Assembly (NCBI RefSeq): GCF_036507355.1
Contig: NZ_AP027877.1
Source of the DNA: Escherichia coli
Lineage (GTDB): Bacteria; Pseudomonadota; Gammaproteobacteria; Enterobacterales; Enterobacteriaceae
Reading direction: 5' to 3' (one strand)
Length of the DNA stretch: 64,000 nucleotides
The notes beneath the pieces were generated by a model that did not search any database, was not told the DNA's origin, and saw only the letters and a list, made by a program, of their open reading frames with translations. The position numbers and the translations under genes were made by a program. Of this stretch, positions 1 to 64,000 are shown in pieces (the stretch's first letter is position 1; each line of letters begins with the position of its first letter).

Positions 1-163
1 ACGCAGCAAGTTCCCAAAGGCTCCAGCGGAACGCCGATTGAATGGGCGATTGATGGCGAAACCACGTCGCTTCACTACCAGGCGAGTTATGTGGTCGTCA
101 ACACTCAGGCCACTGGTGGCACAGCGAATGCCCTTGTCAATTTTTCCATCACCTATGAGTAAG
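1..163 (+). CDS. 3' end of an upstream CDS (partial); C-terminus resembles a fimbrial subunit, possibly the lpf operon tail
   Basis: Open frame runs from the window edge to TAA at 161-163; C-terminal ...GGTANALVNFSITYE resembles a fimbrial beta-strand tail; lpf lies next to eptB in some E. coli (memory). Confidence 0.3.
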
Positions 164-416
164 TTACTGGGCCAGCATCCTGGCCCAACCTATCTCTGAA
201 TAGTCGTTAATCCGTTAAAATGGTCTATTCCGGACTTGCACTTTTGTAAATTTGTGCTTCATGCACACTCTTTCCCCACACTTTTTCCCTTTGCTGTGGT
301 CTACTTATTCGCGCGTGTAGATTTTACTTATCTGACTACCTCCGCACTTTTCCCCTGCTGGGCCTGAAAAGCCGCTAAGCAGGGTGTTATCACCTGTTTG
401 TCCAGGGTTTGTTTGC

Positions 417-2108
417 ATGAGATACATCAAATCGATTACACAGCAGAAGCTGAGCTTTTTGCTTGCAATCTATATTGGCCTTTTTATGAATGGCGCGGTT
501 TTTTACCGCCGCTTCGGCAGCTATGCGCACGATTTTACCGTCTGGAAAGGCATTTCTGCTGTTGTTGAACTGGCCGCCACCGTACTGGTAACCTTCTTTT
601 TACTACGTCTTCTTTCGCTGTTTGGCCGCCGCAGCTGGCGTATTCTGGCATCGCTGGTTGTGCTCTTTTCCGCAGGTGCCAGCTATTACATGACCTTCCT
701 TAATGTGGTCATTGGTTATGGCATCATCGCTTCCGTCATGACCACCGATATCGACCTGTCAAAAGAAGTTGTTGGTCTGAACTTTATTCTCTGGTTAATC
801 GCCGTTAGCGCATTGCCTCTTATCCTTATCTGGAATAACCGCTGTCGCTACACCTTGCTCCGACAACTGCGAACCCCAGGGCAGCGTATTCGCAGCCTGG
901 CGGTCGTCGTACTGGCGGGAATTATGGTTTGGGCACCGATTCGTTTGCTGGATATCCAGCAGAAGAAAGTGGAGAGGGCGACCGGCGTTGATTTGCCGAG
1001 TTATGGCGGTGTCGTAGCGAACTCTTATCTGCCATCAAACTGGCTTTCTGCGTTGGGGCTGTACGCCTGGGCGCGGGTCGATGAATCTTCCGATAATAAT
1101 TCATTGCTTAACCCGGCGAAGAAATTCACTTATCAGGCACCGCAAAATGTTAATGACACTTATGTCGTGTTTATCATCGGTGAAACCACGCGTTGGGACC
1201 ATATGGGCATTTTCGGCTATGAGCGTAATACCACGCCGAAGCTGGCCCAGGAGAAAAATCTGGCGGCGTTCCGTGGTTACTCCTGTGACACCGCAACCAA
1301 ACTCTCTCTGCGTTGCATGTTTGTACGTCAGGGGGGCGCGGAAGATAATCCGCAGCGCACATTAAAAGAACAGAACATTTTCGCGGTACTGAAGCAGTTA
1401 GGATTCAGTTCTGACCTCTACGCCATGCAGAGCGAAATGTGGTTCTACAGCAATACGATGGCGGATAATATTGCTTACCGTGAACAGATTGGTGCGGAGC
1501 CACGTAACCGTGGCAAGCCGGTAGATGATATGTTGCTGGTAGACGAAATGCAGCAATCGCTGGGGCGCAACCCGGATGGTAAGCATCTAATCATTCTGCA
1601 TACCAAAGGTTCGCACTTTAACTACACCCAGCGTTACCCGCGCAGCTTTGCGCAGTGGAAGCCGGAATGTATTGGTGTTGATAGCGGATGTACCAAAGCG
1701 CAGATGATCAACTCCTATGACAACTCGGTGACCTATGTGGATCACTTTATCTCCAGTGTGATTGATCAGGTTCGCGATAAGAAAGCGATTGTGTTCTACG
1801 CAGCTGACCACGGCGAGTCAATTAATGAACGCGAGCACCTGCACGGCACGCCGCGTGAACTGGCACCGCCGGAGCAGTTCCGCGTACCGATGATGGTCTG
1901 GATGTCAGATAAATATCTGGAAAATCCGGTCAATGCGCAGGCGTTTGCGCAGCTGAAAAAAGCAGCCGACATGAAAGTGCCACGCCGTCACGTAGAGCTG
2001 TACGACACCATCATGGGTTGTCTTGGCTATACTTCACCGGATGGTGGAATTAACGAAAACAACAACTGGTGTCACATCCCGCAGACAAAAGAGGCAGCGG
2101 CTAACTAA
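417..2108 (+). CDS. eptB: Kdo(2)-lipid A phosphoethanolamine transferase
   Basis: ORF 384..2108; N-terminus [16 protein letters not shown] from ATG at 417 gives 563 aa; sulfatase/PEtN-transferase family. Confidence 0.9.
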
Positions 2109-2199
2109 GAGGCCTGCTGACTTTCTCGCCGATCAAAAGGCATTTTGCTATTAAGGGATTGACGAGGGCGTATCTGCGCAGTAAGATGCGCCCCGCATT

Positions 2200-2276
<77 letters not shown>

Positions 2277-2283
2277 AATTCGA

Positions 2284-2311
2284 AAAGCCTGCTCAACGAG
2301 CAGGCTTTTTT
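2284..2311 (+). terminator. Rho-independent terminator after proK
   Basis: Stem AGCCTGCTC-AACG-AGCAGGCT followed by a T-run. Confidence 0.8.
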
Positions 2312-2368
2312 GCATCTGCAGCCCATGAGGAAGAGAACCTCCGGGGGCAGGGAGGTTCGACTCGACGT

Positions 2369-2454
2369 AGGCCTGATAAGACGCGTCAGCGTCGCATCAG
2401 GCAACGGCACCGCACTTATTGTCGGATGCGGCGCGACCGCCTTATTCGACCTAC
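2369..2454. repeat. REP/BIME palindromic units
   Basis: GCCTGATAAGACGCGTCAGCGTCGCATCAGGC and GTCGGATGCGGCGCGACCGCCTTATTCGACCTAC motifs. Confidence 0.75.
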
Positions 2455-2974
2455 ACACCACACATTTCCCTGCCAAATTTGCGCCCCATATCTCACTATC
2501 CATTAACGGATTTGTGACAGAAACCATTGTCTTTTTTTATATTTGCTTAAATCTTTTTTTGCGTTACTTATGGCTGGCGCTGGCATTTTCCGCTGTGCGT
2601 TTTAGCGTTCATGGTATTAATCGCTCAGATATCCACCTTTTCCTCAGATTTTTTTCATTAAATGCATAAAACTTAATCACCAAATGTTGCTAAATATTAA
2701 GCTGATTGTTCTGGTCATGTTGGAGTAGCACAAATTTCTCTGCTGCAAATAGCTGTTTGAAGTTTTTTTAATCTTTGTTTGTGGATTCTCACCGTTGGTG
2801 TAAATCCCGGTTGGCTGTATTGACGTTTTCACATTCTGTTGACAGATTGTAGGTCACGAGGGGCATTTTATGGAGGATCCGCACTGTTACACTGATGTTA
2901 ATTAGTACGGCATCCCCACCTCATAACGTTGACCCGACCGGGCAAAAAACAAAAAAGGTCAGGCAGCGACAACC

Positions 2975-3015
2975 CACTGCAAAGGGTTAAAACAACAAAC
3001 ATCACAATTGGAGCA
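2975..3015 (+). promoter_or_regulatory. C/A-rich dppA leader, candidate GcvB sRNA target site, with ribosome-binding site
   Basis: AAAACAACAAACATCACAATTGGAGCAGAATA immediately upstream of dppA ATG; assignment is from knowledge of the dppA leader, not shown by sequence alone. Confidence 0.35.
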
Positions 3016-3020
3016 GAATA

Positions 3021-4628
3021 ATGCGTATTTCCTTGAAAAAGTCAGGGATGCTGAAGCTTGGTCTCAGCCTGGTGGCTATGACCGTCGCAGCAAGTGTTCA
3101 GGCTAAAACTCTGGTTTATTGCTCAGAAGGATCTCCGGAAGGGTTTAACCCGCAGCTGTTTACCTCCGGCACCACCTATGACGCCTCTTCCGTCCCGCTT
3201 TATAACCGTCTGGTTGAATTTAAAATCGGCACCACCGAAGTGATCCCGGGCCTCGCTGAAAAGTGGGAAGTCAGCGAAGACGGTAAAACCTATACCTTCC
3301 ATCTGCGTAAAGGTGTGAAGTGGCACGACAATAAAGAATTCAAACCGACGCGCGAAATGAACGCCGATGACGTGGTGTTCTCGTTTGATCGTCAGAAAAA
3401 CGCGCAAAACCCGTACCATAAAGTATCTGGCGGCAGCTACGAATACTTCGAAGGCATGGGCTTGCCAGAGCTGATCAGCGAAGTGAAAAAGGTGGACGAC
3501 AACACCGTTCAGTTTGTGCTGACTCGCCCGGAAGCGCCGTTCCTCGCTGACCTTGCAATGGACTTCGCCTCTATTCTGTCAAAAGAATATGCTGATGCGA
3601 TGATGAAAGCTGGTACACCGGAAAAACTGGACCTCAACCCAATCGGTACCGGTCCGTTCCAGTTACAGCAGTATCAAAAAGATTCCCGTATTCGCTACAA
3701 AGCGTTTGATGGCTACTGGGGCACCAAACCGCAGATCGATACGCTGGTCTTCTCTATTACCCCTGACGCTTCCGTGCGTTACGCTAAATTGCAGAAAAAT
3801 GAATGCCAGGTGATGCCGTACCCGAACCCGGCAGATATCGCTCGCATGAAGCAGGATAAATCCATCAATCTGATGGAAATGCCGGGGCTTAACGTCGGTT
3901 ATCTCTCGTATAACGTGCAGAAAAAACCACTCGATGACGTGAAAGTTCGCCAGGCTCTGACCTACGCGGTGAACAAAGATGCCATCATTAAAGCGGTTTA
4001 TCAGGGCGCGGGTGTATCAGCGAAAAACCTGATCCCGCCAACTATGTGGGGCTATAACGACGACGTTCAGGACTACACCTACGATCCTGAAAAAGCGAAA
4101 GCCTTGCTGAAAGAAGCGGGTCTGGAAAAAGGTTTCTCCATCGACCTGTGGGCGATGCCGGTACAACGTCCGTATAACCCGAACGCTCGCCGCATGGCGG
4201 AGATGATTCAGGCAGACTGGGCGAAAGTGGGCGTGCAGGCTAAAATCGTCACCTACGAATGGGGTGAGTACCTCAAGCGTGCGAAAGATGGCGAGCATCA
4301 GACGGTAATGATGGGCTGGACTGGCGATAACGGGGATCCGGATAACTTCTTCGCCACTCTGTTCAGCTGCGCCGCCTCTGAACAAGGCTCCAACTACTCA
4401 AAATGGTGCTACAAACCGTTTGAAGATCTGATTCAACCGGCGCGTGCTACCGACGACCATAACAAACGCGTTGAACTGTACAAGCAAGCGCAGGTGGTGA
4501 TGCACGATCAGGCTCCGGCACTGATCATCGCTCACTCCACCGTGTTTGAACCGGTACGCAAAGAAGTTAAAGGCTATGTGGTTGATCCATTAGGCAAACA
4601 TCACTTCGAAAACGTCTCTATCGAATAA
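3021..4628 (+). CDS. dppA: Dipeptide ABC transporter periplasmic binding protein
   Basis: 535 aa; signal peptide MRISLKKSGMLKLGLSLVAMTVAASVQA; family 5 substrate-binding protein. Confidence 0.95.
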   Translation: MRISLKKSGMLKLGLSLVAMTVAASVQAKTLVYCSEGSPEGFNPQLFTSGTTYDASSVPLYNRLVEFKIGTTEVIPGLAEKWEVSEDGKTYTFHLRKGVKWHDNKEFKPTREMNADDVVFSFDRQKNAQNPYHKVSGGSYEYFEGMGLPELISEVKKVDDNTVQFVLTRPEAPFLADLAMDFASILSKEYADAMMKAGTPEKLDLNPIGTGPFQLQQYQKDSRIRYKAFDGYWGTKPQIDTLVFSITPDASVRYAKLQKNECQVMPYPNPADIARMKQDKSINLMEMPGLNVGYLSYNVQKKPLDDVKVRQALTYAVNKDAIIKAVYQGAGVSAKNLIPPTMWGYNDDVQDYTYDPEKAKALLKEAGLEKGFSIDLWAMPVQRPYNPNARRMAEMIQADWAKVGVQAKIVTYEWGEYLKRAKDGEHQTVMMGWTGDNGDPDNFFATLFSCAASEQGSNYSKWCYKPFEDLIQPARATDDHNKRVELYKQAQVVMHDQAPALIIAHSTVFEPVRKEVKGYVVDPLGKHHFENVSIE

Positions 4629-4664
4629 TTAAAAGCCATACAAGACTGATGGCAAAGGCAAAAC

Positions 4665-4765
4665 TGCCTGATGCGCTCCGCTTATCAGGCCTACGAAAAT
4701 TCTGCAATGTATTGAGTTTGCACGATTTTGTAGGCAGGATAAGGCGTTAACGCCGCATCCGGCAT
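4665..4765. repeat. REP elements between dppA and dppB
   Basis: GCCTGATGCGCTCCGCTTATCAGGCCTAC and GTAGGCAGGATAAGGCGTTAACGCCGCATCCGGCAT. Confidence 0.75.
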
Positions 4766-4935
4766 AAACAAAGCGCTCTTTGTCAACAATCTGCATACCC
4801 GGTGGCGCTGTGCCTCTGCGTGCAGCGCCATCCGGCAGCAATACTTCATTCCCTGCCCGACCTGGGCGGGAATTGATTTGTGAGCAATACAGACACGCAG
4901 TTCCAGGCTGCGGGTCACTACAGAGAATCCGGGTT

Positions 4936-5955
4936 ATGTTGCAGTTTATTCTCCGACGTTTGGGACTCGTCATCCCCACGTTTATCGGTATTACCCTTCT
5001 CACATTTGCCTTTGTCCACATGATCCCGGGCGATCCGGTGATGATCATGGCGGGCGAGCGTGGGATCTCCCCAGAGCGTCACGCGCAGCTGCTGGCTGAA
5101 CTCGGCTTAGATAAACCGATGTGGCAGCAGTATCTCCATTACATTTGGGGCGTTATGCATGGCGATCTAGGCATTTCAATGAAAAGCCGCATCCCGGTTT
5201 GGGAAGAGTTCGTGCCGCGCTTTCAGGCCACGCTGGAACTTGGCGTCTGCGCGATGATTTTTGCTACGGCAGTCGGTATTCCGGTTGGTGTGCTGGCTGC
5301 GGTTAAACGCGGTTCCATTTTCGATCACACAGCGGTTGGCCTGGCGCTGACAGGTTATTCAATGCCTATCTTCTGGTGGGGAATGATGCTGATCATGCTG
5401 GTTTCGGTGCACTGGAACCTGACGCCCGTCTCCGGTCGTGTGAGTGACATGGTATTCCTCGATGATTCCAATCCGTTAACCGGTTTTATGCTGATCGACA
5501 CCGCCATCTGGGGTGAAGACGGCAACTTTATCGATGCCGTCGCCCATATGATCTTGCCCGCCATTGTGCTGGGTACCATCCCGCTGGCGGTCATTGTGCG
5601 TATGACGCGCTCCTCGATGCTGGAAGTGCTGGGTGAAGATTACATCCGCACCGCGCGCGCCAAAGGGTTGACCCGCATGCGGGTGATTATCGTCCATGCG
5701 CTGCGTAACGCGATGCTGCCGGTAGTGACCGTTATCGGCCTCCAGGTGGGAACATTGCTGGCGGGGGCGATTCTGACCGAAACCATCTTCTCGTGGCCCG
5801 GTCTGGGGCGCTGGTTGATTGACGCACTGCAACGCCGCGACTATCCGGTAGTGCAGGGCGGCGTATTGCTGGTGGCGACGATGATTATCCTCGTCAACCT
5901 GCTGGTCGATCTGCTGTACGGCGTGGTGAACCCGCGTATTCGTCATAAGAAGTAA
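4936..5955 (+). CDS. dppB: Dipeptide ABC transporter permease
   Basis: ORF 4780..5955 trimmed to ATG at 4936 (MLQFILRRLGLVIPTF), 339 aa. Confidence 0.9.
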   Translation: MLQFILRRLGLVIPTFIGITLLTFAFVHMIPGDPVMIMAGERGISPERHAQLLAELGLDKPMWQQYLHYIWGVMHGDLGISMKSRIPVWEEFVPRFQATLELGVCAMIFATAVGIPVGVLAAVKRGSIFDHTAVGLALTGYSMPIFWWGMMLIMLVSVHWNLTPVSGRVSDMVFLDDSNPLTGFMLIDTAIWGEDGNFIDAVAHMILPAIVLGTIPLAVIVRMTRSSMLEVLGEDYIRTARAKGLTRMRVIIVHALRNAMLPVVTVIGLQVGTLLAGAILTETIFSWPGLGRWLIDALQRRDYPVVQGGVLLVATMIILVNLLVDLLYGVVNPRIRHKK

Positions 5956-5964
5956 GGGGACATC

Positions 5965-6867
5965 ATGTCACAGGTTACTGAAAATAAAGTGATTAGCGCG
6001 CCGGTACCGATGACCCCTTTACAGGAGTTCTGGCACTATTTTAAACGCAACAAAGGCGCGGTCGTCGGGTTGGTTTACGTCGTCATCGTGCTGTTTATCG
6101 CGATCTTTGCCAACTGGATTGCGCCGTATAACCCGGCGGAACAGTTCCGCGATGCACTGCTCGCCCCGCCAGCCTGGCAGGAAGGCGGCAGCATGGCGCA
6201 CTTGCTGGGCACCGATGACGTAGGCCGTGATGTGCTGTCGCGGCTGATGTACGGCGCGCGCTTGTCGCTGCTGGTTGGCTGTCTGGTGGTGGTGTTATCG
6301 CTGATTATGGGCGTTATTCTCGGCCTGATCGCCGGTTACTTCGGCGGCCTGGTCGATAACATCATCATGCGCGTGGTCGATATCATGCTGGCGCTGCCAA
6401 GTCTGCTGTTGGCACTGGTGCTGGTGGCGATTTTCGGCCCGTCGATTGGTAACGCCGCGCTGGCGCTGACCTTTGTTGCCTTGCCGCACTATGTGCGCTT
6501 AACCCGCGCCGCCGTGCTGGTGGAAGTTAACCGCGATTACGTTACCGCGTCTCGCGTGGCAGGTGCCGGGGCGATGCGTCAGATGTTTATTAACATCTTC
6601 CCGAACTGCCTTGCGCCTCTGATTGTTCAGGCGTCGCTCGGTTTCTCTAACGCCATTCTCGATATGGCTGCTCTTGGTTTCCTCGGCATGGGGGCGCAGC
6701 CGCCAACACCAGAGTGGGGCACCATGCTCTCTGACGTGTTGCAGTTCGCGCAAAGCGCCTGGTGGGTCGTGACCTTCCCTGGTCTGGCGATCCTGCTGAC
6801 GGTGCTGGCATTTAACCTGATGGGTGACGGTCTGCGTGACGCGCTCGATCCCAAACTGAAGCAGTAA
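5965..6867 (+). CDS. dppC: Dipeptide ABC transporter permease
   Basis: 300 aa; polytopic membrane protein of the ABC permease family. Confidence 0.9.
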
Positions 6868-6877
6868 GAGGTTCGAG

Positions 6878-7861
6878 ATGGCGTTATTAAATGTAGATAA
6901 ATTATCGGTGCATTTCGGCGACGAAAGCGCACCGTTCCGCGCCGTAGACCGCATCAGCTACAGCGTGAAACAGGGCGAAGTGGTCGGGATTGTGGGTGAG
7001 TCCGGCTCTGGTAAGTCGGTCAGTTCACTGGCGATTATGGGGCTGATTGATTATCCGGGCCGCGTGATGGCGGAAAAGCTGGAGTTTAACGGTCAGGATT
7101 TGCAGCGTATCTCAGAAAAAGAGCGCCGCAATCTGGTGGGTGCCGAAGTGGCGATGATCTTCCAGGACCCGATGACCAGCCTTAACCCGTGCTACACCGT
7201 TGGTTTCCAGATTATGGAAGCGATTAAGGTGCATCAGGGCGGTAATAAGAGCACTCGCCGTCAGCGGGCGATTGACCTGCTGAATCAGGTCGGTATTCCC
7301 GATCCGGCATCGCGTCTGGATGTTTACCCGCATCAGCTTTCCGGCGGCATGAGCCAGCGCGTGATGATCGCCATGGCGATTGCCTGTCGGCCAAAACTGC
7401 TGATTGCCGATGAACCGACCACTGCGCTGGACGTGACCATTCAGGCGCAAATCATCGAACTACTGCTGGAGCTACAGCAGAAAGAGAACATGGCGCTGGT
7501 GTTAATTACCCATGACCTGGCGCTGGTGGCGGAAGCGGCACATAAAATCATCGTGATGTATGCCGGTCAGGTGGTGGAAACGGGCGATGCGCACGCCATC
7601 TTCCATGCGCCGCGTCACCCGTATACTCAGGCATTGCTGCGTGCGCTGCCGGAATTTGCTCAGGACAAAGAACGTCTGGCATCGTTGCCTGGCGTTGTTC
7701 CCGGCAAGTACGACCGCCCGAACGGCTGCCTGCTTAACCCGCGCTGCCCCTATGCCACTGACAGATGTCGCGCTGAAGAACCGGCGCTGAATATGCTCGC
7801 TGACGGGCGTCAGTCCAAATGCCATTACCCACTTGATGATGCCGGGAGGCCGACACTATGA
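6878..7861 (+). CDS. dppD: Dipeptide ABC transporter ATP-binding protein
   Basis: 327 aa; Walker A GESGSGKS, signature LSGGMSQR; 4-bp overlap with dppF. Confidence 0.9.
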
Positions 7862-8862
7862 GTACGCAAGAGGCCACCTCGCAACAACCGCTGTTGCAGG
7901 CTATCGACCTGAAAAAACATTATCCGGTGAAGAAAGGTATGTTCGCTCCGGAACGTCTGGTGAAGGCGCTGGACGGCGTTTCGTTTAACCTTGAACGTGG
8001 CAAAACGCTGGCGGTAGTAGGTGAATCTGGCTGCGGTAAATCGACCCTCGGTCGGTTGCTGACGATGATTGAAACGCCCACCGGCGGCGAGCTGTATTAC
8101 CAGGGGCAGGATCTGCTTAAGCACGATCCGCAGGCGCAGAAGCTGCGTCGGCAGAAAATCCAGATTGTCTTCCAGAACCCTTACGGTTCGCTGAATCCGC
8201 GTAAAAAAGTCGGGCAAATTCTTGAAGAGCCGCTGCTGATCAACACCAGCTTAAGCAAAGAACAGCGTCGGGAAAAAGCCCTGTCGATGATGGCGAAAGT
8301 CGGCCTGAAAACCGAGCACTATGACCGCTATCCGCATATGTTCTCCGGCGGACAACGTCAGCGTATCGCTATTGCCCGTGGTCTGATGCTCGACCCGGAC
8401 GTGGTGATTGCCGATGAACCGGTCTCCGCGCTGGACGTCTCGGTGCGTGCACAGGTGCTCAACCTGATGATGGATTTGCAGCAGGAACTGGGGCTTTCTT
8501 ATGTCTTCATCTCCCACGACCTGTCGGTGGTGGAGCACATTGCTGATGAAGTGATGGTGATGTACCTGGGCCGCTGCGTGGAGAAGGGAACGAAAGACCA
8601 AATCTTCAATAACCCGCGCCATCCGTACACTCAGGCGCTACTTTCCGCGACGCCGCGCCTGAATCCGGACGATCGCCGCGAGCGCATCAAACTCACCGGT
8701 GAACTGCCAAGCCCGCTGAATCCACCGCCGGGCTGCGCGTTTAATGCCCGCTGTCGTCGGCGCTTCGGCCCCTGCACCCAGTTGCAGCCGCAGCTAAAAG
8801 ACTACGGCGGTCAACTGGTAGCTTGTTTTGCTGTTGATCAGGATGAAAATCCGCAGCGTTAA
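7858..8862 (+). CDS. dppF: Dipeptide ABC transporter ATP-binding protein
   Basis: 334 aa; Walker [10 protein letters not shown], signature FSGGQRQR. Confidence 0.9.
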
Positions 8863-8891
8863 CTCACAAAACCGGGGCCATGCGCTCCGGT

Positions 8892-10163
8892 TTACTCAAT
8901 CAGCTTCAACAGTGGCGACAAGCATAGCAAAATGCCGTAAAGCAGAATCAGCCAGGCTTTAAATCCGCGAAGTTTTTCCAGTTGTGCGACTTTATAGATC
9001 AGGAAAAACGGAATGAGGCACGACACAATGCCATATAACGGGCTTCCCAACTGAAAGAACACCAGCACCGATACACGAAACGAAACCCAAATCGTCAACG
9101 TAATGACGATAAAAGCGCAGATCGCCAGAGTCAGCATGCGTGAGTTAATTTTCTTGGTATCAATAATTCGGCTTAACAGATTGAGAATAATGCCTTTAAT
9201 GGCCTCGTGGAAACCGAGATAAATGCCAAAGAATGCGGTCAGTACGGCAAAGATATTCAGCACCGTAGAGGTGATATGAATGATATGCCCAGGGATCACC
9301 TGCGCGGCCAGTGCCAGTGCCGAGATATTTTGTTCAAAGGCAGAAACGGCTTCTTCGTGGCTAATTGAGAAGGTAAACGAAAAGGCAAAAAACAGTATCA
9401 CCGCGATGAGCGTGATATAACTAATTCGGTGGGTACGCAGCGCGAGCCGGGTTGCCAGTACTTTATCCGCTTCCCGTTTACGATAGGCAATATTCATTGG
9501 GTTAAGTACCTGAATAAATACTGCAGAAAAGAAGCAAAATGGAATGGTAAGCAGGACATCGCGAAAAAAGACGGAGGCTTGCGGGAAGGCGGTTATATTG
9601 GCGAAATTCCAGTGCGGGATCATCGCAAAACCGAACACGACAATAATCCCTACTTTGACCACCACCATTGGCCCGGAAATCTTAAACAGTAATCGTTCAC
9701 CACCAGACGCAATCGCTACCAGTACGGCGAAAATAGCGACTTTATAAAGTAGAGATTGTGAAAGATCGGCATCGGTTAAACCGAAGGTTTTCAGGTACGA
9801 GGCGCTGTCGAAAACCACGGAGAGAGAGTAGATAAAAATCCCGTGGATAATCATCAAAAAGTAGATAACCCCGAGGAAAATTCCCCAGTTCTTCCCCAGG
9901 TAATGACTGATAATATCGGTGTAGTCATTACAGGAATCGCTTTCAGAAAGAGTTTTTAAATAAATGTCCTGCACTACCCAGGTGGCAGGATAAGCAATGA
10001 TCGCTGCGGTAATAAATACCCAAATTCCCTTCAAGCCAATTTGTACTGGCATCAGCACGGTTCCGGCACCAATCGCCATGCCTATGCATAATAAAACCCA
10101 GCCGAAGTCGTAGCGTGTAAACGGCAATTTCTGATCGTGTTTCGGTAGTGTGTTGTGCTGCAT
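8892..10163 (-). CDS. yhjV: Amino-acid permease family inner membrane transporter
   Basis: ORF 8892..10226 trimmed to [12 protein letters not shown] start (423 aa); polytopic membrane protein. Confidence 0.8.
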
Positions 10164-10521
10164 AAAGTCCTGTCCAGAAAGAAGTCGGCCTCGCAAAAAT
10201 GAATAAACCCAGTTTCTCTTGCGCAACAGGTGGAGAAGTCGAATACGCAGTATGTAAAAAATGAGGCAACAGATTCACTGGGGAGGTCGCGAGGAGGCGC
10301 AATTCTACAAAATTGCGCATTTCACTACCAGTCTGGAGTCAGCCCGGATATGAACTGCAACTATTGCAAATTAAGAAATTAAGCTGGAAGGCATCACGCA
10401 ATGAGGAAGATTGCCGGGTGCTGACAGTAAAAAGCAATCGTAAAATTAGCGGCAAGCCGGAAGGGTTCCGGTGAGGCGCAATGTTGCGGGGGCTTAATCC
10501 CTGGTGGCATTGGTTGCTGGA

Positions 10522-10590
10522 GAGAGAAAACCCCCGCACGTTGCAGGTATGCACCTGACAACACCACGGGGGCTAATCTTGAACCTAGAC
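10522..10590 (-). ncRNA. rdlD: Rdl antisense sRNA (antitoxin of the ldrD type I toxin-antitoxin pair)
   Basis: Minus strand reads GTCTAGGTTCAAGATTAGCCCCCGTGGTGTTGTCAGGTGCATACCTGCAACGTGCGGGGGTTTTCTCTC with a terminal hairpin and U-run, about 50 nt upstream of ldrD on the opposite strand. Confidence 0.6.
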
Positions 10591-10638
10591 CACTCAAGAA
10601 TAGCCGCGAAACGTTGTCATTACAACACAGGCGGCTAT

Positions 10639-10746
10639 ATGACGCTCGCAGAACTGGGCATGGCCTTCTGGCATGATTTAGCGGCTCCGGTCATTGCTGG
10701 CATTCTTGCCAGTATGATCGTGAACTGGCTGAACAAGCGGAAGTAA
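10639..10746 (+). CDS. ldrD: Type I toxin LdrD, 35-aa membrane peptide
   Basis: [35 protein letters not shown] at the 3' end of track ORF 10504..10746. Confidence 0.85.
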
Positions 10747-10749
10747 CGT

Positions 10750-10961
10750 GTCATGCGGGCGTCAGGCTGCCCTTTTTACAAAACCGCGATGCGCAGGCCG
10801 TTCAGCGCCAGCGCGTGGCCGATAACTTTCCCGGCAGCGATGCCTATTACAACTATGTGCTGACCCTGTTTGGACAAGGCTGGGATCAACACCGTTTCCG
10901 CTTCTCGACAAAAGGTGAGTTATTACCTGACTGGGGCCAGGAATGCGCAAATTCACACTAA
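10750..10961 (+). pseudogene. bcsZ: 3' remnant (about 70 codons) of endoglucanase bcsZ, lacking 5' portion and start
   Basis: Frame ending TAA 10959-10961 encodes ...[64 protein letters not shown], overlapping the bcsC start in the usual bcsZ-bcsC manner; nothing upstream except ldrD. Confidence 0.6.
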
Positions 10962-13900
10962 ACATATTCACGCTTTCCCTCGGTCTGGCCGTCATGCCGA
11001 TGGTCGAGGCAGCACCAACCGCTCAGCAACAGTTGCTGGAGCAAGTTCGGTTAGGCGAAGCGACCCATCGTGAAGACCTGGTACAGCAGTCGTTGTATCG
11101 GCTGGAACTTATTGATCCGAATAACCCGGACGTCGTTGCCGCCCGTTTCCGTTCTTTGTTACGTCAGGGCGATATTGATGGCGCGCAAAAACAGCTCGAT
11201 CGGCTGTCGCAGTTAGCGCCGAGTTCAAATGCGTATAAATCGTCGCGGACTACGATGCTGCTTTCCACGCCAGATGGTCGTCAGGCACTGCAACAGGCAA
11301 GATTGCAGGCGACGACTGGTCATGCAGAAGAAGCTGTGGCGAGTTACAACAAACTGTTCAACGGTGCGCCGCCGGAAGGTGACATTGCCGTCGAGTACTG
11401 GAGTACGGTGGCGAAAATTCCGGCTCGCCGTGGCGAAGCGATTAATCAGCTAAAACGCATTAATGCGGATGCACCGGGCAATACGGGCCTGCAAAACAAT
11501 CTGGCGCTATTGCTGTTTAGTAGCGATCGCCGTGACGAAGGTTTTGCCGTCCTGGAACAGATGGCGAAATCGAACGCCGGGCGCGAAGGGGCCTCTAAAA
11601 TCTGGTACGGGCAGATTAAAGACATGCCCGCAGCGATGCCAGCGTGCAGGCGCTGAAAAAATATCTTTCGATCTTTAGTGATGGTGATAGCGTGGCGGCT
11701 GCGCAATCGCAACTGGCAGAACAGCAAAAACAGCTGGCCGATCCTGCTTTCCGCGCTCGTGCGCAAGGTTTAGCGGCGGTGGACTCTGGTATGGCGGGTA
11801 AAGCCATTCCCGAACTACAACAGGCAGTGCGGGCGAACCCGAAAGACAGTGAGGCTCTGGGGGCGCTGGGCCAGGCATATTCACAGAAAGGCGATCGCGC
11901 CAATGCAGTGGCGAATCTGGAAAAAGCCCTCGCACTGGATCCGCACAGCAGCAACAACGACAAATGGAACAGTCTGCTGAAAGTAAACCGCTACTGGCTG
12001 GCAATCCAGCAGGGCGATGCTGCGCTGAAAGCCAATAATCCTGACCGGGCAGAACGCCTGTTCCAGCAGGCGCGTAATGTCGATAACACCGACAGTTATG
12101 CAGTGCTGGGGCTGGGCGATGTGGCGATGGCGCGAAAAGATTATCCCGCCGCCGAACGTTATTATCAGCAGACCTTGCGTATGGACAGCGGCAACACTAA
12201 CGCCGTGCGCGGGCTGGCAAATATTTACCGCCAGCAATCGCCAGAAAAAGCTGAAGCGTTTATCGCCTCGCTCTCTGCCAGTCAGCGACGTAGCATTGAT
12301 GATATCGAACGCAGCCTGCAAAACGACCGTCTGGCACAGCAGGCAGAGGCACTGGAAAACCAGGGCAAATGGGCGCAGGCGGCAGCACTTCAGCGGCAAC
12401 GACTGGCGCTGGACCCCGGCAGCGTATGGATTACTTACCGACTTTCGCAGGATCTCTGGCAGGCCGGACAACGCAGCCAGGCCGATACGTTAATGCGCAA
12501 TCTGGCGCAGCAGAAGCCGAACGACCCGGAGCAGGTTTACGCTTACGGGCTGTACCTCTCTGGTCATGACCAGGACAGAGCGGCGCTGGCGCATATCAAC
12601 AGCCTGCCGCGTGCGCAGTGGAGCAGCAATATTCAGGAGCTGGTTAATCGACTGCAAAGCGATCAGGTGCTGGAAACCGCTAATCGCCTGCGAGAAAGCG
12701 GCAAAGAAGCTGAAGCGGAAGCGATGCTGCGTCAGCAACCACCTTCCACGCGTATTGACCTCACGCTGGCTGACTGGGCGCAGCAGCGACGTGATTACAC
12801 CGCCGCCCGCGCTGCATATCAGAATGTCCTGACGCGGGAGCCAACTAACGCCGATGCCATTCTGGGGCTGTCGGAAGTGGATATTGCTGCCAGTGACAAA
12901 GCGGCGGCACGTAGCCAGCTGGCGAAACTGCCCGCTACCGATAACGCCTCACTGAACACACAGCGGCGCGTGGCGCTGGCGCAGGCGCAGCTTGGAAATA
13001 CCGCAGCGGCGCAGCAGACGTTTAATAAGTTGATCCCGCAGGCAAAATCTCAGCCACCGTCGATGGAAAGCGCGATGGTGCTGCGCGACGGTGCGAAGTT
13101 TGAAGCGCAGGCGGGCGATCCAAAGCAGGCGCTGGAAACCTACAAAGACGCCATGGTCGCATCCGGTGTGACTACGACGCGTCCGCAGGATAACGACACC
13201 TTTACCCGACTGACCCGTAACGACGAGAAAGATGACTGGCTGAAACGCGGCGTGCGCAGCGATGCGGCGGACCTCTATCGCCAGCAGGATCTTAACGTCA
13301 CCCTCGAGCATGATTACTGGGGTTCGAGCGGCACCGGTGGTTACTCCGATCTGAAAGCGCATACTACCATGTTGCAGGTGGATGCTCCGTATTCTGACGG
13401 GCGGATGTTCTTTCGCAGTGATTTCGTCAATATGAACGTCGGCAGTTTCTCCACTAATGCCGATGGCAAATGGGATGACAACTGGGGCACCTGTACATTA
13501 CAGGACTGTAGCGGCAACCGCAGCCAGTCGGATTCCGGTGCCAGCGTGGCGGTCGGCTGGCGAAATGACGTCTGGAGCTGGGATATCGGCACCACGCCGA
13601 TGGGCTTCAACGTGGTGGATGTGGTCGGCGGCATCAGTTACAGCGATGATATCGGGCCGCTGGGTTACACCGTTAACGCCCACCGTCGGCCCATCTCCAG
13701 TTCTTTGCTGGCCTTTGGTGGGCAAAAAGACTCCCCGAGCAATACCGGGAAAAAATGGGGCGGCGTGCGTGCCGACGGCGTGGGGCTAAGCCTGAGCTAC
13801 GATAAAGGTGAAGCAAACGGCGTCTGGGCATCGCTTAGCGGCGACCAGTTAACCGGTAAAAATGTCGAAGATAACTGGCGTGTGCGCTGGATGACGGGCT

Positions 13901-14415
13901 ATTACTATAAGGTCATCAACCAGAACAATCGCCGCGTCACAATCGGCCTGAACAACATGATCTGGCATTACGACAAAGACCTGAGTGGCTACTCACTCGG
14001 TCAGGGCGGTTACTACAGTCCGCAGGAATACCTGTCGTTTGCCATACCGGTGATGTGGCGGGAGCGCACGGAAAACTGGTCGTGGGAGCTGGGGGCGTCT
14101 GGCTCGTGGTCGCATTCGCGCACCAAAACCATGCCGCGGTATCCGCTGATGAATCTGATCCCGACTGACTGGCAGGAAGAAGCTGCGCGGCAATCCAACG
14201 ATGGCGGCAGCAGTCAGGGCTTTGGCTATACGGCGCGGGCATTACTTGAGCGTCGCGTCACATCCAACTGGTTTGTTGGCACGGCAATTGATATCCAGCA
14301 GGCGAAAGATTACGCGCCCAGCCATTTCCTGCTCTATGTACGTTATTCCGCCGCTGGATGGCAGGGTGACATGGATTTACCGCCGCAGCCGCTGATACCT
14401 TACGCCGACTGGTAA
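10943..14415 (+). pseudogene. bcsC: Cellulose synthase outer-membrane subunit BcsC (TPR protein), disrupted by a -1 frameshift near 11630
   Basis: Two consecutive ORFs (10943..11656, 237 aa; 11644..14415, 923 aa) in different frames; total span 3473 nt is not a multiple of 3; frame 1 hits a stop at 11654-11656 while frame 2 continues SDASVQALKKYLSIF. Confidence 0.8.
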
Positions 14416-14496
14416 GTTTTCAGATAGCGCCTCTCTTAATGCCGCTGCGATCGGGTATACTCGGGCGGCAATCTGGGATTTCCGGGGGGAGACAAT

Positions 14497-16485
14497 TTGC
14501 GCGTAAGTCGCTCGTTAACAATCAAGCAGATGGCAATGGTGGCAGCCGTTGTCCTGGTGTTCGTTTTTATTTTTTGCACCGTTTTGCTGTTCCATCTGGT
14601 CCAGCAGAATCGCTATAACACGGCTACGCAACTGGAAAGCATTGCTCGCTCTGTCCGCGAACCCTTATCTTCAGCTATTTTGAAAGGCGATATTCCCGAA
14701 GCGGAAGCTATTCTTGCCAGCATTAAACCGGCAGGCGTGGTCAGCCGTGCCGATGTAGTGCTGCCTAACCAGTTCCAGGCGCTGCGTAAAAGTTTTATTC
14801 CAGAGCGTCCGGTGCCGGTAATGGTTACTCGCCTGTTTGAGCTACCGGTTCAAATCTCGCTGGGCGTTTACTCGCTCGAACGTCCGGCAAATCCGCAGCC
14901 AATTGCCTATCTGGTGCTACAGGCGGATTCCTTCCGTATGTATAAGTTCGTGATGAGCACCCTCTCAACGTTAGTGACCATTTACTTACTTTTGTCATTA
15001 ATATTGACGGTGGCGATTAGCTGGTGCATTAACCGCCTGATTTTGCATCCGTTACGCAATATTGCTCGCGAACTTAACGCCATCCCAGCCCAGGAGCTTG
15101 TTGGTCACCAACTGGCATTACCGCGTCTGCATCAGGACGATGAAATCGGTATGTTGGTGCGCAGTTACAACCTCAACCAGCAATTGCTGCAGCGCCATTA
15201 TGAAGAACAGAACGAAAATGCGATGCGCTTCCCGGTGTCGGATTTGCCGAACAAAGCCTTGCTGATGGAGATGCTGGAGCAGGTTGTCGCGCGTAAACAA
15301 ACCACCGCGCTGATGATCATCACCTGTGAAACCCTGCGTGATACTGCGGGTGTGCTGAAAGAGGCGCAACGAGAAATTCTGCTGCTGACGCTGGTGGAAA
15401 AACTCAAATCGGTACTGTCGCCACGTATGATCCTCGCGCAGATTAGCGGTTATGACTTTGCTGTCATTGCCAACGGTGTACAGGAACCGTGGCACGCAAT
15501 CACTTTGGGTCAGCAAGTGCTCACTATCATGAGCGAGCGCCTGCCGATTGAACGTATTCAACTCCGTCCGCACTGTAGCATTGGCGTGGCGATGTTCTAC
15601 GGCGATCTCACCGCCGAACAGCTTTACAGTCGCGCTATTTCTGCGGCATTTACCGCTCGCCATAAAGGCAAGAATCAGATTCAGTTCTTTGATCCGCAGC
15701 AGATGGAAGCTGCCCAGAAGCGGTTGACGGAAGAGAGCGATATCCTTAATGCACTGGAAAATCATCAGTTTGCTATTTGGTTACAGCCACAGGTCGAGAT
15801 GACCAGCGGTAAACTGGTCAGTGCGGAAGTGTTACTGCGTATCCAGCAACCGGATGGCAGTTGGGACCTGCCGGATGGCTTAATCGATCGCATTGAGTGC
15901 TGTGGGCTGATGGTGACCGTCGGTCACTGGGTGCTGGAAGAGTCCTGTCGATTGCTTGCAGCCTGGCAAGAGCGCGGCATTATGCTGCCCTTGTCGGTAA
16001 ACCTCTCAGCGCTGCAACTGATGCACCCAAATATGGTGGCGGATATGCTGGAACTGTTAACCCGCTATCGCATTCAGCCGGGAACACTGATTCTGGAAGT
16101 GACAGAAAGCCGACGTATTGACGACCCTCATGCTGCGGTGGCAATCCTCCGTCCGCTGCGCAATGCCGGAGTTCGGGTGGCGCTGGATGATTTCGGCATG
16201 GGCTACGCAGGGCTGCGTCAGCTGCAGCATATGAAATCGTTGCCAATCGACGTACTGAAAATCGACAAAATGTTTGTTGAAGGCTTGCCGGAAGATAGCA
16301 GCATGATTGCTGCAATTATCATGCTGGCGCAGAGCCTGAACTTACAAATGATTGCCGAAGGCGTGGAGACTGAAGCACAACGCGACTGGCTGGCAAAAGC
16401 GGGCGTTGGTATTGCCCAGGGCTTCCTTTTTGCTCGTCCACTCCCTATTGAAATCTTCGAAGAGAGTTACCTGGAAGAAAAGTAG
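14497..16485 (+). CDS. pdeK: c-di-GMP phosphodiesterase with HAMP-GGDEF-EAL architecture
   Basis: 662 aa, N-terminal TM segments, EAL-type C-terminal domain; track ORF starts at a TTG, true start may be a nearby ATG. Confidence 0.8.
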
Positions 16486-16631
16486 CTACCCCAAACTGAT
16501 TACAAAACTTTAAAAAGTGCTGGTTTGTGCGAGCCAGCTCAAACTTTTTAACCTTTTTGTTTCAATTATGATCCAGGTACATTTCTGTGATGTTGTCTGG
16601 GTGTTATTTTAAGGCCGCAGGTACCCCATAA

Positions 16632-17954
<1,323 letters not shown>

Positions 17955-18174
17955 TCTCATCACTTATGCCCGCACTCCCTTCCCCGAGTGCGGGTGTTTG
18001 CGCATAATTGACCCCTGTGCCTGAACTTACCACCTGGGTGAGTTCAGGTTTATTTCACTTCTTCCGTGACATTTTCATGTTCTTGCGGTCTAACACGAAG
18101 TGTTTTTAACGTCATTTAGACTGACCGACAACGGGCAGTTTTTTTATTACCAGGATAGTTGATCAGGGGTTCAC

Positions 18175-19671
18175 ATGCAGGGCACAAAAATTCGACTTTT
18201 AGCGGGCGGTTTGCTGATGATGGCCACTGCTGGCTATGTGCAGGCAGATGCGCTCCAGCCTGATCCAGCATGGCAACAGGGGACGCTTTCCAACGGTTTA
18301 CAGTGGCAAGTGCTGACCACCCCCCAGCGTCCCAGCGATCGTGTTGAAATTCGCCTGCTGGTTAATACCGGTTCGCTCGCCGAAAGTACACAACAGAGCG
18401 GTTACAGTCACGCCATCCCTCGTATTGCGCTAACGCAAAGCGGTGGCCTTGACGCAGCACAGGCGCGTTCATTGTGGCAGCAGGGGATCGACCCTAAACG
18501 CCCGATGCCGCCGGTAATTGTCTCTTATGACACCACGCTGTTTAATCTGAGTTTGCCCAATAACCGTAACGATTTGCTGAAAGAGGCGCTCTCTTATCTG
18601 GCAAATGCCACTGGCAAACTGACCATCACACCAGAAACCATCAACCACGCGCTGCAAAGTCAGGACATGGTGGCAACCTGGCCTGCCGATACTAAAGAGG
18701 GCTGGTGGCGCTATCGTCTGAAAGGATCAACCTTGTTAGGTCACGATCCTGCCGATCCGCTGAAACAACCCGTTGAAGCGGAAAAGATTAAAGATTTCTA
18801 TCAGAAATGGTACACCCCGGATGCAATGACGCTGCTGGTGGTGGGAAACGTGGATGCGCGCTCGGTTGTCGACCAAATCAACAAAACGTTTGGCGAACTG
18901 AAAGGCAAACGTGAAACACCGGCTCCGGTGCCGACGCTTTCTCCGCTGCGTGCGGAAGCGGTGAGTATTATGACTGACGCGGTGCGTCAGGACCGGTTAT
19001 CTATCATGTGGGATACGCCGTGGCAGCCGATTCGTGAATCAGCCGCACTGCTGCGCTACTGGCGTGCGGACCTGGCCCGTGAGGCGCTGTTCTGGCATGT
19101 TCAGCAAGCGTTAAGCGCCAGTAACAGCAAAGACATCGGTCTTGGATTTGACTGCCGTGTGCTGTATCTGCGTGCGCAGTGTGCCATCAACATCGAATCA
19201 CCAAACGACAAGCTGAACAGCAACCTTAATCTGGTGGCGCGTGAACTGGCGAAGGTTCGCGATAAAGGTCTGCCGGAAGAAGAGTTCAATGCGTTAGTGG
19301 CGCAAAAGAAACTGGAGCTGCAGAAACTGTTTGCCGCCTATGCACGAGCTGATACCGATATTCTGATGGGTCAGCGGATGCGTTCGTTGCAAAATCAGGT
19401 TGTCGATATCGCGCCGGAGCAGTATCAGAAACTGCGGCAGGATTTCCTTAACAGCCTGACTGTGGAGATGTTAAATCAGGATCTGCGTCAGCAGTTGTCG
19501 AATGATATGGCGTTAATACTGCTGCAGCCGAAAGGCGAGCCGGAATTTAACATGAAAGCGTTGCAGGCGGCCTGGGATCAAATCATGGCCCCATCTACCG
19601 CCACTGCGACCACCTCTGTCGCCACGGATGACGTACATCCTGAAGTGACGGATATTCCACCTGCACAGTAA
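18175..19671 (+). CDS. yhjJ: Putative periplasmic M16-family zinc peptidase
   Basis: 498 aa with signal peptide; conserved position between dctA and kdgK. Confidence 0.8.
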   Translation: MQGTKIRLLAGGLLMMATAGYVQADALQPDPAWQQGTLSNGLQWQVLTTPQRPSDRVEIRLLVNTGSLAESTQQSGYSHAIPRIALTQSGGLDAAQARSLWQQGIDPKRPMPPVIVSYDTTLFNLSLPNNRNDLLKEALSYLANATGKLTITPETINHALQSQDMVATWPADTKEGWWRYRLKGSTLLGHDPADPLKQPVEAEKIKDFYQKWYTPDAMTLLVVGNVDARSVVDQINKTFGELKGKRETPAPVPTLSPLRAEAVSIMTDAVRQDRLSIMWDTPWQPIRESAALLRYWRADLAREALFWHVQQALSASNSKDIGLGFDCRVLYLRAQCAINIESPNDKLNSNLNLVARELAKVRDKGLPEEEFNALVAQKKLELQKLFAAYARADTDILMGQRMRSLQNQVVDIAPEQYQKLRQDFLNSLTVEMLNQDLRQQLSNDMALILLQPKGEPEFNMKALQAAWDQIMAPSTATATTSVATDDVHPEVTDIPPAQ

Positions 19672-19766
19672 TGCCTGATGGTGATGAGTTAGCACAACCA
19701 TCAGGTATTTATGGATGAGCTGGATAGAGGGGTAACACTTTATCCAGCCTTTTGCATATGCTGCGT

Positions 19767-20696
19767 TTACGCTGGCATCGCCTCACGCGGGATAATCGCG
19801 CCGCGATACTGAATAACGGTACTTGCGGTCAGGTGCCCGCGTTTCGCTGCGTTTTCCGCACTGCCGCCCGTCAAACGTACCGCCAGATAACCGGCACTGA
19901 AAGAGTCGCCAGCTGCGGTGGTATCGATCACTTTTTCTTTCGGCAGTTTCACCGCTGGAACATCCACTAACCCTTCGCCAGCAATAGACACCAGGCAAGA
20001 ATCCGCCCCGCGTTTCACCACCACTTCTTTCACGCCCGCGTTATGGGTGCGCGCAATGACGTCTTCCACCGGCTGTTGACCCCACAGCGCGTCTTCATCG
20101 TCCAGCGTCAGGAAGGCGATATCCGTGCATTCCAGCATTTGTTGGTACACCTGCTGTGTCTCTTCTTTGCTGGCCCACAGGCGCGGACGATAGTTATTGT
20201 CGAAAATCACTTTTCCGCCGTTGGCGCGGCATTCGCGCAGCAGGGAAAGCAGCTTTTCGCGGCTGGTCGGGCTTAAGATCGCCAGGCTAATCCCGCTCAG
20301 GTAGAGATAATCGAAATTCGCCAGCTCTTCGCAAATCGCCGCAGACTGCTCGCTCTCCAGCCAGAATTTGGCGGCGGCTTCGTTACGCCAGTAGTAGAAC
20401 GTACGTTCGCCGGTGCTGTCGGTTTCAATGTAGTAAAGGCCCGGAAGACGGTTTTCCATCCGTTGGGTCAGGGAAGTATCAACGTTCTCGCCGTGCCAGG
20501 CGTCCAGCATCTGCTGGCTAAAACTGTCCGTTCCCAGCGCCGTTACGTAATGAACGGTTAATGCCGCAGGATCGACCTGACGGGCGATATAGACGGAAGT
20601 GTTCAGGGTATCGCCGCCGAAACCGCGCTTAACGTCCGCGCCTTTCTCGGAAAGCTCAATCATGCATTCGCCAATCACGGCAATCTTTTTGGACAT
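19767..20696 (-). CDS. kdgK: 2-dehydro-3-deoxygluconokinase
   Basis: Track ORF 19767..21044 trimmed to MSKKIAVIGECMIELSEKG (309 aa); PfkB sugar-kinase family. Confidence 0.9.
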   Translation of the reverse strand: MSKKIAVIGECMIELSEKGADVKRGFGGDTLNTSVYIARQVDPAALTVHYVTALGTDSFSQQMLDAWHGENVDTSLTQRMENRLPGLYYIETDSTGERTFYYWRNEAAAKFWLESEQSAAICEELANFDYLYLSGISLAILSPTSREKLLSLLRECRANGGKVIFDNNYRPRLWASKEETQQVYQQMLECTDIAFLTLDDEDALWGQQPVEDVIARTHNAGVKEVVVKRGADSCLVSIAGEGLVDVPAVKLPKEKVIDTTAAGDSFSAGYLAVRLTGGSAENAAKRGHLTASTVIQYRGAIIPREAMPA

Positions 20697-20927
20697 AGTC
20701 GTGAACCTGATCTGTAAAAAATTAGCGTTAGTTTGCGCTGTGGTGGTTTGCTGGTCAACCATGTTAAAACAGTGTTCCATTATTTTTTTGAGCCAGAACG
20801 TATTCCTGAAAGATTCCGTTGTGGAGTGGGGAAATTTACCCCGGCCAGGCGGTAAAGTTCTGCCCTTACGCGCCGATAATCTTTGTCGAGTCCGGGCTGC
20901 ATCACTTTTAAACACAGGACATCTTTG

Positions 20928-21695
20928 ATGATAAGGCAGGTTATCCAGCGAATAAGCAACCCTGAAGCAAGCATCGAGAGCTTGCAGGAACGGCGTTTTT
21001 GGTTGCAGTGTGAGCGTGCTTACACCTGGCAGCCGATCTATCAAACATGCGGACGGTTAATGGCCGTGGAGCTATTAACGGTGGTCACGCATCCCTTGAA
21101 CCCTTCGCAACGCCTGCCGCCGGATCGCTATTTTACTGAAATCACCGTCAGCCATCGGATGGAGGTTGTGAAAGAGCAGATTGATTTGCTGGCGCAAAAA
21201 GCCGACTTCTTTATAGAGCACGGCCTGTTGGCATCGGTCAATATTGATGGCCCTACGCTCATCGCCCTGCGTCAGCAACCAAAAATCCTGCGCCAGATTG
21301 AGCGTCTTCCCTGGCTGCGTTTCGAACTGGTGGAGCATATCCGTCTGCCGAAAGATTCAACCTTTGCCTCGATGTGTGAATTTGGCCCGCTGTGGCTGGA
21401 TGATTTTGGTACCGGGATGGCAAATTTCTCTGCACTAAGTGAAGTGCGTTATGACTACATCAAAATCGCGCGAGAACTGTTTGTGATGCTGCGTCAGTCG
21501 CCGGAAGGACGCACACTCTTTTCTCAGCTTTTACATCTAATGAATCGCTATTGTCGCGGGGTGATTGTCGAGGGCGTAGAAACGCCGGAAGAGTGGCGTG
21601 ATGTACAGAACTCGCCCGCATTCGCCGCACAAGGCTGGTTTCTTTCACGCCCGGCACCGATAGAAACGCTGAATACGGCGGTTCTGGCGCTATAA
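20928..21695 (+). CDS. pdeH: EAL-domain c-di-GMP phosphodiesterase
   Basis: Track ORF 20883..21695 trimmed to MIRQVIQRISNPEA (255 aa); EAL domain. Confidence 0.9.
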   Translation: MIRQVIQRISNPEASIESLQERRFWLQCERAYTWQPIYQTCGRLMAVELLTVVTHPLNPSQRLPPDRYFTEITVSHRMEVVKEQIDLLAQKADFFIEHGLLASVNIDGPTLIALRQQPKILRQIERLPWLRFELVEHIRLPKDSTFASMCEFGPLWLDDFGTGMANFSALSEVRYDYIKIARELFVMLRQSPEGRTLFSQLLHLMNRYCRGVIVEGVETPEEWRDVQNSPAFAAQGWFLSRPAPIETLNTAVLAL

Positions 21696-21764
21696 GCTGC
21701 CTCATTTTCCGCCTGGCTGGACTATCTTTAGGACTGGCACAGGAAGAATATGAGGAAGCGAACG

Positions 21765-23825
21765 ATGAGCAAGGCAGGCAAAATAACCGCTGCGATTTCA
21801 GGGGCTTTCTTGTTGTTGATTGTCGTGGCGATCATTTTGATTGCAACTTTTGACTGGAATCGACTCAAACCGACCATCAACCAGAAAGTCTCTGCGGAGT
21901 TGAATCGTCCGTTCGCTATCCGTGGCGATCTGGGCGTGGTGTGGGAGCGGCAAAAACAAGAAACTGGCTGGCGCAGCTGGGTGCCGTGGCCCCATGTACA
22001 CGCGGAAGACATCATTCTTGGCAATCCACCGGATATTCCCGAAGTCACGATGGTGCATTTGCCACGCGTAGAGGCAACGCTGGCCCCGCTGGCGCTGCTG
22101 ACCAAAACGGTCTGGCTGCCGTGGATCAAACTCGAAAAGCCCGACGCGCGCCTGATTCGCCTCTCCGAAAAGAACAATAACTGGACGTTTAATCTCGCCA
22201 ACGATGACAACAAAGACGCGAATGCAAAGCCGTCGGCGTGGTCGTTTCGGCTGGATAATATTCTTTTCGATCAAGGGCGGATCGCCATTGATGACAAAGT
22301 AAGCAAAGCGGATCTGGAAATTTTTGTCGATCCGTTAGGTAAGCCGCTGCCGTTCAGCGAAGTTACTGGATCGAAAGGTAAAGCGGATAAAGAAAAGGTG
22401 GGCGATTACGTTTTTGGCCTGAAGGCGCAGGGACGTTATAACAGTGAACCGCTCACGGGTAAGGGGAAAATTGGCGGTATGCTGGCGCTGCGTGGCGAAG
22501 GGACGCCGTTTCCGGTACAGGCTGATTTCCGTTCAGGTAATACCCGTGTTGCTTTTGATGGCGTCGTGAATGACCCAATGAAGATGGGCGGTGTCGATTT
22601 ACGGCTTAAATTTTCTGGCGATTCACTGGGTGATCTCTATGAACTGACGGGCGTTCTGCTGCCCGATACCCCGCCGTTTGAAACGGATGGTCGGCTGGTA
22701 GCGAAAATCGACACTGAAAAATCGTCGGTCTTTGATTATCGCGGCTTTAATGGGCGAATTGGCGATAGCGATATCCACGGTTCTCTGGTCTACACCACCG
22801 GCAAGCCACGACCAAAACTGGAAGGTGATGTCGAGTCGCGGCAATTGCGGCTGGCGGACCTGGGACCGTTGATTGGCGTTGATTCCGGGAAAGGGGCAGA
22901 AAAGTCGAAACGGTCTGAACAGAAGAAGGGCGAAAAAAGCGTTCAGCCTGCGGGTAAAGTGCTGCCTTATGACCGCTTCGAAACCGATAAATGGGATGTC
23001 ATGGATGCCGATGTTCGCTTCAAAGGCCGACGTATCGAGCATGGCAGTAGCCTGCCGATTAGCGATCTTTCTACTCATATCATCCTCAAAAATGCTGACC
23101 TGCGCCTGCAACCGCTGAAATTTGGCATGGCGGGTGGCAGCATTGCGGCGAATATTCATCTGGAAGGCGATAAAAAGCCGATGCAGGGGCGGGCAGATAT
23201 TCAGGCTCGTCGACTGAAACTGAAAGAACTGATGCCCGATGTGGAACTGATGCAGAAGACGCTGGGGGAAATGAACGGTGACGCGGAACTGCGCGGTAGC
23301 GGTAACTCGGTGGCGGCACTTTTAGGCAACAGTAACGGCAACCTGAAACTGTTGATGAATGACGGGCTGGTGAGCCGCAACCTGATGGAGATTGTTGGGC
23401 TGAATGTCGGCAACTACATTGTCGGTGCGATATTTGGTGACGATGAGGTGCGGGTGAACTGCGCGGCGGCGAATCTGAATATTGCCAACGGCGTGGCGCG
23501 CCCGCAGATTTTTGCTTTCGATACTGAGAACGCGTTGATTAATGTTACCGGCACGGCAAGTTTTGCTTCGGAACAGCTGGATTTGACTATTGATCCGGAG
23601 AGTAAAGGGATTCGGATTATCACACTGCGTTCGCCGCTGTATGTGCGTGGGACGTTTAAAAATCCGCAGGCTGGAGTGAAAGCCGGACCGTTGATTGCCC
23701 GTGGTGCTGTTGCTGCGGCACTGGCAACGCTGGTTACGCCAGCGGCAGCGTTGCTGGCACTGATCTCACCTTCCGAAGGGGAGGCTAATCAGTGCCGGAC
23801 GATTTTGTCGCAGATGAAGAAGTGA
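21765..23825 (+). CDS. yhjG: AsmA-family membrane protein
   Basis: Track ORF 21750..23825 trimmed to MSKAGKITAAISGAFLLL (686 aa); N-terminal TM anchor. Confidence 0.8.
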   Translation: MSKAGKITAAISGAFLLLIVVAIILIATFDWNRLKPTINQKVSAELNRPFAIRGDLGVVWERQKQETGWRSWVPWPHVHAEDIILGNPPDIPEVTMVHLPRVEATLAPLALLTKTVWLPWIKLEKPDARLIRLSEKNNNWTFNLANDDNKDANAKPSAWSFRLDNILFDQGRIAIDDKVSKADLEIFVDPLGKPLPFSEVTGSKGKADKEKVGDYVFGLKAQGRYNSEPLTGKGKIGGMLALRGEGTPFPVQADFRSGNTRVAFDGVVNDPMKMGGVDLRLKFSGDSLGDLYELTGVLLPDTPPFETDGRLVAKIDTEKSSVFDYRGFNGRIGDSDIHGSLVYTTGKPRPKLEGDVESRQLRLADLGPLIGVDSGKGAEKSKRSEQKKGEKSVQPAGKVLPYDRFETDKWDVMDADVRFKGRRIEHGSSLPISDLSTHIILKNADLRLQPLKFGMAGGSIAANIHLEGDKKPMQGRADIQARRLKLKELMPDVELMQKTLGEMNGDAELRGSGNSVAALLGNSNGNLKLLMNDGLVSRNLMEIVGLNVGNYIVGAIFGDDEVRVNCAAANLNIANGVARPQIFAFDTENALINVTGTASFASEQLDLTIDPESKGIRIITLRSPLYVRGTFKNPQAGVKAGPLIARGAVAAALATLVTPAAALLALISPSEGEANQCRTILSQMKK

Positions 23826-23833
23826 AGATAATT

Positions 23834-23995
23834 GCCGGATGTCTGACATCCGGCAATTAAACAGATTTAGATTGTTGGCAAAGTGTGCTTTGTTCATGCC
23901 GGATGCGGCGTGAACGCCTTATCCGGCCTACAAACCCTTGCGAATTCAATATATTGTATGGAAATTCAGGCCTGATAAGCGTAGCGCATCAGGCT
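23834..23995. repeat. Cluster of REP palindromic units
   Basis: GCCGGATGTCTGACATCCGGC, GCCGGATGCGGCGTGAACGCCTTATCCGGCCTAC, AGGCCTGATAAGCGTAGCGCATCAGGC. Confidence 0.75.
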
Positions 23996-24006
23996 TTTCA
24001 CTCTTA

Positions 24007-25329
24007 TTACAACGACTGATGTCGCGTCTCATGGGTCAGCAGCAGGGCGATTAACGTCAAGCCAGCCATCGCCGCCAGATATAACCCCACCGCACCTAAC
24101 CCGTAGTTAGTCTGCAACCAGGCTGCGATATACGGCGCAACGGAAGCCCCGAGAATCGACGCTACGTTGTAAGAGAATGATGCTCCGGTGTAACGCACTT
24201 CTGTTGGGAACAGCTCTGGTAACAGCGCGCCCATCGGCCCGAAGGTCAGCCCCATCAGACTTAACCCCAGCAGCAGGAAGGCAAAAACCAGAATCGGGTT
24301 GCCAGAACCGAGCAGCGGGTTAAAGGCGAACAGCGCGAACAGGATGATCAGCGTGGTGATAATTACCATGCTTTTACGGCGACCAAAGGCATCAGCCAGT
24401 AATCCGGCGACTGGCACCATCACGCCAAAACCAATAACTGCCATCATCAGCATCCACAACACTTCGTTACGCGGCAGGCCAAGCCCAACTGGCGCGGCGG
24501 CGGTACTGAAGGTCATAGAGTAGACCGTCATGATGTAAAACAGCGTATAGGTTGCCAGCATAATGAACGTACCCAGTACGGTTACGCGAACATGTTTGGT
24601 CAGCAGCGTACCCAGCGGGATCTTCACCTGTTTTTTCGCTTTAGCGACTTTCTCAAACACCGGCGACTCATGCAGCGACACGCGAACATACAGGCCGATA
24701 ATGACCAGCACCGCCGAGAAGATAAATGGCACACGCCAGCCCCAGCTCATAAACTGCTCGTCGGTCAGTAGCCAGGAAAGCAGCAAGAAAGTGCCGTTGG
24801 CAAAGAAGAAGCCAATCGGTGCGCCCAGCTGTGGGAAGGAGCCATACAGAGCACGTTTGCGCGGTGGGGCGTTTTCAGTCGCCAGCAGCGCCGCACCGCC
24901 CCATTCACCGCCTAAGCCAAGACCCTGACCAAATCGAGCCAGCGCCAGCAGCAGCGGGGCGAAAATACCAATCGTGGCATAGCCCGGCAGCAGACCAATC
25001 ACCACGGTCGAAATCCCCATCGTTAGCAACGAGGCGACCAGCGTCGCTTTACGCCCAACGCGATCGCCAAAATGACCAAATACGGCAGAGCCAATGGGGC
25101 GCGCGACGAAGGCGATGGCGAAGGTGGCGAGCGACTGTAGCGTTGCTGCCGTAGGATCGCCCTGCGGGAAGAAGATATGCGGAAATACAATAACGGCCGC
25201 AGTGGCGTAAATGTAAAAGTCGAAGAACTCAATGGCCGTGCCAATGAGAGAGGCGACAAGGACTTTATTACGCGAGTTGATCGGCGTGTATTCTTGCTCG
25301 TGGTCGAGTGTTGTGGCTGTTGCTTGCAT
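24007..25329 (-). CDS. yhjE: MFS transporter
   Basis: 440 aa polytopic membrane protein with MFS motifs. Confidence 0.85.
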   Translation of the reverse strand: MQATATTLDHEQEYTPINSRNKVLVASLIGTAIEFFDFYIYATAAVIVFPHIFFPQGDPTAATLQSLATFAIAFVARPIGSAVFGHFGDRVGRKATLVASLLTMGISTVVIGLLPGYATIGIFAPLLLALARFGQGLGLGGEWGGAALLATENAPPRKRALYGSFPQLGAPIGFFFANGTFLLLSWLLTDEQFMSWGWRVPFIFSAVLVIIGLYVRVSLHESPVFEKVAKAKKQVKIPLGTLLTKHVRVTVLGTFIMLATYTLFYIMTVYSMTFSTAAAPVGLGLPRNEVLWMLMMAVIGFGVMVPVAGLLADAFGRRKSMVIITTLIILFALFAFNPLLGSGNPILVFAFLLLGLSLMGLTFGPMGALLPELFPTEVRYTGASFSYNVASILGASVAPYIAAWLQTNYGLGAVGLYLAAMAGLTLIALLLTHETRHQSL

Positions 25330-25641
25330 AATCTTTTCTTATTTTTTGGCTAACGAATAGCCATATTACGCACAGCAAAAGTGATATTTCAATGTGTAAC
25401 AAATCGCGGAAATGGTCAAAAATAAGGCAAAAAGGGGATAATGTTTAGGCCAGTGATTTTTCTTCTATGAAATGCTTCACATAATTTTATAAATGGTGGA
25501 TAAAACTGGTTTCAGGTTAAATAAAAGTTACCAACTGGATTTATATGCTGGGGTTATGAGTTGGCATGAAATTGTTTGCTCCCAAATAGATGGCTGAAGA
25601 GGCTCTGGGGAAGAGTTTCAAGAGGTTATGTGCGCATTATA

Positions 25642-25716
25642 GCCGGATGCGATGCTGGCGCATCTTATCCGGCCTACGGGGAGCCAGGCCGAATAAATTC
25701 GTACGCCGCATCCGGC
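25642..25716. repeat. REP elements
   Basis: GCCGGATGCGATGCTGGCGCATCTTATCCGGCCTAC and GTACGCCGCATCCGGC. Confidence 0.7.
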
Positions 25717-25721
25717 CTATT

Positions 25722-26735
25722 TTAAGGCTGCGTTTTCCCCGGCATTCGCGGGTCGTCTTTATATTCGGCGGTGGCAATCCACGCCGCGCAAAACAGCGTC
25801 AAACGGGCGAAGAAGTAGAAAAATGCCATCAGCCCCAGCACGGAACCAAATGCTGCACCAGAGGGGGATTTCATCAGCGATGGCAGGGTGTAGGTCATCA
25901 CGATTTTAATCACTTCAAAACCAATAGCAGCCAGAAATGTTCCGCGAATCAGGGCTTTTTTGCGCGGACGGTGGCGCGGTAACCGCCAGAAGATCCAGAA
26001 GAAAAGCAGATAGTTGGCGAAGATGGAAATCGCCAGGCCAATCAACCGCCACGTCGGTTTCAGCCACTCAATGCTGTTCAGGTGCAGGGCGCTAATAATC
26101 ATTTGCTGCGCCGAACCGGCAACCGAGGTGATCGAAAGCGTCACAATCAGCGCAATCAACAAACCAATCAGCGAAATAAAATCACGCAGATATTTTACCC
26201 AGAACTTCTCCTGATCTTGCGGCGAGCGTTCCCAGACATCGCGCGACTGGGCACGAATCGCTTCACGCAGGTTACCCATCCAGTTGATGCCGGAATAAAG
26301 CGCCACCGCCAGGCCGACCAGCCCTACAGTCGTACGCTGCTGAACGGCGGTGTTGATGGTGTTTTTCAACGTAGCGGCTAGCGTCGGATCGCTGATGTTT
26401 TGCAGAATTTTGTCGAAGATATCCTGTAGCAACATCGGATGGGAGGCCAGCACAAAGCCCCCTGCGGCAAACGACACCATCAAAATCGGGATCATCGACA
26501 AAAATGAGAAATAGGTGATAGCCGCACCAAACTGGTTACCCAGCCGATCGTTAAAGCGTTCTGTCGCGCGAATAAGGTGCGCAATAATTGGTTGGCGTTG
26601 GACTTTTTCGGCAGTGGTGGTGACGGTTTCCAGCGCCTGGCTAACTTTGCCGCCTTTCTCGCTATTATCCAACGGCTTAATCGGCTCGTGCTCCAGATCC
26701 TGGGTGGGACGTTTGATCTCGTTTTCCTGCGTCAT
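25722..26735 (-). CDS. yhjD: Inner membrane protein of the YihY/virulence-factor BrkB family
   Basis: 337 aa, multiple TM helices. Confidence 0.8.
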   Translation of the reverse strand: MTQENEIKRPTQDLEHEPIKPLDNSEKGGKVSQALETVTTTAEKVQRQPIIAHLIRATERFNDRLGNQFGAAITYFSFLSMIPILMVSFAAGGFVLASHPMLLQDIFDKILQNISDPTLAATLKNTINTAVQQRTTVGLVGLAVALYSGINWMGNLREAIRAQSRDVWERSPQDQEKFWVKYLRDFISLIGLLIALIVTLSITSVAGSAQQMIISALHLNSIEWLKPTWRLIGLAISIFANYLLFFWIFWRLPRHRPRKKALIRGTFLAAIGFEVIKIVMTYTLPSLMKSPSGAAFGSVLGLMAFFYFFARLTLFCAAWIATAEYKDDPRMPGKTQP

Positions 26736-26783
26736 CCGCTCTTTTGTCCTTCTGTCGTGGTCATTCTTAAAAAGTATAGTCGG

Positions 26784-27683
26784 TCAGTCCAGGTACTCTT
26801 TCATTACGCCAGCCAGCCACTGCATAAACAGGTTTACACGCCGGGAAAGCTCCCGACGCTGCGGATAAACCAGCGAAAGGGAGAGCGGCTCGGCACGGTA
26901 GCCTGGCAACACTTCAATAAGCCGCCCGGCACGCAGGGCTTCGCGCACGGCAATGCGCGGGATCTGAATAATCCCCAGACCGGCAAGACCGGCGGCGAGA
27001 TAGTTTTCGCTACTGTTTACCGTCAACATGCCGCCAGACTTAAACCACTGGACGCCATTAACGCTGGCAACCTCAAAACCTAACGGATGTACACCCAGGT
27101 GCGGTGTATAACGCACTATTGCGTGTGAAGTCAGATCATCGGGGCTTTGCGGATAACCAAAGCGCGTCAGATAGTGCGGACTGGCACAGTTGACCATGGT
27201 CAGTTTGCCGAGGGGACGGGCGATAACGCCATCTTCCGGTAACGCGCCAGTGCGTATCACGCAATCAAAACCATCATGAAGAATATCTACCGGACGGTCA
27301 TGGCTACTCAGTTCCAGCTCAATTCCCGGATGCTGATAGAGAAATTCCGACAGGTGCGGCAGTAACAGGCTTTTCGCGATTCCTGGCGGGATGTCGATGC
27401 GTAATTTACCGCTGATACTGGTGGCATCCTGCTGAAACAGACCGTCCAGTTCGTTGAGATTACTCAACACATCTTTTGCTCGTTGATAATAGGTCATGCC
27501 TTCTGGCGTGAGTTTGACCCGTCGCGTGGTGCGCTGGAGAAGCTGGGTGCCAAGTTGATGTTCCAGTGCCTGTATCTGGCGCGAAATACTTCCTTTTGGC
27601 AAAGCAAAGAAATCCGCCGCGCGGGAAAAACTTTCCAGCTCCGCGACTTTGATGAACAACTGCATTGCGTGAATTTTATCCAT
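26784..27683 (-). CDS. yhjC: LysR-family transcriptional regulator
   Basis: Track ORF 26784..27755 trimmed to MDKIHAMQLFIKVAELESFSRAA (helix-turn-helix N-terminus typical of LysR). Confidence 0.8.
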   Translation of the reverse strand: MDKIHAMQLFIKVAELESFSRAADFFALPKGSISRQIQALEHQLGTQLLQRTTRRVKLTPEGMTYYQRAKDVLSNLNELDGLFQQDATSISGKLRIDIPPGIAKSLLLPHLSEFLYQHPGIELELSSHDRPVDILHDGFDCVIRTGALPEDGVIARPLGKLTMVNCASPHYLTRFGYPQSPDDLTSHAIVRYTPHLGVHPLGFEVASVNGVQWFKSGGMLTVNSSENYLAAGLAGLGIIQIPRIAVREALRAGRLIEVLPGYRAEPLSLSLVYPQRRELSRRVNLFMQWLAGVMKEYLD

Positions 27684-28202
27684 TTCTTTGACCGATTGTT
27701 GTTCACAGCGAAACAGTAACGCGCATATCGCATTGTTTATTGTTTTTTCTAACATCTAATGCCGGGTTTCACAATGTTGTCATAACGAATGTGGCGATTT
27801 CTCAGCAGGAAAAGGGCGGAATAGCTTTCTGAGAATGGTGAATCCCCTTAAACAGAGCGTATTTTTCAGCGATTCCCTTTAAAGTGAATAGAGGACGTAT
27901 TGGCTATTTGTGCTTATTTTTGTCTCATTGCCGTTTGTTATTTTGGCTTGTGGTCGCGGAATTTCATTTTTAATTGCATGCGTACTAACCATCAATATAA
28001 GGAAATCCTCAAAATTGTTTTAAATAGTGCCCTCGACATGTAATTTCAGGCGTTTAGCTGTAACTATTTATATCGGTAACTATTTTCTACGCGTCATCTC
28101 TGTAGAATGGCCACCGCCAAATGGCGAATTCTTATTTTTTCTCGCGGGTAATACCCTTCCACTACTTAAGTCTTTTTAACATATTCAGGTGGAGATTCAG
28201 TT

Positions 28203-28805
28203 ATGCAAATAGTCATGTTTGACAGGCAGTCAATATTTATTCATGGAATGAAAATCAGTTTACAGCAGCGTATTCCAGGAGTGAGTATTCAGGGGGCCAG
28301 TCAGGCAGACGAGTTATGGCAAAAGCTGGAAAGTTACCCTGAAGCCTTAGTTATGCTCGATGGCGATCAGGATGGTGAGTTTTGCTACTGGCTGCTGCAA
28401 AAAACCGTGGTGCAATTTCCTGAGGTTAAGGTGTTAATTACGGCGACGGATTGCAATAAACGGTGGTTACAGGAAGTTATCCATTTTAATGTGCTGGCCA
28501 TTGTGCCTCGTGATTCAACCGTCGAGACATTTGCGTTGGCGGTAAATAGTGCGGCGATGGGGATGATGTTTCTGCCTGGAGACTGGCGGACGACGCCGGA
28601 AAAGGACATTAAAGATCTCAAATCGTTAAGCGCCCGCCAGCGGGAGATTTTAACCATGTTAGCGGCGGGCGAATCAAACAAGGAGATCGGCAGAGCGCTG
28701 AATATCAGTACCGGAACGGTAAAAGCGCATCTGGAATCCCTGTATCGCCGTCTGGAAGTGAAAAATCGCACCCAGGCGGCAATGATGTTAAATATCTCCT
28801 CCTGA
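28203..28805 (+). CDS. yhjB: LuxR/FixJ-family response-regulator-like protein
   Basis: 200 aa; C-terminal LuxR helix-turn-helix (EILTMLAAGESNKEIGRALNISTGTVKAHLESLYRRL); stop codon lies within the IS4 target duplication, ORF intact. Confidence 0.85.
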   Translation: MQIVMFDRQSIFIHGMKISLQQRIPGVSIQGASQADELWQKLESYPEALVMLDGDQDGEFCYWLLQKTVVQFPEVKVLITATDCNKRWLQEVIHFNVLAIVPRDSTVETFALAVNSAAMGMMFLPGDWRTTPEKDIKDLKSLSARQREILTMLAAGESNKEIGRALNISTGTVKAHLESLYRRLEVKNRTQAAMMLNISS

Positions 28806-28807
28806 AG
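28796..28807. repeat. IS4 target-site duplication, left copy (CTCCTCCTGAAG)
   Basis: Identical 12-mer at 30234..30245 directly flanks the other IS4 end. Confidence 0.85.
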
Positions 28808-30233
28808 TAATGCCGATCAGTTAAGGATCAGTTGACCGATCCAGTGGCTGTGTAAGAATCCGGAAACGCTCACTCGTTTCCGGATTTTTTTATGCACATT
28901 GGACAGGCTCTTGATCTGGTATCCCGTTACGATTCTCTGCGTAACCCACTGACTTCTCTGGGGGATTACCTCGACCCCGAACTCATCTCTCGTTGCCTTG
29001 CCGAATCAGGTACTGTAACGCTACGCAAGCGCCGTCTTCCCCTCGAAATGATGGTCTGGTGTATTGTTGGCATGGCGCTTGAGCGTAAAGAACCTCTTCA
29101 CCAGATTGTGAATCGCCTGGACATCATGCTGCCGGGCAATCGCCCCTTCGTTGCCCCCAGTGCTGTTATTCAGGCCCGCCAGCGCCTGGGAAGTGAGGCT
29201 GTCCGCCGCGTGTTCACGAAAACAGCGCAGCTCTGGCATAACGCCACGCCGCATCCGCACTGGTGCGGCCTGACCCTGCTGGCCATCGATGGTGTGTTCT
29301 GGCGCACACCGGATACACCAGAGAACGATGCAGCCTTCCCTCGCCAGACACATGCCGGGACCCCGGCGCTCTACCCGCAGGTCAAAATGGTCTGCCAGAT
29401 GGAACTGACCAGCCATCTGCTGACGGCTGCAGCCTTCGGCACGATGAAGAACAGCGAAAATGAGCTTGCTGAGCAACTTATAGAACAAACCGGCGATAAC
29501 ACTCTGACGTTAATGGATAAAGGTTATTACTCACTGGGATTGTTAAATGCCTGGAGCCTGGCGGGAGAACACCGCCACTGGATGATCCCTCTCAGAAAGG
29601 GAGCGCAATATGAAGAGATCAGAAAACTGGGTAAAGGCGATCATCTGGTGAAGCTGAAAACCAGCCCGCAGGCACGAAAAAAGTGGCCGGGACTGGGAAA
29701 TGAGGTGACAGCCCGCCTGCTGACCGTGACGCGCAAAGGAAAAGTCTGCCATCTGCTGACGTCGATGACGGACGCCATGCGCTTCCCCGGAGGAGAAATG
29801 GCGGATCTGTACAGTCATCGCTGGGAAATCGAACTGGGATACAGGGAGATAAAACAGACGATGCAACTGAGCAGGCTGACGCTGAGAAGTAAAAAGCCTG
29901 AGCTTGTGGAGCAAGAGCTGTGGGGTGTCTTACTGGCTTATAATCTGGTGAGATATCAGATGATTAAAATGGCGGAACATCTGAAAGGTTACTGGCCAAA
30001 TCAACTGAGCTTCTCAGAATCATGCGGAATGGTGATGAGAATGCTGATGATATTGCAGGGCGCTTCACCGGGACGTATACCGGAGCTGATGCGCGATCTT
30101 GCAAGTATGGGACAACTTGTGAAATTACCGACAAGAAGGGAAAGGGCCTTCCCGAGAGTGGTAAAGGAGAGGCCCTGGAAATACCCCACAGCCCCGAAAA
30201 AGAGCCAGTCAGTTGCTTAACTGACTGGCATTA
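28808..30233 (+). mobile_element. IS4 insertion sequence (1426 bp)
   Basis: Terminal inverted repeats TAATGCCGATCAGTTAAG (left) and TAATGCCAGTCAGTTAAG (right, reverse complement); exact length 1426 bp; single 442-aa transposase; 12-bp direct duplication. Confidence 0.92.
28892..30220 (+). CDS. insG: IS4 transposase
   Basis: 442 aa, [26 protein letters not shown]...; DDE transposase of the IS4 family. Confidence 0.92.
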
Positions 30234-30245
30234 CTCCTCCTGAAG
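30234..30245. repeat. IS4 target-site duplication, right copy (CTCCTCCTGAAG)
   Basis: Matches 28796..28807. Confidence 0.85.
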
Positions 30246-30293
30246 AGGATAATTTTACAGCCAGCAGGAAGTTAGCGGCTGGCTGTAAAAATA

Positions 30294-31973
<1,680 letters not shown>

Positions 31974-32346
31974 TTATCGGCTTTTCTTTAATGGTAGTCA
32001 TTCGCTCCGCCTGGTGGGCGACAAAGCGTGCGGTGGATCACGTTTATTAACCTGTCAAAAAATATAACGCACTAATATCAATGGAATTTATAAAAATACA
32101 GATTTCGTGTTGTTTTTCATTTTCAGAACATTCAATCCTGCTCTCGCCGCAATCATGATATGCCATTCCTGATCTGGGTAATAGGCACAGGCTATCTTAT
32201 TGATAGTTTATATTCATGTAATTGATTGATTCCTATCAAAAAGCGTATCTCCCTGTTTTTTATGATGGCTTTGTCTCGCAGAGACGTTTGCAGCATTCAG
32301 GAAAATTTTCTGGGTCACAATAACTCACCACCGTGAGGGAAGAATA

Positions 32347-33744
32347 ATGAAAATGGTCTCACGTATTACCGCGATCGGCCTGGCTGGCGTCGCGATTTGC
32401 TATTTAGGGTTATCTGGTTATGTGTGGTACCACGATAATAAACGCAGTAAACAGGCCGATGTTCAGGCATCTGCTGTCAGTGAAAATAATAAGGTTTTAG
32501 GCTTTCTCCGCGAAAAAGGATGTGACTATTGCCACACGCCTTCGGCAGAATTACCCGCCTATTATTATATTCCTGGCGCGAAACAGTTGATGGATTACGA
32601 CATTAAGCTTGGATATAAATCTTTTAACCTCGAGGCCGTGCGTGCGGCACTGTTGGCTGATAAACCCGTTTCGCAAAGCGATCTGAATAAGATTGAATGG
32701 GTGATGCAGTATGAAACTATGCCACCAACACGTTATACCGCGCTACACTGGGCGGGTAAGGTGAGTGATGAAGAGCGGGCGGAAATACTCGCCTGGATTG
32801 CAAAACAGCGCGCGGAATATTATGCCAGCAATGATACTGCTCCGGAACATCGCAATGAACCGGTGCAGCCCATCCCGCAAAAACTACCTACTGATGCGCA
32901 AAAAGTGACGTTGGGCTTTGCGCTGTATCACGATCCCCGTTTATCGGCTGATAGCACCATTTCATGCGCTCATTGCCATGCGTTGAATGCGGGGGGGGTC
33001 GATGGCAGAAAAACATCGATTGGTGTTGGTGGCGCAGTTGGGCCGATTAACGCGCCGACGGTATTTAACTCAGTATTTAACGTTGAGCAGTTCTGGGATG
33101 GTCGTGCGGCAACATTGCAGGATCAGGCTGGTGGACCGCCGTTGAACCCGATTGAAATGGCGTCGAAATCATGGGACGAAATTATTGCTAAGCTGGAAAA
33201 AGATCCGCAGCTTAAAGCGCAGTTTCTCGAAGTCTATCCGCAAGGTTTCAGTGGCGAAAATATTACTGATGCCATTGCTGAATTTGAGAAAACATTAATT
33301 ACGCCGGATTCCCCATTTGATAAATGGTTGCGTGGAGATGAGAATGCGCTGACGGCGCAACAGAAAAAAGGCTATCAATTATTTAAAGATAATAAATGTG
33401 CAACTTGTCATGGTGGTATTATTCTCGGCGGACGTTCCTTTGAACCGTTGGGGCTGAAAAAAGACTTTAACTTTGGGGAAATTACGGCGGCGGATATTGG
33501 TCGTATGAATGTGACTAAAGAAGAGCGTGATAAATTGCGTCAGAAAGTACCCGGTTTACGTAACGTTGCTTTAACGGCACCGTACTTCCATCGCGGTGAC
33601 GTGCCGACGCTGGACGGGGCGGTGAAACTGATGTTGCGCTATCAGGTAGGCAAAGAGCTGCCGCAGGAGGATGTGGATGATATCGTAGCTTTCCTGCACA
33701 GTCTGAACGGGGTGTACACGCCGTATATGCAGGATAAACAATAA
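32347..33744 (+). CDS. ccp: Di-haem cytochrome c peroxidase
   Basis: 465 aa, N-terminal membrane anchor, multiple CxxCH haem-binding motifs (CDYCH, CAHCH, CATCH). Confidence 0.9.
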   Translation: MKMVSRITAIGLAGVAICYLGLSGYVWYHDNKRSKQADVQASAVSENNKVLGFLREKGCDYCHTPSAELPAYYYIPGAKQLMDYDIKLGYKSFNLEAVRAALLADKPVSQSDLNKIEWVMQYETMPPTRYTALHWAGKVSDEERAEILAWIAKQRAEYYASNDTAPEHRNEPVQPIPQKLPTDAQKVTLGFALYHDPRLSADSTISCAHCHALNAGGVDGRKTSIGVGGAVGPINAPTVFNSVFNVEQFWDGRAATLQDQAGGPPLNPIEMASKSWDEIIAKLEKDPQLKAQFLEVYPQGFSGENITDAIAEFEKTLITPDSPFDKWLRGDENALTAQQKKGYQLFKDNKCATCHGGIILGGRSFEPLGLKKDFNFGEITAADIGRMNVTKEERDKLRQKVPGLRNVALTAPYFHRGDVPTLDGAVKLMLRYQVGKELPQEDVDDIVAFLHSLNGVYTPYMQDKQ

Positions 33745-33855
33745 TTAATTTGATCGCCCGAACAGGAATGTTTGGGCGATTTTTATTACGATAATAAAGT
33801 CTGTTTTTAATATTATCATGTTAAATGTTTATATTATAAAAAGTCGTTTTTCTGC

Positions 33856-33875
33856 TTAGGATTTTGTTATTTAAA
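33856..33875 (+). promoter_or_regulatory. GAD box (GadE/RcsB binding site) in the gadA promoter
   Basis: TTAGGATTTTGTTATTTAAA about 80 bp upstream of gadA ATG. Confidence 0.7.
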
Positions 33876-33954
33876 TTAAGCCTGTAATGCCTTGCTTCCA
33901 TTGCGGATAAATCCTACTTTTTTATTGCCTTCAAATAAATTTAAGGAGTTCGAA

Positions 33955-35355
33955 ATGGACCAGAAGCTGTTAACGGATTTCCGCTCAGAACTACTCGATT
34001 CACGTTTTGGCGCAAAGGCCATTTCTACTATCGCGGAGTCAAAACGATTTCCGCTGCACGAAATGCGCGATGATGTCGCATTCCAGATTATCAATGATGA
34101 ATTATATCTTGATGGCAACGCTCGTCAGAACCTGGCCACTTTCTGCCAGACCTGGGACGACGAAAACGTCCATAAATTGATGGATTTGTCGATCAATAAA
34201 AACTGGATCGACAAAGAAGAATATCCGCAATCCGCAGCCATCGACCTGCGTTGCGTAAACATGGTTGCCGATCTGTGGCATGCGCCTGCGCCGAAAAATG
34301 GTCAGGCCGTTGGCACCAACACCATTGGTTCTTCCGAGGCTTGTATGCTTGGCGGGATGGCGATGAAATGGCGTTGGCGCAAGCGTATGGAAGCTGCAGG
34401 CAAACCAACGGATAAACCAAACCTGGTGTGCGGTCCGGTACAAATCTGCTGGCATAAATTCGCCCGCTACTGGGATGTGGAGCTGCGTGAGATCCCTATG
34501 CGCCCCGGTCAGTTGTTTATGGACCCGAAACGCATGATTGAAGCCTGCGACGAAAACACCATCGGCGTGGTGCCGACTTTCGGCGTGACCTACACCGGTA
34601 ACTATGAGTTCCCGCAACCGCTGCACGATGCGCTGGATAAATTCCAGGCCGACACCGGTATCGACATCGACATGCACATCGACGCCGCCAGCGGTGGCTT
34701 CCTGGCACCGTTCGTCGCCCCGGATATCGTCTGGGACTTCCGCCTGCCGCGTGTGAAATCGATCAGTGCTTCAGGCCATAAATTCGGTCTGGCTCCGCTG
34801 GGCTGCGGCTGGGTTATCTGGCGTGATGAAGAAGCGCTGCCGCAGGAACTGGTGTTCAACGTTGACTACCTGGGGGGGCAGATTGGTACTTTCGCCATCA
34901 ACTTCTCCCGCCCGGCAGGTCAGGTGATTGCACAGTACTATGAATTCTTGCGCCTTGGTCGTGAAGGCTATACCAAAGTACAGAATGCTTCCTACCAGGT
35001 CGCTGCCTATCTGGCGGATGAAATCGCCAAACTGGGGCCGTATGAGTTCATCTGTACGGGTCGCCCGGACGAAGGCATCCCGGCGGTTTGCTTCAAACTG
35101 AAAGATGGTGAAGATCCGGGATACACCCTGTACGACCTCTCTGAACGTCTGCGTCTGCGCGGCTGGCAGGTTCCGGCCTTCACTCTCGGCGGTGAAGCCA
35201 CCGACATCGTGGTGATGCGCATTATGTGTCGTCGCGGCTTCGAAATGGACTTTGCTGAACTGTTGCTGGAAGACTACAAAGCCTCCCTGAAATATCTCAG
35301 CGATCACCCGAAACTGCAGGGTATTGCCCAGCAGAACAGCTTTAAACACACCTGA
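33955..35355 (+). CDS. gadA: Glutamate decarboxylase alpha
   Basis: Track ORF 33892..35355 trimmed to [19 protein letters not shown] (466 aa); PLP-dependent; assigned gadA rather than gadB by its position next to gadX. Confidence 0.9.
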
Positions 35356-35370
35356 TAACATAACGTTGTA

Positions 35371-35420
35371 AAAACCGAATGCCCAGCCTTTAAAAAAACA
35401 GCTGGGCATTCGGTTGCTTA
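35371..35420 (+). terminator. Rho-independent terminator after gadA
   Basis: Stem CCGAATGCCCAGC...GCTGGGCATTCGG with flanking A/T runs. Confidence 0.75.
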
Positions 35421-35759
35421 TTAATCGCAATAATATATTGGCTGTCTATTCATCGTGTTGATAAGATATATGTTATATGAATGTTTATTAAATGTAGCGA
35501 TTACCTTTAATGTCACGAAAGGGGATTATTTGCTTACTATTAATTTCCCTGCGTTCTTAAACACGTATTTGTATTATAAATCCAGTCATCCTGCCCGTAG
35601 AACATCACACATTATCATCCTGTTCTCCCGCTTCGTTTAAATTTATTTATCAATCAATTTGACTTAAGAGGGCGGCGTGCTACATTAATAAACAGTAATA
35701 TGTTTATGTAATATTAAGTCAACTATGCAATCACTACATGGGAAGGTAATGACTCCAAC

Positions 35760-36263
35760 TTATTGATAGTGTTTTATGTTCAGATAATGCCCGATGACTT
35801 TGTCATGCAGCTCCACCGATTTTGAGAACGACAGCGACTTCCGTCCCAGCCGTGCCAGGTGCTGCCTCAGATTCAGGTTATGCCGCTCAATTCGCTGCGT
35901 ATATCGCTTGCTGATTACGTGCAGCTTTCCCTTCAGGCGGGATTCATACAGCGGCCAGCCATCCGTCATCCATATCACCACGTCAAAGGGTGACAGCAGG
36001 CTCATAAGACGCCCCAGCGTCGCCATCGTGCGTTCACCGAATACGTGCGCAACAACCGTCTTCCGGAGCCTGTCATACGCGTAAAACAGCCAGCGCTGGC
36101 GCGATTTAGCCCCGACATAGCCCCACTGTTCGTCCATTTCCGCGCAGACGATGACGTCACTGCCCGGCTGTATGCGCGAGGTTACCGACTGCGGCCTGAG
36201 TTTTTTAAGTGACGTAAAATCGTGTTGAGGCCAATGCCCATAATGCGGGCTGTTGCCCGGCAT
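35760..36263 (-). CDS. insB: IS1 transposase InsB frame (made as InsAB' by -1 frameshift)
   Basis: 167 aa [36 protein letters not shown]...; A6C slippery motif upstream. Confidence 0.9.
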
Positions 36264-36457
36264 CCAACGCCATTCATGGCCATATCAATGATTTTCTGGT
36301 GCGTACCGGGTTGAGAAGCGGTGTAAGTGAACTGCAGTTGCCATGTTTTACGGCAGTGAGAGCAGAGATAGCGCTGATGTCCGGCGGTGCTTTTGCCGTT
36401 ACGCACCACCCCGTCAGTAGCTGAACAGGAGGGACAGCTGATAGAAACAGAAGCCAC
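36182..36457 (-). CDS. insA: IS1 InsA
   Basis: 91 aa [40 protein letters not shown]... Confidence 0.9.

Positions 36458-64000: not shown

What the first reader, a model, noticed from the sequence alone, without database searches (positions are those of the whole stretch)
1..420. Fimbrial-like gene tail immediately upstream of eptB
The first 163 nt encode a C-terminus (...VNFSITYE) resembling a fimbrial subunit or adhesin rather than the MFS transporter expected here in K-12. This suggests an lpf-type fimbrial operon at this position, as reported for some pathogenic E. coli. Only the last ~53 codons are in the window, so the call is weak.
Basis: partly seen in the sequence, partly recalled or inferred. 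Interest (0 to 1): 0.3.

Follow-up and report, generated by a model that had tools for sequence, protein, structure and literature searches.

The report
End of lpfE fimbrial gene

Summary
Confirmed, and already known. Window 1-159 (+ strand, frame 1; stop TAA at 160-162) encodes the last 53 residues of LpfE, ending VNFSITYE.

Bases 1-420 are 100% identical to the annotated lpfE-eptB junction of E. coli O157:H7 and many other strains. The fragment alone hits NCBI's LpfE model at E=2e-23.

Of 5426 complete E. coli genomes, 422 carry the whole 1-420. About 4,900 others, including K-12, match only 234-420, so lpf-specific sequence ends at 233/234. In K-12 the MFS gene yhjX abuts eptB. In lpf-positive genomes yhjX is kept and about 5.9 kb is inserted after it: lpfA, lpfB (chaperone), lpfC (usher), lpfD (adhesin) and lpfE.

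All but one of the 422 tail-bearing genomes also hold at least 80% of that operon in one stretch. An operon upstream of this window is therefore very likely, but it cannot be seen here.

The rest of the interval holds a GC hairpin without a T-run (168-187) and the conserved eptB promoter and leader. The transcription start maps to about 311 and the eptB ATG is at 417.

This is the lpf1 / O-island 141 locus, syntenic with Salmonella lpfABCDE-yhjW-proK. Interest is low. In passing, the window comes from an IS-laden E. coli lineage with a 10.6-kb bcs deletion.

The parts
1..162 (+). 3' end of lpfE: codons for LpfE residues 124-176 (1-159) plus the TAA stop (160-162). The gene runs off the left edge of the window.
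   Evidence: Translation is identical to the C-terminus of the O157:H7 LpfE translation. 100% nucleotide identity to annotated lpfE. NF011752 LpfE E=2e-23. Tyr at the penultimate position and Gly 14 residues from the end are read directly from the sequence and are shared with FimI and PDB 5n2b in the alignments.
163..233 (+). lpf-linked 3' flank. It is present only in lpf1-positive genomes, and high-identity homology with lpf-less genomes starts at 234.
   Evidence: About 4,900 lpf-less genomes match the query only from 234 to 420. The K-12 alignment starts at 234. Similarity of 163-233 to the K-12 yhjX-eptB spacer is not significant.
168..187 (+). GC-rich hairpin just after the lpfE stop: TGGGCCAG / loop CATC / CTGGCCCA. 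No T-run follows. It may be a weak terminator or a 3'-end stabiliser.
   Evidence: RNA fold of 155-235: MFE -23.4 kcal/mol, z = -2.77 against shuffles, with this stem also in the centroid structure. It is not called terminator-like by the scan. The K-12 yhjX terminator GGGCCA-ATTAAC-TGGCCC+TTTTTA is called by the same scan.
234..416 (+). Conserved eptB upstream region. It holds an inferred sigma-E-type promoter (-35 about 277-283, -10 about 300-304), a transcription start at about 311, and a 106-nt leader with the Hfq-binding motifs AU1 (321-333) and AU2 (346-352, ACUUUUC here against ACUUUUU in K-12).
   Evidence: 97.9% identical to K-12 over 234-420. AU1 and AU2 sit at leader positions 11-23 and 36-42 according to PMC6239178. 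Both map consistently to a start at 311. eptB is RpoE-transcribed and MgrR-repressed (PMC4651636). The hexamer assignment is my own reading. The -10 block CTGTGGTCTACTTA is invariant across three divergent haplotypes.
417..2108 (+). eptB (yhjW), the Kdo2-lipid A phosphoethanolamine transferase and downstream neighbour of lpfE. Only its first 4 bases lie inside the finding's interval.
   Evidence: Annotation of the identical sequence. ORF list. Pfam EptA_B_N + Sulfatase on the identical protein.

Best explanation
Bases 1-162 are the 3' end of lpfE, the fifth and last gene of the lpf1 long polar fimbriae operon. That operon is O-island 141 of O157:H7, lpfABC(C')DE, a gamma-type chaperone-usher fimbrial cluster sitting between yhjX and eptB.

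LpfE is a secreted pilin-fold subunit. The residues encoded in the window form the C-terminal end of its incomplete Ig-like fold, including the last beta-strand (NALVNFSITYE) with the penultimate Tyr and the Gly at -14. These features let the LpfB chaperone, and later a neighbouring subunit's N-terminal strand, complete the fold by donor-strand complementation and exchange at the LpfC usher. LpfE is most probably a minor structural subunit. It could be FimI/FimA-like, acting as a fibre-base or terminator subunit, or it could be an adaptor next to the LpfD adhesin.

Shown here: the identity of the tail, the position of the locus, and the gene content of the operon in every comparable genome. 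Inferred: that the operon lies upstream in this genome, and the role of LpfE. Downstream of 233 the sequence is ordinary E. coli core, namely the eptB sigma-E promoter and its sRNA-regulated leader.
For: The translation ends VNFSITYE and is identical to residues 124-176 of the O157:H7 LpfE translation. Bases 1-420 are 100% identical to annotated lpfE-eptB junctions. The NCBIfam LpfE equivalog gives E=2e-23 on the fragment, against 1.7e-5 for the next family, FimI. The full-length reference LpfE scores 297.5 bits against a 169-bit cut-off and PF00419 at 1.3e-20.

Operon gene content in O157:H7 is Fimbrial, PapD_N/PapD_C, usher, Fimbrial, Fimbrial. LpfD matches the solved AIEC LpfD adhesin 5afo at 3e-67. 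422 of 5426 genomes carry the tail and 421 carry at least 80% of the island in one stretch. K-12 has yhjX directly beside eptB.

From the literature: two lpf clusters lie on O-islands 141 and 154 of EDL933 and are related to Salmonella Lpf (PMC5357955). lpf1 has five genes A-E (PMC4636846). Salmonella has lpfABCDE-yhjW-proK (PMC2930847). Solved structures nearest to LpfE are the type-1 subunit 5n2b (3.9e-14), FimI (4e-12) and FimA (7e-10), ahead of FimG (2e-6) and FimF (5e-4).
Against: Only 53 of 176 codons are in the window. The signal peptide, N-terminal donor strand, disulfide, and the chaperone, usher and adhesin genes cannot be seen for this genome. The source lineage is not in the complete-genome set: the best match is 99.1% identity. 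That lineage shows IS insertions, deletions and frameshifts elsewhere in the window, so upstream lpf genes could be damaged, as lpfC is in O157:H7. No experiment assigns a role to LpfE. [quoted passage not shown]
Confidence: 0.95

Rival explanations
1. The tail is real lpfE, but in this genome the operon upstream is a remnant. It would be truncated, IS-interrupted or carrying pseudogenes, so no fimbria is made.
For: The window's lineage is decaying. It has IS1, IS4-family and IS3-family insertions, a 10.6-kb bcs deletion, a frameshifted bcsC and a truncated chuA. In O157:H7 lpfC already carries an internal stop. In O169:H41 the island is split into two places.
Against: The 162 bases present are 100% identical to functional-looking alleles with the frame intact. 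421 of 422 tail-bearing complete genomes keep at least 80% of the island in one piece. The nearest complete genome has all five genes intact.
Confidence: 0.2
2. The tail belongs to a different chaperone-usher cluster, such as lpf2 (O-island 154), the divergent lpf variant also found at this site, or another type-1-like fimbria, rather than O157-type lpf1.
For: All gamma-type pilins share the C-terminal motif. The fragment also weakly matches FimI, LpfA and a generic major-subunit model. A second, 76%-identical lpf operon occupies the same site in 77 genomes.
Against: The LpfE model scores 18 orders of magnitude better than any other family. Nucleotide identity to O157-type lpfE is 100%. The divergent variant's lpfE-eptB spacer aligns poorly with the window. 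The locus sits beside eptB/proK, which is where lpf1 lies in O157:H7.
Confidence: 0.02
3. LpfE is a regulator of the operon rather than a fibre subunit.
For: [quoted passage not shown] No experiment on LpfE was found.
Against: Full-length LpfE is a complete PF00419 pilin domain. It has a plausible signal peptide, two Cys residues and the pilin C-terminal Tyr/Gly motif. It aligns end to end with FimI, FimA and other solved pilins. No DNA-binding family is hit.
Confidence: 0.03

Closest known systems
lpf1 / O-island 141 of E. coli O157:H7 (lpfABCC'DE; Torres et al. 2002, cited in PMC5357955)
   Same: Identical sequence over 1-420. Same neighbours on the visible side (eptB, tRNA-Pro, dppABCDF) and the same LpfE C-terminus.
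   Different: The source is not O157:H7: identity is 99.0-99.2% over the following kilobases. Whether lpfC is split here, as it is in O157:H7, is unknown.
Salmonella enterica serovar Typhimurium lpfABCDE (Baumler and Heffron 1995, cited in PMC5357955)
   Same: Same five-gene order and the same downstream neighbours, lpfABCDE-yhjW-proK (PMC2930847). The fragment and the reference LpfE both hit the NCBIfam family named LpfE.
   Different: Different species. Sequence identity to the Salmonella gene was not measured here.
Divergent lpf variant at the same yhjX-eptB site (e.g. E. coli EcPF40, urine isolate)
   Same: Same insertion site, gene order and annotation, lpfA-B-C-(D)-E then eptB.
   Different: Only about 76% nucleotide identity, detectable over lpfA-C alone. 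Its lpfE-eptB spacer and eptB leader are also strongly divergent from the window.
Type 1 fimbrial subunits FimI and FimA (solved structures 6swh, 7b0w, 6y7s)
   Same: Same pilin fold family. End-to-end alignment with LpfE, sharing the C-terminal ...TGG.ANA...F.LTY. motif.
   Different: Homology is distant (E 1e-12 to 1e-9). LpfE is encoded last in its operon, after the adhesin, and not next to the major subunit as fimI is (the position of fimI is from my own knowledge).
K-12 arrangement yhjX-eptB (empty site)
   Same: The eptB promoter and leader from window 234 onward is 97.9% identical.
   Different: No lpf genes. yhjX with its own T-run terminator sits 323 bp from eptB.

Membership tests
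LpfE (NCBIfam NF011752, equivalog) | Whole-protein score above the curated cut-off of 169 bits | tested here: inconclusive
   The 53-aa fragment scores 83.1 bits, E=2e-23, on profile positions 123-176/176. It cannot reach a whole-protein cut-off. The reference protein with the identical C-terminus scores 297.5 bits.
LpfE (NCBIfam NF011752, equivalog) | Nucleotide identity to genes annotated lpfE | tested here: met
   100% over 1-420 to many records annotated 'lpfE: long polar fimbrial protein LpfE'.
lpf1 operon / O-island 141 | Location between yhjX and eptB (yhjW), with proK and dpp downstream | tested here: met
   The downstream side is seen in the window: eptB 417-2108, tRNA 2200-2273, dppA 3021-4628. 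The upstream yhjX side is seen only in reference genomes.
lpf1 operon / O-island 141 | Chaperone (PapD), usher and adhesin genes upstream in the same operon | not testable with these tools
   These genes lie outside the window, and the source genome could not be fetched. They are present in all 8 places with identical EptB and in 421 of 422 tail-bearing complete genomes.
Chaperone-usher pilin (Pfam PF00419 Fimbrial) | Domain match above the gathering score | tested here: inconclusive
   Fragment: 18.8 bits against 25.6, E=0.0021, on profile positions 102-151/151. Full-length reference: 74.6 bits.
Chaperone-usher pilin (Pfam PF00419 Fimbrial) | C-terminal strand with penultimate Tyr and Gly 14 residues from the end (the chaperone-recognition motif, from established knowledge of PapD/FimC-type systems) | tested here: met
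   ...TGGTANALVNFSITYE has Y at -2 and G at -14, read. The same columns are conserved in FimI and 5n2b.
Chaperone-usher pilin (Pfam PF00419 Fimbrial) | Signal peptide, N-terminal donor strand and intramolecular disulfide | not testable with these tools
   These lie in the missing 123 codons. The reference LpfE has MKFKRLLHSGIASLSLVACGVNA, an alternating IHFSITI stretch and two Cys residues.
lpf2 operon (O-island 154) | A separate chromosomal site (glmS-pstS, from my own knowledge) and a four-to-five-gene operon ending in lpfD/D' | tested here: not met
   The window locus abuts eptB/proK, and the tail is an lpfE, a gene lpf2 lacks (PMC4636846).
YhjX (MFS transporter, the K-12 neighbour of eptB) | Sequence homology to the yhjX 3' end and its terminator | tested here: not met
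   K-12 homology begins only at 234. The tail hits fimbrial families only. The spacer similarity is not significant.

The most novel reading that the evidence does not exclude
lpfE is followed by a hairpin without a T-run rather than a recognisable terminator. It lies only 254 nt upstream of eptB on the same strand. lpf1 transcription might therefore read through into eptB and proK, coupling fimbrial expression to phosphoethanolamine modification of LPS Kdo. The lpf1-linked eptB leader also carries a U-to-C change in the Hfq-binding AU2 motif (352), which could alter MgrR repression. Neither point was tested here.
Probability: 0.12. Interest if true: 0.3.

Novelty: already known. Interest (0 to 1): 0.05.

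Why it matters
It matters little beyond correct annotation. It shows that the window comes from an lpf1-positive E. coli lineage (about 8% of complete genomes). It also fixes the right-hand end of the lpf-specific sequence at 233/234, just upstream of an intact eptB promoter and leader. Long polar fimbriae are a studied colonisation factor: they target Peyer's patches and M cells in EHEC, AIEC and Salmonella (PMC5357955). lpfA alleles are used as typing markers. So the presence of the locus is useful strain information, but it is not a discovery.

Tried and rejected
1. Extending the window upstream by exact-protein look-ups.
- EptB and YhjV of the window are identical in thousands of assemblies and do not single out the source.
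- The BcsC N-terminal fragment is not on record.
- The truncated ChuA fragment is found only in short draft contigs that end at the IS. It also appears as BED20442.1 / VEE46_02100 on a 4.64-Mb E. coli contig that the tools cannot fetch.

2. Homology of 163-233 to the K-12 yhjX terminator region. The stems look alike (GGGCCA/TGGCCC), but the local alignment score is reached by 47 of 2000 shuffles and picks a different stretch. I do not claim homology.

3. Sigma-70 promoter and intrinsic-terminator scans of 1-600 found nothing.

4. Rfam on 1-3000 at E up to 1 found only tRNA-Pro, a REP-type naRNA4 element and chance hits. Nothing real falls in 1-420.

5. Base composition as a sign of foreign origin. 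Only the lpfA end of the island is AT-rich (39-44% GC) and the rest is about 50%. This is not informative for the tail.

6. The primary papers, Torres 2002 and Torres 2009, are not held. The yhjX/yhjW location of O-island 141 therefore rests on genome annotation and on my own recollection of that paper.

7. A Shigella flexneri lpf lead (PMC6854044) concerns a cluster with other locus tags and says nothing about this window.

Full report
**Observation**

The + strand is open in frame 1 from base 1 to a TAA at 160-162. It encodes 53 residues, TQQVPKGSSGTPIEWAIDGETTSLHYQASYVVVNTQATGGTANALVNFSITYE. eptB starts at 417 and runs to 2108. It is followed by tRNA-Pro (2200-2273), a REP-type element and dppABCDF.

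**Identity of the tail**

Bases 1-420 are 100% identical to many complete E. coli chromosomes. These include O157:H7, O169:H41, O157:H16 and isolates from humans, animals and food. In all of them the matched stretch is annotated 'lpfE: long polar fimbrial protein LpfE' followed by eptB.

The 53-residue fragment alone matches the NCBIfam LpfE equivalog NF011752 at E=2e-23, over profile positions 123-176 of 176. The next family, FimI, scores 1.7e-5. Pfam's general Fimbrial domain hits the fragment only weakly (E=0.0021, below the gathering score), because only a third of the domain is present.

The full-length O157:H7 LpfE is 176 aa and its last 53 residues are identical to the window's. It scores 297.5 bits on the LpfE model (cut-off 169) and 1.3e-20 on PF00419. 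The tail also shows the two classical C-terminal marks of chaperone-usher pilins, a penultimate Tyr and a Gly 14 residues from the end. Both sit in columns shared with FimI and with the type-1 subunit 5n2b.

**What lies upstream in comparable genomes**

In O157:H7 PV15-279 the order is bisC, yiaC, tag, yhjY, yhjX, lpfA1, lpfB, lpfC (pseudogene with an internal stop), a 351-aa fimbrial protein, lpfE, eptB, tRNA-Pro, dppABCDF, yhjV. The products carry these domains:
- LpfA: Fimbrial.
- LpfB: PapD_N + PapD_C.
- LpfC, where intact: PapC_N / Usher / PapC_C.
- LpfD: Fimbrial. It matches the solved AIEC LpfD adhesin 5afo at 3e-67.
- LpfE: Fimbrial.

In K-12, yhjX (an MFS transporter) lies 323 bp from eptB with nothing between them.

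All 8 places examined that encode the window's exact EptB have the five-gene fimbrial cluster upstream. Of 5426 complete genomes, 422 carry the whole 1-420 and 421 carry at least 80% of the island in one stretch. The exception type, O169:H41, has the island split into two places. The complete genome nearest to the window, SCU-316 from a healthy student (99.1% identity), has all five genes intact.

**Boundary and the rest of the interval**

About 4,900 lpf-less genomes match the query only from 234 to 420 at 95.7-98.9% identity. High-identity core sequence therefore begins at 234.

Bases 163-233 are lpf-linked. They contain an 8-bp GC-rich hairpin (168-175 / 180-187, loop CATC) whose fold is better than shuffles (z = -2.77). 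It has no T-run and is not called terminator-like. The K-12 yhjX terminator, GGGCCA-ATTAAC-TGGCCC+TTTTTA, is called by the same scan. In O157:H7, yhjX is followed by a different T-run terminator. The two hairpins share stem letters, but the similarity of 163-233 to the K-12 spacer is not significant: 47 of 2000 shuffles score as well.

From 234 onward the sequence is the eptB control region. PMC6239178 places the Hfq-binding motifs AU1 (AUUUUACUUAUCU) at leader positions 11-23 and AU2 (ACUUUUU) at 36-42. Here they sit at 321-333 and 346-352. Both put the transcription start at about 311 and give a 106-nt leader. AU2 reads ACUUUUC in the window, as in the identical O157:H7-type sequences.

eptB is transcribed by RpoE and repressed by the sRNAs MgrR and ArcZ (PMC4651636). 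The MgrR site overlaps the AUG. A sigma-E-like geometry fits the mapped start: ACACTT at 278-283, a 16-nt spacer, and TCTAC at 300-304. That assignment is my inference. The -10 block is invariant across three very different haplotypes.

**Mechanism**

Lpf is a chaperone-usher fimbria. Subunits are exported and held by the LpfB chaperone, which supplies the missing strand of their Ig-like fold. They are then polymerised at the LpfC usher by donor-strand exchange. The last strand of each subunit, the one encoded in this window for LpfE, lines the groove that receives the donor strand. This account follows from established knowledge of Pap and Fim systems and from the domain content shown above. 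It was not tested here.

The specific role of LpfE is unknown. [quoted passage not shown] The sequence evidence favours a structural subunit. LpfE has a complete pilin domain, a plausible signal peptide, two cysteines and the pilin C-terminal motif. It aligns end to end with solved pilins. It is closer to FimI and FimA (E 4e-12 and 7e-10) than to the adaptors FimG and FimF (2e-6 and 5e-4). That leans weakly towards a FimI-like base or terminator subunit over an adaptor, but it does not settle the question.

**Comparison with what is known**

This is the lpf1 locus on O-island 141 of EDL933. It is one of two lpf clusters in that strain related to Salmonella Lpf, and it is implicated in targeting of Peyer's patches and M cells (PMC5357955). 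Salmonella Typhimurium has the same arrangement, lpfABCDE-yhjW-proK (PMC2930847). The primary papers (Torres 2002, Torres 2009) are not in the held library. The statement that O-island 141 lies between yhjX and yhjW therefore rests on the genome annotation seen here and on my recollection. Nothing about the finding is new.

**Limits**

The upstream operon of this particular genome could not be read. The window is at most 99.1% identical to any complete RefSeq E. coli genome over its first 10.3 kb. Its truncated ChuA fragment is recorded as BED20442.1 (VEE46_02100, Escherichia coli) on a 4,643,937-bp contig that the tools cannot fetch. Because this lineage shows several IS insertions and deletions, some decay of lpf upstream is possible. 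I put that at about 0.2.

**Verdict**

The feature is already known and interest is 0.05. The only mildly novel reading left open is transcriptional read-through from lpf into eptB through the T-less hairpin, together with the AU2 variant in the lpf1-linked eptB leader. Probability is about 0.12.

Noticed in passing
window 10760-14415: A 10.6-kb deletion relative to K-12 (K-12 3689356-3699955) removes bcsG, F, E, R, Q, A, B and most of bcsZ. The junction falls at about 10760-10771, where the two K-12 alignments overlap by 12 nt. The remaining bcsC is split by a frameshift into 10943-11656 and 11644-14415. None of the best-matching complete genomes shares the deletion: their matches span about 36 kb for 25 kb of query.
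   Followed up: partly
window 28807-30234: An insertion absent from K-12 lies between yhjB and treF. It carries a 442-aa IS4-family transposase ORF (28892-30220; NF033592, E=9e-91).
   Followed up: partly
window 35744-36507: A roughly 760-bp insertion absent from K-12 lies between gadA and gadX. Its two ORFs on the minus strand have the sizes and look of IS1 InsA (36182-36457, 91 aa) and InsB (35760-36263, 167 aa). The IS1 call is from my reading of the translations and was not checked against a family library.
   Followed up: partly
window 47062-57390: The chu haem-uptake island lies between yhiD and dctR and is absent from K-12. Family matches: a haem ABC ATPase (47109-48032) and ChuW (50049-51386). 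The other chu gene names are inferred from gene order. chuA (start 53003) is cut after 375 codons by an IS3-family element (orfA 54187-54489, orfB 54525-55343; IS600-like by ORF sizes). Its C-terminal part resumes at about 55249-56253. This exact truncated product is rare: 6 short contigs plus BED20442.1 / VEE46_02100 [Escherichia coli] on a 4.64-Mb contig.
   Followed up: partly
window 59368-61444: The IS5 that interrupts yhiS in K-12 is absent here. K-12 3648489-3650176, covering arsR and most of arsB, has no counterpart (junction at window 61226/61229).
   Followed up: no
whole window, especially 1-25000: No complete RefSeq E. coli genome is closer than about 99.1% over the first 10.3 kb. 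Together with the IS load and pseudogenes, this suggests a genome-decaying, Shigella/EIEC-like E. coli lineage missing from the RefSeq complete set. The organism label found is simply 'Escherichia coli'.
   Followed up: partly
window 346-352: The Hfq-binding AU2 motif of the eptB leader is ACUUUUC, against ACUUUUU in K-12. The window's 234-420 differs from K-12 at four positions (240, 352, 359, 373). It is matched at 99% or better in 423 genomes, essentially the 422 that carry lpf1, so this eptB leader variant travels with the island.
   Followed up: partly
L011 (E. coli EcPF40, NZ_CP054214.1) 5016-10768: 77 complete genomes carry a second lpf operon at the same yhjX-eptB site that is only about 76% identical. 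In EcPF40 the lpfE-eptB spacer and eptB leader are also strongly divergent: AU1 is replaced, while the -10 block CTGTGGTCTACTTA and the region around the ATG are conserved.
   Followed up: partly
window 2370-2451: A REP-type element downstream of tRNA-Pro matches Rfam naRNA4 (RF02564) above its gathering score on the minus strand (66.9 bits).
   Followed up: no

Follow-up and report, generated by a model that had tools for sequence, protein, structure and literature searches.

Two deletions in a 64,000-nucleotide stretch of Escherichia coli DNA, called the window in this text, each end beside a type I toxin-antitoxin (TA) locus. The first deletion removes most of the bcs (cellulose) operon next to ldrD/rdlD, and the second removes arsRB next to agr/dinQ. 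We consider it likely that these are two unrelated, ordinary gene-loss events, that their adjacency to the TA loci comes from gene order, and that the TA loci are not barriers to deletion. The gene order at the first site is yhjV-ldrD-bcsG, with a gap of 86 bp between ldrD and bcsG. The K-12 order at the second site is dinQ-agrA-agrB-arsR, and agrB ends 153 bp before the ATG of arsR. Since ldrD neighbours bcsG and agrB neighbours arsR, a deletion that takes either of these dispensable operons to its boundary has a TA locus next to its endpoint; in particular, a loss of arsR together with its promoter necessarily places the endpoint within ~150 bp of agrB. Two of the four deletion endpoints lie within ~110 bp of the only two type I TA loci of the window, which would happen with an estimated probability of 0.2-1%; this estimate is post hoc, and the figure is accounted for largely by the fixed gene order of E. 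coli.

The original prediction noted the two deletions next to the TA loci and allowed for coincidence, for selection against the loss of antitoxin RNAs, or for a recombination-prone structure. Both deletions proved to be real and free of insertion sequences (IS), and they do lie beside ldrD and agr. The coincidence reading fits best, given the gene order and the widely varying endpoints of comparable deletions in other genomes. The ldrD/rdlD and dinQ/agr loci, arsRB loss and microhomology deletions are all already known; what is new is solely a bcs deletion allele, private to the window, whose breakpoints recur elsewhere.

The window contains, in this order, dpp, yhjV, ldrD/rdlD, the bcs deletion, bcsC, hmsP, the gad/hde/mdt acid island with GadY, chu, arsC, the arsRB deletion, agr/dinQ, and gor. 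The nearest complete RefSeq genomes are ~99.1-99.6% identical to it in places. Apart from the TA loci, the following Rfam matches were found:

2200-2273, tRNA
2370-2451, naRNA4
4687-4729, ES036
37338-37451, GadY
43230-43301, ES205
52974-53005, shuA/chuA 5'UTR thermometer

The last of them points to a lineage with chu, of the phylogroup B2, D, E or F type.

The features at and around the bcs deletion are as follows:

10453-10771, plus strand, LDR-D repeat unit, which has lost its 3' end to the bcs deletion (homology to K-12 ldrA/B/C)
10525-10590, minus strand, rdlD antisense antitoxin sRNA (Rfam RF01813, 89.2 bits against a gathering score of 50)
10639-10746, plus strand, ldrD toxin ORF of 35 aa (translation; the identical protein is annotated as Ldr toxin, PF13940, in many contigs)
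10756-10771, plus strand, retained 5' arm of the conserved LDR 3'UTR hairpin, CGGGCGTCAGGCTGCC (alignment of the ldrA/B/C/D 3' flanks; folding of L007 11255-11350)
10757-10777, plus strand, junction-born terminator-like hairpin with T5, GGGCGTCAGGCTGCCC TTTTT (terminator scan)
10766-10771, strandless, bcs deletion junction with the 6-bp microhomology GCTGCC (junction alignments)
10772-10961, plus strand, 190-bp 3' remnant of bcsZ (right homology starts at L007 21887; bcsZ ends at L007 22076)
10943-14415, plus strand, bcsC pseudogene (ORF list and global alignment to L007 bcsC)

Alignment to the intact E. coli reference strain 133 (L001/L007; coordinates marked L007 belong to it, and the window-to-L007 offset in the left flank is 514) gives a loss of 10,601 bp, L007 11286-21886. 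The deletion took bcsG, bcsF, bcsE, bcsR, bcsQ, bcsA, bcsB and the first 917 bp of bcsZ. The motif GCTGCC is present at both ends of this segment in the reference (L007 11280-11285 and 21881-21886), and 9 of 11 bases match if the microhomology is extended. No trace of an IS, whether element sequence, inverted-repeat remnant or target-site duplication, is left at either junction of the window. The bcs junction thus fits the signature of a microhomology-mediated illegitimate deletion, that is, an IS-free junction with one copy of a short direct repeat. Judging from the junction, the deletion would have arisen by replication slippage or by microhomology end-joining. Short-homology deletions in E. 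coli are known to arise by slippage or by RecA-independent alternative end-joining. The window shares with such deletions the single retained copy of a 6-bp repeat and the IS-free junction, and its sibling events have 0-10 bp of microhomology; it differs in that both of its breakpoints recur exactly elsewhere, contrary to a simple random model.

The ldrD stop codon TAA occupies positions 10744-10746, and the junction lies 20-25 bp beyond it, inside the ldrD 3'UTR. The distance of 1-10 bp suggested originally was therefore too short, and the deletion cuts into the ldrD 3'UTR. What remains has the main traits of the LDR-D locus (Kawano et al. 2002; reviewed in PMC4147584): a hydrophobic 35-aa LdrD toxin ORF, a cis-antisense RdlD sRNA upstream of the ORF over the ldr 5'UTR, and a position between yhjV and bcs. 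The difference lies in the 3'UTR, which is cut short, and in the native terminator, which is swapped for a weak junction-born hairpin with T5. In the intact reference, LDR-D homology to K-12 ldrA/B/C spans L007 10967-11348 and so ends 63 bp past the breakpoint of the window. In the window this homology stops at 10771, and the complete unit with the conserved 3'UTR hairpin and the intrinsic terminator is thereby lacking. The 3'UTR hairpin is conserved in ldrA, ldrB, ldrC and ldrD. Its intact form reads CGGGCGTCAGGCTGCC/GTAATGGCAATTTGCGCCCG, where the slash marks the breakpoint, and the deletion takes the 3' half of it along with the whole ldrD terminator. RNA folding predicts for the junction-born hairpin a 5-bp stem of -7.7 kcal/mol; the native 3'UTR reaches -38.4. 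As modelled, this hairpin with its T5 may stand in for the deleted terminator.

To the right of the junction, bcsC is the sole remaining bcs gene, an orphan of the lost cellulose operon that is itself decaying. Near 11630 it lacks 1 bp, and the resulting frameshift leaves two ORFs, of 237 and 923 aa. This decay would have followed the bcs deletion. The bcs junction of the window is absent from all 5,426 complete E. coli genomes searched, and the event is a private and probably recent illegitimate deletion.

The number of ldr copies at this site varies. The window has one copy, and other E. coli genomes have from one to four in tandem. The yhjV-bcsG gap of seven other loci (L033, L035-L040, at about 4500-7600) holds two to four tandem ldr copies with a spacing of 483 bp, and K-12, like the window, has one; LDR-D is thus a copy-number-variable array. 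A survey of LdrD-encoding contigs for unusual contexts found only intact contexts and tandem ldr arrays.

The second deletion is described by three features:

60740-61165, minus strand, arsC, intact, the only ars gene left (ORF list; arsC annotation in syntenic genomes)
61178-61226, minus strand, 49-bp 3' remnant of arsB (alignment to O157 L003 2266-2314 and K-12)
61227-61228, strandless, arsRB junction, two nucleotides (CA) unmatched by either flank (junction alignment)

Compared with O157 (L003) and K-12 (L021), 1,686 bp are missing, namely arsR, 38 bp upstream of arsR, and arsB except for its last 49 bp. The 49-bp remnant of arsB shows that the genes were lost and not absent ancestrally. 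To the right of the junction, homology picks up again 39 bp before the arsR start codon. This junction (61226/61229) has no clear microhomology: the ends share 0-1 bp, and 2 nt of filler lie between them. Microhomology, which the original prediction had named as something to look for at the junctions, is thus found at the bcs junction (6 bp, GCTGCC) and not at the ars junction. The distance from the arsRB junction to the 3' end of the agr sRNA is 113 bp and that to the first 33-nt repeat is 166 bp; the deletion was correctly placed near agr, and the ~100 bp proposed for its distance from the agr/dinQ repeats was an underestimate.

The same arsRB junction, ACAAACCAAAGCGGA, occurs in a deer isolate (L004) and in the B2 strains L005 and L006, with flanks diverged by ~6%. 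It is spanned in ~1,106 of the 5,426 genomes (~20%), and arsRBC is intact in 4,109. The arsC-only arrangement is a published trait of phylogroup B2 and also of some phylogroup E strains (Sütterlin et al. 2018, PMC5923176). Judged by its junction sequence, the arsRB deletion is one old event, the B2-type arsC-only allele, which would have been inherited by descent or spread through recombination. The window shares with this allele the absence of arsR and arsB, the retention of arsC between gor and slp, and a junction identical to that of L005 and L006. It differs in its flanks, which are ~6% off those of the B2 genomes and match the deer isolate best (99.1%). Being one old allele, the arsRB junction gives no evidence that endpoints recurrently stop at agr/dinQ. 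A minority of genomes (H178, H179; L030 9-305) have an extra regulator of the ArsR/SmtB family and ars genes apart from agr/dinQ. This context is probably the arsRDABC variant described for ST69.

The agr/dinQ locus next to this junction comprises the following features:

61341-61425, minus strand, agr sRNA gene, a hybrid of agrB and agrA whose antisense segment is agrB-like (Rfam RF02891, 92.2 bits; alignment to the K-12 agrA/agrB units)
61394-61426, strandless, 33-nt direct repeat, copy 1, at the agr 5' end (repeat family D1)
61489-61508, plus strand, dinQ LexA operator/promoter region, TACTGTATGATTATCCAGTT (sequence reading; operator described in PMC3567139)
61593-61625, strandless, 33-nt direct repeat, copy 2, in the dinQ leader, the agr antisense pairing target (repeat family D1)
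61669-61682, strandless, inverted core GCATTCTCACTCCA, complementary to 61402-61415 and 61602-61614 (repeats I2 and I3)
61700-61783, plus strand, dinQ toxin ORF of 27 aa, VIDKAIIVLGALIALLELILFLLQLLN followed by the stop (translation; dinQ annotation in syntenic genomes)

By its sequence, the locus belongs with dinQ/agrAB (2013, PMC3567139; Kristiansen et al. 2016, PMC5066626). It has the 27-aa DinQ ORF behind a predicted LexA-regulated promoter with the LexA operator, an agr 5' end antisense to the dinQ leader, and inverted cores that permit alternative dinQ mRNA structures. The 33-nt repeat and the inverted core match the agr:dinQ antisense target and the alternative pairings of the dinQ leader described in these two papers (PMC3567139, PMC5066626). 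The differences are that a single agr gene takes the place of agrA and agrB in the window, and that arsR no longer flanks the locus. No second AgrB-type gene was found in the window at E<=1, and agr is a single copy. A 231-bp unit of K-12 and O157 is missing from the agr region, which leaves the window without the agrA and agrB pair. The tandem duplication of ~200 bp seen in the region originally is therefore not a duplication of agr. It corresponds to the two 33-nt repeats, which are 199 bp apart and 94% identical (the agr copy matches the dinQ leader repeat at 31 of 33 nt), and the inverted core of 13-14 nt was described correctly.

Strain 99E2750 (L030), in which arsRBC is intact, has the same single-agr layout as the window. 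The loss of the agr unit is thus independent of the arsRB deletion. In ~827 genomes the 199 bp between the 33-nt repeats are deleted, which removes the promoters of agr and of dinQ (L005 3693-3725; window 61394-61625); genomes lacking both promoters make up ~15% of the 5,426. Where this segment is gone, the TA locus is probably dead, despite the dinQ annotation. The window keeps the 199-bp segment, unlike most carriers of the B2-type arsC-only allele. As a side observation, the 199-bp deletion is present in most arsRB-deletion carriers, mainly in B2-like genomes. In strain EC24.26 (NZ_CM186189.1, H192), the sole match to an arsC-arsR-agr-dinQ-gor query is a spurious one of 38 bp at the aga locus; the whole ars-dinQ region, agr/dinQ included, may be deleted in this strain.

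Both TA loci are internally recombinogenic: LDR-D occurs in 1-4 copies, and agr in one or two copies and in a variant with the 199-bp deletion. These homology-driven changes inside the TA loci are not the mechanism of the two deletions of the window.

To compare the bcs deletion with others, we used the 12-kb junction region of the window as a query; joined matches to it arise only from genomes with large bcs deletions. Among the matches listed there are 60 records, 50 of which cover >=80% of the query, and roughly 36 distinct events by span. Besides that of the window, 21 independent bcs deletions were mapped, 12 of them clean and nine with IS1 at the junction. Their left endpoints range from the inside of yhjV (L007 9958) to the inside of bcsE (14315), and their right endpoints from bcsQ (15530) to the end of bcsC (25351). 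The other 12 clean junctions have 0-10 bp of microhomology and are of the same class as that of the window. Both ldrD and rdlD are gone in seven of the 21 (CAVP773, GN25 and PEB20-37 with IS1; GPT21-003, PK5, ZF34 and BEN2908 clean), and ldrD is truncated in one more, 81EVA. The idea that breakpoints stop recurrently at ldr/rdl is not borne out by these 21 deletions, which vary widely in their ends and hit LDR-D in eight cases (seven whole losses and one truncation). Both outcomes that the original prediction named as refuting it, variable endpoints and strains whose deletions take the TA loci along, are observed.

The resulting catalogue holds at least 22 independent bcs (cellulose) deletions including that of the window, with IS1 in nine and with two breakpoints that recur exactly. 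The IS1-junction deletions are among loci L002, L009, L013, L016, L022, L023, L025 and L028. A literature search returned no earlier report of an ldrD/bcsG deletion junction or of an IS1-bcs deletion junction in E. coli. Exact-pattern scans of genome and metagenome contigs for an altered ldrD or ldrA/B/C flank and for the ars junction gave 0 matches and were uninformative.

The main competitor of the gene-order explanation is a fragile site. According to it, the hairpin in the gap between the convergently transcribed ldrD (rightward) and bcsG (leftward) stalls replication or draws breaks, and deletions start at its loop. We regard this as unlikely, although it has a basis in the breakpoints themselves. 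The left breakpoint of the window (L007 11285, GGCTGCC/GTAAT), at the 5' edge of the predicted LDR hairpin loop, is identical to that of ZYS9073 (L010), whose deletion ends elsewhere on the right (22469) and has 1 bp of microhomology. The right breakpoint (21886/21887) is shared exactly with LR-21-1 (L008), where the deletion begins on the left within bcsG. The three strains are unrelated, with 154 and 121 SNPs over the 4.5 kb of the left flank and five in its last 300 bp. A simulation with uniform endpoints gave P ~0.018-0.057 for a coincidence on both sides and P ~0.006-0.02 for both in the same event, that is, ~0.6-6% for the double coincidence. In addition, 81EVA has a clean end at -13 bp relative to the ldrD stop, the clean deletion of BEN2908 stops at the 3' end of rdlD, an IS1 is located at the ldrD terminator in one case, and the conservation of the hairpin across ldrA, ldrB, ldrC and ldrD also speaks for such a site.

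Two ways in which the shared breakpoints could have a common origin were considered and rejected. The spread of one deletion allele by recombination is ruled out by the 121-154 SNPs over 4.5 kb of the flank and by five SNPs within 300 bp of the junction. A crossover between the LR-21-1 and ZYS9073 alleles does not explain the window either, since no such crossover yields its junction.

Against a fragile site stands the lack of a general association with hairpins. Across 26 clean breakpoints, eight fell in or at loops of stems >=4 bp against 5.4 expected (P=0.15); loops of stems >=5 bp held two of the 26 (P=0.54), and those of stems >=6 bp held none of the 26. The DNA fold of the region is unexceptional (z = -1.7). 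The right breakpoint of the window recurs just as exactly as the left one without a comparable hairpin apex. Five of the 13 clean left ends lie inside the 382-bp LDR-D unit, with a nominal P of ~0.01-0.04 in a sample enriched for events lacking bcsG; once ~15 further events that end in bcsG or bcsE are counted (~35 in total), the estimated P is ~0.16, and the LDR-D enrichment is no longer significant. The enrichment thus disappears after correction for the choice of mapped events. A fragile site at ldrD also has no bearing on the ars junction, a single event 113 bp from agr. The recombination-prone structure proposed originally retains limited support, from the copy-number variation of the TA loci driven by their internal repeats and from the exact recurrence of the left breakpoint in an unrelated lineage; a general effect of hairpins is not significant (P=0.15).

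Three of the four distinct breakpoint sites are located immediately 3' of CTGCC. It is quite doubtful that the LDR 3' end (the edge of the hairpin loop, possibly together with sites 3' of CTGCC) is a true hotspot of RecA-independent deletion. If it were, a type I TA repeat in natural E. coli would time and again trigger loss of the cellulose operon beside it, and the deletion of the window would be one of several independent events that used the same two breakpoints. The recurrence, if upheld in a larger survey, would provide a natural, sequence-defined hotspot for studying illegitimate recombination.

The explanation by gene order also has to be compared with a protective role of the TA loci. 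In this scenario the loss of the antitoxin RNA, or of the whole locus with toxin mRNA persisting, kills the cell, and the surviving deletions pile up at the TA borders. TA loci reportedly stabilise neighbouring DNA against deletion. Such protection has been reported for other systems, for example on plasmids (PMC6354349), and the window resembles those stabilisers in having a TA locus at the border of a deleted segment. The ldrD mRNA is described as stable, with Rdl as its antitoxin (review PMC4147584), and both loci are nearly universal: LDR-D is intact at its site in 5,394 of 5,426 genomes (not intact in 32), and agr/dinQ is present in 5,422 of 5,426. We nevertheless find a protective role very improbable. 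The defining feature of such stabilisers, a depletion of deletions that span the TA locus, fails in E. coli here: at least seven independent deletions remove ldrD and rdlD, and one truncates ldrD. The agr and dinQ promoters are missing from ~15% of genomes, and agrB and agrAB knockouts are viable (PMC3567139). Seen from bcs, rdlD is on the far side of the ldrD ORF. A deletion that enters from bcs thus reaches the toxin gene before the antitoxin, and no deletion from this side removes the antitoxin while leaving the toxin. The deletion of the window itself damages the ldrD transcript instead of stopping short of it. Selection against antitoxin loss, one of the readings proposed at the outset, is accordingly contradicted by the seven whole LDR-D losses, the ~827 agr/dinQ promoter deletions and the viable agrB knockouts. 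Natural E. coli tolerate the loss of LDR-D and of the agr/dinQ promoters, and these loci are not effective guardians against deletion. A partial killing upon loss of a whole locus may occur and is compatible with the presence/absence data.

An origin of both deletions through IS elements that were later lost is hardly credible: nine of the 21 other mapped bcs deletions do carry IS1 at the junction, one of them 84 bp after ldrD, but the window junctions have no IS sequence, inverted-repeat remnant or target-site duplication, and the bcs ends are simply joined at one copy of the microhomology.

E. coli isolates from livestock and humans have repeatedly lost cellulose genes. The right endpoints of five independent events (L015, L024, L028, L029 and L025) fall in L007 20766-20968, at the end of bcsB. 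They lie within ~200 bp upstream of the bcsZ start and leave bcsZ and bcsC intact. These endpoints may represent a second cluster or selection that keeps bcsZ and bcsC.

Follow-up and report, generated by a model that had tools for sequence, protein, structure and literature searches.

An IS-free deletion of the cellulose biosynthesis genes joins ldrD to the 3' end of bcsZ in Escherichia coli

The window, i.e., the 64-kb stretch of Escherichia coli chromosome analyzed here, lacks most of its cellulose biosynthesis locus. The type I toxin gene ldrD is joined, through a short piece of its own 3' flank, to the last codons of bcsZ, and the genes that separate the two in other E. coli genomes are missing. 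This deletion at the bcs locus is confirmed. Very probably, the present state of the locus goes back to a single deletion of approximately 10.6 kb between two GCTGCC repeats by short-homology illegitimate recombination, followed by loss of cellulose synthesis, fixation of the deleted allele in a small lineage, and a later frameshift in the remaining bcsC gene.

In the usual E. coli arrangement, yhjV and ldrD/rdlD are followed by bcsGFE on the opposite strand, by bcsRQABZC, and by hmsP. The gene order in the window reads eptB, dppABCDF, yhjV on the reverse strand, ldrD/rdlD, a bcsZ stub, bcsC, hmsP, dctA, and yhjJ onward. The features surrounding the joint are collected in Table 1. Look-ups of the HmsP and YhjV proteins returned very common alleles only and added nothing to the placement of the lineage.

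Table 1. Features at and around the ldrD-bcsZ joint. Positions are those of the window; XJ34 and Res13 (Res13-Lact-PEA14-20) are E. coli genomes used for comparison.
Feature	Position	Strand	Remarks
yhjV, intact left neighbor, aromatic amino-acid transporter family	8892..10163	-	423 aa, identical to a common E. coli allele; collinear with the annotation of XJ34 and Res13
rdlD antisense RNA, intact; antitoxin of the Ldr/Rdl type I toxin-antitoxin pair	10525..10590	-	Rfam RF01813, 89.2 bits (gathering 50), E 2.8e-19, full-length 1-66/66
ldrD, 35-codon type I toxin gene, intact	10639..10746	+	TAA stop 10744-10746; peptide same as annotated ldrD of XJ34 and Res13
Retained native ldrD 3' flank, last 19 nt left of the joint	10747..10765	+	Matches 7379-7397 of the XJ34 locus; 5' arm of the first native hairpin 3' of ldrD
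Weak junction hairpin and U-run (GGGCG-TCAGGC-TGCCC TTTTT)	10757..10777	+	Terminator-like scan; 5-bp stem, then U5
Deletion joint, 6-bp microhomology GCTGCC	10766..10771	.	Single copy in the window; one at each parental site in intact genomes
bcsZ remnant, codons 305-368 and stop	10772..10961	+	Frame opens at 10767 inside the microhomology; stop 10959-10961
bcsC, outer-membrane cellulose channel, orphaned and frameshifted	10943..14415	+	ORFs 10943-11656 and 11644-14415; 98.7% DNA identity to annotated XJ34 bcsC
-1 frameshift site in bcsC, T missing between bases	11630..11631	+	Alignment with XJ34 and Res13
hmsP/pdeK, intact right neighbor, GGDEF-EAL biofilm regulator	14497..16485	+	662 aa, identical to a very common E. 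coli allele; position same in all loci

The extent of the deletion follows from comparison with XJ34 (NZ_CP098231.1). BLAST of window positions 8800-15000 yields two collinear blocks, 8800-10771 corresponding to 5432-7403 of the XJ34 locus and 10760-15000 corresponding to 18001-22242, which overlap by 12 nt at the joint and leave 10,609 bp of XJ34 DNA unmatched between them. According to the XJ34 annotation, the missing interval comprises bcsG, bcsF, bcsE, bcsR, bcsQ, bcsA, bcsB, and the first 304 codons of bcsZ. No counterpart of the XJ34 interval encoding the synthase BcsA and its partner BcsB was found in the 64-kb window, and the divergent bcsEFG module (c-di-GMP binding, pEtN transferase), which lies inside the missing interval, is absent from the window as well. 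The first-pass annotation of this region had proposed a clean, IS-free deletion reaching from bcsG into bcsZ and joining ldrD to the bcsZ tail, with bcsG through bcsB and most of bcsZ as the lost genes; the collinear blocks, the structure of the joint, and the XJ34 annotation of the missing interval bear this out. Its estimate of approximately 14 kb of missing DNA corresponds to the whole locus including bcsC and has to be lowered to the value given above. The XJ34 locus carries a frameshifted bcsG (7465-9143 of the locus) and an internal stop in bcsQ (11372-12124), and hence represents another natural cellulose-defective genotype. Because the lesion in its bcsG is a 1-nt frameshift, the loss from an intact ancestral locus probably amounted to 10,610 bp.

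The joint coincides with a 6-bp sequence common to both parental sites. In XJ34, GCTGCC is found at 7398-7403 on the left (…CAGGCTGCCgtaatgg) and at 18007-18012 on the right (…CATGCTGCCcttttta), the latter copy lying at bcsZ codons 303-305. Intact genomes read ...GGGCGTCAG-GCTGCC-GTAATGG at the left site and ...CCGCCAT-GCTGCC-CTTTTTAC at the right site, and the joint in the window reads ...GGGCGTCAG-GCTGCC-CTTTTTAC. Both contexts are conserved among the fetched loci: on the left, GCTGCC is followed by (G/A)TAATGGCAA (n=28), and on the right it is preceded by TTCTGCCGCCAT (n=12). Homology at the joint is perfect over 6 bp and imperfect over a longer stretch, in which 10 of 12 nt agree. A microhomology of at least 6 bp is expected at a random joint with a chance of approximately 0.0013. 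Between positions 10600 and 10961, the two parental sequences account for every base of the window. No IS, target-site duplication, filler DNA, or repeat was found at the joint in the window, and no IS abuts the joint in the window or in its four relatives described below. The earlier reading that neither an IS nor a duplication marks the junction is thus upheld by the window sequence and the repeat search.

Taken together, 6 bp of perfect homology extended by imperfect agreement at 10 of 12 nt and the lack of IS, duplication, and filler argue for short-homology illegitimate recombination. The flanks are collinear with intact relatives, a single repeat copy remains at the joint, and mobile element, duplication, and filler are all missing there. 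Deletions between short direct repeats, or by short-homology-dependent illegitimate recombination, have reportedly been described in E. coli by Albertini et al. (1982) and by Ikeda and co-workers. Like these deletions, the window joint keeps one repeat copy, has hairpin-forming DNA at one endpoint, and involves no mobile element. We see no feature that would set the window apart from them, its mechanism being read from the scar.

On this basis, the following course of events can be proposed. In an ancestor with the usual arrangement of yhjV, ldrD/rdlD, bcsGFE, bcsRQABZC, and hmsP, the GCTGCC in the 3' hairpin region of ldrD would have been joined to the GCTGCC at bcsZ codons 303-305 by a single deletion of ~10.6 kb. 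The route would be RecA-independent and of the slippage or break-repair type, as we infer from the scar alone. The event would have removed the genes of the catalytic core, bcsA and bcsB, the accessory genes bcsR and bcsQ, and bcsE, bcsF, and bcsG, which form the c-di-GMP sensor and phosphoethanolamine-modification module, together with five sixths of the endoglucanase gene bcsZ, the operon promoters, and the ldrD/bcsG terminator. Thereby, bcsC would have been left behind ldrD as a promoterless orphan, in which the window strain would later have gained a 1-nt frameshift.

An IS-mediated origin has to be weighed against this course. An IS near ldrD or in bcsZ might have generated an adjacent deletion and then have been lost. 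IS elements occur nearby in the lineage, namely, an IS4-family element at 28.9-30.2 kb and IS600 in chuA, and an independent ldrD-bcsZ' deletion with IS1 at its joint is known from Res13-Lact-PEA14-20. However, the window joint contains neither IS sequence nor an inverted-repeat remnant nor a target duplication. It falls exactly into the 6-bp repeat shared by the parental sites, and removal of an IS leaving such a scar would constitute a second improbable event. We consider an IS-mediated origin very unlikely and prefer direct recombination between the GCTGCC repeats.

To the right of the joint, the sequence following ldrD had been read as the C-terminal tail of BcsZ running into the bcsC start. 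This is confirmed by BLASTP: the translation of 10767-10958 is identical to residues 305-368 of XJ34 BcsZ (64 of 64 positions). Of the periplasmic GH8 endoglucanase of 368 aa, only these residues are encoded in the window. The remnant has no start codon of its own until a GTG at 10815 and, as elsewhere in E. coli, its stop overlaps with the start of bcsC (10943). Two details of the first-pass annotation are to be corrected, as the remnant spans 64 rather than ~70 codons and begins 20-25 nt after the ldrD stop rather than within a few bp of it; the position of the ldrD stop itself had been given correctly, a TAA being read there. A putative chimeric ORF of 36 codons (10753-10863) has its ATG in the ldrD 3' flank and, past the joint, runs through bcsZ sequence in a different frame. 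This ORF is a predicted product of the deletion.

To the left of the joint, the LDR-D unit is present with its 35-codon toxin ORF and, upstream of this ORF, the cis-encoded antisense rdl. The Ldr_toxin domain (Pfam PF13940) is listed on the identical ldrD gene in two related loci. What has been lost is the native 3' end of the unit. Natively, ldrD is followed by two strong hairpins; the left breakpoint falls into the 5' arm of the first, and the second is the Rho-independent terminator common to ldrD and the convergent bcsG. Both hairpins are lost in the window; in XJ34, the native 3' region folds at -45.3 kcal/mol (z -3.3). The hairpin found at the junction instead folds at -7.7 kcal/mol, which is no better than shuffled sequences (z +1.17). 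With its U-run, it is a possible, though feeble, substitute for the lost ldrD terminator. The idea that it was selected as a replacement terminator was rejected, since its stability does not exceed that of shuffled sequence and 1.5 such scan hits per region are expected by chance. Tandem ldr toxin genes occur between yhjV and bcsG in one to four copies among E. coli genomes, at a spacing of ~483 bp. The window has one copy; its ancestor may have had a different number before the deletion.

It is conceivable that a new transcription unit arose through the deletion. In that case, transcription starting at the ldrD promoter would pass the feeble hairpin into the bcsZ stub and bcsC, which may alter stability or translation of the toxin mRNA and may keep the orphan BcsC expressed. 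bcsC is intact in four of the five genomes of the lineage and is kept in most of the ~89 complete E. coli genomes without bcsA, which would hint at a cellulose-independent use of BcsC. We regard this reading as a long shot.

The distribution of the junction is narrow. It is found in none of the 5,426 complete RefSeq E. coli genomes. In 5,425 of them, the ldrD side and the bcsZ side are not adjacent at all; the exception is Res13-Lact-PEA14-20, where IS1 lies between the two and the right end differs. Likewise, the junction 27-30-mer is absent from the GTDB species-representative genomes and from the JGI metagenome contigs. Relatives were found via an exact match of the BcsC protein of 1157 aa that results from repair of the frameshift. 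Four independent public draft assemblies, GCA_021425525.1, GCA_016660925.1, GCA_905398585.1, and Logan SRR32181686, carry the deletion. Over 15-23 kb, their identity to the window is 99.97-100%, and they share its gene layout, in which ldrD precedes bcsC by 196 nt. Alignment of the 331-nt junction in GCA_021425525.1 and GCA_016660925.1 showed it to be identical in both.

These assemblies also bear on the question whether the junction might be an assembly artefact, i.e., a collapse or misjoin at repeated LDR sequence. Indeed, short-read assemblies often break at ldr units, which are present as multi-copy repeats. However, each of the four independent assemblies has the same junction mid-contig, in contigs of 19-69 kb, and where its flanks were fetched they are collinear over at least 9 kb to either side. 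The right-hand partner of the junction, bcsZ, is unique sequence. The probability of an artefact is practically negligible. The presence of the deletion in four near-identical assemblies argues that it is genuine rather than a misassembly, and it is, as judged from these genomes, fixed in a small clone.

Among the 5,426 complete RefSeq E. coli genomes, the best identity to the window is 98.6% to the right and 99.1% to the left of the joint. Since these values are comparatively low, the lineage is not represented in the complete-genome set. The contigs of the relatives are short (19-69 kb) and end at IS elements where checked. The window is thus apparently derived from an under-sampled, IS-bearing E. 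coli lineage. A search for a close relative with an intact bcs locus found none, the nearest intact loci being at most 98.7% identical; therefore, the ancestral sequence at both breakpoints was deduced from other E. coli. Four contigs that share the YhjJ allele of the window and have kept bcsB, bcsZ, and bcsC were rejected as representatives of the ancestral state, as they are only 97.9-98.7% identical. A full-text literature search with the accessions of the related assemblies matched no paper.

A Shigella or EIEC origin was considered in view of IS600, IS4, the disruption of chuA, and the shortness of the relatives' contigs, but may be less likely: the public records are all named Escherichia coli, and the IS density of Shigella dysenteriae 1 is far above the two elements present in 64 kb here. 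As a separate observation, the ENA metagenome contig ERZ1310673 NODE_905 starts exactly at the first base of GCTGCC. Its positions 1-317 are identical to window positions 10766-11082, after which it diverges (98.65% identity overall). Such a start would be the de Bruijn graph branch point expected if deleted and intact haplotypes co-occur in a sample.

The second lesion of the locus affects bcsC. A single T is missing in the context CATGCCCG[T]CAGCG, which contains no homopolymer and no known methylation motif. In the window, bcsC is thereby split into ORFs of 237 and 923 codons instead of encoding one intact TPR/beta-barrel BcsC of 1157 aa. Restoration of the T yields the 1157-aa protein with its exact match in public data. 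In all four near-identical relatives, the T is present and bcsC is intact, so that the frameshift is found in the window only. An exact-protein look-up of the 237-aa and 923-aa BcsC fragments returned no record. The bcsC frameshift reported in the first-pass annotation thus holds for the window and does not extend to the genotype of the lineage.

Two readings of the missing T compete. It might be a consensus or sequencing error, in which case the strain would possess an intact orphan bcsC like its relatives. The presence of the T in all four near-identical assemblies would fit an error, and so would the lack of any record for the two fragments. The T is, however, missing outside a homopolymer or known methylation motif, and it is the sole indel in ~39 kb of the window covered by contigs of the same lineage (943-28671 and 43003-54197), with 0-5 substitutions per contig. 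From these low numbers we conclude that the window assembly is clean. Furthermore, this single indel sits in the one long gene of the region that would be without function, which is better explained by neutral decay than by random error. An error therefore appears rather unlikely, though it keeps a tangible share of the probability. Probably, the frameshift is a real, strain-specific secondary lesion later than the deletion; its late and strain-specific origin is suggested by the intact bcsC of all four relatives. Decay of this kind would be expected, because no role is left for bcsC after the deletion.

Cellulose synthesis is catalyzed by a core of BcsA and BcsB, and its phosphoethanolamine modification depends on BcsG as the modifying enzyme. 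As the locus lacks the BcsA/BcsB core, the strain is strongly predicted, from the 64-kb window, to make neither cellulose nor pEtN-cellulose. This prediction would fail if translocation or inversion had carried the bcs genes to another place in the genome, from which cellulose may still be made. In favor of such a relocation, a single 64-kb window was examined, and IS-rich genomes do rearrange. Relocation would, however, have to split bcsZ, part bcsC from bcsRQAB, and create a second novel joint, whereas a single microhomology joint whose flanks keep their native order and orientation is what a simple deletion leaves behind. In addition, the bcsC gene remaining at the locus is frameshifted. 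Relocation is hence extremely unlikely, and a simple deletion remains the preferred explanation.

Losses of cellulose genes are not unique to this lineage. They are documented as convergent for ST95 and numerous further STs of E. coli, for every Shigella ST examined, and for host-restricted Salmonella (PMC10881479). The window resembles these cases in that bcsRQABZC/bcsEFG was naturally inactivated, with the inactive state fixed in a clone and spread clonally, and in that the genotype is predicted to be cellulose-negative. It differs from the alleles described there in that eight genes are affected at once by a 10.6-kb deletion, and, unlike those cases, no link to virulence is known for the window lineage. 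The screen in PMC10881479 was confined to genes covered to at least 95%, in which it scored frameshift and nonsense alleles; by this requirement, whole-gene deletions would be missed.

Deletions of bcs genes are indeed encountered in complete E. coli genomes. bcsA has no match in 89 of the 5,426 genomes and is covered to at least 80% in 5,312, whereas bcsC has no match in only four and reaches this coverage in 5,402. Absence of bcsA from 89 genomes and of bcsC from only four indicates that partial bcs deletions sparing bcsC recur.

Two of these deletions invite direct comparison. In Res13-Lact-PEA14-20 (NZ_CP062871.1; 6447-7433 of the fetched locus), almost the same interval was deleted independently, and ldrD and an intact bcsC flank the gap as they do in the window lineage. 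The order there is ldrD, IS1 at the joint, a 96-nt bcsZ remnant, and bcsC; on the left, the deletion begins beyond the ldrD terminator, on the right it reaches ~100 nt further into bcsZ, and both mechanism and lineage differ. The deletion in LR-64-2 (NZ_AP027595.1; 7599-9150 of the fetched locus) is, like that of the window, clean and IS-free and removes the synthase gene. It differs from the window deletion in its smaller size: bcsG' is joined to the final 150 nt of bcsA, and bcsB, bcsZ, bcsC, and the ldrD terminator are retained. By its sequence, the window allele is a new IS-free example of an already known and recurrent kind of gene loss.

E. coli K-12 is likewise cellulose-negative, with a premature stop in bcsQ (reportedly described by Serra et al. 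in 2013). Like this common laboratory and commensal genotype, the window would combine abolished cellulose synthesis with intact neighboring genes. Unlike the K-12 lesion, which is a repairable point mutation, the deletion has physically removed the genes, and reversion is not possible.

For the strain and its small lineage, these findings provide a genotype call, namely, a predicted irreversible loss of the machinery for cellulose and pEtN-cellulose. They add a whole-operon deletion to the convergent cellulose losses of the Enterobacteriaceae, which so far were mostly represented by point and frameshift alleles, and they draw attention to the fact that deletions of this type are overlooked by screens demanding high gene coverage. 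Furthermore, they suggest a stepwise decay in which the operon deletion came first and the frameshift of the orphaned bcsC followed. Otherwise, the case is an ordinary one that opens neither a new mechanism nor a new question.

Some further observations concern the window at a distance from the joint. For a 407-aa ORF (58890-60113, reverse strand) that neighbors slp (58077-58808) toward gor, NCBIfam yielded no match at E <= 1e-5. An ORF of 442 aa (28892-30220) between yhjB and treF encodes an IS4-family transposase (NF033592, 304 bits); XJ34 has no insertion at this place. At least one complete E. coli genome, 14EC007, aligns in one piece of matching length up to window position 30000 and may carry an IS4-family element at the same site. 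The haem receptor gene chuA (53003-56253) is split by IS600 (~54120-55391) into an N-terminal ORF of 375 aa and a C-terminal ORF of 334 aa, and short-read contigs of the same lineage stop exactly at this IS600. Haem uptake via ChuA is probably lost.

Follow-up and report, generated by a model that had tools for sequence, protein, structure and literature searches.

A short spacer separates the convergent genes yhjB and treF of Escherichia coli, and in the 64,000-nucleotide stretch of contig NZ_AP027877.1 (assembly GCF_036507355.1) analysed here, hereafter the window, this spacer holds a copy of the insertion sequence IS4. The locus raises the question of what such an element does to two genes whose transcripts would both run into it, and whether its presence there is an accident of one strain or a property of the site.

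The IS4 copy and its insertion point

The features that define the insertion are as follows.

28203..28805, plus strand: yhjB, LuxR/GerE-type regulator, 200 aa, intact, with its TGA at 28803-28805 (ORF list; Pfam GerE, E = 3e-22)
28796..28807, no strand: left copy of the target-site duplication, CTCCTCCTGAAG (repeat search)
28808..28825, plus strand: left inverted repeat (IRL), TAATGCCGATCAGTTAAG, 18 bp, 16/18 matching the right one
28892..30220, plus strand: IS4 transposase ORF, 442 aa, uninterrupted (ORF list, Pfam)
30216..30233, plus strand: right inverted repeat (IRR), 18 bp, reverse complement TAATGCCAGTCAGTTAAG (repeat search)
30234..30245, no strand: right copy of the target-site duplication, CTCCTCCTGAAG (repeat search)
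30294..31943, minus strand: treF, cytoplasmic trehalase, 549 aa, intact (ORF list; Pfam Trehalase, 5e-171)

The element is complete and occupies 28808-30233 on the plus strand, as established from the window sequence and a repeat search. The original prediction described an IS4 of 1426 bp with imperfect 18-bp inverted repeats and a 12-bp duplication, and all of this is confirmed, with 16/18 positions matching between the repeats and 12/12 between the two copies of the target. The chance of a specified 12-bp match such as this perfect direct repeat, CTCCTCCTGAAG, is approximately 6e-8. The two alignments proposed with that prediction also bear it out. Against the K-12 copy (insG) the window IS4 differs at 14/1426 nt (1412/1426 identical, 99.0%) and its 442-aa transposase is intact. 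Deletion in silico of IS4 and one repeat copy leaves 813 bp that align without gaps to MG1655, where the site between yhjB (b3520) and treF (b3519) is empty, at 99.4% identity; the 112 bp flanking the junction in this reconstructed empty site are identical to MG1655.

IS4 had been placed exactly at the yhjB stop codon. The TGA does lie within the left copy of the duplicated target, but the element itself starts 2 nt after it. Similarly, the yhjB ORF is intact as claimed; however, it is so because the left junction falls 2 nt downstream of the TGA, and not because the TGA was duplicated. The YhjB and TreF proteins are each 100% identical to their K-12 counterparts.

The transposase contains the domains Nterm_IS4 (PF13006, 3e-33) and DDE_Tnp_1 (PF01609, 1e-31), both above their gathering cut-offs, and carries at aa 307-321 the YREK signature, Y-(2)-R-(3)-E-(6)-K, which is used as a criterion of the IS4 family (PMC2266710). 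The length of approximately 1426 bp, the single ORF without a frameshift, the imperfect 18-bp repeats beginning -AATR and the duplication of 12 bp, within a range of 10-13 bp, are those of the IS4 subgroup. The K-12 IS4 (MG1655 4502090-4503515) is likewise 1426 bp long, shares the 18-bp ends exactly, encodes a transposase of 442 aa and has both of the terminal hairpins described below. It differs from the window copy by four amino acids (N157T, G304A, R326L and T387I, relative to K-12) and in its chromosomal site, which is yjgZ/nanX rather than yhjB/treF.

The window allele is distinct from the K-12 type; a copy that adjoins ybaY in strain SWYHX138.261ft differs from the window copy by 2 nt. 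Shigella IS4 variants have been reported to be distinct from those in most E. coli (Hawkey et al., PMC7373316). The same transposase protein is encoded at least five times in one other genome and is multicopy in further genomes; since the ORF and both ends are also intact, the window copy is probably active. The exact transposase allele is rare, and the yhjB-treF locus is not among the places listed for it.

The surrounding DNA departs from MG1655 in other respects. Relative to that strain the window has a 10.6-kb deletion within the bcs cellulose genes and a deletion in the ars genes, and yhiS is free of the IS5 that it carries in MG1655. The 64 kb contain three IS elements; an IS1 is present in the 5′ end of gadX, and there is a 10.3-kb chu/shu-type haem uptake island, with a TonB-dependent receptor gene apparently interrupted by an IS3-family element. 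Of 5,426 complete E. coli genomes searched, none matches at even 99.5% identity, and the best, of O55:H7/O157:H7, stand at approximately 99.0%. A Shigella-like genome, suggested by the three IS elements and the gene losses, is plausible.

Occupation of the spacer and choice of target

A BLAST search with a segment of the window, together with a control query in which IS4 was reversed, covered the 5,426 complete genomes of E. coli. The site is occupied by IS4 in about 23/5,426 genomes (~0.4%). Twelve of these have the window orientation, 10 with both junctions and 2 rearranged, and 11 have the opposite orientation at the identical position. Junctions and duplication are identical in all occupied genomes of the window orientation, and one opposite-orientation genome that was read directly carries the same 12-bp duplication. 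In strains XH988 and GN02350 another locus stands in place of the yhjB side of IS4, which indicates a later rearrangement. Orientation bias at the site was considered and rejected: the initial matches were all in the same orientation because BLAST pieces had been joined only when on one strand, and it was the reversed query that found the opposite-orientation genomes. The TreF protein of the window is common, and among the matches listed for the identical protein the site was empty at all 10 places.

The IS4 copies occupying the site represent at least 4 alleles that differ by up to 15 nt: besides the K-12 type and two of its variants there are a third type, 12 nt distant from K-12, and the type seen in the window. 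Moreover, in three haplotype groups, separated from one another by at least 55 SNPs, occupied and empty strains have identical sequence over 3.8 kb of flank.

Group 1, 3.8-kb flanks: CFSAN061772 (occupied) identical to MG1655 (empty)
Group 2, 3.8-kb flanks: 14EC007 (occupied) identical to L022 (empty)
Group 3, 3.8-kb flanks: FDAARGOS_1290 and A3176 (occupied) identical to L029 and L031 (empty)

The presence of several alleles and of both orientations, with flanks shared by occupied and empty strains in divergent haplotype groups, points to independent insertions and to the yhjB-treF spacer as a recurrent IS4 hot spot. A single old insertion that has since been inherited or spread by recombination would account for the identical position and 12-bp duplication in all copies, and recombination is frequent in E. 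coli. Such an origin is nevertheless largely refuted by the occurrence of both orientations in 12 and 11 genomes, and it fits poorly with at least 4 alleles up to 15 nt apart at one site and with occupied and empty strains sharing 3.8-kb flanks in each of three groups at least 55 SNPs apart; we regard it as very improbable. An assembly artefact, in which a repeat has been misplaced, deserves still less credence. IS copies are a classic source of misassembly, but here the 12-bp duplication is perfect, the empty site reconstructs cleanly and the same architecture recurs in 21 independently assembled complete genomes, which together make an artefact highly improbable.

Given a recurrent landing site used in both orientations, the presence or absence of IS4 between yhjB and treF would be a poor marker of shared ancestry. 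Copies at this site can also seed rearrangements, as in the two strains that have another locus in place of the yhjB side.

The target is a small palindrome that is now whole on one side of the element only.

30235..30256, plus strand: small palindrome, the IS4 target, TCCTC ctgaa GAGGA then TAATTTT; terminator-like in the terminator scan; complete only on the right side of IS4

The window target, gttAAAtatCTCCTCCTGAAGaggataaTTTT, is a weak palindrome with a 5-bp stem (TCCTC/GAGGA) that overlaps the yhjB stop codon. Extraction of IS4 junctions from other loci gave 13 distinct targets, a small set that derives partly from BLAST hits extending into the flanks and is biased toward window-like sites. 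What these 13 have in common is a left arm rich in A, palindromic C...G positions and, on the right, a T-rich arm approximately 20-22 bp from the A-run; the duplications vary from 11 to 14 bp in length. For about 6 of the 13 reconstructed targets, folding predicts a hairpin that carries the duplicated bases at its loop or top, and several targets, for example those downstream of bamD, eno and ssb, are textbook A-tract/stem/T-tract terminators. The pattern agrees with the strongly conserved target arms described for the IS4 subgroup (PMC2266710). We propose that IS4 entered the spacer of approximately 50 bp between the convergent genes at a small AAA-palindrome-TTTT motif of the kind that it prefers, and that staggered cleavage 12 bp apart would have given rise to the 12-bp duplication. 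The terminator-like palindrome at the stop codon and the use of the site in two orientations go beyond the original prediction, as does a second inward-facing terminator at the right end of IS4.

Hairpins at the ends of IS4 and beside treF

Transcripts entering the spacer from either side meet the following structures.

28832..28859, plus strand: candidate transposase promoter, TTGACC, 16-nt spacer, TG-t-AAGAAT (consensus scan only)
28854..28891, plus strand: IS4 left-end intrinsic terminator, AAGAATCCGGAAACG / ctcact / CGTTTCCGGATTTTT + TT, ending at the transposase ATG (28892) (folding)
30196..30229, minus strand: IS4 right-end inward-facing terminator, GCCAGTCAGTT aagc AACTGACTGGC then TCTTTTT; hairpin and T-tract 30229-30204 (terminator scan)
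30249..30294, no strand: large palindrome that separates the IS4 target from the stop codon of treF, with its arms at 30249-30265 and at 30278-30294 (repeat search)

The hairpin and T-run noticed in the original prediction just before the transposase start are real, with a minimum free energy of -21.1 kcal/mol (z = -6.0). The left arm occupies 28854-28868, the right arm 28875-28889, and the last T of the run is at 28891, so that a 15-bp stem with core CCGGAAACG/CGTTTCCGG, a loop of 6 nt and a tract of 7 T make up the form of an intrinsic terminator. The K-12 allele folds at -18.4 kcal/mol. IS position 68 is C in the window IS4 and T in that of K-12; the C accounts for the stronger left hairpin of the window and also for the loss of the TTG that is RefSeq's alternative start (448 aa). 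The left hairpin is missing from the output of the terminator scan, probably as a result of pairing between the T-run and an upstream AAGAA.

In the K-12 IS4, an RNA 3′ terminus has been mapped on the minus strand at MG1655 4503427-4503435 (signal 1.0, p = 0, three replicates; PMC10687069 Supplementary Data 2) by a TRS analysis of E. coli RNAtag-seq. Coordinate mapping places this terminus at IS4 nt 81-89, that is, at 28888-28896 of the window. The suggestion that the hairpin might block read-through is thereby strengthened, since a terminus is present at the homologous position (PMC10687069), and the hairpin with its T-run very likely stops incoming transcription. The 3′ end seen in K-12 could itself stem from a promoter internal to IS4, by attenuation, and not from outside read-through. 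A candidate promoter for the transposase has a -10 hexamer that overlaps the start of the left hairpin arm; the scan found 3 promoter-like sites in this region, where chance alone would give 3.0. Transcription from the candidate would begin within the left hairpin arm, and the mRNA of IS4 itself might then escape termination.

At the right end, a Term-seq 3′ end at MG1655 4502127(+) (PMC7815308) and a TRS peak at 4502122-4502131 (PMC10687069) were recorded in K-12, and both map to approximately position 30196 of the window, where the inward-facing terminator ends.

The large palindrome beside treF forms a stable stem-loop (-23.3 kcal/mol on the plus strand and -20.8 kcal/mol on the minus strand) and is likewise absent from the output of the terminator scan. 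On neither strand is there a U-tract 3′ of the stem; the G+C core is followed instead by an A-run, in AAAAAUAUUAU on the plus strand and AAAAUUAUCCU on the minus strand, and the T-runs are on the 5′ side of the stem. Judged by this arrangement of letters, with an A-run in place of a U-tract on both strands, the large palindrome does not qualify as a canonical bidirectional intrinsic terminator. For the treF direction in K-12, a Rho-termination-region peak has been reported at MG1655 3671289(+) (Rho score 2.77, p = 9e-5; PMC7815308), which corresponds to position 30246 of the window, 3 nt beyond the palindrome. Read counts in untreated K-12 are similar upstream and downstream of this peak (41 and 44; PMC7815308), and Term-seq and TRS both place a 3′ end at approximately 3671519(+), 230 nt further on and inside antisense yhjB (PMC7815308; PMC10687069). 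From the similar counts and the distant 3′ end, treF transcription in K-12 appears to pass the palindrome into antisense yhjB. The view that IS4 had cut yhjB off from a terminator shared with treF is correct as to the physical separation of the palindrome from yhjB; however, the A-runs on both strands and the apparent read-through of treF in K-12 lend no support to the palindrome as such a terminator.

Searches of the same two K-12 supplements (PMC7815308, PMC10687069) returned no sense-strand 3′ end for yhjB. Thus, yhjB appears to be poorly expressed, and the effect of the insertion on it may be negligible.

Expected consequences of the insertion and comparison with known elements

If, as we infer, the terminators act in the window context as they do in K-12, the consequences for yhjB and treF would be as follows. 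With an inward-facing terminator at each end of IS4, entering transcripts should stop within approximately 40-90 nt. Those of yhjB would now end about 80-90 nt inside the element, at 28885-28896, and those treF transcripts that pass the large palindrome would end about 38 nt inside its right end, near 30196. The terminal hairpins would at the same time shield the transposase gene from outside transcription. Moreover, read-through from treF would likely no longer reach yhjB in antisense, because IS4 and its right-end terminator now stand in that path. The insertion probably harms neither gene and may be thought of as having uncoupled yhjB and treF instead.

We hold with considerable confidence that the window contains an intact, probably active IS4 in a hot-spot spacer, where it leaves its neighbours unchanged, and that it would be nearly neutral and would supply each of them with a new terminator. 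An effect on the regulation of yhjB is, in our estimation, unlikely. Such an effect could come about through loss of the native 3′ end, with changes in mRNA stability or level, or through a leaky left terminator that lets read-through from yhjB drive the transposase. The native 3′ region of yhjB, with the small palindrome followed by TAATTTT and the large palindrome, is indeed now 1.4 kb away, and the transposase ATG abuts the T-run, so that any read-through would carry the whole ORF. Against this, the left hairpin is strong and canonical (-21 kcal/mol, 7 U) and coincides with a K-12 3′ terminus of signal 1.0, and the presence of both orientations in healthy isolates suggests that there is no strong orientation-dependent effect.

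A nearly neutral insertion of this kind is the expected behaviour of a known element, namely a site-specific IS that has entered one of its preferred intergenic targets, and the significance of the locus itself is small, the neighbours being intact and the IS a textbook one. What is mildly new is only the synthesis of terminator-like targets, inward terminators at both ends and reuse of the site in two orientations, which could explain why such insertions are tolerated. More tentatively, and with rather less than even confidence, we suggest that IS4 is a "terminator-swapping" element, which preferentially cuts the loops of intergenic terminators of A-tract/hairpin/T-tract form, brings an inward-facing terminator with each end, so replaces the terminator that it splits, and insulates its transposase. 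If this is true, insertions would be near-neutral in either orientation, which would explain the repeated occupation of sites of the yhjB-treF type. Parts of this proposal are known or present in public data; the combined statement is absent from the literature searched. Terminators at both ends, backed by public 3′-end maps, could help to explain the harmless persistence of site-specific IS elements between genes.

No paper on IS4 at the yhjB-treF site was found in the literature searched, and the site is annotated without comment in RefSeq genomes. In Hawkey 2020 (PMC7373316) neither yhjB nor treF occurs in the main text; in the supplements treF occurs once, in a metabolic-model table, and yhjB never.

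The window target agrees with the published target specificity of IS4, a pseudo-palindrome with A-rich and T-rich arms some 20 bp apart, and differs from it in nothing essential. IS4 insertions in galT, in both orientations and with repeats of 11-13 bp, were reportedly described by Habermann in 1979 and Klaer in 1981, and Mayaux is said to have found IS4 in 1984 at the pheST attenuator, within AAA-N20-TTT; the pattern of the 13 targets agrees with this older rule. Entry into the centre of intergenic, hairpin-forming palindromes, mostly yielding harmless copies, is shared with IS1397, ISKpn1, ISRm22 and ISPpu9/10, which use REP sequences (PMC1525189). The targets of IS1397-type elements belong to a repeated REP family, whereas IS4, in the targets collected here, entered single hairpins of terminator-like form that have A and T arms.

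A second likeness concerns protection of the transposase gene. As in IS200, with its left-end terminator, and in IS10 and IS50, with their fold-back inhibition, a structure close to the transposase gene of IS4 would act on transcripts that enter from outside. IS200 has a left-end terminator, and the fold-back inhibition of IS10 and IS50 operates at translation and not at termination. A dedicated experiment on termination in IS4 was not found in the literature searched. The version found in IS4 is a hairpin with a U-run that ends at the start codon, and IS4 has terminators at both ends, each of them with support from K-12 3′-end maps.

The IS4 allele and other copies at the yhjB-treF site

The window allele of IS4 carries C at nucleotide 68 of the element (window 28875), whereas the K-12 allele carries T. 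In the left-end hairpin of IS4, this T-to-C change converts a G-U pair at the top into a G-C pair. It also removes the TTG from which RefSeq begins a 448-aa transposase, and the start that remains is the ATG of the 442-aa form.

Among other E. coli genomes occupied at this site, 14EC007 has an IS4 that has lost 1 bp (1425 bp in length) and carries a transposase with an annotated frameshift; at the hot spot shared with the window IS4, this copy is decaying. In two further genomes, XH988 and GN02350, the treF-side IS4 adjoins unrelated loci at its other end; one of these loci lies downstream of a pstS-like gene, the other downstream of zapB. An A-tract hairpin terminates each of these junctions, which are consistent with recombination between IS4 copies lying in different terminators.

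Within yhjB itself, two independent published data sets report an antisense 3′ end at MG1655 3671519(+), corresponding to window 28578 on the minus strand. No terminator-like structure is present at this position (-6.7 kcal/mol, 1-2 U), and the 3′ end apparently derives from treF read-through.

Insertions and deletions elsewhere in the window

The further features located in the window are as follows.

10766-10771: junction at which 10.6 kb of the MG1655 sequence (3689350-3699955) is cleanly deleted
35745-36512: IS1, 768 bp, interrupting gadX within its first codons (MQSLHGN precedes the insertion)
35736-35744 and 36513-36521: 9-bp duplication flanking IS1, ACATGGGAA
47063-57389: 10.3-kb island between yhiD and dctR, not in K-12
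54525-55343: rve integrase ORF of an IS3-family element

With the IS1 insertion, GadX, an acid-resistance regulator, is disrupted in this genome. The island is a chu/shu-type locus for haem uptake, encoding HemS/ChuS, a radical-SAM protein, a periplasmic binding protein, an ABC ATPase and a TonB-receptor plug domain; its receptor gene appears to be split by the IS3-family element near 54.1-55.4 kb.

The 10.6-kb deletion removes part of bcsC together with bcsZ, bcsB, bcsA, bcsQ, yhjR, bcsE, bcsF and bcsG, genes of cellulose synthesis, and its junction is without an IS. At window 61226-61229 and 59368-59372, taken together, arsR-arsB is mostly missing (MG1655 3648489-3650176) and yhiS is found without the IS5 that splits it in K-12.

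Relationship to complete E. coli genomes

Searching 5,426 complete E. coli genomes, we found the best matches in the O55:H7/O157:H7 lineage, at ~99.0%, with none higher. Three IS elements and several gene losses lie within these 64 kb. Taken together with the ceiling of ~99.0% on the matches, they suggest that the genome may be Shigella-like.
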